Positions 1 to 64,000 of a stretch of DNA of 64,000 nucleotides are shown piece by piece; positions within the stretch are counted from its first letter, which is position 1, and every line of letters starts with the position of its first letter. Below the pieces are notes generated by a model. It was not told where the DNA came from and did no database searches. It saw nothing but the letters and a program-made list of their open reading frames with translations. The translations under genes were made by a program, and so were the position numbers. The DNA comes from Octopus sinensis (lineage: Eukaryota), in contig NC_043002.1 in the NCBI RefSeq assembly GCF_006345805.1, positions 38,378,001 to 38,442,000 on the forward strand, written 5' to 3'.

Positions 1-1392
1 AGCAACGCAGTTATCTATTGAGAAACAGCATTATCAAGATAATAGTATGGTAAAATCACTGAAGTAATCCCAAAAAGTATTGAGCAGTAAGAGAAAATGT
101 TTTCTCTGAGTTAGAAAACATATTACACGATGTGCCACAAAGGAATGCTGTCAAGTTGAAATAAGAGTTGATATCGCATAAGAAATGTATAAATAAAGTT
201 CTTAAAGACAGTCAGAAGTGTATTTGTATCATATGTAGATCCAAAATTATTAACATTTATATCTGAATATTAATATATATCTGAATATCAATATATGTCA
301 ATATGCAAAACGGTACCTAAGGAATGAAGCAGTAACATAAAAAGGATACTTAACACGGGTATTTCTAATATTTTAATAATCTGAGTGGCAAGTACAAAAT
401 AACATAGTTTTTAAAGGCTGTCATGTGGTAGAGGCAAAATTCATGATCTTCCTCTGAGACTGATCTAATCAGCACTGTTAATATTCTGTGAAGTCGACAA
501 AAGACTTTCAATGTAGCCGTTCAGTATGCTACAAGTCAAATTTCTTTCAAATCACCACCACTATTTTCAAAAATATAATATAAAAGTAATATCACGGAAA
601 ACATACACATCTCTCAATCCTTATGTATGGTATATTTCTATATTAAAAGTCAGAATGACATTTTTTCTCGCGAAAAGATTCCAAACGCTTGAAACTTGTA
701 ATTTTGCACGTGGATAAGAACTATAATGGTTATCAGTTAATTTGGCTCAAGCCTCCCCAACCGCATCACGACTCCAAATTCATCTATTTCACCTACTGCA
801 CTCTGGATGTTTCGATCCTTGAGCAAATTTCTTCATTCCCCAAGTATACCTTTTCACATCAACCCTACTTGATATCGATGACCTCGGATAATTCAGCACT
901 CAAAAAACTTACTGAGCTTCTACTGTAGGTGCAGAAACCGAAATTAGGCCGTCCTAAAACTAGTTTTATCCTTTACAATGATAGACACACATATATTCCA
1001 GACACCTTTGATATTTTTCTTTACATCCAGACAGAGCTTCTTCCAAAACATCGACGTCATTATAATTATCTCCTCGTCCGTCACAGTGTTAAGGTAATTA
1101 ACTTTTACACACTTGCATACTACGCAACACATTCGTCGTTAGCTGCTATCGGAATGTGTTTCTCGTTTTTTATGATCTTACACATTCAGATTACACCTCG
1201 AATTAATTAATTTTGCACATAAAATATTTGTTGTTGTTATTGCCTAGCCTCAGTTGAGATTTGACCGAACAGTATTATAGTCAAATCATTCTTGTCTTAC
1301 AGTTGAGTTGTGAATATCCAGTAATTGAATAGGGATGCGCCCGTATACACGCACACTCACAGGCACGCACACACACACAAGATAGATAGATA

Positions 1393-4300
1393 AGTTTCTT
1401 TATTGGCCACACAGAGCTGCACACAGATGGGACAAGTTACAAGGTAGAGCTTTTCTTTTGGGGGATGAAAAAAAACCAAAAACAAAAGAAACAAAAAAAA
1501 GGGGGTGGCGTAGGTTTTCGATCAAGAGGGATCGTAAAAGGGAAGAAAAGAACAAAAAATAAATAAATAAATAAAATAAAAAAGAAAAAAAGAAAAAAAA
1601 GAAAAGGAAAAGGAACAAAAGAGAAGAGAAATGAAAAAAAGAAGAAAAAGGGGAAAAAAAGGGGAAAGGAAAAAAACGATCAATAGGGATCGTGTTATGA
1701 TATATGGTGTAAAGCAAGTAAGGTTTATCCGTGGGAAGAAAAGCCTACGAAAAAGACCACGTTAACCTTGGTCAATATTGTTATATGTTACCACATTTGT
1801 TTGCAAGTGGGCAACCCTCTGTTTTCAATTTCTGGGTTCATAGGATTATGCTCAAGGTGGCTTCATCATTCATACGTGCCATCCTTGCTACATTCACCCA
1901 TCTTTTTTTTAAACATTCGCTAGACAAAACTTGCCTCTCTACTCTCACTTTCCTTTTCAAGTGGTACTTGAATAAGTTGATGAGAGATTGACCAGAGAGG
2001 TAAGTGTTTGTCTCCAATCCTTTCAATCGCGTCCACCAGATACATTCTTTCGCCATAGCCACAAGGATGATGAAAATAGATCTTCCTTCCCGTTTGAAGG
2101 AAGGAGGCGTGACAGTATTGACGATAGACTCAGCTGATAAACCGACTCGTCCCACACGTGACAGCAGTTGTTCGACATAAGTCCACAGGTCGGAAATTGT
2201 TGGACACTGCACGAGTGCGTGCAGAACGGTTTCGTCGCTCTGACCGCATCTCGGGCAGGTCGGCCACGTGTTTCTCGAGCCGTGTCTGTAGAGTTTATCC
2301 CGAACGGGTAGCGCTTCTCGGTAGCACTGCCAGGCCAGGGATCTCTGGAAGTTGTCCATGGGTCCTGGCCCGAAAGTCGTCCTGAACAGGCGGGTCAGGT
2401 ACTCCTCGTCGACGTCCAGGTTCGCCTCGAGCTCGTCGTCGTACCTCCCCTCCACTAATCCCCTATAGAATGCTTTGGTTGTGTTGAAGTCACTCAAGGT
2501 CGACCCAGGACGGCAGAGTTGCTTGAGAGCAACGCGACACTCGCGGTGCCATTCGCCCTTCCTCGGCCTCTTTTTGATCCACGACTGCAGTTTGGTCATG
2601 GAGACGAGCTGCGGGAAAGTGTGCCTCACAAACGGCGACCACACCTGTTCACCGTCGTCTACGAAGAGCCTGAGATGTCGCAGTCTCAGCGCGTGTCTGC
2701 GCATCATCAACCACGGCATGCCCAGTCCTCCTTTTAACGGGTGTTGACAGCAAATGGATCGCCTGACCATTGGGACGCATCCTTTCCACACGAAGCGAAA
2801 GAGAATGCGTTGTAGTTTGGTGATGGTAGGTCGGGACAAGGCACGACGGTCAGGCGGTAGTAGATGACTGACGTGATGTACGTGTTCGCCACCTCCGCCC
2901 GACCTTTTAGGGACAGTTTCCTCTCGGCCCATTGCCGGGCGAGAGTGACCACCCTACTCGTTATCTCGTTCCAGTTTTTCTCCACTTGGTGGTCCGGACC
3001 AAACCAGATCCCGCGCAACTCAACCGGGCCGTCGGTCCAGCGTTCCACGACGGAGGAACTGGCGGACGGCATGGGCTTGCTTCTCCAGGTGCCTAGTCGC
3101 AAGCCCACTGACTTTTCCCGGTTGATTTTTGCTCGTGTCACCGCTTCGTAGTTTTTCAGTGTCTCGCTGACCTGCTCGATGTGCTCGTGGCTAGACACAA
3201 TGACGGTGACGTCGTCCGCGTATGCAGACACGCTCGTCCCGCATTCCCAGTTCTCGCGGGATGCGCCTCAAAGTTGCCAGCTTCCGCAATAATGGCTCGA
3301 GAGTCAATACGTATAGAAGCGACGAGAGGGGGCATCCCTGACGGACCGAACGTGCGATGTCGAAGGGTCTCGATAGATGTCCATTCACGCGAATTACCGA
3401 ACGGATGCCTCTGTACAAAGCGGCTATCCAGCCGCGGAAGACGGGACCGAAGCCAGCCGCTCTGAGGACCGCCTCCAAGCATCGATGGTCCACCCTATCG
3501 AAAGCTTTCGATTGATCCAAATTGATCAGCGCCCCACCCATGCCAGGTTCGTTAACTACCCTGTCTATGATGTAGCGCATCAGGTGGAGGTTGTCATGGA
3601 TGGTCCGGCCCGGCACGGCGCATGTTTGCGCCTTGTCGACCAGTTTCTCGATGACAAGCGCCAACCTCTTGGCTAGCACCTTGGCCAAAATGTTCAAGTC
3701 TGCATTAAGCAGAGTGATGGGCCTAAAGTTATCTATTACATTTCCCTTGTTTAGATCTTTCTTCAGCAGTGTTACGGCTCCTCGGCTCACAAAACCAGGA
3801 ATGCTCCCGTTTTGCTGCCAGTTGCAGTACACCGCCGCCAAGAGATCTCCAAACAAGTCTGGCATACAATTGTAAAGCTCGTAAGGTAGACCATCCAAAC
3901 CCGGTGATTTGTCCCTCGAGCATTCTGCCATCGCGTCCTGCACTTCCACCGCCGTGATGGCACCTTCGCAGCACCCTGCCTTTCTTGTCGAGAGTCGTGG
4001 TAGGCTATGTAGGTAGGCACTGAAGTCCACCCTACGTTCTTGCCCTCCACTTGTCCCGAACAGTCGGGCAAAATGCTGCTGAAAGGCCTCACACATTTTA
4101 CTTGGCTCGAGCAATTCGCGCCCCTGTTCATCTACCAGGGACCGAATGGTGGCTTTGTTGCCCTGTTGCGCCTCTGCCACCCGGGCCTCTCTCGCGCTCC
4201 AACACCTTCGTTCCTTAGAGCACGCATCCTAGCTCTGACAGCACATCCTTCGTGTTTGGCGTTGAAGTGTTGGTCGAGGGTCAACCTCGCCCCCAAAACG

Positions 4301-4953
4301 TCGGATGCGATGCCGCTTCTAATTGCCTCTTCTAGCTTCTTAACTAGCTCACCCTCTACTCTATTTCTATCTATGGCTAGTGCTTTGCTGTACCTAATCG
4401 CTTCTGCTTTTACTGCTCTCTTGAGGGCAAACCACCATTCGTTGTTGATGATGGCTCCCGTCAAAGCCCTCTTTACTAGTGTGCTAATCCGGTTTCTGAA
4501 AACCTGTCTCGATGGGAAAGACGCGTTTAGTTTCCAGTATCCAGGACCCTGCCTAAGTGTCTTACCTAAGTCTAGCGTACATGTCACAAGTTTGTGATCC
4601 GTGTAGCTGACTATGTGGAATTGTGGACATCCTATGCTATCTCTGTCTACTGTCCTACACAGTATCCTATCTAGATACGATCTCGACGACCGGATGCGGT
4701 TGCTCCATGTCAACGTTGGCGCATTCGGGTGATCTAGTCGGAACCTGTCAGACAGTTGAAAGAGTCTGAGCAGGTCTCTGAGGCATTTACATCCCCGTCT
4801 ATTCCTATCTCTACCCACGTAGTCTACATGCGTGTCCAAGGTAGCATTCCAATCCCCCACTAAGAGTAAAGGACGAGACGTTCCCAAGAATACTTCTAGA
4901 CGTTGAAAGAGATCCGCCCGACCTGTTAAGGGCGGTGCGTAGATTGATACGAG
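1393..4953 (-). mobile_element. 5'-truncated Tx1-clade (L1 superfamily) non-LTR retrotransposon inserted in a (GATA)n/(TATC)n tract
   Basis: Minus-strand ORF pieces give an APE endonuclease (SIYAP..., LLLVGDWNATLD, SYLDRIL, TDHKLV, GYWKLN), an RT (KSPGLDGLPYE, FRPITLLNAD, LDQSKAFDRV, VRQGCPLS, AYADDVTV) and a C-terminal zf-RVT CCHC (CPRCGQSDETVLHALVQC). The 3' UTR is pyrimidine-rich, with AATAAA at 1404-1399 running directly into TATCTATC. GATA repeats flank both sides. Confidence 0.93.
1838..4953 (-). pseudogene. Frameshifted ORF2 (EN-RT-zinc knuckle) of the Tx1-like element, in four overlapping pieces (4132-4953, 3191-4180, 2734-3231, 1838-2932)
   Basis: Consecutive ORF-track segments in different frames carry successive EN, RT and CCHC motifs. 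The N-terminus of the EN is missing because the reading frame runs into the microsatellite. Confidence 0.9.

Positions 4954-5010
<57 letters not shown>
4954..5010. repeat. (GATA)n microsatellite at the 5' junction of the Tx1 element; a short remainder lies at 1380-1392
   Basis: Direct reading of agat repeats. Confidence 0.97.
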
Positions 5011-5011
<1 letters not shown>

Positions 5012-6691
5012 TCCATAATATCCGCTATCTAAAACGGTGATCTAAGGGAAAATTGTCTGCTGTGTTCCGCTGATAGAGTGACTACCTACAAGCTCCCCCG
5101 ATTAATACACGCAAGTAAACATACATTATATGCGTATGTGTTTCAGTATGTGTGTGTGTGTGTAGGTGTGTCTGTGTGTGCGCCCGCGCATAAAATAGTT
5201 TTATTAATCATTAAATATTGTCAATTATTTCATTCTTGTGTATTTAATTCTTGTATTTAATTCTTGTGGCGTCACGGAAGAGCTCCACAGCACTTGATTC
5301 TGAAGGAAACAATAAATGTGGTAACTTTAATGTTAACTACAATGAGAAGTAATAGTTCTAAGCTACATCAACGAGTCAATCGGTTTGATTCTAGTTTAAT
5401 ACATTTTTAATAGCTGCCTTTACTTTACAGTCACGTCAAAATATAAAAATAGCATTTTTTAAAAATTCCATACTGCATATGTGGAAAAGTACAGCTAAAA
5501 ACAACAATTCGATATTCTTTTTAACAAAAATAAATCAAAGAAGATAATAAACATTACAAAATGTTCAATATGAATAAGATTTTATTCGATGGTCTTCCAT
5601 ATGTTGCAAATATATTTGCATTTAGTCCAAAACACTGAAAAAAAAATTTTTTCCGCATATATCCGAAGTTTCAGTTAGTTTACAAGCCAAAGCGCATTGA
5701 ATCTTAAAATTCGGTTTTGTTGGAAAAGATATAAAGAGTGGCGTAACTAAAAATAAGACAGCGATTAGCTGTGAATCACAGTTTCGAATTTTACATATTT
5801 TGATCTAAAGATAGAAAATGGAATCTAATATCTTTTATGTGTTATCTTTTACTGCTTACATTTAAAATTTTATATTATTATTATTATTATAATTTGCACT
5901 GAAAGAGAAACAGAGTTTCAATAATTTGAATATATTTACTAACTTGTTTAAAATACTAAAAAATATTTTTTTCTATTTGCCTTCAACATACTAATACCTG
6001 AATTCTTTGTAAAAGAGAAAAATCTGAACTGATAGGAAATACACATAAACTTACTTCTGTATTAATACAGAGTAAAACAGAGTAGTGCGTATAAGTAATT
6101 GCTTATTTCAGTGCATTATTAAAATGAGGCATCTTAGAAGAAAAACAATATGGAATATTCCTCTTAAAACCACTTAAATTAGATTATTATATAAGACGGA
6201 ATGTTTCAATAACTCCAACATATTTCATTCCATCATTATACTGAGCTTCTGGGAGATAATAAAATGTGTTAAAATCCAGCATAAACTACGGGATAGATTT
6301 GTTTTCAAAGGTATATGCATGTATAAATAAACATATATGTGTGCGTGGTGGTGTTATATACATATGTGTGTGAGTGTGTGTTTGTGAATGTATGTGTGTG
6401 TGTGTGTGTGAATGTATGTGTTTGTCTTTGTAAGTGTGTGGGTGTGTGTGTGTATATATATACATACATATGCAAGCACATGCTCACGCGCACACGATAG
6501 TGATGAACGGAATGGAACATGGAAGTGATTAATAGAATTGGAGATTTAAACATGATACACTATTCGTCAGCCATCTAGGTAAGAATCAATTGATTTTCAG
6601 CGCCTTGAATGTCCAGAATTTAAAATATATGTGCACGTACACAAACTTATACGCGTGTTTGCATATGTACAAACACACGCAAACATATATG

Positions 6692-7040
<349 letters not shown>

Positions 7041-8464
7041 TATACATGTATGTATGTATTGATATAAGCATCAACAACAGTAGCATCCACTTCTAAATGT
7101 CCCCCAGAGTAGGCTACTAACTATATGTATTCCTAGGAACTGAATTTTAATTAGAAACAAACCGAAAACGTCTGCGTGAGTAGGTCTTGAGAAAACACAT
7201 TTAGTGGATTTCTAACTGATGCTCAATTTCAAAGACAATGAATCTGTTTAGCCGAGCTTCTAAAATGCAAGGTGCTATTGTTTAACATAAACATAACACA
7301 TAAATAATTCCTAGTTTCATTAATTTGCAATCTTTGTTGATCATTTTCTTTGTGGTTGGGCATTAAACGTCTTTTAATCATGAGATTCACCATACACTAA
7401 AGCTATTAATTGATGTCAAACTTTTGAGAAAATTCTACGCCAGTATCGAGTCAAATCTTCTGACGCAAGAGAAAATCACAAGCAGATGTTTCATAACATT
7501 ATTAACATTTTATAGGTAATGTTTTAAAAATGTAATCTGAAATTACAATACTAAATATATAAGATGTTAATTAAATAAATGAAATAATAAATAAGAAATG
7601 AGATATTATGTCTTTACAAAGGTGTCACATATCTAATAACTAACCAAACTCGATATTATGATTCAATTGAAAAGTTTTCTCTCACCGATTTTGTATTATT
7701 TTCCCCATGTTCTTCATTTATACTAATTTTTTAAACAGATAATGAGGTGTATGGAATGATCTTAATTTGGAATGTGTAATCACAGAGAGAAATGGCAGTA
7801 TTTCCTGCAGAAAGTACCATGACACTCTAAATGTCATCAGAGGTAATGAACGAGAAGGTAACTATTTCTGGTATTTTTTTTATAACCTGTTCTCAACATT
7901 AAAACTAATGAAAGCTTTCACATTATGTAGAGATGGCGTTCAATTTCAAGCAATTTTCTTTAATGCAGCGCGTGTTTATGCTGAGTTAACGGGAAAATTA
8001 GTTGTCCATTTTTAAGGCTTTTTTTTATAAAAATACCTCATGATCCAATGTTAAGTGAACATACGAATTTTAAGTGGATTCAGTTTTAATGCATGTGGGA
8101 ATAATAGTTCTGCATATTTATATGCATTTTAAAGTATACATATGAGCAGGTGACTGAAATTTTTGGTTGATAATTACTCAAAAATATTACATAGATGGAA
8201 ATAATGGAAGCATGAAACAAAGACGCATGCAACCATAAGCGCATACTTACATAATCAAATGCACATGTATATAGCATATATACACACACAGACATACACA
8301 CACATACACTCACTCACACACATACATATACAAACATACGCACATATATATATATGTAGTCGGATGATTTTGAGTCGTCCTTCAATGTTAAAATGTTTCT
8401 ATATATGCATAAACATGAAAAACTATACGCCTGTTTATGTTTGTATATATCGATCAATATCAGT

Positions 8465-8536
<72 letters not shown>

Positions 8537-8570
8537 TTATCTATCTGTCTCTCTCTTTCACTCTTTATGC

Positions 8571-8646
<76 letters not shown>
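8465..8646. repeat. (TATC)n plus (TA)n microsatellite
   Basis: Direct reading. Confidence 0.95.
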
Positions 8647-8647
<1 letters not shown>

Positions 8648-9211
8648 CTAATCAAAGGACGCATTGAAGTGATGACCCGCTAGAAATAGGAGTTAAAATC
8701 CTCATTTGGACAAACCAAAATTACACTGAAAATAGCTGAACAAACAGTATACGGGCAAGCGAACCGAAAAATGATCTCTCACATACCATTATAGTACAAA
8801 GCTATATATTTAATGGAACAGGTATATACGTGGACCGGTTTCTGGTTTGACACTGAGTTCTTAATTTCCTCAGCCCATCCTAAACCTTAGAAACGTCTTC
8901 CCAGTCTACAACGTTGAAATCTGCTGACACAATTGCTTAGCGCCAACATGTGGATATCCTCAGACTGAAAGTACTAAACAGCAGCAACTATATTTACAAT
9001 CGAATATTTATATAGAATATTAATACTATTATTATAATCGAAATCAATATAAATAGTCCTTAATAACAATATTAATAGAGGTGGTTGCAGGCTTAAATAA
9101 GCGTTATATAGCTACAAAATCAAAATTATATTAATCAAAGGGCAGATTGAAGTGTCTACCCGCTCGAAATAAGAGTTAAAATCATCAATTGGACCATCAA
9201 AATTACCCTGA
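8648..9211 (+). repeat. Pair of about 80-bp diverged direct repeats (8648-8730 and 9131-9211)
   Basis: taatcaaagg..attgaagtg..acccgct.gaaata.gagttaaaatc.tca.ttggac...caaaattac.ctga occurs twice, about 483 bp apart. Confidence 0.75.
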
Positions 9212-9878
9212 TATTAATATATTTATATATATATATATGATTCTAAATATTTTTGCTGCGGCTATGTATATGTATATATATACATTATTGACGTGATATA
9301 CTTAATGAATGTGTTTACTTTAAACGGCTAATAGCTGCAGTAATTCGTTCATAGATTGTCCTTTGAAGGCGCCGATTGTTAGAAATGACTGGAAACTTCA
9401 TGTCCGGGCAAATCGAGAGCAGTGGATATCGCTATATTACCATGTGCAAGCTCATCGGTACTACATACTCGAGTAACCTTCGAAACGAATTTAAATCGCA
9501 GGTCTAATGTATATACTAAAATAGTGTAAAATCTGTCTGCTGATATGTCGCAGCGCCACAAAGTAAAACCCAAATTAAATGTTCGATCAAGTAGACTTCC
9601 TCTGGACGAAATACTGCAATTAATAAGCGCTTAAAGAAAACGCCTTCATTAAGTACTCGACATCATTGTTGTTCACTACACCTGTTCGTAGTTCAATATA
9701 TATATATATATATATATATTTTGTGAAATAGAAAGATGAATAATCTTGTTGCAGATTAATCAAAAGTTTAACCGATACCTTGGTAGCAAAAATCACAGCA
9801 GAAGACAGCACGGTTGGAGGTACAACCATATGGTGTTGCAACCGTGCGTTGGTGCGGATAATTGAATTTTAATATTAT

Positions 9879-10692
<814 letters not shown>

Positions 10693-10726
10693 AATATTAT
10701 ATATGTTTATTTATATAAATAACATG

Positions 10727-11220
10727 TGAAGGCGCATGGCTCAGTGGATAGAGCGTCCAGCTTACGATCGTGAGGTTGTGAGCTCGAATCTCGGAAAGGG
10801 CTGCGTGCTGTGTTCTTGAGCAAGACACTTTATCTCACCTTGCTCCAGTTCACACAGCTGTAGAAATGAGTTGCGACGTCACTGGTGCCAAGCTGTATCA
10901 GCCCTTGGATAACACTGGTGGCGTGGAGAGGGGAGGCCGGTATGCATGGGCGACTGCTGGTCTTCCACAAACAACCTTGCCCGGACTTGTGCGAAAACAC
11001 CTAAAGAAAACACCTAAAGCTCCACAAGACTCCGATAGGGAGTGGTTTCGATCCCTGCTGTAGTCTTTTGCCACAACTTTGTCTTACTCTTTCTTCTGTT
11101 GACCTGAATGCTTAGCCAGAGGGGTGGCGTTATTTGAAGGCTAAAACGATGCGAAGCGCATTGTGACCAGCGATGAGTAGCAAATCTGACAGCCTAGTCG
11201 GTCACGGTGATCACGGTGAT
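10727..11220 (+). mobile_element. tRNA-derived SINE, family A (CORE-like central block), near full length
   Basis: A-box tggctcagtgg, B-box-like gagctcgaatc, and central gtgttcttgagcaagacactttatctcac resembling the CORE domain. The 3' tail runs into a microsatellite. Confidence 0.85.
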
Positions 11221-11265
11221 ACATACACATACACACACACACACATATATATATATATGTATAAA

Positions 11266-11342
<77 letters not shown>

Positions 11343-11347
<5 letters not shown>

Positions 11348-11725
11348 CTCTATATAAACGGCAGTTTGTCTGTGTGTGTGTCTGTGTGTCTGTTAGGTTG
11401 TACCCTCACCCTGACCACGGCTTTCAACCGATTCTGATGAAACTTGATACACACATAGCCCAATGTCATAATTCAAAACTAACGCAGCGAAAATTTTGAA
11501 AAGTTCCCCCAGTTCTGAAAAAAATCGATAAATTCGACATGGGGTCGAGAATCAGAAACACAAACCAAAGACTGTCTAGGGGACGCAACTCGACCTTTTT
11601 AACTCTAAAAAAAATTTACCATAATTTTTTTCCCATTTTTTTGCTATTTTTTGGCTATAACTCTCTAAAAATGCTTTATAGTTATTTCCCTTACAAACCC
11701 GAGCAACGCCGGGTGATACTGCTAG
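11343..11725 (+). mobile_element. Non-autonomous Helitron (Lep1/HINE-like architecture)
   Basis: A|TC 5' end, (GTCT/GT)n tract, acggctttcaaccgattctgatgaaacttg block, subterminal hairpin acccg-agcaacgc-cgggt (11697-11714), CTAG|T 3' end, and no TSD. Confidence 0.85.
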
Positions 11726-11726
11726 T

Positions 11727-12312
11727 ATTATATAAAAGGGCTTAGTAAAATAAATTACTTTGCCGCATACTGAACTCATTAGAAATAGCAGCTAAAAAAC
11801 TTTTTTAAAGCTATTTCTAATACTTAAAGAAAATCTCTCTCATATATAGTGTTTGCTTAATTCAACTCACAAAAGTTTGGGGGTAAGGACATCGAAAAAT
11901 CAAATGCTAAGGTTATTTGAGAACGTACGTTTCAAGATTAGTCAAAAACAACACTTCTATCATCAGCTCAGAAATTCCTTGGTTTGGATTTGGAAACACT
12001 GAAAATAAGAACATACCCAAGGGTATGTTCTTATTTTCAGTGTTTCCAAATCCAAACCAAGGAATTTCTGAGCTGATGATAGAAGTGTTGTTTTTGACTA
12101 ATCTTGAAACGTACGTTCTCAAATAACCTTAGCATTTGATTTTTCGATGTCCTTACCCCCAAACTTTTGTGAGTTGAATTAAGCAAACACTATATATGAG
12201 AGAGATTTTCTTTAAGTATTAGAAATAGCTTTAAAAAAGTTTTTTAGCTGCTATTTCTAATGAGTTCAGTATGCGGCAAAGTAATTTATTTTACTAAGCC
12301 CTTTTATATAAT
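11727..12312. repeat. Perfect 586-bp palindrome: 292-bp arms (11727-12018 and 12021-12312) with a 2-nt loop (aa)
   Basis: Arms read as exact reverse complements. The ORF track shows mirror ORFs 11917-12126(+) and 11913-12122(-) that differ only at the loop codon. Confidence 0.97.
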
Positions 12313-12405
12313 GTAATAATTTGAATTCGCCTTGAATGGTCCCTTTGCATACTGAACACTTGGTGAAATTGATTAATAATTAATTAATTTTGCCCTCAAT
12401 TGTTG

Positions 12406-12436
<31 letters not shown>

Positions 12437-12825
12437 TCACTGAGCAAATGAACTTACTGTGCAATTATATCTAGAAAAAGTGCATGTGTGTATATGTGCG
12501 TGTGTATGTGCGTGTTTGTGTATGTGTGTGTATGGATAAAAAATAGATATATAAATAGATAGATAGAAAATAATAGATAGGGACATCGTTGTTAACTGAC
12601 ATGTATGCACTGAGATTATACTAAGATGCTAACTAGTTACTTTTTAGAAACCACACCTAATTATAATTTATTTTAGTGTTAAGCCTTTGAACTTGAAGCT
12701 GAAATCTTTTGGCATAAGAATGGTAAATATGTGGAAAAAGTAAAACGCAAAATAAACACGGAAGATAGAGAAGGAAGTGAAACTGAAGGAACGTTAAGAA
12801 ATAAAAACAAAGCAAAATATATACT

Positions 12826-13016
12826 ATTTACTCTTTACTCCTTTACTTGTTTCAGTCATTTGACTGTGGCCATGCTGCAGCACCGCCTTTAGTCGAGCAA
12901 ATCGACTCCAGGATTTATTCTTCGGAAGCCTAGTACTTATTACGCTAAGTTACGGGGACGTAAACACACCAGCATCGGTTGTCAAGCGATGTTGGAGGGA
13001 CAAACGCAGATACACA

Positions 13017-13080
<64 letters not shown>

Positions 13081-13258
13081 TATATATACATATATACGAC
13101 GGGCTTCTTTCAGTTTCCGTCTACCAAATCCACTCACAAGGCTTTGGTCGGCCCGAGGCTATAGTAGAAGACACTTGCCCAAGGTGCCACACAGTGGGAA
13201 TGAACCCGGCACCATGTGGTTGGTAAGCAAGCTACTTACCACACCGCTACTCCTACGC
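12826..13258 (-). mobile_element. tRNA-derived SINE, family B, with internal (TA)/(TG) microsatellite
   Basis: Minus-strand head ggcgtaggagtagcggtgtggtaag...ccgggttcattccc, then caccttgggcaagtgtcttc. Tail is (gagtaaa)-like repeats. Confidence 0.88.
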
Positions 13259-13740
13259 CAAAATAGGAATTTCGACTCTTTCTTTTGTTGTCGTTCTTTT
13301 TGCTTCCTACAATTATTAATATTATTTTTATTTCTTTTAAAATTGTTGCTGATCTTGTTGCTCATTACTATAGCCGAACATGTTTTTCTTTCCTTTCCAT
13401 TGGGTCATATATGTTAATATTATTATTTGATCTTGTTGAGTTGACCAGAATTGTGATGGAATAGTCGACTACCTTCCGTTATTCATCCCCGGGCCAACTT
13501 CGGAACAATAATCTCAACTAAACCAATATTTCAAAATATATTCCATATTTTCCTCTTTGTTGCGTCGTCTGCAAAATGGAAAAGGGGTAATTTGGAAGTG
13601 GAAACTTGCTCTTAGACAAAAATAATCTCAATGCACAGTACCACCACCGTATCAAACACTAATATCAGTAACAGAAGCATTTATTACAATAGCAGCAACA
13701 GCAACCAAGTCCACACTTACTCAAGGAAGCAGAACATACC

Positions 13741-13976
13741 TATTTCTTTATTACTCACAAGGGGCTAAACATAGAGGGGACAAACAAGGACAGACAAAGG
13801 TATTAAGTCCATTACATCGACCCCAGTGCCTAACGGGTACTTTATTTATCGACCCGAAAGGATGAAAGGCAAAGTCGACCTCGGCAGAATTTGAACTCAG
13901 AATGTAACGGCAGACGAAATACCGCTAAGCACCTCGCCCGACGTCCTAACGATTCTACCAGCTCGCCGCCTTGAGT
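13741..13976 (-). mobile_element. SINE family C, full length, with 11-bp TSD
   Basis: Head aaggcggcgagctggtagaatcgttag, B-box-like gagttcaaattc. TSD cagaacatacc at 13730-13740 and 13977-13987. Confidence 0.9.
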
Positions 13977-14169
13977 CAGAACATACCAAAGCTATAAAAA
14001 TGAGGAATCATTAACTACCTTGCCGTAGTTACAAGCCACCATTCATTAACCATTTGCATTAATACACGAATATTACACTCGATGACTACATCCTACTAGA
14101 AAACGTTGTACAACTACATATATGCTCAGCAACTTCAAATAACTAAAGAGAATATACATGTTTTAGGAT

Positions 14170-15150
14170 CGTGTTGGAAGCTGGGGTATCTCCTCAACGA
14201 CCATAGTTTTCATGATATATATTAGGTGACCATCAATGCAACGACAAATTTCGAGGCACGAGCTTCAGTGACAACGAGGGATACACGTCTCAATATCAGC
14301 CGGTATCGGGAGTTGCAATTGCCGCATTATTTTGCAAAAATTCGTACCGGATTAATATTTTGACCTAGAAATTATTGGACACGCCTAGCAGCGAAGGGCC
14401 TGTCATTAGACTAGTAACCGTCTACACTATAATACGGGTGGGGTGGCCAGGACTCTTCATGCTGTCTAGAAATCTTCCTAAATATGTCCCGCTTTTTATT
14501 ACTAGTGGGTGACTGGAACACTATTTTGGGTAAGCATTTGGACTGTATTAAATTTACTGATAGGAGAAAGGATACAAACCTGATCACATGTTTCCAACTG
14601 TCCGACACGTACCGACAAGATTTCCTGAATGTGTTGATGGAGTATTGACAAACGCCATCGATTTGTATAGTTCGTGTCTCGAGTAAGCCAGCATATAGAG
14701 GTAGCTTAGGTTGCTCGCAATTCAAGGTAGCTGTTTATACAAACCACAAACTAATGATGTGTACATAGGCTTCACAATCAGAGACACGGTTACTAGAAGC
14801 CGAACGTTTCAAGCTTACAAAAGAAAACTGAATACTGAATCAGTTAAGCCGGATTTGACTGGGGACATTTTTAACAACAAATGGTGGTTCACCTTGTAAA
14901 AGTAAATTATAGAATCAGTGATGTTTAGTAAAGCAATAACCCTAGAGAAAAACTTGACTAGAGTGGGACATACTGAGAAACCAGCCAGAGCTGCTCAGAA
15001 ATGACACCGTGGCCGACGCGCTTGTGGAAAACTGACACGCGACCATTTATTTCTTCAACACGAATCCTGATTGCTGCATCGTTAGAGCAAAAGTGGATGC
15101 TCCATGGTACGAACTAATGAAAGCTGTTCAACCGGAGACGTAACGTTGCA
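14170..15150 (+). pseudogene. Decayed endonuclease region of an older Tx1-family relative
   Basis: Plus-strand translation IRLVTVY..., LEIFLNMSRFLLLVGDWNTILGKHLD, CFQLSDTYR, LTGDIFNNKWWFTL and FNTNPDCCIVRAK aligns with the EN of the 1393-4953 element. Many stops and frameshifts. Confidence 0.8.
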
Positions 15151-15439
15151 AGAATTGTTTCGTCTATGCTGCGTAAGTTTTAGCATATTTGGGGTTTCGA
15201 TTGTATAAGAATTATAAGTGCTTTGCATAGAATTTGGAATGTTCCTATCAAGACTATTTTTCAGTTATTCTTTAGTGGGTGAAGTGTTTGTACCTTAATA
15301 TGTTTACCCATTATATAATTCTTCATGTTCTATATTGTCAACTTCAGTAAGCCAATTACTTAATGTACCCTATTTCACTTTCATTACCATTCATTTTGAT
15401 TATTCCAATGTCAACATCATTACATTTTGATAAACTTTC

Positions 15440-15590
15440 AAACTCCCCCTGTGCGAAGTTTTATTCAGAAGCGCTCTTCAGTTAAAATACACTCACTGGC
15501 ATTCTTCGATTATATCTGAGAGTTTGCTTTGATCTTGTCAGTCTTGATTATCATATCCAGGTCATTTTCATATCCATAGATAGTCTCGTA
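15440..15590 (-). mobile_element. Short decayed fragment of an R4/Dong-type RLE domain
   Basis: Minus-strand LDMIIKTDKIKANSQI...ECIL resembles the WDFPVHTDRTIKANKPDI...VCLL segment of the copy at 63107-64000. Confidence 0.35.
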
Positions 15591-15861
15591 ATTACGCTGA
15601 AATAGTTGTAGTAATAGAAGTAGTAGTAGCAACAGCAGCAATATTTGCCGCAGTCACCGTGTTCGAAAAGTAATTACTAGCATTGGTAATTAGTTTAGAT
15701 TAAATCGCCTATATTCCACCACCTCTAGAAATGTATGGCCATATGCCAACGTAATATTAAGATTTTCTGTCTTTTTAATTCTTGTTTCTCTTGCGGCGCC
15801 AATCTCAGCTACAGGTGCTTCGCATAATTGCAGTAGTTCTTCTTCTTTTGTGTGTACTGCC

Positions 15862-16005
15862 AAAAGTTGGCGAACTGGGAGAAACGCAAGGGCATCAGAA
15901 AAATATCTTGCCATATTATTCCGACTTATTCCATTCTGAGATCAAATCCAGCCAAGGTCGACTTTTGTCTTGCAAAGTTCTGGATCGGTAGATAAAGTAC
16001 CAATA
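15862..16005 (+). mobile_element. Old SINE family C-like fragment
   Basis: ttggcgaactgggagaaacg...ttctgagatcaaatccagccaaggtcgacttt...ataaagtaccaa. Confidence 0.65.
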
Positions 16006-16704
16006 TAGGAGGATACACAAGCAATATTGTAAGGCATTGCAAGGTTGCCTTTGAATGTGCTCTGGCTTTTTGCGTCCCGAGTTGAACTCCCGTCGTAGAC
16101 ATACATAATTATTAGGCTTGACTTATCATTCGATTTAACACCATCACGAGGCTTTGGTGCGCCTTCAGCAGAGTCTACTTTCCTATAAGTGTCCGAAACA
16201 AATCTCGATTTAGAATACCTTTCTCCTTTCCTAAACAGTCTCGGAAGCTATGAAAATAATCATCGCACTGATTAAGCAATAACAATTTATTTTATTCATT
16301 CGTTTTCCGGAAAAAAAACACCTATATACAATCTCTTGACTTCTTACGAAAATTAAATTTTTTTGATATAAACAAACAGCTGCTTCTGAATAAGTTCTGG
16401 TTCCCTCCAACAATTTTCAAGATTGTTTCAGAATTTATATCAGCACAAATAAAGCATTTTTAGCTTTCTTTTACATTAACCTCATTCCTGTCCAGTTTTG
16501 GCCCATATTGACCCATCTAAGACTTTATTACGCTAGCTTACCTTAATGTTTGTTTCATATTACATTTTTTTATTGCTTATCCAGCTGGCGTAATGTTCTT
16601 CTTTTCACCTGCTGCTGTATTTCTAAACACGATGTTGCAGTTAATTGCTTCGTTATCTTTAGAAAATATTTTGCTTTTGTTTTTTTTCTTTCTGTTCACT
16701 TCAT

Positions 16705-16960
<256 letters not shown>

Positions 16961-17423
16961 TTATCATTTCGAGTTTCCTAAGAGATATGCATTATCTGCC
17001 CTTATTTTCTACATGGTAACGTTTTATAGTCGTGCCGTAATTATTTTATAGCAATTCTCTATTCGCATGAGAAGTCTCCATTCTTGGGTGTATCGTTAAT
17101 ACATCCTGTCTATATCAGATTTAAGCGGGTGTATTTCTAAACTCTGTCATATATTCCCAGGTTTTGTTAGTTCACTTGGTGCTCAAATAATTGCGTTTCT
17201 ACCGTAGCTTAATTACAGGGAAAACTAGTGTGTTTATAGTACTTTTTATAGGTGGGGGACTTTTATGTTTCAAATACTTATCTCTTTCATTTACAAAATC
17301 TTTTCTTATTTGTTTTTCAATTTTTGTTTTCCTGATACTCCACAATCAGAAATATAGAAATACCAAGATTTTGTTCACCATAGCGTGTTTGTCTCGTGTC
17401 TGCTTAATCGATATCATCTAAGA

Positions 17424-17640
17424 CCTTCTTCTTCTTCTTCTTCTTCTTCTTCTTCTTCTTCTTCTTCTTCTTCTTCTTCTTCTTCTTCTTCTTCTTCTTC
17501 TTCTTCTTCTTCTTCTTCTTCTTCTTCTTCTTTTCTTCTTCTTCTTCTTCTTCTTTTCTTCTTCTTCTTCTTCTTCTTCTCTTCTTCTTCTTCTTGATCA
17601 TCATCATCATCATCATCACCACTACCATTGTCATCATCAT
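17424..17640. repeat. (TTC)n followed by (TCA)n microsatellite
   Basis: Direct reading. Confidence 0.97.
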
Positions 17641-17702
17641 CTTCTAGGCATAAGCATACGTGTAGAAATACATACACACATATACACACAAGTGTGTGTC
17701 TG

Positions 17703-17735
<33 letters not shown>

Positions 17736-19904
17736 AAGCCATTGATCAATAAACATTGTGCACCAAGTTTAGGTGGTACTAACTTTTTTTTACCCTTTGA
17801 AGAATTTGGCAGAGAAACTGGTTAAATTAAAATCTATTTTTGTTAGATTAATTAATTTTGTCAAATAATTTTTTCAATGAGTAGAAAATTCGTGGTTTTC
17901 ATCATAAAACATTTTAAAATAATTTAATATGGAACTAGCGTCTGCTTTGCACTTGAGGAGGAACTCATTTAAGCTAAGAGTTCTGGAGTGGTCCTTTATT
18001 TTATCGCCCTGAGAAAAGTGAAATACAAAATAGACTTCGTGGGGATAAGTACACTGAGCGTAAAGAACTGGTACATATAACGAAACCCCATTTATCTGAC
18101 AATCAATCGTTTCTGGAAATTCACCAATAGCATGAAACAGGGTTGTTTTACCATATGGAATAGAATTGTGTCAGTGACTAGGTTCTTCATGCACGATGAA
18201 AATTTCTAGCTTGTTAGAGGGTATAATACTGTTCACGTTATTAAACACAGGCGTTAATAGTGGTATGGCTCGGTTTTAATTGCTGTCATATTTGCAATTT
18301 AATTCTTCCAGGTTGAATACATCATTTCAGATTAAATAACTTACCAGTCAAGATCAACTGTAATTTATCGATAGTATACTATTCGTAAAAATGTGTTTGC
18401 TTGTAATTCGTTTCAAATCATATTCCATAATCCTCAGTATTCTGCTATGGTAGAACAATATATAGCATAAACATTCGTTCTGTATAGTGTAAGTGACTTA
18501 AATGCAAAATGTGGTGTAATGAAGCATAGTTTTTGTATTAGGTTAGCCGTCTACATAGTCGTATCTTCATTCACGCACTGTACCATCCTAAAAAGGCGAG
18601 ACACATGAATTACTGCTGTGTTAATGTTTAAATGTAATATATTTAGGCTAAAGACGATATGAGCCCTGCTAGAACGTCTGTGATAATAGGATTTTCATTA
18701 TAATATTACTGAAGAAAACAACCACCAAAACAACAATATGAATAACAAGAGGGGGAAAAAAACAAGTGAAACCAGCTAACAAGAGAGCATCTCTATAATG
18801 AAAAATCGTGCTAGAATTAGTAACTAAATTACTTCGAAATCACACCCTGCCGGTTTGATAAAGCCTCAAGATACTTTCAACAGTGTAGCGCCTCACTATA
18901 TGTTGCTCATATAGAAAACATCTCTTGGTAATTTTTCCTTACACACTGCATTGTTACAAACCTCTATAAAAAACGATATAGTCAAGGCTGCAGTACTTTT
19001 CGTCACAGGACTTCCTGATCACAGCAATTGAACTGTAAGCAGTACTGACAGGATATTTCAAACCCTTGAATTTGAAATAGAACATTTATGAATGCACATT
19101 TGTGAAGAAATTTATAAACTCATTGCTATTTATACACTCATTGCTATATAAAGTTCCTGTGTTTTAGAGGGAAAATTCACGCCTTTCTCATGAGCATTAA
19201 GATCGAAAGAGGAAATGAATTTGCTCCAACCAAATATCACATTCTTGTGGTTAACTAAGACTCAACGTGTGATTAGCGGCTGTGACTTCCTGCTTTTTCT
19301 ACTAATTACAATAATGAATCTGTATGCAAATACACATGCGCATTCATAAACACATGCACATACACATTACATATAGCCGTATATACATGAAAGTACATAT
19401 ATATGCATATACATACAAACAAACATGTGTGTGTATGTATGTGTAAGTGTTCCATGCATAAGAGCTAGTTTCTTTGTGGATGTCTAAGTATGTGTGTTTA
19501 TGTGTAAATATGTGCGTATCTTTACTATTCGGCGTGGGAAGACTGCGCGTACAGTGTATACATAAAATCATGTTTTCCTACCACATGCTAAACTTTTGGT
19601 CGATGCCCAAAGGAATCGATGATAAGCCCTGCTGTCATGTTATCTTGAGTTCTATTATCGCGAAACTGAAAACACTGCAACCAATTAATTAGATTACATT
19701 GATTATAGTATTTCTTAGTAGAAAGTCATGCTTAACTAAAATTACTAACTAAATGATAATACTTGCCAAGTCTCTTCCTGTTTTTATTCGCTAGGATGTT
19801 GCTGCTTGTGATGAAGCCCCTACCAACGAACTATTAAGTACGCAATACAGGGGTCTTTATATTTCTCTCAAATTCTTTCATCTTGTCCTCATTATTTCTT
19901 TCCG

Positions 19905-20318
19905 ATAAGGCGGTGAGTTGGCTGAAACGTTAACACGCCGGGCGAAACACCTCACGGTATTTCGTCTGCCGTTACGTCCCGAGTCCAAATTCCGCCGAGG
20001 TCGACTTTGCCTTTCATCTATTCGGGGTCGATAAATTAAGTACCAGTTACGCACTGGGGTCGATGTAATTGACTCAATCCGTTTGTCTGTCCTTGTTTGT
20101 CCCCTCTGTGTTTAGCCCCTTGTGGGTAGTAAAGAAATAGAAATCGGTATTTCGTCTGCCGTTACATTCTGAGCACAAATTCCACCAAGGTCGACTTTGC
20201 TTTCCATCCTTTCGAGGTCGATTAAATAAGTACCAGTTACGCACTGGGATCGATGTAATTGACTTAATCCCTTTGTTTGTCCTCTCTATATTTAGCCCCC
20301 TGTGGGCAATAACTAAAT
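19905..20318 (+). mobile_element. SINE family C full copy (19905-20141) immediately followed by a 5'-truncated second copy (20146-20318)
   Basis: ggtatttcgtctgccgttac...gtcgactttgc...tttagcccc.tgtggg occurs twice in tandem. Confidence 0.9.
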
Positions 20319-20639
20319 AATTATTATCTATTTTTCCCATACAGTGACCATATATATAAAACTTTCGTACCACATACAGCTTATTATAATGCATTTTAGC
20401 TAAGGCTGGGTACCATGAGAAATTTCAATATATACAAGAAGCAGACATACATAACACTGGCATTTCCTCCAATAGTAATACATATTGTGCACCACAACGT
20501 CACGGTATGAGAACTCACTCAGGTAGAGAATACAGGCCAGGGAGAATTCGTCAAGTCAATGAACTACCAACGAAAACTTATAGGTACACGCAACATAATA
20601 ATAATCCAACTTCTCATAACACTGTAAATTGTCCCAATC

Positions 20640-21215
20640 CTGTACAACACATTCGATCAAATAAACCAAGCAATAGATATAGGTGTCAGGATGTCCTCTG
20701 GTTCAACCCAATTTTTGGTTCACATATTTCAACCAAGATCGCTGCAAAAATGTTTGCCGCTTGGGACAAATGTTTTCCTAAATCTAATCGATATCATGCT
20801 ATTTTTAATCGGCACACCGTGAAGATACCCTACTCTAACTCTGATAATCTAGAGCAGCTCATTCACCGCATAAAAAATAGTAAAATACGACAAGAGAGGG
20901 CCGTGTGTTTACATTGGGCAGACGGCTGATTCATTTAAGAATCGGTATCGCGACCATGTCACCAGCTTGAAAAGAATCAATAAGAGACATTCAACATCTT
21001 TGGCCGATTTTGTATGGTGACTGAAGGAAGGTAAAATTAAGTTCAAAATAACTTGGTCCACTGTAAGGCACGCAAAACCATACAATATCATTTCCAGGTG
21101 ATGCCGACTCTGTTCCGAGGATTCCTTGTCTATTCTGTGAATCAATGAGATCATTAACATAATTTCTGAAAGACTCTAAAGATACCTACACGCATATAAA
21201 TGTACTTTCGCACAA
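20640..21215 (+). mobile_element. Penelope-like element 3' relic with GIY-YIG endonuclease
   Basis: VLWFNPIFGSHISTKIAAKMFAAWDKCFPKSNRYHAIFNRHTVKIPYS, then YIGQTADSFKNRYRDHVTSL...STSLADFVW*LK...ITWSTVRHAKPYN...CRLC, matching the PLE C-terminal WFNPP/YIG/CxLC pattern. Confidence 0.85.
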
Positions 21216-21794
21216 TGCAGTGGAAATGAATTTGAGTGACTGTTACCATAATTCACTTTAACGTATGGATGAATTAAGTTTAGCTTTAACCTCCTCATTC
21301 TTGTAAACAACAAGTAGCTATTCAACTCGCTTTGTGATCGTGAGTGCACCAAACCACGTGTGCGTATGCTTAGGTTTTCGCTGAGGCTTGTATGAGTGAG
21401 TGTGCACGCACCATGCAAATTGCTCGAATGCGTTTATACACCCATATCTGTTAATGGTTATACAGCCGCACCTCGTTATAAAACGGACTACCTTTACTCC
21501 TAAGTTTGTGTATACAGAGAACTCTCAGTTTTCCCACACAATTGAAGCGAGCTAGAGAAAGATAATCTGGTTTAATCCGCTTTTCAATATATATTTCCAT
21601 TGAAATGTATAGAAGATTCCTCGCGTTAATTAGGCAACTTTTCCCGAGAAGCCATAAATATAAAACACGCTAAGACTAATAATGTAAAGTTTACTCCTCC
21701 TTAGATAAAAGTGCTTATCAACAACGCACACTACCCTACAACAGAAATTGTGTGTATGTATAAACACACGTACATACACGCATATAAATTTATT

Positions 21795-21945
21795 TTTTCT
21801 TTATTTTTTTTGGCTTCTTAATCCTTTTTGTCGAAGAGCGTAGGTTCGAAACGTAAAATACTTTTTCATTCTTCCCGAGCGTTAAACTAATACACTTGCT
21901 TGTTGTTCCCACATCTGTCTCCGTCTTCTGTTCTCTGTAAATTTG

Positions 21946-21950
<5 letters not shown>
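21795..21950 (+). mobile_element. Short TA-anchored PLE-type terminal fragment with a degenerate minimal hammerhead motif (21828-21855)
   Basis: ttgtcga-a-gagc-gtag-gttc-gaaa-cgta. Same family as 41437-41650. Confidence 0.6.
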
Positions 21951-21994
<44 letters not shown>

Positions 21995-22555
21995 CATGAT
22001 GATGTGATGATGATGATGGCCGTCCACTCGTGACCGAGGAAGACCATTGCCGACTTTCAGGAACATTGTGCGCTCTAGGACTAACTTATATTTTGCATTT
22101 GCAGCTCCGTTGGTGGCTAATGAGCCCTGCTCTTGACAAACGACTGCAAACATTGCAGACCAAGCTTTCCCCATTCACTATACGAACCGTGCGCTTTCGC
22201 GCAGCTCGCTTAAGTTCTTCATGCTGGATACGTGCTCTCTCAAAAGTGTCGATCCCCTCCTTAACCTGCTTCCTCCATCTGTGGCGATGACAGGCATTGT
22301 TCTCCCTGTCAGTGTCCTGCATATCAAAGGCCTTTAACGAGGACTTGACACAGTCCTTAAATCGAAGCCTTGGTTTCTGCCGGAGTCTCCTTCCATTCAC
22401 AAGTTCTCCATAGAGCATCTGCTTAGGAATCCTTCTATCCTCCATTCTAATAAGGTGTCCAGTCCAACGCAACCGGTGCTTGTGTACCATCGCCTCAATA
22501 CACAAGCTATCAGCTGTCCTCAGGATCTGTGTGAATGTGTCTGAGACATCTCTGA
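21995..22555 (-). mobile_element. RTE-clade LINE 3' end (5'-truncated) with (ATC)n tail
   Basis: [28 protein letters not shown]...PRLRFKDCVK, C-terminal CNVCSRLSRAGLISHQRSC, and tail ggccatcatcatcatc. Confidence 0.9.
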
Positions 22556-22559
22556 TATA

Positions 22560-22574
22560 TACATACATATATGC

Positions 22575-22605
<31 letters not shown>

Positions 22606-22686
22606 CATACATACATACATACATACATACATACATACATACATACATGCATACATTCATACTTATATAAATATGTATATGTATAC

Positions 22687-22744
<58 letters not shown>

Positions 22745-22779
22745 TATATATACATATATAAATACATACATACTTTTAC

Positions 22780-22812
<33 letters not shown>

Positions 22813-22815
22813 TAA
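22560..22815. repeat. (TACA)n plus (TA)n microsatellite at the RTE 5' junction
   Basis: Direct reading. Confidence 0.95.
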
Positions 22816-22934
22816 TATATCTATGTATAGGTCATGTATTTATGCACAAAGCAGTGAAAAGATATGAATCTCTTCCCAAGTCAAATAGATTTATAGGAGC
22901 ATTTGACCGGATTCCAGTCCATCGCTAAAATACT

Positions 22935-23050
22935 CTCTTTTACCAACTGAGTGGACTGAAGTAACGTGAAATAAAGTGTTTTGCCCAAGAAGACAGAGCA
23001 TCGTCCACTACAGGATTCGAAACCAATACCTTACGATCATGTTTCCAACA
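22935..23050 (-). mobile_element. Old SINE family A-related head fragment
   Basis: Minus strand: atgatcgtaagg..ggtttcgaatcc...cttcttgggcaaaacactttatttcacgtt.cttcagtccactcagttgg. Confidence 0.7.
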
Positions 23051-24537
23051 CCCGAAGCGCTACCAACTAAGTTCTAGACGTCAGTCTGTTAATATATTTT
23101 TAACACAAATATATGACTGCTTTAATGAAATAGAAATATTTTCATGTTCGTTACGTAAACAGTTTTGAAAATATAATATCAGTGTATGAGTGTCTGTGTA
23201 TGTATGTATGTATGCATATATCTTTCTGTCTATTTTATCTGTCTATACATCTATCTATTTGCACACACACACACATAAACACACACACACATAGATACAG
23301 GAACTGACACACGCGCACACACGAACACTCGTAGACACTCACGTACACACACACACACATATACTTGTTATATCGTGGCTAAGGAAGATGTATCATGATT
23401 AACAATGTGCAAAACCTTCTGTGACCAATGGCAATTTGATTCCCTATATACAGGGAAAACATTTGTCCGTCACCAAACAAAAGTTTGAAAGGAAGCGTTT
23501 CTTAATGATCAAATAGATAAGAATATAATTTTAGTCTTGCACTCTATAAGCGGGGTGACTGCAGTAAGAAATTCCAAGCGCATACATATAGCAGTCTATG
23601 AAAAATATAATGTATAGAATACCGTTATTCGTGCTGATACATCTTCAATATAATATGATATAATGGTTAAATATCTTAACACATGTAGCTTATCAATATA
23701 GAAGCAAGTACACAAGCGTATCGTCATACGATAGGTGATGAAACTGAATTCTAGGTTATGTACTAAACGTAAGTATATTTCATAAATGAGAGGGATTAGC
23801 TTTTTACCTAATCTCATGTGTAGACTCATTAATCCTTCAAAGAGTATATTAGGCAGAATTAATAATATTATTGTAGGTTCCATTCATTACCCTCACACAT
23901 ATCATAGGGGTGCCTTTATGGAATAATAACACATCAGTAATCAAGCTGTTTAATAGCTTCGGGGATAACCGTAATTGCAGCTTTACTCGGTTTATGGTAT
24001 AGCAGACCTTTATCCCACTATCACAAAACTCCTAATTCTAAAAGCTTCAGCGTTTGATAGTTCATTTACTGATATTAATGATAGTGATATTAATGTGGTA
24101 ATGGTAGTTCGAAAGGGATTGCCTTTCCATCACATGTTTGTTTCAGTTAAACGGAACAGCAATGGGTTTATCTGGTATGTGTATGAGTAAATATGACAGA
24201 ACAGAAATTGTAATATAGATAGACTGTGCATACAAATAGTTTCAAAATAATATCCTATTTATAATTATACCTGCATAGATTGTGAAAATATTTCTTTAGA
24301 AAATTCATTAGATTACTAAATAGATAATCTTAAGGTAGAGTTAAATCAAAACCAATACTAAAATATCATTAATTCTTTGGTCACCTCTTCAAACCAGCTT
24401 CTCTATAGAACACCCGCATATAATATATATAAATAATCTAAGCATCCACAATTTTGAAAAGTATATTCAATGACATTAATAAACGCTTTTGGACGAAAAT
24501 TTTCCACAATGGCTCTTATCATTATAATAATACTGCA

Positions 24538-24589
<52 letters not shown>

Positions 24590-24619
24590 AGGAAAAGACT
24601 TCCTTCGGTCACGAATGAT

Positions 24620-24918
24620 TATCGGAATCCACCTAGAAAGTTCTCTTGCGAAATACAAGCCTGGGCAAAGTTGTTTATGGAAGACCAGCAATCGCCTAGG
24701 CATATCAGCCTCCCCTCTCCATGCTACTGTTAGAAAGGTAAAGCCGATACAGCTTGGCATCAGTGACATCGCAACTCATTTCTACAGCTTCGTGAACTGC
24801 AGCAGCGTGAAATAAAGTGTATTTCTCAAGACAGAGAGCAAGAGACAGCCTAGTCCGGGAATCGAACTCACTACCTCCTGATCGTGAGCCCGACGCGCTA
24901 ACCACTGAGTCATGTGCT
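24620..24918 (-). mobile_element. SINE family A copy
   Basis: Reverse complement of the 10727 head and body (gactcagtggttagcgcgtcgggctcacgatc...gagttcgattccc). Confidence 0.85.
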
Positions 24919-25867
24919 TTTACAATAGTGCAATCGATGGTAAATTTTAAGATAAATTTCAGTAGATGCAGCATCCCAATAACAAGCATATATGTGAAAT
25001 ATCATTTCTAATTTGGTAAAATAACTACTATATCTATTATATAAGCACCACTCGACTTTGCATAGACCACAAACTCATTAATAAATACACAGATAATTTC
25101 AGGTATAGATGCGCTGGAAATCATGTCCGTTCAATCAGTAACAATTATCTCATTAGTTGTGCAACCGTATTATGAATATATCCGATTTCTCCATTGAAAG
25201 TGCATTGAAAAAATATCGGTGTGACTTAATAAGGTACCTTCAACTTTTCAAAAGAAATACAGATCTAATATAACGCGTTATAACTCATTACATCTATATA
25301 GATCCTATGAGTTGTAACTCATTACTGACTGGTACATTATCTTTCAGATATTCAGAAAACAAATACTGGAAAATTTATGATAATAACATGAAGATAGATT
25401 GCTTTGTCAACTAGTCAAATGGCTGCCAACTCTATCTAAGAGAGAACATACATTTACATGAGTGAAGAAGTCACGTGTGCTAAACTCAAACTGTCGATAA
25501 TTGAATACAAAGTTTGAAAGGTAAAATGAAATTAGTGTACATGTTCACGATACTAAAACATATATTTTATCAAAACTAAAAGTAGTTTACATTTTTCAAA
25601 ATGTCATCTTACAAATACTTTTATAAAATTTATAGAATATTATTTTGTATATTATTATAGTATATTAAAACAAGAATCTAGACACCTATCGCAAGATGTC
25701 ATTAACTAACACTAAATCGTCAGCGTAAGTAGGTGGTTGATCATATTGCACTCAAGTTATATTTGAGAAACATGGTTATCTCTCTCTTTTTCTCTCTCTA
25801 TCTCTTTCTCTCTCCCTCTTTCTTACTCTCATTCTCACCCTCTCCTTTTGTATACATACATACATAT

Positions 25868-25915
<48 letters not shown>

Positions 25916-26157
25916 GCTATACTATGGGGGTACTTACCTGGAGTTTAGTTGGCTTAGGTGATATTATCTTGCCAAAACAACTGATTTCACGTATCTATCT
26001 ATCTATTTGTCCGTCTGTCTGTTTGTATGTGTGTATGCATGCATGCAAGCATGCATCTATGTATGTATGCATGCATGCAAGCATGCATCTATGTATGTAT
26101 GTATTATGTATGTATAAATGGAGGTTGGTAGAATTTCTAATTGTGCTAGTGTTCTCA

Positions 26158-26390
26158 GTGGAGACGTGTGGCTTAGTAGTTAAGGTGTTGGATTCATGAT
26201 CGTAAGATTGTGGTTTCGATTTCTAGAGCGTTATGTTCTCGAGCAAAACACTTCATTTCACATTGCTCCAGTCCCCTCGGTTGGCAAAAATGAGTAATCC
26301 AGCGGCGGACCGGCGTCTCGTTGAGGTGGGGAATATATACACCATGAAACCAAGAAACCGGCCCTTATTAATCGACACGACTCGAGAAGT
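26158..26390 (+). mobile_element. SINE family A-related copy
   Basis: gtggcttagtagttaaggtgttggattcatgatcgtaag...ggtttcgatt...ttctcgagcaaaacacttcatttcacattgctccagtcc. Confidence 0.75.
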
Positions 26391-27145
26391 TAACCTTTCT
26401 TTTGTTTTTTATTTAGTATTGTGTTTCATTAATGATTTTTGAATGCATAGAGATATTCCGATAAACGTTATATTTCTAATCTCTTTCGATAAGCCCTGTA
26501 CAATACCAACTAAAACCACATGATATCTTTATTTTTTTCCTTTTTACCGCTACAGTAAGTTTTTTCATTCCTTCCGCCATCAATATCATACATCGCGTAA
26601 TCTTCTAAAGCATTTAAAATTCTTTTGTTAATAATTATCATTTTCAAACAAGTAAGTATTTTAAATTTTCTAATTTTATTTATTAACTATGGAGAATTTA
26701 ATTTCAATACTTATTTTGAACGTTAAATTTGTCGCTTATTATCAAATTTTAAGTTCAATTTCTAATTGTTAAATACTTTCTGTTTGTTCCTTTTATATCT
26801 ACCCTTGAATTATTTATTAGAATCGATACCCGTTATTATACAGACATACATACATAATTTCTCCATCAATATATCCTACAGGAATAGAGAGAAATAATTC
26901 GATATGAAGATCGATATCCACATATAAACAGAGAATGTTGTACACAGATCAGACAGACATACTGAAATACATACAGAAATGAATAGATATAAATTATAAT
27001 GAAATAAAGAAGGACAGGCGATTACCTTTGATATATATATAGATATAAATAGAGGAACAGATAACAGTGTGTGTTTATATGTATGTACATCTACATGTAT
27101 CTCTTTTGCCCCTCCCTCTCTTCCTTTCACTCTTCTTTATATATA

Positions 27146-28404
27146 CAAGATGAGTCAGTTTTTTTAGGACACCTCTTTTAAGAGCACCTTATTCTGACTT
27201 CTTTTTTCTCACTTTTCAGATAAAAACTGTCAGACATCGGGTTGACTCCGCAAAGGAAAAAGGCATGTGATGATCGTTACCTAAAGACTGCAGCATAGTG
27301 ATACAGAGACAGCTTGCTTACTGAATGGTGTTCTATCTTTCCTTACCAAAGTTTGAAATGAGATGTAAGCTTCTGACGCGAATCCAACATCAACAGCTAA
27401 ACGTAAAACGGATGCATAGGGTCATTATAACTTCAGAACAAATAATTTCTGCAAAACCTCAAGAAATAATCGATAAATATCCTAGACAGTCAATAAGAGC
27501 CGCTGCAGAAAACCTCAAGTATTCAGAATACACTATCACAACAACTGTGCATGAAGACATCGGATACAAATCGTATGAACTCGTAATGCAGAGGGGGTCA
27601 GTTTATGTCAGATGTGACAAGAGAGAATCGTTTAATCTGTGCAAAGCGCTTGCTAAGCAAGTTAAAGCAGCAACAGGCAGGAATGAGAAAATAATTACAT
27701 GAGGAGCGAAAGGTAAACCGACGGAATGACAGATACTCGTAGTTATGCAGAGACCCGAATGGGGTTCCAGCGGTCATGTACACTAAGTTCTCAGCAACTG
27801 TGATAATTCTGCGAGTTGTCAGTGGTGAAGGAGATATCATGACTCCTCGCTTTGTTTTCTCAGGGCTTTAGAGTCAATGCCACTGTTTATACAATAGTGC
27901 TGGGGAACGTTATGACACCCTGCATTGACAGAGTACGCAATGGAAGACGAAGACCTCACGTCCTCCAACAAGACACTATGCCATCTCTTAAGGATAGGAC
28001 AACCCAAGCATGGATGCATGCAAATATCCATGATTATATTCTCCTAGATACATGGTCTCCTAGCTCAACAGACATCAATCCACTGAACTGATACATATGG
28101 AGCGTAGTTAAGAGAGATGTCAATCAACGCCCTCATAACAGCATGCAAACTTTCAAGTCCGTCATATTCAATAATATGTCCAAACTCTATAAAGATCGTC
28201 TGATTCGGGATATGTCAATGCTTCTGATGTCACATTGAAGCCGCCATTGATGCAAACGGTAGATCCATTGAATAGGTGTGATAAGATGGTTCAAAGGAAT
28301 ATTTGTATTTGTTCCAATTTGTTTACAAATGCAACTTTTCTTTCGTGAGTTACACATCTTTTTCTAAGTTCATACAAATGAGCTGAGAAAACTGATGCAC
28401 CCTG
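27146..28404 (+). mobile_element. Full-length decayed Tc1/mariner-superfamily transposon, maT (DD37D) type
   Basis: TA|caagatgagtcagtt ... aactgatgcaccctg|TA imperfect TIRs, 1259 bp. Transposase remnants KVNRRNDR, VMYTKFSATV, QGFRVNA, LQQDTMPS and WSPSSTDINPLN, with 37 residues between QQD and the final catalytic position. Confidence 0.88.
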
Positions 28405-28989
28405 TATGGGGTGTACATTTACACACACGCCCATGTAAACACACACACGCACATATGTATGTGTCTATATATGTATGCATACATGTGTGATAGAAGTGAA
28501 TGAACAAAAGAAATAGCACTCAACTTTCTTTGGAGTTATATGTATTCAATAACAGCTTAAACCAACTCTGATTTAGTTTTGTGGGTCTGTTCTCACCATT
28601 GCTGTTGTATTTACTTTTGCTATCATAGATGCATTGACTTTTAATTGGTCGAGCCACACGTTAGGGTCGACAATTTGCTGGTCCCCATTTACTTGGCGCT
28701 ACGCAGAGGGTTTATATTTCAACGATATTCAGTTATTTACATTGGATACTGTGCGTATGAAGGTAGATATTTTTTTGCTCTTAGTCATCATTCCATTAGT
28801 ATTTTCGCACCAACGTTTACTACATTGGAAGTGAAAATCTGACCTGATGGTGTCATACCATGCATGAGTCGGTGTCAACCTCAGGTATGATGGCGGTCTG
28901 TAAACTCTACGGGCTTCGGGCATCATATAACCTGTATGTTCAGCTAGGTCTTTTGTAAAGTATTCGAATAATCAGCAGACAATTGGTGA

Positions 28990-29640
28990 AGCTTATTAAG
29001 AAGTAGTATCTATTTTTGCAGCAGTAAGATAATTCTCTGTATGGTTTCTTGGGAAATGCTGTATATTGAGAGTTGGTAGAGTATATTACTACGAAGGCAG
29101 AGAAGGCAGGTAAGATCATAGGGTGAGTAAGATCTCCTGCCAAGGCTATTCCATGAAATGATGAATAAAGTCATTTAATGGCTTCGAAATCTGCAGATTA
29201 AGCTGGACAAAGTGGTAGAAGTTTCCCTGTCTTTATACTCGAAGTAGTCCATGGGTTGCACGGGTCTTCCAATAAAGTCATTGGCTGCATTGTTCATGGA
29301 GTGCTTCGTGATGCCTTTGAATGATATGAGGGCAGCTCTATAGAGGAGAGATTTTAAAAAGCAGGGTTCTTCCAAAAGTCGGTTTTAAGTATTTTAATTG
29401 TTCTAGGTTCGAGTGTGCAACGAAGATTCAATGGATGCGTGTAATGAATGATATCTTTGATAATATGAGAATTAAAGAGTTCATCATATGTATGGCTTCA
29501 TGGGAAATGCTGTCTAATGTTAGAAAGTTCTTAGTTATACCATTGAAAAGATCTATTTGAATGGCGTATAACACTATATTAGCGTTCACTTTCTAGTTCA
29601 CTTTAGTCTTGTGGATGGGTTGGGCAATTTTCTTTATCCA
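28990..29640 (-). mobile_element. Second, more decayed Penelope-like GIY-YIG relic
   Basis: Minus-strand remnants IRQHFP*SH..LFNSH, LYRA...DFIGR...YKDRETSTTLSSLI, ISWNSLGRRSYSP..LTCLLCL and ELSYCCKNRYY are colinear with the 20640-21215 copy. Confidence 0.65.
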
Positions 29641-29769
29641 CCAATTGATTAGTAAATCCATTCTTCAATACTGTCTTTCTATAATTGAAGCGCCCTTTGA
29701 AAACCTATGTGTGCGGATGGATTGACGATTCGAATCCCCCACATACCACCCAAAACAAGATCAAATGTT

Positions 29770-30000
29770 CTCCTCGAGTCATAGGTTCATAAGGCCGGTC
29801 TTCTGGATTTTGTGGCGTATATATTACCCTTCTAGGCGGGACATCGGTTTCTCACAGGATTGCTCATTCATGCCAGCTGAGTGGACTGGAGCAACGTGAA
29901 ATGAAATGTTTTACTCAAGAACACAATGCATCGCCCGGTCTTAGAATCGAAACTACGATCTTGAAATCATGAGTGTATCACCACCTTAAGCACTAATGTA
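29770..30000 (-). mobile_element. SINE family A-related copy
   Basis: Reverse complement similar to 26158-26390. Confidence 0.75.
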
Positions 30001-31409
30001 CACGCCGCCACAAACTTAAGGCTTATCTGCGTATACTAGTGATTGAAATTCCAGTTACAGCTGTGTAGCTTGGCGTATGTATGAATATATAGTTTCCCCG
30101 TTGGGATTTCTGCATGGATGACACTTTCATGTTGCAAGGTCAAAAATAATATTTACTCCTATGCTACCTGATACCAACACAACCAAATAGCTACCAGATT
30201 ATATGCTGCGGAATACTCGATTACGAGATACTTCCCTCGACACTAGAATCCACCTATAAAACTGAAAAGCGTGTATGACATGTAGAAAGTTTGTAGAGTG
30301 TAAATAGGGCATAGTCAAATCGTGCCAACATAATTTTGAACTAAATTTGTTGTCTATATGGAATATATTCTGGCAATCCACTTATATTCGTTCGAGACAT
30401 GAATAAAAGCAGAATTCTAAACAACTGAAGATGCTTGGGAGATTTAACTCTAAATATTTTAAGCGCACACAAAATATCGTGATAGATCTGAAAAGGAGTA
30501 ACACCAAAGAGAGGACTGTCTCACTAACGAATCACAAACAGGACAGCGCATGTTGTGAGGGTTCGTAATAAAAAAAATGCTAAAAAATTATTTTTGATAG
30601 AGAACTGGAAATTCGGAACTGTCTGCACCGGCAGTTTACATAAAAACATAAGAGTCGCACAAAAAAGATGCGACATGTTGGAGAAAGACAGACGAGGCAT
30701 ACCGCGTTGAAACACGTCTTAAGAAAAGATACCACTCAAAAATTATCTAACAATCTGATGATCGGGAAAATGCAACCCATTGGCTATTTTCTTTCGAAAG
30801 TAGTTTCTCTAATTCCATGAAACTGCATGTTTCCAGCAAGAGTCTACTCATATGACTCTTCTACCACCACGACGTGTATTTATTATTTGTTCTGTTTGTA
30901 ACAACAACCGTGTCTTCAATCCTGGACTTTACAAATGAAAGTCATGCCAAGGCCAAGCAATTATTACTGTGAAGATGCTAATATTAGGCATGCATTTTCC
31001 ATATGTAAGGGTTACGAAGCCAAAAACGTTTAATCAAGGATTCTAATTAATTAATTAATTAATTAACCAGTTAATTAATTAACGTCCTCTCTATTCATTG
31101 TACTCCAAAATACTTCACTTTGATGCATTCACCTTAATTGGGATACAGCACCGTAATTAAACATTCAAAAACGCATTTGCTTCATTGACAATCCCCAACC
31201 TGCAAATCTTATTGTAATTCAAGCAACGATTTCATAAAAGCAAAAAAGGAACACCATGAAAGTGAATCCTATGCAAGAAGAAACAAAATAAATGAATGAA
31301 GACAGAAACAGAAAAAAAAGGGACAGGGGAAAAAAACCTAATGAAAAACAGATATAGAGGAAAGAAATAGTGAGAACGGCTAAAACAGGAATACTTATTA
31401 TATTTACTA

Positions 31410-31850
31410 CATCAACTTGAACTTTTTATCTTATGTTTGTTTCAGTCATTGGACTGCGATTACGGCCTTCATAAAATTTTTGTCGAATGAATCAATCACA
31501 ATCCATTTGCAGTTTTTTTGGGGTTTTTTTTTTGTTAAAGCCAGGCACTTATTTTATCGATCTCTTTTACCGTACATCTAGATTACGGGAACATAAACAC
31601 ATCAACACCGATTGTCAAGCGGTGGTGGGGACAAGTATCAACTCAAAGACACGCACATACTCACACACATATACACACTCACATACACACATACAACAGT
31701 TTTCTTTCAGTATCCGTTTACCAAATCCACCCACAAAGTTTTGCTCGGCCGGAGGCTATAATACAGGCCACTTGCACAGAGTGATACGCAGTGGGACTGA
31801 ACCCGGATCATGAGGTTGGAAAGGAAACGTCTTACCACACACCCTCGCCT
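31410..31850 (-). mobile_element. SINE family B copy
   Basis: Colinear with 12826-13258 (cttgtttcagtcatt..gactg...ttccgt.taccaaatcc...gtggga.tgaaccc). Confidence 0.8.
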
Positions 31851-32199
31851 AAGCCTATGAAATTTTTGTATGGAATATTTGTTAATAAATCAGAAATAAG
31901 ATGAAAGAAGAAATCTTGAAAGGAATAACATGGACGGACAAAGAAAGAAAGAAAGAAAGAAAGAAAGAAATCGAAAGGTACAACGAAAACAATAGTGCAT
32001 GATTGAATGAAAAATGCATAAGATTTCAGAAAAAATTCCAATTTCATGTTTGGTAAAAATATCTTTGCCAATTCCATCGTGTAAACAATTGGGAGAAACA
32101 ATTCGTCCGACAACATAGGATTGAAAGCAAAGTGTTGCATCTCATAACCTCTGTAACCTTATGTTATCTGTAAATATTAATGTTTGATTTTGAGGAAAT

Positions 32200-32430
<231 letters not shown>

Positions 32431-32889
32431 ATATTTTTGTATATGTGCGCGCATGTGTTTGTATGTATGCATACATGAATTAATAAATGGTACCGACCGC
32501 TAATGATCTTCTTTACAGCTGTTTCTGCTATGGGAAACTGTGCACTCAGGTTTGAGTGTTTGTGACATGATTATATGATTTCTGTTCACTTCTCGTTCAT
32601 TAATTCATACCACGGTCTGTACTTGCTTTACTCTAAAGCATATGTATATTGCATTCGAAGAAACAGTTATTAGTATCACTAGGACAAAGCGAAATCTGTA
32701 TATATATGCACACACACGTACAAAAATATATTCATAAAAATTTGTCTATCTATTTGTGTACATTTGGCATTAATCTAGTACCCGAAACGTACCTTATCTT
32801 TATGCTGGAAACACGCGCCTTTGTGTTGGTAGATATATGCATGTCTACATACATACATACATACATACATACATACATACATACATACA

Positions 32890-32921
<32 letters not shown>

Positions 32922-34012
32922 CAAAGTAGTGGTTCTGTGAGCACTCTTCGAATATACGTATGTCTGCTTTGTTAATTGCCAACAACAGTATTTTATCTTT
33001 TTTACTTTCAGATAAAGGCCTGAAACTTCAAATTCTTCTTAACTCACCGGAGTTGCTCTCGTTGAATATTCCCAGAACACCTTTGGATTCATTATTGCCT
33101 AAGCAGATCATAATTACTTTTTCTAATTCTCTGAATGGTATACAGTTTATGAGAAAACTTAAAGATGCGTCCCTCTCTAGAATCCATTAACTTTTATAAA
33201 ATTGATGAACTTACTCTAAACACAACTATCAGACACAGATTACCAAATGACTTATTAATGTATATCGATTGACATATAAGCATTATGGACCACAGATATG
33301 TGGTTGCATTAGCATTAAAGTAAATACAATGTAACCAGGCCAAAAATCCGTCCTTCGATTGTTAGACTTTAATGTTATCTTGAAATGTATTTAGGTAATA
33401 CCTCAGTTATATAAATTCATTGATAAGTTCAGTTATGTATCCTTTATTTTCCTCAAACTCTAAATCACTTGACTGATAAAACTAAATCCTTTGAAATCAG
33501 GAAAAGAACACAAAACAAAAGGAAGAAAAATAGATCTAAGAGTAAAACCTCGAAAAGGAGAAAAAAGGAATTAGAGAAATGATGCAACAAGAAACGATAT
33601 CAAGGGATATTTGGTGCAATCAAAAACTGAGAAAAAAATCTTGAATAACATATTGAAATTAAAATGTACGGAAGTTAGTTAGAAATGGGTATGAATGCGA
33701 ATGTGTCTGTACAAGTGTGTGTGTATTGTGTGCGTATGTATGTGTATTGTTGTGGGTGTGTATGCTTGTTAGTGTAACTATGCCTACCTGAATATGTGAG
33801 TGAACGTATGTGTGTTTACGTATGTATAAGAATTTATATAAAACCAAGTGGAATATAATTCGGTTCGTACAGTATAAGTACGTATGCAGATATATTGGCA
33901 TCTATGTATATGAGTGAATGTGTAAGTGTATATTTGCTTTTATATGTATATAAATATATACGTATGCACATATACACACGCATCAAGACACACATACATA
34001 CATATATACGTG

Positions 34013-34082
<70 letters not shown>

Positions 34083-34891
34083 ACTGAAAGTTGGCAGCCA
34101 GTTTTCATGTATATCAATGACTGTTCAGTTTTTAACCTCCCGAATCCTGTAATATCTCGACAAGTTAGTCAAAAGCCATAAATCATGTTATTAAATCTAG
34201 ATTCATCATCGAATTTATCTCCATCAAGAGATGAAAGCCTATTGCGGTAAGGAAAAAGAAAATTTGAGAATTTATTAAATGTTCATATTTTGGTTTTGAA
34301 ATCTTCCTTTGTAACCAGAATACAGAGGATCGCTGATTCTCCCGTTCAACCGAATGTTTAGACTTTGCTGAATTCTTCTGTTAGCTTCTTAGACCACACG
34401 CTGTGTTGTTCGATTTCTTTTCTTTTTCTTTCCCTGCTTCAATTTCTTTTTCTTTTATTTGAAACTTCCTTCCAGCCCACTTTCTCATTATTCTTGTATA
34501 ATAACTATTAATTATACATTTTGTTTTCTTACATATCAACAAGAGACAAAAAACACAAGCATTTTCTATACACATACAGAAAAACATGATTTCGGGATTG
34601 TTGTTTGTGGTGAAATTATATTCCTAATAAGTTCCATTACAATTCGGTGAATCTGCGTTGTAATTGAGAATTAAATATCACGTTAGCAACTGGCAAAGAT
34701 ATGTTCAGCTTTATTAATATTAAATATTCTTTGAAAATTCTGGAATGTTCTACACCTAGCTACCAAAGTTCTAAACAGTTCACAAACCTAACATAGATTT
34801 CGGCTGAATTTGTATTTTTTACTCAAAATATAAGCAAAATTTTCGCTAATATTTTTTTACTATGTGTTACTTAATTTAGTAACCCCTTTCT

Positions 34892-35360
34892 GAAGGCACA
34901 TGGCTCAGTGGGTAAAGCGTCAGACGTATAATTACGAAGTAGTCAGTTCCATTTCCGTACCGGGCTGTATGTTGCTTTGTGTCTATATTTCACGTTGTTA
35001 GGGCGGTGAACTGGCAGAAACGTTAGCGCGCCGGGCGAAATGCTTACCAGTATTTCGTCTGTCGTTACGTTCTGAGTTCAAATTCCGCCGAGGTCGACTT
35101 TGCCTTTCATCATTTCGGAGTCGATAAATAAAGTACCAGTTTCACACTGGGGTCGATGTAATCGACTTAATCCCTTTGTCTGTCCTTGTTTGGCCTCTCC
35201 AGGTTTAGCCCCTTGTGGGTAGTAAAGAAATATATATTTCATGTTGTTCCAGCTCACTCAGCTGAAGAAATGAGTTGCAACGTCACTAGTGTCAAGCTAT
35301 TTTGTCCTTTGCCTTACCCTTGGATAACATCGGTGGTATGGAGAGGGGAGGTTGGTGCCA
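34892..35360 (+). mobile_element. SINE family A copy interrupted by a family C SINE
   Basis: Head at 34892-34999. The body resumes at 35233 (ccagctcactcagctgaagaaatgagttgcaacgtcac). Confidence 0.8.
35000..35232 (+). mobile_element. SINE family C nested in a family A SINE, with 16-bp TSD
   Basis: TSD tatatttca(c/t)gttgtt at 34984-34999 and 35233-35248. Confidence 0.9.
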
Positions 35361-37239
35361 TCTTCCTGTTTTCCGAGTTTTATTGGTTTCGAATTGCCAT
35401 CGATATCTCTATGACTCTATTTGTTTCTAGACGTGTAGAAGTGTTGGCCTTACGCAAACCAATTTTCACCTCTGGAAAGAAGTAGTCCCTATTAGTCAGG
35501 CCTCAATCCTTTGACCTGTACTGTCGCTTGCTTTCTGTTGGTATAGCTCTCGAGGCCACTGAGGCACATAAGCTATCACAGTACAACAAGGAATGGAACT
35601 TTTGAGTAAGTATTCCTAACTTGATGTTAATCCTACCCATCATATATATTTATCAGTATTTTGGTTTCTTAACACCATGCTTTCTTAAATCACATAATTG
35701 GGGCCTTCTTACTATTTTATCTCTTACAGATATTTGCTCTAATAATTTACTAATATCTATTAATTCAAATGAAATGTCACTAATAATTTTTGAATTCATA
35801 TATCACTGCGTTACTGTGCTACACTTTGGATAAGTCTTTCTCTATAGACTCGGTTGACCAAAGCCCTCTGAATAGAATTGGTATGCAGAAACAAAAAGAA
35901 GCACAACATCTGTGTGTGAGTTTGTTTGTGCGTATGACTGTGCGTCTGCATGCGTGTGAGTGATTGTGCGTGTGTTTGTCTCTCCTTGCCTAGACTTCGC
36001 GCACTAATTATAAACAAGCAACAGCGTCGTACATGTAGACACGTGGTATCAATTGTTTGCAGCCTTTCGTGAAAGCAATCTGGCCATTAGACTCTTCATG
36101 TTTGGAGAGTCACAGAAAATAATACATGACTCGGTAATATGTCGTGGTTAGTGAGATAAAGTTTATCCATCCATAGAAAATCTGCTTTAAACAAATATCG
36201 TCTGACACATGCAATATCATCATCAAAGCCATCGCCATCAATACCGTCGTCGTCATCATCATCATCATCATCACCATGACGATGAAGATGATAATGATGT
36301 TGATGAAACGGTGAAGGAAATTACTCAAAATCACCATGCAGTAGTTACGTTCGTAAGCAAACTTAACATATTAAATGCACCGAATAGCGAAGATCTAATT
36401 AGAAATAGTTAAGCTGTAGGGAAGAGTCGAGATTAACTCAATAAACAGTATGAAATTAATTATTTCGGTAAATGCAGGAGATAACTCCGGGCATGGTTCA
36501 GTCTCATTAGATCTCCTCCGAGTAGCTTAAACTTCACTGGAATTGTCCAAGTAGTGATAAATAAAATTTTATGTAAACGTTACCATATTATACACATGTA
36601 GGCGTGAAAAAATAGCATGTTTAATCAAATGAATCACTGAGGTTAATTACTAAAGACAGAAATGCCATTCACCTGGAAATACATCATTTAGTGAACATCA
36701 AAAATCTAATTAAATATAATTATGCGCTGAGGAAAAGACATCATTTGCGTAATTAGTGAAAATGTTGTAATTAGAATATTGTAATTTAGAATGTTGTAAT
36801 TTAGAATATAGAGGTTTTAGTACATTACAATATTAAGATTTTCTTTCTCTATATTCAGATAAAAGATTTTGAGAATGACTTTATTGTTTATTTTTGTCTG
36901 GCAAAATAACTAACAGCACTATACCAATAATATTCGATAGTCTATATCTTTATTGTCTAAAAGAAAATGTTTCTAGGAGTTATAAAAAGAAATGAACATA
37001 GTCCACTGCATAATGCAGTGTAAGATTTCGTTTTCTTAATGGCTCAGTAAAAGGAGGGAATACAGCATCCATAGTCTGGTTTAAGGGAAAAGTGGAAGCT
37101 ATTTTTAAGCCATAAATCAGTTTAAGGTGATGGTGGTGTGGTGTTCGTATTGCATTTGTTGCTTGGCGGTGGTAAACCGGACGACGGATAAAGTTTACAA
37201 CTCCAGTTTGGTACTATTATAAAAAATGGAACAAAGTAG

Positions 37240-37440
37240 CGAGCTGACAAAATAGTTACAGCGTTGGAAAAAATAACTTGTGATATTTCTTCTGATTTTC
37301 TACGTTCTGCGTTCATACCTCACTGAGGTCAACTTTGTCTTTCACTCTCCAGAGTCAATAAAATAAGTACCAATCAAAATTTGAGGTCAAGGTTCTAGAC
37401 AAAAACCCTCCTCTGAAAATTACTGGCATTGTGCCTAGAT
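37240..37440 (+). mobile_element. Old SINE family C-like copy
   Basis: gcgagctgacaaaat.gtt...tacgttctg.gttca...gaggtcaactttg.ctttca...aaataagtaccaa. Confidence 0.6.
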
Positions 37441-38751
37441 TATAGCCATTAAAAAAAAGGAAACCATTAAGGATGATTATATGCAGTTCCTTTTATAGCT
37501 AAACTCATTTTGAAGACTAATATGGGATTGAAAAAATAATACATTTATTTCCAATGTGTGAATGCATATATAATGGTTATATGAAAGAGAAGCTTCTGAA
37601 AGTTAGTAACTGGAGCGAATTCACCTCTTAGAAATCTCTTTCATATAAAACTTTATAAATGCATTTAGACCCATTCTGTTTAGCGTTAACCAGATAACAA
37701 ACATATCTCATCCTGAATAAACGCTATTTTATACTAAATTCAATTTCCAGAAATTCCCATCCCATTATCTTACTACCGAAACAGAAATTGGTAGGATAGG
37801 AACTTATGACACAAGAACCAGTAAAGTGATATGTTTTATAGCTATTTTATCTTTACGCCCTGTTATCATGACTTCACATTTATTTTATTTTCTCTTGAAT
37901 CTCACGTATAAATATAACCACACGTTGAACTACTTCACGCATCAAAAGTTTTTGTTTTTAGTTGTGGTTGTTAATATTTTAATCGCTTGGTTTGCGTGCG
38001 ATCAAAAGCGTTTCACATGTAACCAACCCGTCTTTTTCATATATCAAAGATTACGTGGTACACTGTATCCATCTTTATCTATGGCGTTCACTTGTGATTT
38101 GAAGGTGATTCTATTAATGTATTACTGACGCATGTCTATAATATTTCTAGAATGAATAGTAACGGGTTGAGTAAGATAAGCGGTTAACTAACACGAAGAG
38201 AATCCACATCTCGAATTTGTTTTCTGAATGATTTTAATGTTATGAACACCACATATTACGATTTCTCGTCCCATATAAATATACAAGCACATTGTAGGAA
38301 GTAAAAGCGAAGCTTTTAGCCAAATTAGCAGCAATAATCATATTTGCATTGATGTTTTATTGATCAGCAAATACAAATTGTATCTATGTTATCACCAGAT
38401 TGGTGTCGTGTCCATGTCTATAAAACAAATGTCTCAATACCTTAATCTACTAAGATTTAAAGAAAGTATAACTCGTGACGCTGTACATAGTTACACAGAA
38501 TGGTAGAAATGCGGAAGTGACGACTGGTTTCTCTCTCTCTCTCTCTCCCTCTCTCTCTCTTTCCCCCCTTATCATTATGTCAACTGGAAGCTTTAACATT
38601 TATCATACTTTGCCTTTTAATCGCTTTGGGTGTCAAAGATATACCATGGTTCCATTAATGATTGTGATTCTGAAAATATTTACCTGGTATATGTTGTCTG
38701 ATCATAAATACACCAACAGCTAAAATCCAAATTAAATCCATTTTAACTTTC

Positions 38752-38900
38752 TCATTCTTGTGAGTGGATTTGGTAGACGGAAACTGAAAGAAGCCCGTCG
38801 TATATATGTATATATATATGTATGTTTTTGTGTGTCTTGACAACCGATGCTGGTGTGTTTACGTCCCCGTAACTTAGTGGTTCAGCAAAAGTACACCATC
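38752..38900 (+). mobile_element. Internal fragment of SINE family B
   Basis: cttgtgagtggatttggtagacggaaactgaaagaagcccgtcgtatata...gacaaccgatgctggtgtgtttacgtccccgtaacttag. Confidence 0.85.
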
Positions 38901-39271
38901 CTAATAATTTCACGACAGTTAAGTGCATCGTATTACCTTAGTAGAGTAGAAAGTTTGGTTCACAGCTGGTTTTCGATGTTATGATACCTAAATCCTTGTT
39001 TAGTGTTAAAGAGGTTAATATTAGATCGTGAAGCTTTTAGAGGAAGTTCAAATAGATACAATATATTAGATATCTCCAGAACGTTGAAACTCGAATCCCA
39101 CGGTCGATGTTACATTACACCCCTACGTAAGTTTTATAGGTTGCATTATAAGGAAATGTAGAGCCTTACTTTTTATTATAACCATAAGATTCACAAGCTT
39201 TCTGGCCAAAGACGAGAGCTATTTCGGTAAATGTACACTGTGACACGTTATTATTTCACTAACACTCAGGG

Positions 39272-39480
39272 AAGAGGTGAGCTGGCAAAATCGTTAGCAC
39301 GCCGAGCCAAATGCTTACAATATTTCGTCTGTATTTACCTTCTGAATTCAAATTCCTTCGAGGTCGACCTTGCCTACGGGATCGACAAAATAAGTACTAG
39401 CTGAACTCTGGGATCGATGTATTCGACTTATCCACACTCCGAAGCTGCTGACCTCGTGCCAAAATTTGAAATCATTATTT
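39272..39480 (+). mobile_element. SINE family C-like copy
   Basis: aggtgagctggcaaaatcgttagcacgccg...gaattcaaattcc..gaggtcgacc. Confidence 0.8.
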
Positions 39481-40699
39481 CACTGACACCTCTAGTACTA
39501 AAGTCATAGCATTCGATATTTTTCTTATAAATCCGACAGAAACCAATATTGTTGATGTAATTTGTGAGTAAACCAAAGAATAAAGCTATGTTCGAACGCA
39601 TTCAAGTAGCGGCCAGCCTTTCTATTCTTTTATCGATATAGTGTATGTGTCTACCTTGTCCGACTTCTTAAATAATAGGAGTGTCGTTTGAATGATATTA
39701 ATGTTTTATATCCAACAGTTTTTCTACAAGGCAACGGAATCTGATTTTTCTACAAGGCGACGCAACCACTTATAGGCTCCCCACTCGTTAATTTCAATAT
39801 GATATGAGGATATATACACAAGGAAAATATATAGAATCCATGGACTAATATTATTGTGACGTTGACTTTGGCAGCACCAATATCAATTCCAATTTACAAT
39901 TAATGATGAGAATATTCTTGCTTTTTCTTCAATTTAATAATTAGCATTTCTTAGTTGACATCGCGATATCATTCTATATTTTCATTTATATTATGCTATC
40001 TCATTTGGGGACCTTTTAGCTTGTCCATATTGATCTCGTTTCAAATTGTTATGATATAATTAAATAAAGATCTATCTTTAATTAGATCGAAATATAATTA
40101 GACGAAACTCCAAAGCAAATAATGCATCAGTACAACGAGAACAAGTATATAGTTGAACCGATAGGGATATATTACAGACATTCTATAATTATTTTCCAAA
40201 GGTCTACCTTTCATCAATATACCTGCGCAATTACAAAAGGTGTCGGTCAAGTGACCGACAGGTCAACGTTTTCCATTCACATTGTAAAATGTTTCTCTCA
40301 ATGACTTTACACTCTCAAAGATACAATCATCCTAACTACAAGTATATGACAAAATAACTGGGTTGATTGCTTGGTATACCATTTGTTTGGTATTTTTAGA
40401 GCAAATCTACACATGATCGAATGAGACTCTACTACGCTAAGTTTCCTTTTGGCTCTGTGGTAAAAACATACTTTCCAACGATATAGCCCGTGTTCAGTTA
40501 CATGGCATATCACCTTCGGTTCGATTCTATTACTATAACAGCAGGCCGACCAGATTTGTTAGCCATCCATAAAATATATGTATATATAAAATGTTATTTT
40601 TATTAAAAATATATTAACCTATATGAAACGAAGGCATTTCTTTTCCACTCTTTATGTTTTCCACATATTTTCACTATATATATGTGTATACACACACAC

Positions 40700-40736
<37 letters not shown>

Positions 40737-40740
40737 TATA

Positions 40741-40772
<32 letters not shown>

Positions 40773-40799
40773 TATTATTAAGTACATATAATTAATGTA

Positions 40800-41335
40800 T
40801 TAATGTATACGCTTTGTGTATTTACCGGTGGCTGCAGTAGCGTGGCGGAGTATATATACTCTCAAACCGTTGGGTTTAAAACACCTCAGAGTCATGGACA
40901 GGCGAGACAAATCACCTTTAATCTGTGTTTTACACACAGCCGTTTGAGAGTATATTCACTCAACCACGCTATTGTAGCCACCGGATAATACACTAAGCAT
41001 ACACATTAAATACATGTTGTGAATAATATATATTATACTAGAGCTGCTTTATTTCATATATAAGTTTTCTCTTAGGTATGAAATTTCCTGGCTTACCAGC
41101 TTGTGATTGTATAAGCCATGAGGATATAGGCCGCGAACCGGCTCAGTGACACGCCTTCAATTGGCGAAAAGCCCGATGACTTGCTTTCGAATGGCGAAAC
41201 CCCCGGTGTCCATCACTCCCAAATGGGATTCGGCGTTTGATATCTCGCCTGACCATCACTCTGAGGTTTGAGAGTATATATACTCCGCCTCGCTGTTACA
41301 GCCACCAGAAAATATACATAGCATACACTATAAGT
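40800..41335. mobile_element. Fold-back/MITE-like structure with one left arm and two inverted right arms
   Basis: Left arm 40800-40910 is complementary to both 40943-41012 and 41240-41335 (core ggtggct..a..agcg.ggcggagtatatatactctcaaacc). Confidence 0.7.
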
Positions 41336-41400
41336 ATATTTAGTTAATAACCTTTATTATACTAAAGCAGCTATTATTTCACATACGCATATATACATAC

Positions 41401-41436
<36 letters not shown>

Positions 41437-41650
41437 CGCCATGTTGATTCGCTAGACTCTGCACGCATTTTTTCTCTCTCCTTGTTTCTCTCCGTGTTTC
41501 TTTTCTGTGTATCTTTCTGTTGAAGAGCGTAGGCTCGAAACGTAAAAGACTTGTTTTATTTATATTCCTGAGCGCCATACTAATACAATTGTTTGTTTGT
41601 ATTCCACCTGCCTTCGTCTTTTGTTTATTTTCATAAAGCTTCCCGTTATA
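41437..41650 (+). mobile_element. Short TA-anchored PLE-type element carrying a minimal hammerhead
   Basis: Shares gaagagcgtagg.tcgaaacgtaaaa.ac...tcc.gagcg...actaataca with 21795-21950 and ends in (TA)n. Confidence 0.65.
41512..41549 (+). ncRNA. Minimal type I hammerhead ribozyme motif with one core substitution
   Basis: Stem I tcttt/aaaga, core CUGUUGA (canonical CUGANGA), extra A, stem II gagc-gtag-gctc, GAAA, palindromic ACGU stem III and GUA cleavage triplet. Confidence 0.65.
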
Positions 41651-41665
41651 TATATATATATATAA

Positions 41666-41890
41666 TTAATCCAAACATGAACAAAGAGAAAACACAACAA
41701 AGCGAGGATGTGGAACAAGTATAGTGTTATCGGACGCTCAGGAAATGAATGAAACAAGGAGGATTTTAACGTTTCGAGCGGAGCTCTTGGTCAAAAACAT
41801 AGAAAAAGGAAAGGTCCAAGGAAGGAAAGACGGAGAAAGAAAATCGCCAACGATACACAAGCCGTCACATATTGCAATGACTGGAAATGA
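41666..41890 (-). mobile_element. Second short PLE-type element with a degenerate hammerhead (41794-41768), tail-to-tail with the previous one
   Basis: Minus strand ttgacca-a-gagc-tcc-gctc-gaaa-cgtt. Its 3' end abuts the same (TA)n tract. Confidence 0.55.
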
Positions 41891-42124
41891 ATGGGTGAAG
41901 AAAAAGTTCTTTCAAAGACAGAAGAGTGCAACAGAAGGAGGTATGTGTGTGTATGTGTGTGGGTATGTGCGTGCACACAGATGTGCGTGCACACAGATGT
42001 GTGTGTGTGTGTGTGTGTGTGATGATAGCACGTGTGTGTGCATGTGTGGTTGTGGCTGTTTATCTATGAGTGTGGTTGGGCTTGGTATAGTTTAAGGTCA
42101 TAGGAAGAATATATAGTAAGAATT

Positions 42125-42172
<48 letters not shown>

Positions 42173-42183
42173 ATATACATACA

Positions 42184-42212
<29 letters not shown>

Positions 42213-42215
<3 letters not shown>

Positions 42216-42580
42216 CTCTTTTACTCTTTTACTTGTTTCAGTCATTTGACTGAGGCCATACTGGAGCACCGCCTTTAAAAATATCAGTGCCTCGGGTATG
42301 TATATGAATGTATGCATATATCTATATGTCTAGACTTTTGTGTCTTTGCGTTTGTGTTTGACTCGCCCACCATTTGATACCGGTGTTAGTTTGTTTATCT
42401 CCCTTTAACATAGCAGTTCGTCATAACAGAACGATAGGAAAAGTTCGAGGCTTTAATACATCAAATACTGGGTTAGGATTACGATTAGGGTTGGGGCCGA
42501 TTAATGCGATTTAAGCCCTTCAAAGCAGTGCTCCAGCGTGGCCACAGCCCAATGACTGAGACAAGTAAACGATAAAAGAA
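42213..42580. mobile_element. Two oppositely oriented 3' fragments of SINE family B (42213-42280 minus, 42340-42580 plus)
   Basis: ttacttgtttcagtcatttgactg.ggccat.ctggagcaccgcc, and the reverse-oriented gtgctccagcgtggccacag.ccaatgactgagacaagtaa. Confidence 0.7.
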
Positions 42581-43354
42581 AAGATAGTTAATCAGATCTT
42601 AAGTTCAGTAGCAATCACTCTATAGAATATTGGATGTTCTATACCGATAATCATTGGAAATGTATTCGATTGAATAATTGAAATTTTTCTATAACGCTAA
42701 ATATCTCGTTCAATTTTCTTCTCATATTCTTGCTTTCATCTCATCGACTTTAATCTGCCAGAGGAAGTAAATATATATGCTATGTTATTTATTAATTCAG
42801 TCCGAATCTTTAGATTTATGGTTGGGATAGCATATAATTCATATATGCCGGTCTCTATTAAAACAGTGTTACATGAGATTTTAAGTTGTACTTATTTAGG
42901 TATATGCTTTCCAGATTTCAGTTCCAACCAACCAAGCTACATATATTCTTATAAAATTTTGAAAAGAAGCCAACAGTAGAAATGCTTTTTTCTTTTAAAT
43001 TTCATAAATGATAAATGTAACAGCAAAGTGCTGAAACTCACCTAATTGTTGCTTACCATCTTAGTCAGTGGCATTAAATGTCAGCTTATCGCAAGTAACT
43101 TTCCCAGAAAATAGAAGTGTTTGCTTTCCATACCTGCTTTGTGAACTAATGCGCAAATAATTGTTTTACACAGAGACACACTGACATTTCTAGCAACGGA
43201 TAAGAATTCCTGGTTTACAAGTTAAGTAAAAAGAAATCCTCTCCAACTTGTAGTTTAGCTCCTGATTAGTCAGAAATATTATGATCAATGGCAAATTAGA
43301 GACGACTGTTTTATCTTGTTTTTATAGTGTTTAAGTAACACCATGTTATCTGCT

Positions 43355-43712
43355 GTAGGCGCATGGCTCAATGGTTAGAGTCTCATGCTTACAGTCGAGA
43401 GGTAGAGAGCCCGATTTCCGGACCGGGCAGTGTGTTGCACTCTGTCTTAAGCAAGATACCTTATTTCACGTCGTTCCAGTTCACTCGGCTGTAAAAATGA
43501 GTTGAGCTGCGACGTCACTAGTGCCAAGCTCTTTCGGGCTTTGTCTTTCCTATGGATAAGATCGGTGGCATTGAGAAGGGAAGCTGGTATGCATGGGGGG
43601 GGGCGACTGCTGGTCTTCCATAAACAACTATACCCGGATTGGTGCTTCGGAGGGAAACCTTCTGGGTGCATTGCATTGTCATTCATGACCGAAAGGGTCT
43701 TTACCCTTTTTT
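43355..43712 (+). mobile_element. SINE family A copy with an alternative 3' end
   Basis: ggcgcatggctcaatggttagag...cttaagcaagatacc...gttgagctgcgacgtcactagtgccaagct...ggtcttccataaacaac. Confidence 0.85.
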
Positions 43713-44379
43713 ATATTATCCTGTTTCAAAAATAATTGGAAGTGGGCGCAGATCGATATGATGTATATCTGACGGTGATTTCAAGCAACTTGAGCGAAGA
43801 CACAGAGGGTTAACATTACCTAAGACTTCCTTTATACATTTATTGTTTTGTTATCTTTTTAAAACTATCTATAATTTCTACCTTAATAAGTAGGTTTATG
43901 CCTTTAATTGATGCAAATCTATCAGAACAGCAAAAACTAATCAGAAATCGTGTAATATTAAAAAGATTTTCTGGCCTTGAAACCTGTTATATAGAACCAA
44001 ATTGGATGTATCAAATTTAGGTTAACATCTCCGTTTCCAAAATGACATAAACACATCTTTAATCAAAGCAAAGATGATCGGCGTATAATTGTCTCTGAGG
44101 AAATTATTTCCGGATTATTGATTTTCAAATAAATCGACAAACATTCCTTCTATAAATATTCATTAATTCTCTGTGGGGAATATATATTTAGGTTTGCGTT
44201 CAAGTAATTTTAGTTTTCAAACATCTAGAGTAGGCGTGTTGGCCTGAAAAAGAAAGCTTCTAGATTACTTTTTCAGCGGATCACATTTAACCTCGATGTA
44301 CTCAACACTTCAGAATCTATACACAAATAATATACAATTTCTTTTGCTTACTACCACTTTATGTATATATGTAAGTGTA

Positions 44380-44468
<89 letters not shown>

Positions 44469-44479
44469 CTGTCAGTATG

Positions 44480-44900
44480 TGGTATAGCTGTATGACCAAG
44501 AATCTTGCTTTTCAAAGATATAGTTTCGGCTTCAGGCACACTGTACACCAACTTCGGTATTATATTAGCACTAGATATCTTGCTCCGACTTATCACTTTA
44601 TCATGTTAAAAGGGTGGAGAGGGTCTGTGATTTGTTCTAAAAGCCTTATTGGACCTAAGAATTTTGCACAGGTATTGCTTTGTCAATGGTGGTCATACTC
44701 GTTCACGTGTTACCAGCCGTTATTTATTTTGTGTAAATGCGTGTTTGTTTGTGTAATATTTCGGTGTTGTTGCCTTAGTTGTATTCGTTCCAAGTCAGCT
44801 TTCATTCAACAGATCTATGACCAAAGGCATTCCAGTTTTATCTATCTTACCTTTTTTATTGCTATCAATCATTGCATCATCAAGTGCGTCTATCTTTGAT
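44480..44900 (+). mobile_element. Highly decayed SINE family B-like copy
   Basis: gtatagctgtatgaccaagaatcttgctt...ttcggcttcagg resembles the family B head. Confidence 0.45.
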
Positions 44901-45445
44901 TTTTCGATGGAGATGAATTGAATATAAAGAAGATTTGACTTCTATTCCTGTGAGATTGAACAACCACTTACATATTACTTCTTTATTGTGAATTTCATGA
45001 GATAAATAATACAAGTGCCTGACGACGAAAACTCCACATCCTCCATTCTTTATCTTCTGTGTAACTTCTCAAATTTATCCCAACAAATAACTATAAATCA
45101 ATTCTGAATAATGTCTCATTCATTATTGATTCTTTATTTACAGTATGTAATGTAATTCGTATCTAGTATTAAATTAAAGACAAAAAACTGGAATGGCATT
45201 GATGAAATTTGGTTCACTCCTTTAAAGATTACTGTAAGACGTTCTTTAAAATTTTGATCACCTGCAACGATTGAAACAATAGCAGGTTTATAAGTATTTG
45301 AATCGACTATATTTAACTAAAATGAGAGGAGCAAGCCTCCTGGTGTGTGTAGCTGTGCAGATGGCTATTTATGCGTTTGGATCTTTGAATTTGTAATCAT
45401 AAAGGAAAAGAAGAAACTGAAAGTGCACAACAAACACACACATAT

Positions 45446-45512
<67 letters not shown>

Positions 45513-45542
45513 CATATATATTTGTTTATAGATATGTGTGCA

Positions 45543-45616
<74 letters not shown>

Positions 45617-46804
45617 ATGCATATATATATACATATATAAATATATATTTATATAATATATATACATACAATATATATACATAATACATATAATATTTGT
45701 ATACATATATACATACAATATCAGTATATATGCATATACATATATTTACGTATATATGGGTGTGCGCGTCTGTCTATCTCACTGTCTCTCTGTGAATACG
45801 TGTGTATTTATGTATGTATTACATCAGAATCAAAGTCTCTATTATGGTTCTTTGTTCTTGCACTGATTTTGTTTGTATTGCAATAACAATTCACCTTAAG
45901 CATTTACGTGTTCAATGAAATGTTACAGAGGAGTGTACATACGAATTAATGCTTTCGTCATATAATGCTACATCATAAGACAAATAATTGAAGTTTTCAA
46001 CTAACTCTTATAAATCGTAGCCAAGTACATCTATTAATGGCAAATTAGAACTGGAATTGCTCTTGCTGTGTTCTTTAATACATTGTATGTTAGTCTTATT
46101 GTTTTTCTATTTGGTGACACCTTTATTCAGAACCCCAAAAGACGCAATCAATTTCAATTTCTTTTGCTATGGTTTCTATTTATTGACTTACAGCCAAGTA
46201 AACTTGTGGCGAAAATCCGTATCTGTAATATGATGTAATGTTAATTATTATAGACCCTATAAAATTATACTTATTGATGAAATTCAGGTCGTATTAAATT
46301 ATCGTTAGTTGATAGGAAGTATTTGTCGTCTATTTCGTCATTATAACTTCGCTAACAAACTTATATATCATACTTGCGATAGAGAAGTTATAATTTAAGT
46401 CTCTAAGCTTATTGTGGAGTAAGTTTCACTTCTTTTCAAAATATACCTCACCCTACATTTTGAATAATGTCAGCAGTAGATAACTTTTAAAAAGATTACT
46501 ACGATTTTGGAAGATATAAAATTGGTGTGTCACTCTTATTTGTTGACAAATATGAATATATGTTAAACTAATAAAAGGATATTTCTATCCAATCATATGA
46601 GCTAATCATTATAAAAGCGAGTAGTATAAATAAATGAAGCGAATTCCGTGTATAATTAGTATTAATTTTAGTTACTTATTTCGGCATTATTTTATTCAGA
46701 ACATAAATGGTTGAACACTGTATCGGTTCTATAATACTTATGTCTGTTGTAAAGATATATTTCTTTTTTTTCTTTTTTTTTTTCTATACGAGACGCTCTT
46801 GAGA

Positions 46805-46990
46805 CGAACTGGCAGAATCGTTAGAGCATCATAAAAATTGCTTAGAGACATTGCTTCCGACTCTAGGTCCTAAGTTCAAATCGTCCCGGAGTTCGATTTG
46901 AACTCAGAATGAAACACAATCAAGTACTAGTAAAATACAATACCAGTAAAGTACTGAGATCGATGTCATAGACTTGTTCCTTTCAATTGA
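46805..46990 (+). mobile_element. Old SINE family C-like copy
   Basis: gaactggcagaatcgttagagc...cctaagttcaaatc. Confidence 0.65.
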
Positions 46991-49900
46991 ACTTGCTAGC
47001 TCGGAATTCTGCAACAGACCGGCGTCGCGTTCGGTAGTAGGATGTTGTAATCTCGATCACTTATACGCTGTGGAAACCGTGTAACGGACCTACGAGACTT
47101 CGGGCTCAAGACATCAAAATAAGAAACCAGTCACACGCGGATTGTGAAATAACTAATGAGAGCTTAATTAAAATACACGTGTATAGATACTATGTTTGTA
47201 CTGTTTAAACAAAAGATATCCCAAAGCCTAAATCTTATTTTTATTTTGTCTTTTAGCAGTTCTATCTGCTTTCTCTTAATTTTGAATTGAAAAAAAAAAT
47301 TTCAAGTTGTGGTGTTGTATGATACCTATTAGTAATCTGCGCTAGATATCTCACCGCAGATAAATTGTACGAAATACTTAGATTTTTAAAACACATAACT
47401 ATGAAGTATCTATCATACGTAATTAACTAGTATATTGAAACTGAAAATTAATATCATTTGTAAGGTTTGATTACAATTATAATGAGAAACAGGACTTATT
47501 ACTTGAGCGCATGCTCCTAATATCTGTTCAAATACATCACAAAATGTATTTGAACAGATATTCAAATACATTTTTAGCTGACGAGCTGCAGTTATATAAT
47601 TTTCCATTATTATTTGTTCTTTGGGGGCGTAAATGAGTACAGGAAAATTTACATTAAAAATTTCTATCTAACGAATTTTGTTTAATGTTAGCTAATTTTA
47701 CGAAATAGCGGTTTTCTTTCAAAACTCTCCACTTGTTCCAACAAGATTTAATGAATAATCAAGTTTTAATCAATATGTTTATTGGTTACTGTTTAATTGA
47801 AAAATAATTCAAAACAAAACTTTTGAAAATTTGGAGTTTTCATTCACTTCATTTAAGCTTCTCAAAAATTAAATATAAAAGCAAATGTCTACACAGCGAT
47901 ATACTAGAATTGATAGATCATTTCTAAGAAAATCCCTTTCCTTTCTTGAGTTCAAATCACAGGAGATCAAGTTTGAGTGGCATTGTTCCAGGGGTTAATA
48001 TGTACCAGCCAACTAACTACTTTATTTGATATTTACTCCGACTTATATTTAACCCATTGTACTTACGTTCTTTGAACTGTGAGTTTTATGAAATAACAAT
48101 AATGATTTCTTCTTTATAAGCAAAGCCAGCAGTTCTTAGGGGAGTGTGTTAGTTAGTAATATCCTTGTTAGAACTTCACAGGTATTTTATTTTATCGACT
48201 CCGAAAGGATAAAAGGCATTGTAGGTCTAGGCGGAATATGAGTTCAGTACATAAATAATCAGAAAATATAGCGCATGATATTTTTCCCAGCAATCCAAAG
48301 ATTCTTTTAATCCACAGATTTACCTTGAATAAAAATAATAAATATATTGTAGGCATTGTTTTATTTTATTGGTATTGGAAGTCGTCACAATCCATTGGGT
48401 AATAGCGTTTTAAATACTTCTTTAAATATTGGGAGAGTTGAATCCTCTTAGTATCAGACAAACAGCTCACGCTATAAAAATATGTATCACTTTTATACTT
48501 TTTTCACTGATTATTTTACTGTATTTATTTACAGTGCTTTTAATGATAGTCAATTCATTAACATCATACTTAATGTAGAGACCATCAAAGAGTTTATTTA
48601 CAGGCTCTCCAGATAACCAGGCATGTGAGGAAAAAACCAAAGTACTAACTAAAAGAAAGACTCTAAATATGTAAAACTATGTTAGCCCATGAAAATAGCA
48701 TTCTTTTAATTCGGTACCTGTAATTAACAGCTTATTTAACACAACAACATTTTTTAACAAATGATTACATCGATACGACTTCAGAAGCGACGGCATAGTA
48801 AGATCAGGTGGTCCCAGTTTTGCCACCCACTATGTCCACGACTTACTGGTGGTGCTGGGCTGCCAGACGGCTTCCCTCGTCGGCGCCTCATCCGCTGCAA
48901 TAAATGTGTTTCATATAAAAGAGAATACATGAGGCTAAGAATCTATGCAGATGGAATTTCCTAGTAACTGTAGTTTATGAATAGTGCTTTTAGCATGGCG
49001 CCCCTTTTTCTGTACAAGATTGAATTTGTCTATACTGAAGTTGTCGATATGTCTGAGACTGATATGAGAAGGTAGAAATTCGCGTATGCCATGCGATGCC
49101 ATTTACATTAGATCCTCTCGTATTTATGACCTACTAAAGTTTGTTCGCAAAAGTGCACCGCATACTTTACTTCTGCAGTAAGGAAAATACATTTTCTCAA
49201 TGACAAATATTAATTATAGTCATTTCAGCAATTACGGGATATTTTTTTCGCTTATGAACCGTCCCAGCGGAACAGAGATACTTCTGTCGAAGTAGTGATT
49301 TAAGTATTACTAATTATGTCTAAAACATTTTATAGCATTTATAGGCTTCATGAAGCAGCATATATAAAAAGATAAATTATTGTGTTCATTCACAGTGGCG
49401 TGGGCAGTATCATTTGTGCATTCAATGTCTTTGTCGTGTATACAACCAGTACTATTAGCAAGACACGATTCCCGATTCATGGGTGGTTGTCACGCACCTT
49501 ATTAATTCATCAACACGTGTTGTCGTTTGATTGTAAGATATTGTAAACTTTTAAGTAGCTTTGTTTCAAAATTTCTTTCGCTTTATGTTATTCCCGACGC
49601 TGCTTCTCTCATAGGTTACACTCTGAGAATCGATGTCTATAGGTATTTTGAAGATGTCCTTTGTCTGATAATCGTGTGTATTTAAAATGGATAACGTAAA
49701 TTGAATGTTATATAAGAAGATTTCTTGGTAAGACGTAACTATTTACTAGTCTTCACTACATTATAATCAGACGTTATTTTTTTATTGAAGAGTTTCTCAG
49801 TTGCCAACAGTGTGTAATAAAATGGCTTCAATTTGTTTTTTTATTTATTCAGTAAATATACTCTTACAAATAACGGCTATTGGTTTTATTTTTCTTTCTA

Positions 49901-50289
49901 TTAGATTATCAACATATTCAGCTTCAATTTTTGCATCTTCATTTTGTCTGACAAAGAGAATATCATTGCTTTTACTTGTATATGAAGCGAATAACTCATG
50001 TGAGAGATTGTAAAATATGACGTGAAAAGTTATACACATCCCATTTTAAAAACATGGCCGTCTACCTACAAATTAAGGACTTTTATCAGTTGTTTAGTAC
50101 CACTGGAAATTAACCAGCTGATCATTAACTAAAGTCAGTTGACTTCTGCTCTTTGTATGAGTACATAACATGGGCAGTATATGCGATTTGAATTGTAATA
50201 TTTTGCTAATTCTTGACCAGTGTGTTTTAGATTTTCCTCAAATACGGCTTTCAAAAACTCAATATTGAGAGTAATTGGTCGTTCAGATC

Positions 50290-50729
50290 AAGGGGAATCT
50301 GTGAGAGAAACATCTAATTAACATCACTTTGAACAATAATGGTCAAAATGATAACGAAGATTTTATAACAGAGAAATATTTTGTGGGACAGTAAATCCTA
50401 TCGCATTTCCGGTACGATCACTTTGAGGGTAGTTTTGCAATACCTACCGTAAAAGAAGCATTCAATTATACATGCTAATGTCTTTTTTTCTTTCTTTGGA
50501 TATTACTTTATACCATAGTCGTTATATTCGTATCGATTTTGCCCTTTTGAAACGAGTTTTCATCAGACCCATGTCAGATATTACACGCTACATAAATTCA
50601 AAAGAAGCTCTTAAACAAGGGAAAGAAATATTTGTCCTATCCTTGGAGAAGGAACTTTAAGTGTCCAGACATGCCAATGATTATTTGACTATTTTCTTTC
50701 GGAAAATATTTCTCTCACAGATTCCCCTT
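50290..50729. mobile_element. MITE with 21-bp perfect TIR aaggggaatctgtgagagaaa
   Basis: 50290-50310 is the exact reverse complement of 50709-50729. Confidence 0.75.
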
Positions 50730-51954
50730 TATGTGGAGGCCCAATTTTCGACAATATTGAGCTTCTTAAATCCGTAGTCGATGAAAATCCAAAACAAACT
50801 CTTCAATAATAACCATAATAATTTTGAAAAATAAAATCCTCTAAGCTATTGAAATATTAATGAATTATTCTCTGGTCTCGTTCCTTGAATAGGTGAGCTG
50901 ATAAAGTACATTAAGATAATTTACATGTTTGTTTTCGGAGTCAAGAAAGACTTACGCGTAGCGCCTGATGCAACTTTTATGGATACTAATTATACAATTT
51001 GTAAACGATAATATTTACATTCATTCAGGAACATCGTTCTTATTCTATTCTGGAATTACATGGCGTCGAAATATCACGTCTTTTACAGCATATTTTCACA
51101 AAAGTTCACATGCTCTTTGACCGATAAACTCACCTCGCAAAAGCCGAACGATCTATTATTGTAAATATCCCGAATGATATTATTTTGTTTATTTTTTAAT
51201 AATAACAACTAATATATATTATCATCATCAGTCAGCTGCCAAGAAATAATATTGAATTTAACAAATATAAATCTCGCTGAAGCTGAATTGCTTTTGTTTT
51301 CAGTCACGAAATATAAAACAGTTTGACCTCAATTGAGAAGTGGATCCAAATATTTGGCAAGGCTTCAATAAATATTTATCCCACTCTCTTGCTCACCGCT
51401 GACCAACACACAACCCCCAGAAAAGTGGTTTCATTCAATCACTATAATCCATCATCAATTTCACAATTAGCTCTGAGCGTGCTGCAACGAAGTAAGCTGA
51501 ATAAAACGAAATTCATAAATAGATTTTCATTCATTGCATAGATGTATAAATTGTTTTTTAAAACTATCTTATCGTGCCCCAGAGATTCGCGAAATGGGCG
51601 TTTAGTTCTGAAACTAGGACCTTTTCGGCTGGTGAGACATAAATATACTCTTGTATGAGTTTGTATAAGGTCAAAGATGCGTCTGAGATACAATATTTCA
51701 ATAAGGCTGTCTCTAGTTTGACAGCAAGGCGAATTTAGTCATTTAGAAATAAGCGTTCTTCAAAGAACTGAACGAAATATCTATAAATGATATGAAGTAA
51801 TGTATCAAGAGCTAATACCACACAAACTTCTGATGCATTAAAAATATATTATCATATTAGTTATCTCGCATATGCCCTGTCTGGTACTAAGTGTCTGTAT
51901 TATAAAAACCGATCTGTGTGTGTTTGCGTGAGTGGCGAGTGTATATGCATACAT

Positions 51955-52057
<103 letters not shown>

Positions 52058-52233
52058 TATATATACATACACACACACTTATTTTAGTGTTGTTGACACT
52101 GCCAGATTGAATGGTACTATCCAGGTGTTGAAACCATAATGATATCCGTGGGGCAGCTGATGAGGCAAGTATGTCGGATTGTTTGTATGGTGGTTTTTGT
52201 ATATGTTCAATTGTATTATAGCACATCTTTTTG

Positions 52234-52303
<70 letters not shown>

Positions 52304-54529
52304 AGAGAGAGAGAGAGAGAGAGAGAGAAACAGAGAGGGAGAGAGAGAGTGAGACAGAGTGAGAGATAGAGAAAGGGATAGAGAGTCAGAACGAGAGAGA
52401 GAACTGAAAGAAAGAGTTCTCCGGCAGATTGATATAATGATCTTTTCAGCTTTCCAGCCAATATCTCAATTTAACTATCTCTATATACTTCCAAGAGCCA
52501 ATAAATAAAATTTATTTATTAACCAATAAATAAAAAAAACTTCAAGTCAGTTTTAGAATTACTAATTATGTTAGAAGTTAATAAGTATTTGACTTTTTTA
52601 AAAAATGTGTTTTACTCCAGTGATATGGAAAGCTCTTAATTTTTGTGACCCATAAGTTAACTACGGGGGCACAAATATTCAACTATTAGTATATCTGGAG
52701 TAGAATGGGATCAGTTTTAATAGACTTACAGAAGTTGTCCATGCAAACTGTTACTAGGCCATGAGGTTGTTCATTGTATACTGGGGTCGATCTAATCGAC
52801 TAGCCCCACCCCACAAAATTTAGGGTCATGTGCCTAGAGTAGAAAATATTAGGCTAGTGGTTGATGATAAATGTAGAAGCAAATGAAAGTATGGTATCTC
52901 CTGGCATCCGAGGATGCTCCGACATCGAAGCCGTGCTCCAACATTTAATTGAAGTCATTGAAAAGTAAAGAAGTCTAAGCATGAAATCAAAGTCACGGCA
53001 TATTTATATACTTTATCGATAACGTAGTGACATATAGATCATTTATCGTCTGCATTTATTTTTCATACTTCTACGTAGATAAGTTTAACATAGCTGATCC
53101 TTCCCTGAGGATAAAATTGATTTCTGAATAATGCAGTTTTCTTGTAGAAAGCGCAGCAGATTTTGAGACGTATTTCCACAAAAGAGAACATCTAACATTC
53201 ACACTACTGTAAAAAAAAAAATACGACAAATGTAAGATATGAATACTAATTAATAGAAACCATGATGAATTAAATATTACCAAATCAGGAAGAATAACAA
53301 AAAAGTGACGAATACGTAACTAAAGTATACCTAAATCACACGCCTATTATACGTAATGTCCTAGATTATCCCTAAAAAGACAGTTTGCTGAGAGCTGGAA
53401 TGTCTTTGATGATGGGTTTGCTGTATCAGGGTTGATTTGTGACTAAATAACAACATTATGGTAAATTTCTATATTATAATACCCGCACGATTTTCACTAA
53501 GAAAAAAACCCCAAAAATTTGATATTTTGTGTTGAATCAAGTACCCTCACCTCCTAATATGCCGCAAATCCCATATTCTGATTCGGAAAAAATTACTGGA
53601 ATCATTGGAATTTTGTTTTCGTTGAATGAATTCCTGTGATCTAATGTTGCTAAATTAGGTTACTTAATGAGAGCCTGGTAACTGGTGGTTTTGGGGCCTT
53701 GTTGTCTGTAACGTTTGGTGAGCCATGGTGCAACGAACAACATGGTAAAAATCCCTGCCATTAATTTGGTATGGATAGGTAATATCAAATAATTCAATGA
53801 CAACATATATTTAAATTAAATATTAAAGAATTGAAATGTTATCATCACTTGCATGGAAAAATTGAAACATTATCATTTTATAAGGTAAAATCTTAAATTA
53901 TTAATTGACACATTATTAATTATCTTATAACAGCAATGCCTGGAAAATCATGGATTACATGAAAAAATGCGAGCATGAAAAGTAATATTCTTAAGATTAT
54001 AAAACTGGAAAAGTACAGGACAAGTGATTACACCCGTAAAAGTATAGGACAAGCTATTACTTCTAGTAAAGAATAAGAAATATTTTATTTAAAATATTTG
54101 AGCTAAAATTAAAATTTGAAGATTAAATCTTGTTTTATTATAGTTTACAAACAACACTATACATATTTAAGTGGAATTTGGCTAATTTACTACCTTAAAT
54201 ACAGAAAAAAGTGACTAATTGGACAAACTGACAAATTGGCTGAACAGTTTTGTATAATAAATTTAAAAGATGAGAACTGTAAAGAGTTACAAATTAGAAG
54301 AACTGGCATCTTTGCTGCAATATTTTAAGTAAAACGTTTCTTATTCTTTTCTTTACTAGAAGTAATAGCTTGTCCTATACATTTTTTTCAGTGGATTCGA
54401 AAGGATATCATTATTGGAAATTCGCGCGTATGTATATGTGTGTGCATGCGATTATGCATGTGTAAGCGTGTTTTGTATAGGTGTATGACTGTAAAATTGT
54501 ACGCGTATGTATACGTAATTGTCTCTATG

Positions 54530-54570
<41 letters not shown>

Positions 54571-54671
54571 ATACATATATATGTATGTATGTACACATAT
54601 AAACATATATATATATGTAAATACATGTATATATGTATATATATGCATATATACATACATACACACACACA

Positions 54672-54743
<72 letters not shown>

Positions 54744-54953
54744 ATATAGTGTTAGTACCACTCTTATTAATCTTATTAATTTTATTTACCTGTGAAGCTG
54801 CTTCAGTGGCACAAGTGCCAATAGTTTCATGCCTTCCTCTGGTGTAACATTTTAAACAAACGAACCTGGCTGTATGTGCTTGTGTAAGAGATAGTGAGAA
54901 AAGTAGAGAGAGATAGAGAAATAGAGAAACACAAAGCCAATCTAAAGGCAAAT

Positions 54954-55041
<88 letters not shown>

Positions 55042-55070
55042 CAGAAAAATAGAAATATGGATAGATAGAT
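54530..55070. repeat. Compound (TG)/(TA)/(CA) and (GATA)n microsatellites
   Basis: Direct reading. Confidence 0.95.
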
Positions 55071-55331
55071 AGATGACAAACATGTTTATGTTTATTATCT
55101 GTTTATTCTTTATTTTGCTTTTTTTCTCGCTCTTTCGTAAAATATCAAATGATTTTAGTTACGCTTCTCCTGTACAAAATCGCTCGATACATTTCAAGGA
55201 TTCTAAGTTTATTTCTTTTTGGATTCATTTATTTTGCCCTGGGGAAAGCTACCCATTTTTACGACGTGCAACGGAAAATTATGACATTCCCAGTTATGCT
55301 GTTTATATTCTGCTGTTGCTGTTGCTGCTGC

Positions 55332-55370
<39 letters not shown>

Positions 55371-56657
55371 CGTCGTCGTCGTTGTCGTCTTCTATATCGT
55401 TGCTGTATATTAGCAAAATTTCAGCGCTGATAGAAAATTATGAAGACAAGTATCTTGTATTTTTTTTTTTTTTAGATATAGTGTTATGTTCGATGAAATA
55501 TTAATAACTCAAATGTATGAACAGTGACAACGAGTCTTTGAAGTAAACGAATATTTCGACTTCATCACAAAATGATTTCACCGGCTTCATGTAGAGAAAT
55601 CAGTGCAGCATCAACAAGGAAAACGAAATAAATTTGGGGTGGTGATATGGACGTGAAACAGTTTGCCACAAAGAAACATATCCTAAATATGTTGTGCAGC
55701 ACGCCATAGAACAAAAGGAAAACAAATAATTTAAAACATTTAAATAACTGGAATGTACCCAGAGGTTAGAAAGTATCGTACTTTTCATTGTAACATTTTG
55801 CAAGTACACAAAAAGTGTTTGGATTATTAAACTTATTGAACTATTTATTAATGAAGCTAGAACAACACTTAAATAGGTCACTGAGATTGAAGTCATTTTG
55901 ATACTTAACTAAACAAAAACAAAGAAAAGCAAAAAAGAAAATTATCCCGTAAAACGTCGAAGCCGGAGTATTCATGCAAACTACAAAAACTATATTTATA
56001 AATGTCGATTTCAATGATATTGTGGGGGTTAAATTGTCATCTGAAAATAACAACACAACTCACGTCAAAAATAACAATAGATCCAGAAGGGTCATATGGT
56101 TGTAAACCGAACTGCTGCTGGACAAAAATATACCTTTAGATTGTAAAAGGAGAGAGAAAGATTTGAAACTGATGTTGGTCGATAACCAGAAGCTCTACAT
56201 CGTGGTCTTTGCTCATATGATCGAATAAATTTAGTTATATGTAAAGTAACATCAGTAATATGTTCGGACGTTAAACGCATCATGAATATATTGCATGTAA
56301 TTCGAAAGACCAAGACAGAAGAAGGAATTTCAAAAGCATTTTCAGTCCCTGTAAGAAAATGAATATTTAAAGGAGACTCCCGTAACCCAATGCTTTCCTG
56401 TTTTAGAGCAATCCTTTAACCAAATTACTAAACCATACAACATTTGGATACAAATGCTATGATAGACCAACTAAACATCGTTTGTCTATGGATGATCTCT
56501 AGTTGTATACTGAGGGTGATGAAAAATGCAAAGGCAATTATGTAGACAAATGTACAAGAACCAACGTTTAGAAATATATTAGAACCTCGATTTTCGAACA
56601 ACTCTGATCACAAATAGATCGTACTTTATCTCCTGTCTTTCTCATATTCAGTTAATA

Positions 56658-56700
56658 CAGTAGTACCTCGGTTTGCAAACGCCTATGATCACGTGCTTTA

Positions 56701-56734
<34 letters not shown>

Positions 56735-59612
56735 CTATCTATCTATCTATCTATATATCTATATATATATATATATCTATATATATATATATATAATATA
56801 TATATATATATATGTATATGTCTATCTACCTATCTATATATATCTATATAAACTTAGATAAACTTAGATATGTTTCGACCAAAGATTGGTCCAGGCCATG
56901 TCTAATTTAATAGCACCACCTGATAGGATTATTCGAATCCTGTTTAAGTCAAGTTTTATGTTTAAGTCAAGTTTTGTTCAAGTAGTGAGTTCTTGTTGGG
57001 TGAGTTGTATCCAATTATGGGTGGCTTATCTGGTATTCTTTGAAGGAATCTATCCAGACTCTGTTTAAAGTTGATGGGATCCTTTTCCTCTTTGATCTCC
57101 CTCGGGACAATGTTAAATAGGGTAGGGCCTGTTGAGGAAAAGAAATTATGTTGCAGTGTACATGTATGTTGTGATCTAGAATTGGGCAGGGGACGTATAG
57201 CCCGTGGTCCAAGTCTTGGATGAACCTTGAAGCTAATGTTTAGGTCGTTTGGGCAAAGTTGGCGGTATATTTTCCACATCGTACAAATGATGTAACGCTC
57301 ACGGCGACGCTGGAGGGAGTAAAGTTTCAAGGCTTTAAGGCGATCCCAATAATCGAGAGCAGCCATGCCTTCAATTTGTTTAGTGAGTGCCCTCTGGGGT
57401 GACTCAATTCTGGAGATGTTTTGTTTTGTGTGAGGAGACAACAGTGGGCAGCAGTATTCAAGGTGTGGCCGTACAAAGGAGGAAAGAAGTGGTATGATGA
57501 TACCTTGTTCTCTGGACCGGAAAGTTCTTAAGATCCAGGAACTCATCCTACGAGCTATATCAACCTTCTTGTTGATGTGTGCACTCCAACTGAGATCGTC
57601 ATCAACAATTACACCCAGGTCTCTGATATTGTTAGAGGCTGTGAGCGGTTCCCCTGAAGGAAGAGAGTATGGTTGTTTTAGTGAGGAATTTCTTCCAAAA
57701 TGCATCAGCTCAAATTTTCCCTCATTCAGTTGCATTTTGTTTCTGTCTGCCCATTGACTCACAGCATATAGATCAGACTGGAGTTGAGTTCGGTCTGCTT
57801 CTTCATTGACGATTTGCTGGAGCTTAGTGTCATCAGCAAATATTTTCACTTTGCAGTAATGTACGACACTGGAAAGGTCGTTTACGTAAATTATGAAGAG
57901 TAGCGGACCCAAAACAGTTCCCTGGGGAACACCGCTGGTGACTTTTGCTGGGTTTGAGTGGACTACATCAACTACAACATGTTGTGTTCTATTCGCCAGG
58001 AAATACTTAATCCAGTGTAGAACTTTTCCACGGATTCCAACGTTTGCCAATTTTGAGAGTAGGATGTTATGGTCTACCCTGTCGAACGCTTTACTGAAGT
58101 CAAGATTATGACGTCAGAGTTCGAACCTGTTCCCAAGGCTTTGAGTACATCTTCAATGTGGTGTAAGAGCTGTGTTAGACAGTCCCTGCCACAGCGAAAG
58201 CCATGCTGATTTGTATTTAGGAGTTTGTGGGTCTCCAGGAAGTCAGCTATCCTTGATCTTAACACTCTTTCAAACACTTTAATGATGTGGGAGGTGAGTG
58301 AGATTGAGCGATAGTTGACTGCGAGGGATCTGTTTCCCTGTTTGAAAAACGGGATGACCGACTGGGATAGAAACTGTATCGGTATATAACCTGCGTCTAA
58401 CGAATTTCTCCAGAGGTTAGTCAGAGGGACTGCAAGTTGGTATCTACATTCCTTCAGTAGACTAGCGGGAAATCTATCAGGGCCTACAGCAGAGTAATGT
58501 TTGTCTCATTTATTACTGCTACGATGTCGGTGGCAGTGAAGGTTATGTCTGAGATTTTGTGTTGGGAGTCAACTTCGTTCGTTTCCCTTACGTCAATATC
58601 AGTGGGAACACTAAAGACAGAGCAGTATTGTTTCTGCAGTATTTCTGCCATTTCTTTAGCATCGTGTTGGGGAATGCCGTTATCATCAATCAATGGCCCA
58701 ATGGGTGAGACAGTGGTTCTATGCTTATTTGCACAAGAATAGAACACTTTTGGGTTCTGTTTGATGTTTTTGATTACCCATTGTTCCTCCACAGCTCTTT
58801 GATTTTCAATGGAGGTTTTCATGTTGGTCTGCAGATGAAGTTTTCCAGCTCTAGTCTTTTCATTGTTGTTGAATGTGGATGTTGTGTGTGGGAATATTTT
58901 AATTGGTTGATTTTTTTGTTGAGTCTTTTGATGCGCCTGATGAGTGTTTTTTTCTTTTTAGGGAGCTGGTTTCTGTTTGTGTTAGTAGATTTCTTGGGAG
59001 CGTGTTTAGAGCATGTATAGGTGACAATGTTTTCAAAGTGCTGCCACGCGGTCTCAATATGAGAGGAATTTAGAGTAAAAGACCAGTCGATGGAAGACAG
59101 ATCCTTTCTGATTGTTCCCCAGTCCGCTTTGTGGAAGTTTATGTTATCAAATGGGTGCCATGGAGTGGGATTGGCTGGTTTGGTTTTTATATGTGGGGAA
59201 TTAAGATTGCAGAGTACCATGTCGTGGTCTGAGAGGAGAGTTTTTTCGACTGAAATACTGTGAACGTAGCTAGAGTGATTGGTCAATACCAGATCCAAGA
59301 TCGTTTTATTCTGTCTCGTTGGTTCAAGCACTAGCTGAGTCAGGAAATATTCATCCATCAGATTAAAGAGCAGTTCTGCTGCTGCTCTATCTGATGTAGA
59401 GCACTTGCCTGACAAATAAAAAGAAAAAGAGAAATTAGACTAAGCACAGATTGAGAAAAGCTTTAAAAAATTAATGAAATAGACATTGTTCAACACAAAC
59501 AAATGACAGAATACAAATATCAGAAACTTATTAGGTTGCTACTTAAAAACATATATATATATAAACACGATTTATTCGCGATCAGAGTTGTTCGAAAATC
59601 GAGGTACTACTG
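56658..59612. mobile_element. Tigger/pogo-like TIR pair (TA TSD) enclosing a microsatellite and the CR1 LINE
   Basis: TA|cagtagtacctcggtttgcaaacgcctatgatc ... gatcagagttgttcgaaaatcgaggtactactg|TA. The terminal 13 bp are identical. Confidence 0.72.
56851..59413 (-). mobile_element. 5'-truncated CR1-clade LINE with frameshifted ORF2
   Basis: EN C-terminus (FLTQLVLEPTRQNKTILDLVLTN, LSDHDMV), RT (NQHGFR.GRDCLTQLL, DFSKAFDRVDH, SGVPQGTVLGPLLFIIYVNDL, IFADDTKL) and the CR1-typical tail FVRPHLEYC...LYSLQRRRER. Pieces at 58819-59415, 58484-58822, 58074-58277 and 56962-58050. Confidence 0.93.
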
Positions 59613-59794
59613 TATGAGCTAAACCAGCTCTGAAGAGAGAAGGCGCAAATTTCATGATAAATAAAAAGAAAAAGAGAAATTAGACAAAGCACAGATTGAG
59701 AAAAGCTTTAAAAAATTTATGAAATAGACTTTGTTCAACACAAACAAATGACAGAATACAAATATCAGAAACTTATTAGGTTACTACTTAAAAA
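59414..59794 (+). repeat. 136-bp direct duplication (59414-59549 and 59659-59794; 4 mismatches) straddling the right Tigger-like TIR
   Basis: Manual alignment of the two copies. Confidence 0.92.
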
Positions 59795-59849
59795 AAGAGA
59801 AAAATGTCAAAAATAAGGTAATAGATATAAATACTCGAGCCGCTCGATT

Positions 59850-60000
59850 AGTAAGTTACGATTATAATATTCTCATTAGGAAGCTAACTGAATTACGAAG
59901 GGTAGATAAGAAAGCAAGAAAAACTAATGACATACAAAGAACAGGCGTAGAAATTTTATATTCACCACGAATACAGATGGGAACAAGAAACAAATTATCT
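59850..60000 (+). mobile_element. Very old R4/Dong-type RT-thumb remnant
   Basis: SYDYNILIRKLTELRRVDKKARK(L)MT...VEILYSPR resembles the R4-clade 'EL..lD.KtRK.mT...vdRLY.pR' segment. Confidence 0.45.
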
Positions 60001-61681
60001 TAAAATATTAATTGGAAGATAACTAAAATAACTAGCAAAAATATATGTTGGCCAATGTGGATAGCTACAAAAATTGAACGAAACGAAAACTTGTTCGTAG
60101 TAAAAATAACAGCAACGAAATATGGGGGCAAAAGGTTGAGGTAAGGAAGAGATGTGTACCAGGTAGAGAAACAACAGGAACTATTAACTAAGGCAAAAGG
60201 AATAAATGAGTGTAAAACTACATATATATGTATGTATGTATACATATAAACATATAAATGTTAGGGCATTGAAAGTAAAAAAAAAGCATTTGATGTAACT
60301 GAGCATAGTTGAATTGCATATAGAAGCACTTAAGAAGAATGATGCATATATATGTATAGGTTCCCATAGGATTCATGGATATAAATAATACTTAATAGTA
60401 TCCTAAGGATATGATGAGATGGTACCATAAAGATACATGCAATGACGTAACATATGTAGCATTGCTTTAATAAAAGTATAAACCTCCATCTGTGATCATT
60501 ATTGACATATATATCCTACGCTACACGAAGTACCGCTTACATATCAATTCCCGGCATGTTGGGAATAATATATGGTAGCCAGCAACAAGTAGCATAGGAG
60601 CTTTCACGAGCGCACTTGTAGACAACTGCCATATACATAATACAAACATGTATGTATGCATGTATGTATGTATGTATGTATGTATGTATGTATGTATGTA
60701 TGTATGTATGTATGTATGTTTGTATGTTTGTATGTATGTATGTATGTATGTATGTATGTGAGACCACTGCAGAGATGCTTCCGGAAAAGAAAACCGTTGG
60801 AAAACCGATTATAGAAGTGACTCGATCAATACCTGGTGATATCTGAAGAAGGAATTTTTATATTCCGAAATATTGTATCAAATTATGAATAATTAAATTA
60901 TAACAGTTATCATAGTCCATTGTTGTTATTATAGTGCATTGTTGAGCCATTCAAGACACATTATTTTTTATAAACAATACACAATACTTCAAGCGAACTA
61001 CAATACTCTCCAATGTATGTATATTTATATATATATACGTACGTATGCATCGATACGGAATAAAAGCGCTAAACAGGGCTGTACATAAATACAACTTTGT
61101 TATCAGTTCAAATATTTTTGTGGCATATTTGAACCAGTAAAAAAAAGACACTCACTGAATTTTGTCAAGGGGAAAATTTGTTCCTGTTGACATATATGCG
61201 TGGTAAAAGCATGTATGGGGATGTTAGGCGAATCTGTGGAATCAAAGTGACAGAAAATGGGTGTGAATACGAGCAAGATGATTTGATGGTAAATAATAAT
61301 TAGAGAATTTTCTGGCATTTCCCCATAATGTATGACATACTGTTGAGTACGTAAGGAGGTCAGATAAGAATGTGGACGAAATGAAAGCAGTAAGATCATA
61401 TAATTTGCAATACCACAAAGGAGTGGAAGGTAGGAATTTAAGAAATATCAGGAGCTAACCGGGATGATTAATATATTGTGGTAAAGGTGACATTTACTCG
61501 TGTGATATTTGGTGCACTTAGCACAAACTCAAACTAATACATAAGCGGAGAAAGTATATTGGAATGGAGAGGAAATTGTTGATCTGCGGAAAGTGCCATC
61601 CTGTATTCTGTTACTGAACCTCAAAACAAGATCCCTGCACATGGTTGCTTATAATAACAGTAGTAGCAGCAGAAGTAGCAT

Positions 61682-61755
<74 letters not shown>

Positions 61756-61774
61756 AAAACAATGATGACTTGGG

Positions 61775-62250
61775 GGATGCAATAATCACTCACCATTTGA
61801 GCCAGTGCAGTATACAAGCACAAAAGGTTGTAAAGGTAAGCATGACTGAGTAGGTAAAAGTGTGCACTGAGATGTTCACCGAGTGTGTGGCTTCTAAGCA
61901 ACAGGAAAGTTGCATAGGAATGTACTTGAGGCTATGCTATATAAAACCATGAAAACATAAGTTCTTATGAGACTTCCTCATACAACTGACGATACTAACA
62001 AAGAAAGATCAGATATGATTATAGAAGACAAAATAAAGAAACGGTCTAAAATCAGAGATCTGACAATTCCCTATGACAGCAGAGTCGATGTCATATAATT
62101 CATCACAAATTAGAAATATCTGGATCTAATCAGAGAGATGTAGAGAATGTAGAGTACTAAAACATCAATTATTACAGTGGTAATTGGTGCACTTGTCACC
62201 AAACCTCAAGGTAACTTTCCGGCTACATAGATTAGCATGTACAAGCTTGA
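61775..62250 (+). mobile_element. Decayed R4/Dong-type RLE-LINE 3' fragment 1
   Basis: ITHHLSQCSIQAQK..., PDMIIEDK..K..IRDLTIPYD, KYLDL and VVIGAL remnants. Flanked by (GCA)/(GTA)n and (GAT)/(CAA)/(TAA)n. Confidence 0.7.
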
Positions 62251-62254
62251 TGGT

Positions 62255-62317
62255 GACGATGATGATGATGATGATCATGATAAGACTAACAAAAACAGAG
62301 ACAACAACAACAACAAC

Positions 62318-62371
<54 letters not shown>

Positions 62372-62379
62372 AATAATTA

Positions 62380-62416
<37 letters not shown>

Positions 62417-62468
62417 TATAATAATAATAATAATAATAATAATAATTATAATAATAATAATAATAATA
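62255..62468. repeat. (GAT)n-(CAA)n-(TAA)n compound microsatellite
   Basis: Direct reading. Confidence 0.97.
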
Positions 62469-62469
62469 A

Positions 62470-63022
62470 AGACTTGTGAATGTCTTGCGCAGAAAGAGTA
62501 CAAGCGCAGACTCGACAAAGTAACCCAAAACCGTCACTGATTACTATGCCTGAAGTATGGCTACGAGGTAACGGGTGATTGGTAACGACACACACCGGAA
62601 AAGGTAATGGACAAAAGGGGGAAGGCAAAATTCCTCTGAGACTTTGGAGTCCAGACAAAGTGTTAGAGCCCTGAAGGCCAAATATAGTAACCTTTTGGAG
62701 GGACAAACGTGATTGAATAAAAATCGACGTGTCAGTGCCAGGAGATCGATATATTATCATGAAAGAAGAAAAGATTTATGATATGGAAACCTGAGAATTG
62801 AGATCGGCAAGATGTGGCAGCTACGAGAGTCAAACATAAAGTTTGTCCCTGTTGTCATCGGAGCATTGGATTCAATACCACCCAACCTGAAAACTTTAGA
62901 AATAACCTACAATCTAGGTGTATTACAAAAATCGGCATACAGGAACTGCACGCGTATTGCGTAAAGTAACGTTAGTCTGAGAGTCTGAGGTCTTTGTGAG
63001 TTGATAAACATTTCAAACATTA
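62470..63022 (+). mobile_element. Decayed R4/Dong-type RLE-LINE 3' fragment 2 with short 3' UTR ending in (TAA)n
   Basis: CLAQKEYKRRLDKV, RHTPEKV, RPNIV, IDVSVPGD, LRIEIGKMWQL, VPVVIGAL, LQKSA and TARVLRKV. Confidence 0.85.
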
Positions 63023-63047
63023 AATAATAATAATAATGATAATAATA

Positions 63048-63091
<44 letters not shown>

Positions 63092-63096
63092 TTAAT
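63020..63096. repeat. (TAA)n microsatellite between R4/Dong fragments 2 and 3
   Basis: Direct reading. Confidence 0.97.
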
Positions 63097-63106
63097 AAGC
63101 TTCATT

Positions 63107-64000
63107 AAGAAGCTTCATTCTATCATAAAGGAAAGCAAAAAATTTGCTATTGATCTCGTGCAGGATACCCAAACTGAACAACCCGAGGGAAGTACGGCAA
63201 CTATTGTTGCAAAGAAGGTGAAAATGATGGCAATGAAAAAAGCGCACGAGCAATTGGCTGATAGGTGGGAGGAGAAGCCTCTGCACGGCAAATATGTGAC
63301 CCGCAGCAAACAAGCTGATGTTGACCAGAAGCAAACCCATCAGTGGCTACGGAGCTCAGGGCTAAAAGCAGAGAGCGAAGGTTTCATCCTGGCTGCTCAA
63401 GATCAAAGCCTATTAACCCGGAACTACCAGGCCAATGTGATGAAAAATGGAGCAGACCCAAAATGCCGATCCTGCAACGACATGATTGAAACAGTGGACC
63501 ACCTAATCTCTGGATGTAAAGTCTTAGCACCAGTGGAGTATAAATTAAGACATGACAGAGTTGGCCAATATCTCCACTGGCTAATAAGTCGGCATTACAA
63601 TATCAAAACTGCCGACAAGTGGTATAATCACCACTCTGAGGCTGTAACTGAAGGAGAAAATGTAACCATTCTGTGGGACTTTCCAGTACATACAGACCGA
63701 ACCATCAAGGCCAATAAACCAGATATTGTTGTGAAAGACCAAAACAATAAAGTTTGCTTATTGATCGACATGAGCATCCTCTGTGATCATAATATCTCAG
63801 CGAAAGAGTTTGACAAGCTCAGAAAATATAAAGACCTACTCATTGAAATTGAGAAAATGTGGCATCTCAAGGCGGTTACAATACCAGTGATCGTAGGAGC
63901 ACTAGGAATGATCAAGAAGGGAACCGAAAATTATATGAGAATGATCCCTGGCTTACCATCCCTGCAAGAAGTGCAAAAGATTGTCTTAACTGGTACATCA
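63107..64000 (+). CDS. Uninterrupted C-terminal ORF of a young 5'-truncated R4/Dong-clade LINE (CCHC knuckle plus restriction-like endonuclease); runs off the window end
   Basis: 298 open codons: WEEKPLHGKY, EGFILAAQDQ, CRSCNDMIETVDHLISGC, RHDRV, ILWDFPVHTDRTIKANKPDIVV, LIDMS, KLRKYKDL and IPVIVGALG. Absent from the ORF track, presumably because there is no stop inside the window. Confidence 0.92.

Follow-up and report, generated by a model that had tools for sequence, protein, structure and literature searches.

A perfect 586-bp palindrome one nucleotide beyond a Helitron 3′ end in Octopus sinensis, tentatively read as a recent template-switch inverted duplication

Introduction

In humans, palindromic AT-rich repeats (PATRRs) such as PATRR11 and PATRR22 combine a strongly AT-rich core with the polymorphism and translocation activity by which they are defined. 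Palindromes that span the whole element and measure a few hundred base pairs are a common architecture of MITEs in invertebrate genomes. Many junctions formed by template switching or MMBIR carry some microhomology, which is frequent in them and not obligatory. Template-switch mutations (TSMs) yield a perfect hairpin in a single event (PMC10710096, PMC5453318), and replication-error inversions are seen at lengths typical of Okazaki fragments and resection tracts, a range that embraces 292 nt (PMC13334657). Inverted junctions also arise as chimeras: fold-back chimeric reads are symmetric about the midpoint of the read (PMC12338684), and the palindromes formed in whole-genome amplification (WGA) duplicate whole molecules (PMC6218980). 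As to Helitrons, HUH nucleases cleave DNA to leave a 3′-OH and a 5′-phosphotyrosine, and Helraiser favours AT-rich targets, above all on the 3′ flank of its insertions (PMC4778049).

Here, a 64-kb stretch of the Octopus sinensis genome (hereafter the window, 64,000 nt in full) was analysed, in which a perfect palindrome begins one nucleotide past the 3′ end of a Helitron. In size and form the palindrome is PATRR-like, being spacerless, nearly perfect and several hundred base pairs long. It also has the adjacency of a template-switch product, with an inverted copy beside its source, identical arms and a short spacer. We tentatively favour, from the sequence, the reading that the structure truly exists and arose very recently as an inverted duplication made in situ by template switching, and speculate that the duplication may have been bounded by a nick at the Helitron 3′ end. 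The palindrome is regarded as a structural mutation rather than a gene, and has no demonstrated function.

Results

The palindrome occupies positions 11727-12312 (its parts and those of the neighbouring Helitron are given on the plus strand). When the reverse complement of the right arm was compared with the left, the two 292-nt arms differed at no position, and the perfect 586-bp palindrome with a 2-nt loop described in an earlier, sequence-only reading of this DNA was thereby confirmed. The left arm (11727-12018; 292 nt, 31% GC) resembles the DNA around it, and the outermost 9-11 nt are the degenerate tail of an upstream (AT)n array. On the symmetry axis lies a spacer of 2 nt, AA (12019-12020), which is not self-complementary. 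The right arm (12021-12312) is the exact reverse complement of the left and is followed by the unrelated sequence GTAATAATTTGAATTC. Symmetry breaks directly beyond the arms, where T11726 stands opposite G12313, and over the adjoining 100 nt on either side complementarity is 28%, as expected at random. The GC content of the arms is 31% against 35% for the window, with a local profile of 23-37% that is indistinguishable from that of the flanks.

Folded as single-stranded DNA, the 586 nt formed a single uninterrupted hairpin of −345 kcal/mol, whereas dinucleotide shuffles gave −49 ± 4.8 kcal/mol (z = −62). Among the long inverted repeats of the 64-kb window it alone is not based on microsatellite sequence. 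The other inverted repeats of the window had earlier been described as diverged, and the 24 long ones listed, all within microsatellite-rich stretches, were indeed only 72-89% complementary. Each arm also contains a nested imperfect hairpin of 44 nt (11778-11821, mirrored at 12218-12261), with stems of 12 bp and 7 bp and an AGC/AA internal loop; in the left arm it was detected at 84% over 45 nt (E = 2e-6). This hairpin may perhaps be the trace of a smaller inverted-repeat event that affected this DNA earlier.

Immediately to the left lies a non-autonomous Helitron of 384 bp (11342-11725), between host A11341 and host T11726. It was inserted in the last A|T, at the 3′ end, of an (AT)n microsatellite of about 100 bp (11245-11341), and the pre-insertion junction, at which the (AT)n array abutted the left arm, reads ...ATATATA|T ATTATATAAAAGGG. 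The element starts with 5′-TCTCTCTCTATATAAACGG and continues with a (GT)n-like microsatellite, a AACCGATTCTGA block, and a 3′ hairpin with CTAG. Its 5′ end, a|TCTCTCTCTATATAAACGGCAGTTTGTCTG at 11342, corresponds to a|TCTATATATATAAAGAA...GTTTGTTTG in the full-length relatives L046 and L073, and the 5′-TC terminus is homologous to a|TCTATATATATAAAG... in the same two loci. Past this start, a G/T microsatellite precedes the AACCGATTCTGA...ACTTG..CACA block that is common to L083 and L078.

The subterminal hairpin of the Helitron, CCCG-A-GC-AAC-GC-CGGG (11698-11713, read from the sequence), is followed by 8 nt and then by CTAG, the element ending 12 nt past the hairpin. The 3′ terminus thus has the form CCCGAGCAACGCCGGG-N8-CTAG|T, and CTAG together with the host T of the A|T target (11722-11726) holds the expected RepHel cleavage site, G|T. 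The left flank of the palindrome terminates in ...AAACCCGAGCAACGCCGGGTGATACTGCTAG|T. Of the canonical Helitron features listed in the Helraiser paper (PMC4778049), all but a RepHel gene are present, namely 5′-TC, a 3′ CTRR (here CTAG), the subterminal GC hairpin, the A|T target and the absence of a target-site duplication (TSD). Neither an ORF nor a RepHel transposase gene was found in the 384 bp, so the element is a non-autonomous derivative. The window contains no other Helitron 3′ terminus of this type than the one at 11722-11725, and a second copy of the Helitron region was not found within it.

The Helitron terminus was searched for in a metagenome contig collection with the pattern CGAGCAACGCCGGG-N5-9-CTAG, which gave at least 120 loci (L001-L120), across which the motif is invariant by construction. 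After removal of duplicates there were 105 loci among the matches listed, and 62 of the 105 had AT-rich downstream sequence. The gap between hairpin and CTAG was 8 nt, as in the window, in 51 of these 62 listed AT-rich matches, and a T directly followed CTAG in 60. The listed GC-rich matches, presumably bacterial chance occurrences, had neither the 8-nt-gap bias nor the T bias. One family could be followed through 14 independent copies, in which ungapped pairwise identity was 0.97 from the motif through CTAG, compared with 0.75 for the 50 nt preceding the motif and 0.30 for positions +2 to +50. The fall from 0.97 to 0.30 at CTAG shows that CTAG is the true boundary of the element. This collapse of family identity and the canonical features bear out the earlier claim of a Helitron 3′ end beside the palindrome. 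With CTAG, the true terminus, at 11722-11725 and the arm running from 11727, the claim that the left arm starts 1 nt after it also holds.

The form CC-CGAGCAACGCCGGG-N8-CTAG|T was common to many otherwise unrelated families of non-autonomous Helitrons in eukaryote-derived metagenome contigs. In JAAUXU01 (JAAUXU010... contigs, L002-L106) one Helitron family was represented by at least 14 copies, with tandem CGAGATCAGCTTCGAGG-type repeats in the 3′ region; this DNA is probably that of the host, a eukaryote, in a 'metagenome' record.

A near-spacerless palindrome starting near CTAG occurred at 0 of the 105 unique loci listed (114 kb of downstream sequence), and the best inverted repeat near the listed CTAG ends had arms of 31 nt and lay 138 nt away. 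The possibility of a recurrent association between Helitron and palindrome was therefore dropped: Helitrons of this type do not regularly give rise to such a structure.

The downstream flanks of the listed loci also carried a signal of their own. Positions +7 to +11 past CTAG were enriched for A-T-A-A-A (40, 42, 37, 38 and 37 of the 62 AT-rich matches listed, respectively), with positions +2 to +6 near background in the same 62. Exact ATAAA at +7 was present in 8 of 60 flanks among the matches listed, whereas control offsets averaged 0.2 of 60, an enrichment of about 40-fold. It is a weak but clear flank motif which looks like a spaced target-site preference, and it agrees with the AT-rich preference of Helraiser on the 3′ side (PMC4778049). 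At the octopus locus this 3′-flank motif, ATAAA, is found at 11732-11736, which is +7 to +11 past CTAG and falls within the left arm. The arm's outer end thus most likely already formed the flank at the time of the Helitron insertion, as the native context of the Helitron. The same position counts against a palindromic element that landed later between CTAGT and GTAAT. Two orders of events remain: either the palindrome, or at least its left arm, preceded the Helitron, or the left arm came first, the Helitron second and the inverted duplication last. An older and longer palindrome split by the Helitron was rejected, since the pre-insertion (AT)n array with T11726 pairs with the right flank as T:G, then two matches, then failure.

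By random placement, either outer boundary of the palindrome would fall within ±1 nt of the sole Helitron 3′ end of this type in the window with a probability of about 1e-4. Had the Helitron instead arrived after the palindrome and simply settled at some A|T of the (AT)n array or its tail, the chance that it took the last site before the arm is a few percent.

If the palindrome was there first, it could have been a young palindromic MITE of the fold-back type, beside which the Helitron later inserted at an A|T one base outside the terminus. Octopus genomes are annotated with 65 MITE families (PMC13282606), and Helitrons favour AT-rich DNA, mostly on the 3′ side, which makes insertion by an AT-rich terminus unsurprising (PMC4778049). 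A self-complementary duplication of AT, TA or TATA could furthermore hide inside the ends of the palindrome. Whole-element palindromes are also a common MITE architecture in invertebrates. A MITE nevertheless seems unlikely to us: blastn with a word size of 7 found no other copy or fragment of the left arm within 64 kb of very repeat-rich sequence, and neither a terminal motif of a known superfamily nor a recognisable TIR motif was seen. Outside the palindrome the only candidate TSD is the dinucleotide GT at 12313-12314, which matches GT at 11725-11726, has a 1/16 probability by chance and, as a 2-bp TSD, would take in the last base of the Helitron. The absence of any mismatch between the arms would demand an insertion that was extremely recent and yet older than that of the Helitron. 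The arms also lack tandem sub-repeats, TRF having called no array between 11344 and 12409; a Drosophila-FB-type element was rejected on this ground, and the fold-back element proposed in the sequence-only reading, if taken in that sense, is not supported.

A search for direct repetition around the palindrome was likewise negative. A direct repeat between left arm and right flank (GCATACTGAAC) was no better than shuffled controls. A small inverted triplication was rejected as well, there being no third direct copy and no local alignment of arm against flank that was better than shuffles.

The wider surroundings are rich in repeats. A tRNA-like SINE (GGCGCATGGCTCAGTGG...GGTTGTGAGCTCGAATCTC head) lies at 10726-11215 between two (AT)n arrays, and at least five more copies or fragments of it occur in the window at 73-90% identity (24655-24924, 43354-43645, 6820-6937, 35235-35351 and 29874-29925). 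ARAGORN called no tRNA in the window, this SINE included. Just upstream of the first (AT)n array is a tandem repeat with a 100-bp unit (10318-10510; 1.9 copies, 81% match). To the right of the palindrome, the first approximately 500 bp have no other copy in the window; from there on the flank is a mosaic of dispersed repeats (12817-12891, 12945-12986, 13074-13244 and 13740-13972), copies of which are found for example at 42203-42277 (89%), 38836-38877 (100% over 42 nt) and 35002-35232 (88%). Two degraded LINEs are present on the minus strand, one at 1838-5016 with Exo_endo_phos, RVT_1 and zf-RVT domains and one at 56962-59415 with Exo_endo_phos_2 and RVT_1 domains. The closest database proteins to the LINE reverse transcriptase of the window were 53% identical, or 69% over a partial match, and the best partial match traces to a 934-bp contig of GCA_024449705.1. 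By exact look-up, none of 20 ORFs from the window, including those spanning the axis and the junctions, was found in a collection of 15 billion proteins. An exact-pattern scan of viral and prokaryotic genome collections with the palindrome axis and two arm segments returned 0 matches.

That the right arm might be absent from the organism was considered against the same structural data. It could stem from chimeric inverted molecules or from mis-traversal of the assembly graph, with fold-back ligation, whole-genome-amplification chimeras and missed adapters as the sources named. Perfect identity and a near-zero spacer mark artefactual inverted junctions too. About 0.6% of ONT genomic reads are of the fold-back kind (PMC12338684), and in WGA libraries palindromes are found in 12-48% of reads and inverted duplications enter assemblies (PMC6218980). 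Long perfect palindromes are in addition described as intrinsically unstable in vivo (PMC7999016). A fold-back read, however, has the structure A-B-B′-A′, whereas B′ here leads into unrelated sequence, and no reverse-complemented Helitron follows it. An artefact would therefore need two independent false junctions, one of them 1 nt from the Helitron end. No adapter-like sequence could be read at the axis spacer (12019-12020), the palindrome is internal to a gap-free stretch of 64 kb with no similar structure elsewhere in it, and the arms agree across all homopolymer runs (A6, T6 and G5), which argues for an accurate and well-covered consensus. The unrelated flanks would thus make an artefact less likely without eliminating it. 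The earlier warning of an artefact consequently retains some force, with a small but real probability, although its simplest form, a fold-back read, is a poor fit to two unrelated flanks.

Discussion

The layout of the locus may be written A-T-B-AA-B′-C, where B stands in its native context, B′ is perfect, nothing has visibly been lost on either side and there is no clear TSD. This is the product expected of a template switch during DNA synthesis. Of the origins put forward in the sequence-only reading, a recent fold-back duplication seems to fit best, given the native ATAAA flank, the lack of a clear TSD and the lack of copies in the window. The favoured event may be depicted as follows: The 292 bp of host DNA directly 3′ of the Helitron would have been copied once, in reverse-complement orientation, beside the source. 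The growing strand would have quit its template at about 12020 and copied the same-sense strand back to 11727; candidates for this second template are the lagging-strand template, a displaced strand and the nascent strand. The growing strand would then have rejoined the original template at 12313, leaving a near-spacerless perfect palindrome.

We infer a young age from the arms. Zero differences at 292 paired sites put their divergence below about 1% by the rule of three, as against 11-27% difference (73-89% identity) for the interspersed repeats of the window. If the octopus calibration applies, in which a JC distance of 0.09 corresponds to about 25 My (PMC13282606), the arms would be younger than about 1.4 My, or else have been homogenised; arm-to-arm homogenisation would break such a divergence clock. 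Two observations speak against a template switch. Microhomology at the switch points (12020/12021 and 12312/12313) amounts to 0-1 nt and is in effect absent, unlike at many template-switch and MMBIR junctions, and the documented mutations are far shorter than an arm of 292 nt.

The coincidence of the left boundary with a cleavage site raises the question of whether nicks made by HUH nucleases at transposon ends can seed inverted duplications. The sequence-only reading had suggested snap-back synthesis primed at a Helitron nick. In its classical form, fold-back or snap-back at the nick, this was rejected, as the axis would then sit at the nick and yet is 292 nt away; the suggestion can stand only with the nick at the outer end of the arm, where it would provide the primer, the 5′ end of the strand being copied, or both. 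By HUH chemistry, the host top strand would emerge from cleavage at CTAG|T with its 5′-T, at 11726, capped by protein. RepHel would accordingly nick the top strand at CTAG|T and stay covalently bound to the 5′-T, and synthesis from the 3′-OH of the G would displace about 294 nt of the host top strand. The growing end would next jump to the displaced strand, copy it back and run off at 11727, after which the strand would rejoin the original template. A run-off stop at 11727 lies one base before the adducted T, which matches the observed boundary. Nicking followed by run-off would account for the boundary at +2, the native left arm, the missing TSD and the perfect arms together, and if true it would be a new route by which rolling-circle transposons make palindromes and potentially hairpin-RNA genes. 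That the palindrome is a footprint of Helitron enzymology in this manner is nonetheless quite unlikely in our estimation. Alternatively, the Helitron may have been directed in its integration to the junction of single strand and duplex at the base of an extruded cruciform.

From its sequence, the palindrome is expected to extrude hairpins or cruciforms and hence to be unstable. A transcript of it would form about 290 bp of perfect dsRNA. One could imagine a selected hairpin-RNA locus whose product supplies Dicer (endo-siRNAs) or serves ADAR as substrate or sponge, with arm identity kept by selection or by arm-to-arm conversion. The predicted hairpin is extremely stable, a property compatible with any origin. 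We consider such a locus very improbable: Rfam at gathering thresholds gave no match over the whole window, the palindrome is situated amid debris of SINEs, LINEs, Helitron and microsatellites, and youth is a simpler explanation of the perfect pairing. The sole upstream element of Pol III type, the tRNA-like SINE at about 10726-11200, is moreover cut off from the palindrome by several T-runs.

If the structure is real, it is a natural perfect palindrome of several hundred base pairs observed shortly after it arose, while its source and both junctions are still intact. Palindromes of this kind are seldom preserved, owing to their instability and to the difficulty of sequencing them, and they are the raw material for fragile sites, fold-back rearrangements and new hairpin-RNA genes. 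If it is an artefact, it would still be a useful flag for assembly quality control.

A comparison with known systems places the palindrome as follows. Fold-back reads and WGA palindromes (PMC12338684, PMC6218980) likewise have a perfect inverted junction with little or no spacer; they are symmetric over the entire molecule, whereas the palindrome of the window is short, internal and set between two unrelated flanks. Palindromic MITEs and Foldback (FB) elements share with it a whole unit that is an inverted repeat of a few hundred base pairs, but the copies in the window, the clear TSD, the FB-type sub-repeats and the terminal motif are absent here. The neighbouring element has the 5′-TC, 3′-CTAG, GC hairpin, A|T target and lack of TSD of the canonical Helitron Helraiser (PMC4778049), from which it differs in having no RepHel and in the microsatellite near its 5′ end. 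The human PATRRs (reviewed in PMC7999016) are likewise nearly perfect, spacerless, AT-rich, non-coding and cruciform-prone palindromes of several hundred base pairs; their core is strongly AT-rich, whereas the arms of the window palindrome have 23-37% GC throughout, the same as the surroundings.

Closer in mechanism are two products of replication errors. SIT (PMC13334657) is of similar size, on the Okazaki-fragment and nucleosome scale of about 150-300 nt, and has been proposed to form likewise by a fold-back or strand switch with a subsequent return to the template at a nick. It is organised as DUP/INV/DUP with a spacer of about 30 bp, in contrast to the 2-nt spacer and the lack of a third direct copy here. 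The TSMs described by Loytynoja & Goldman (2017, PMC5453318) and Monttinen et al. (2023, PMC10710096) measure tens of nucleotides (28-83 in the examples considered; up to about 83 in PMC10710096) compared with 292 nt per arm, and unlike them the palindrome, judged without the ancestral allele, adds sequence without replacing any. With these TSMs it shares a perfect stem, a short loop, unique flanks and no TSD, as well as an inverted copy of adjacent sequence that lies beside its source.
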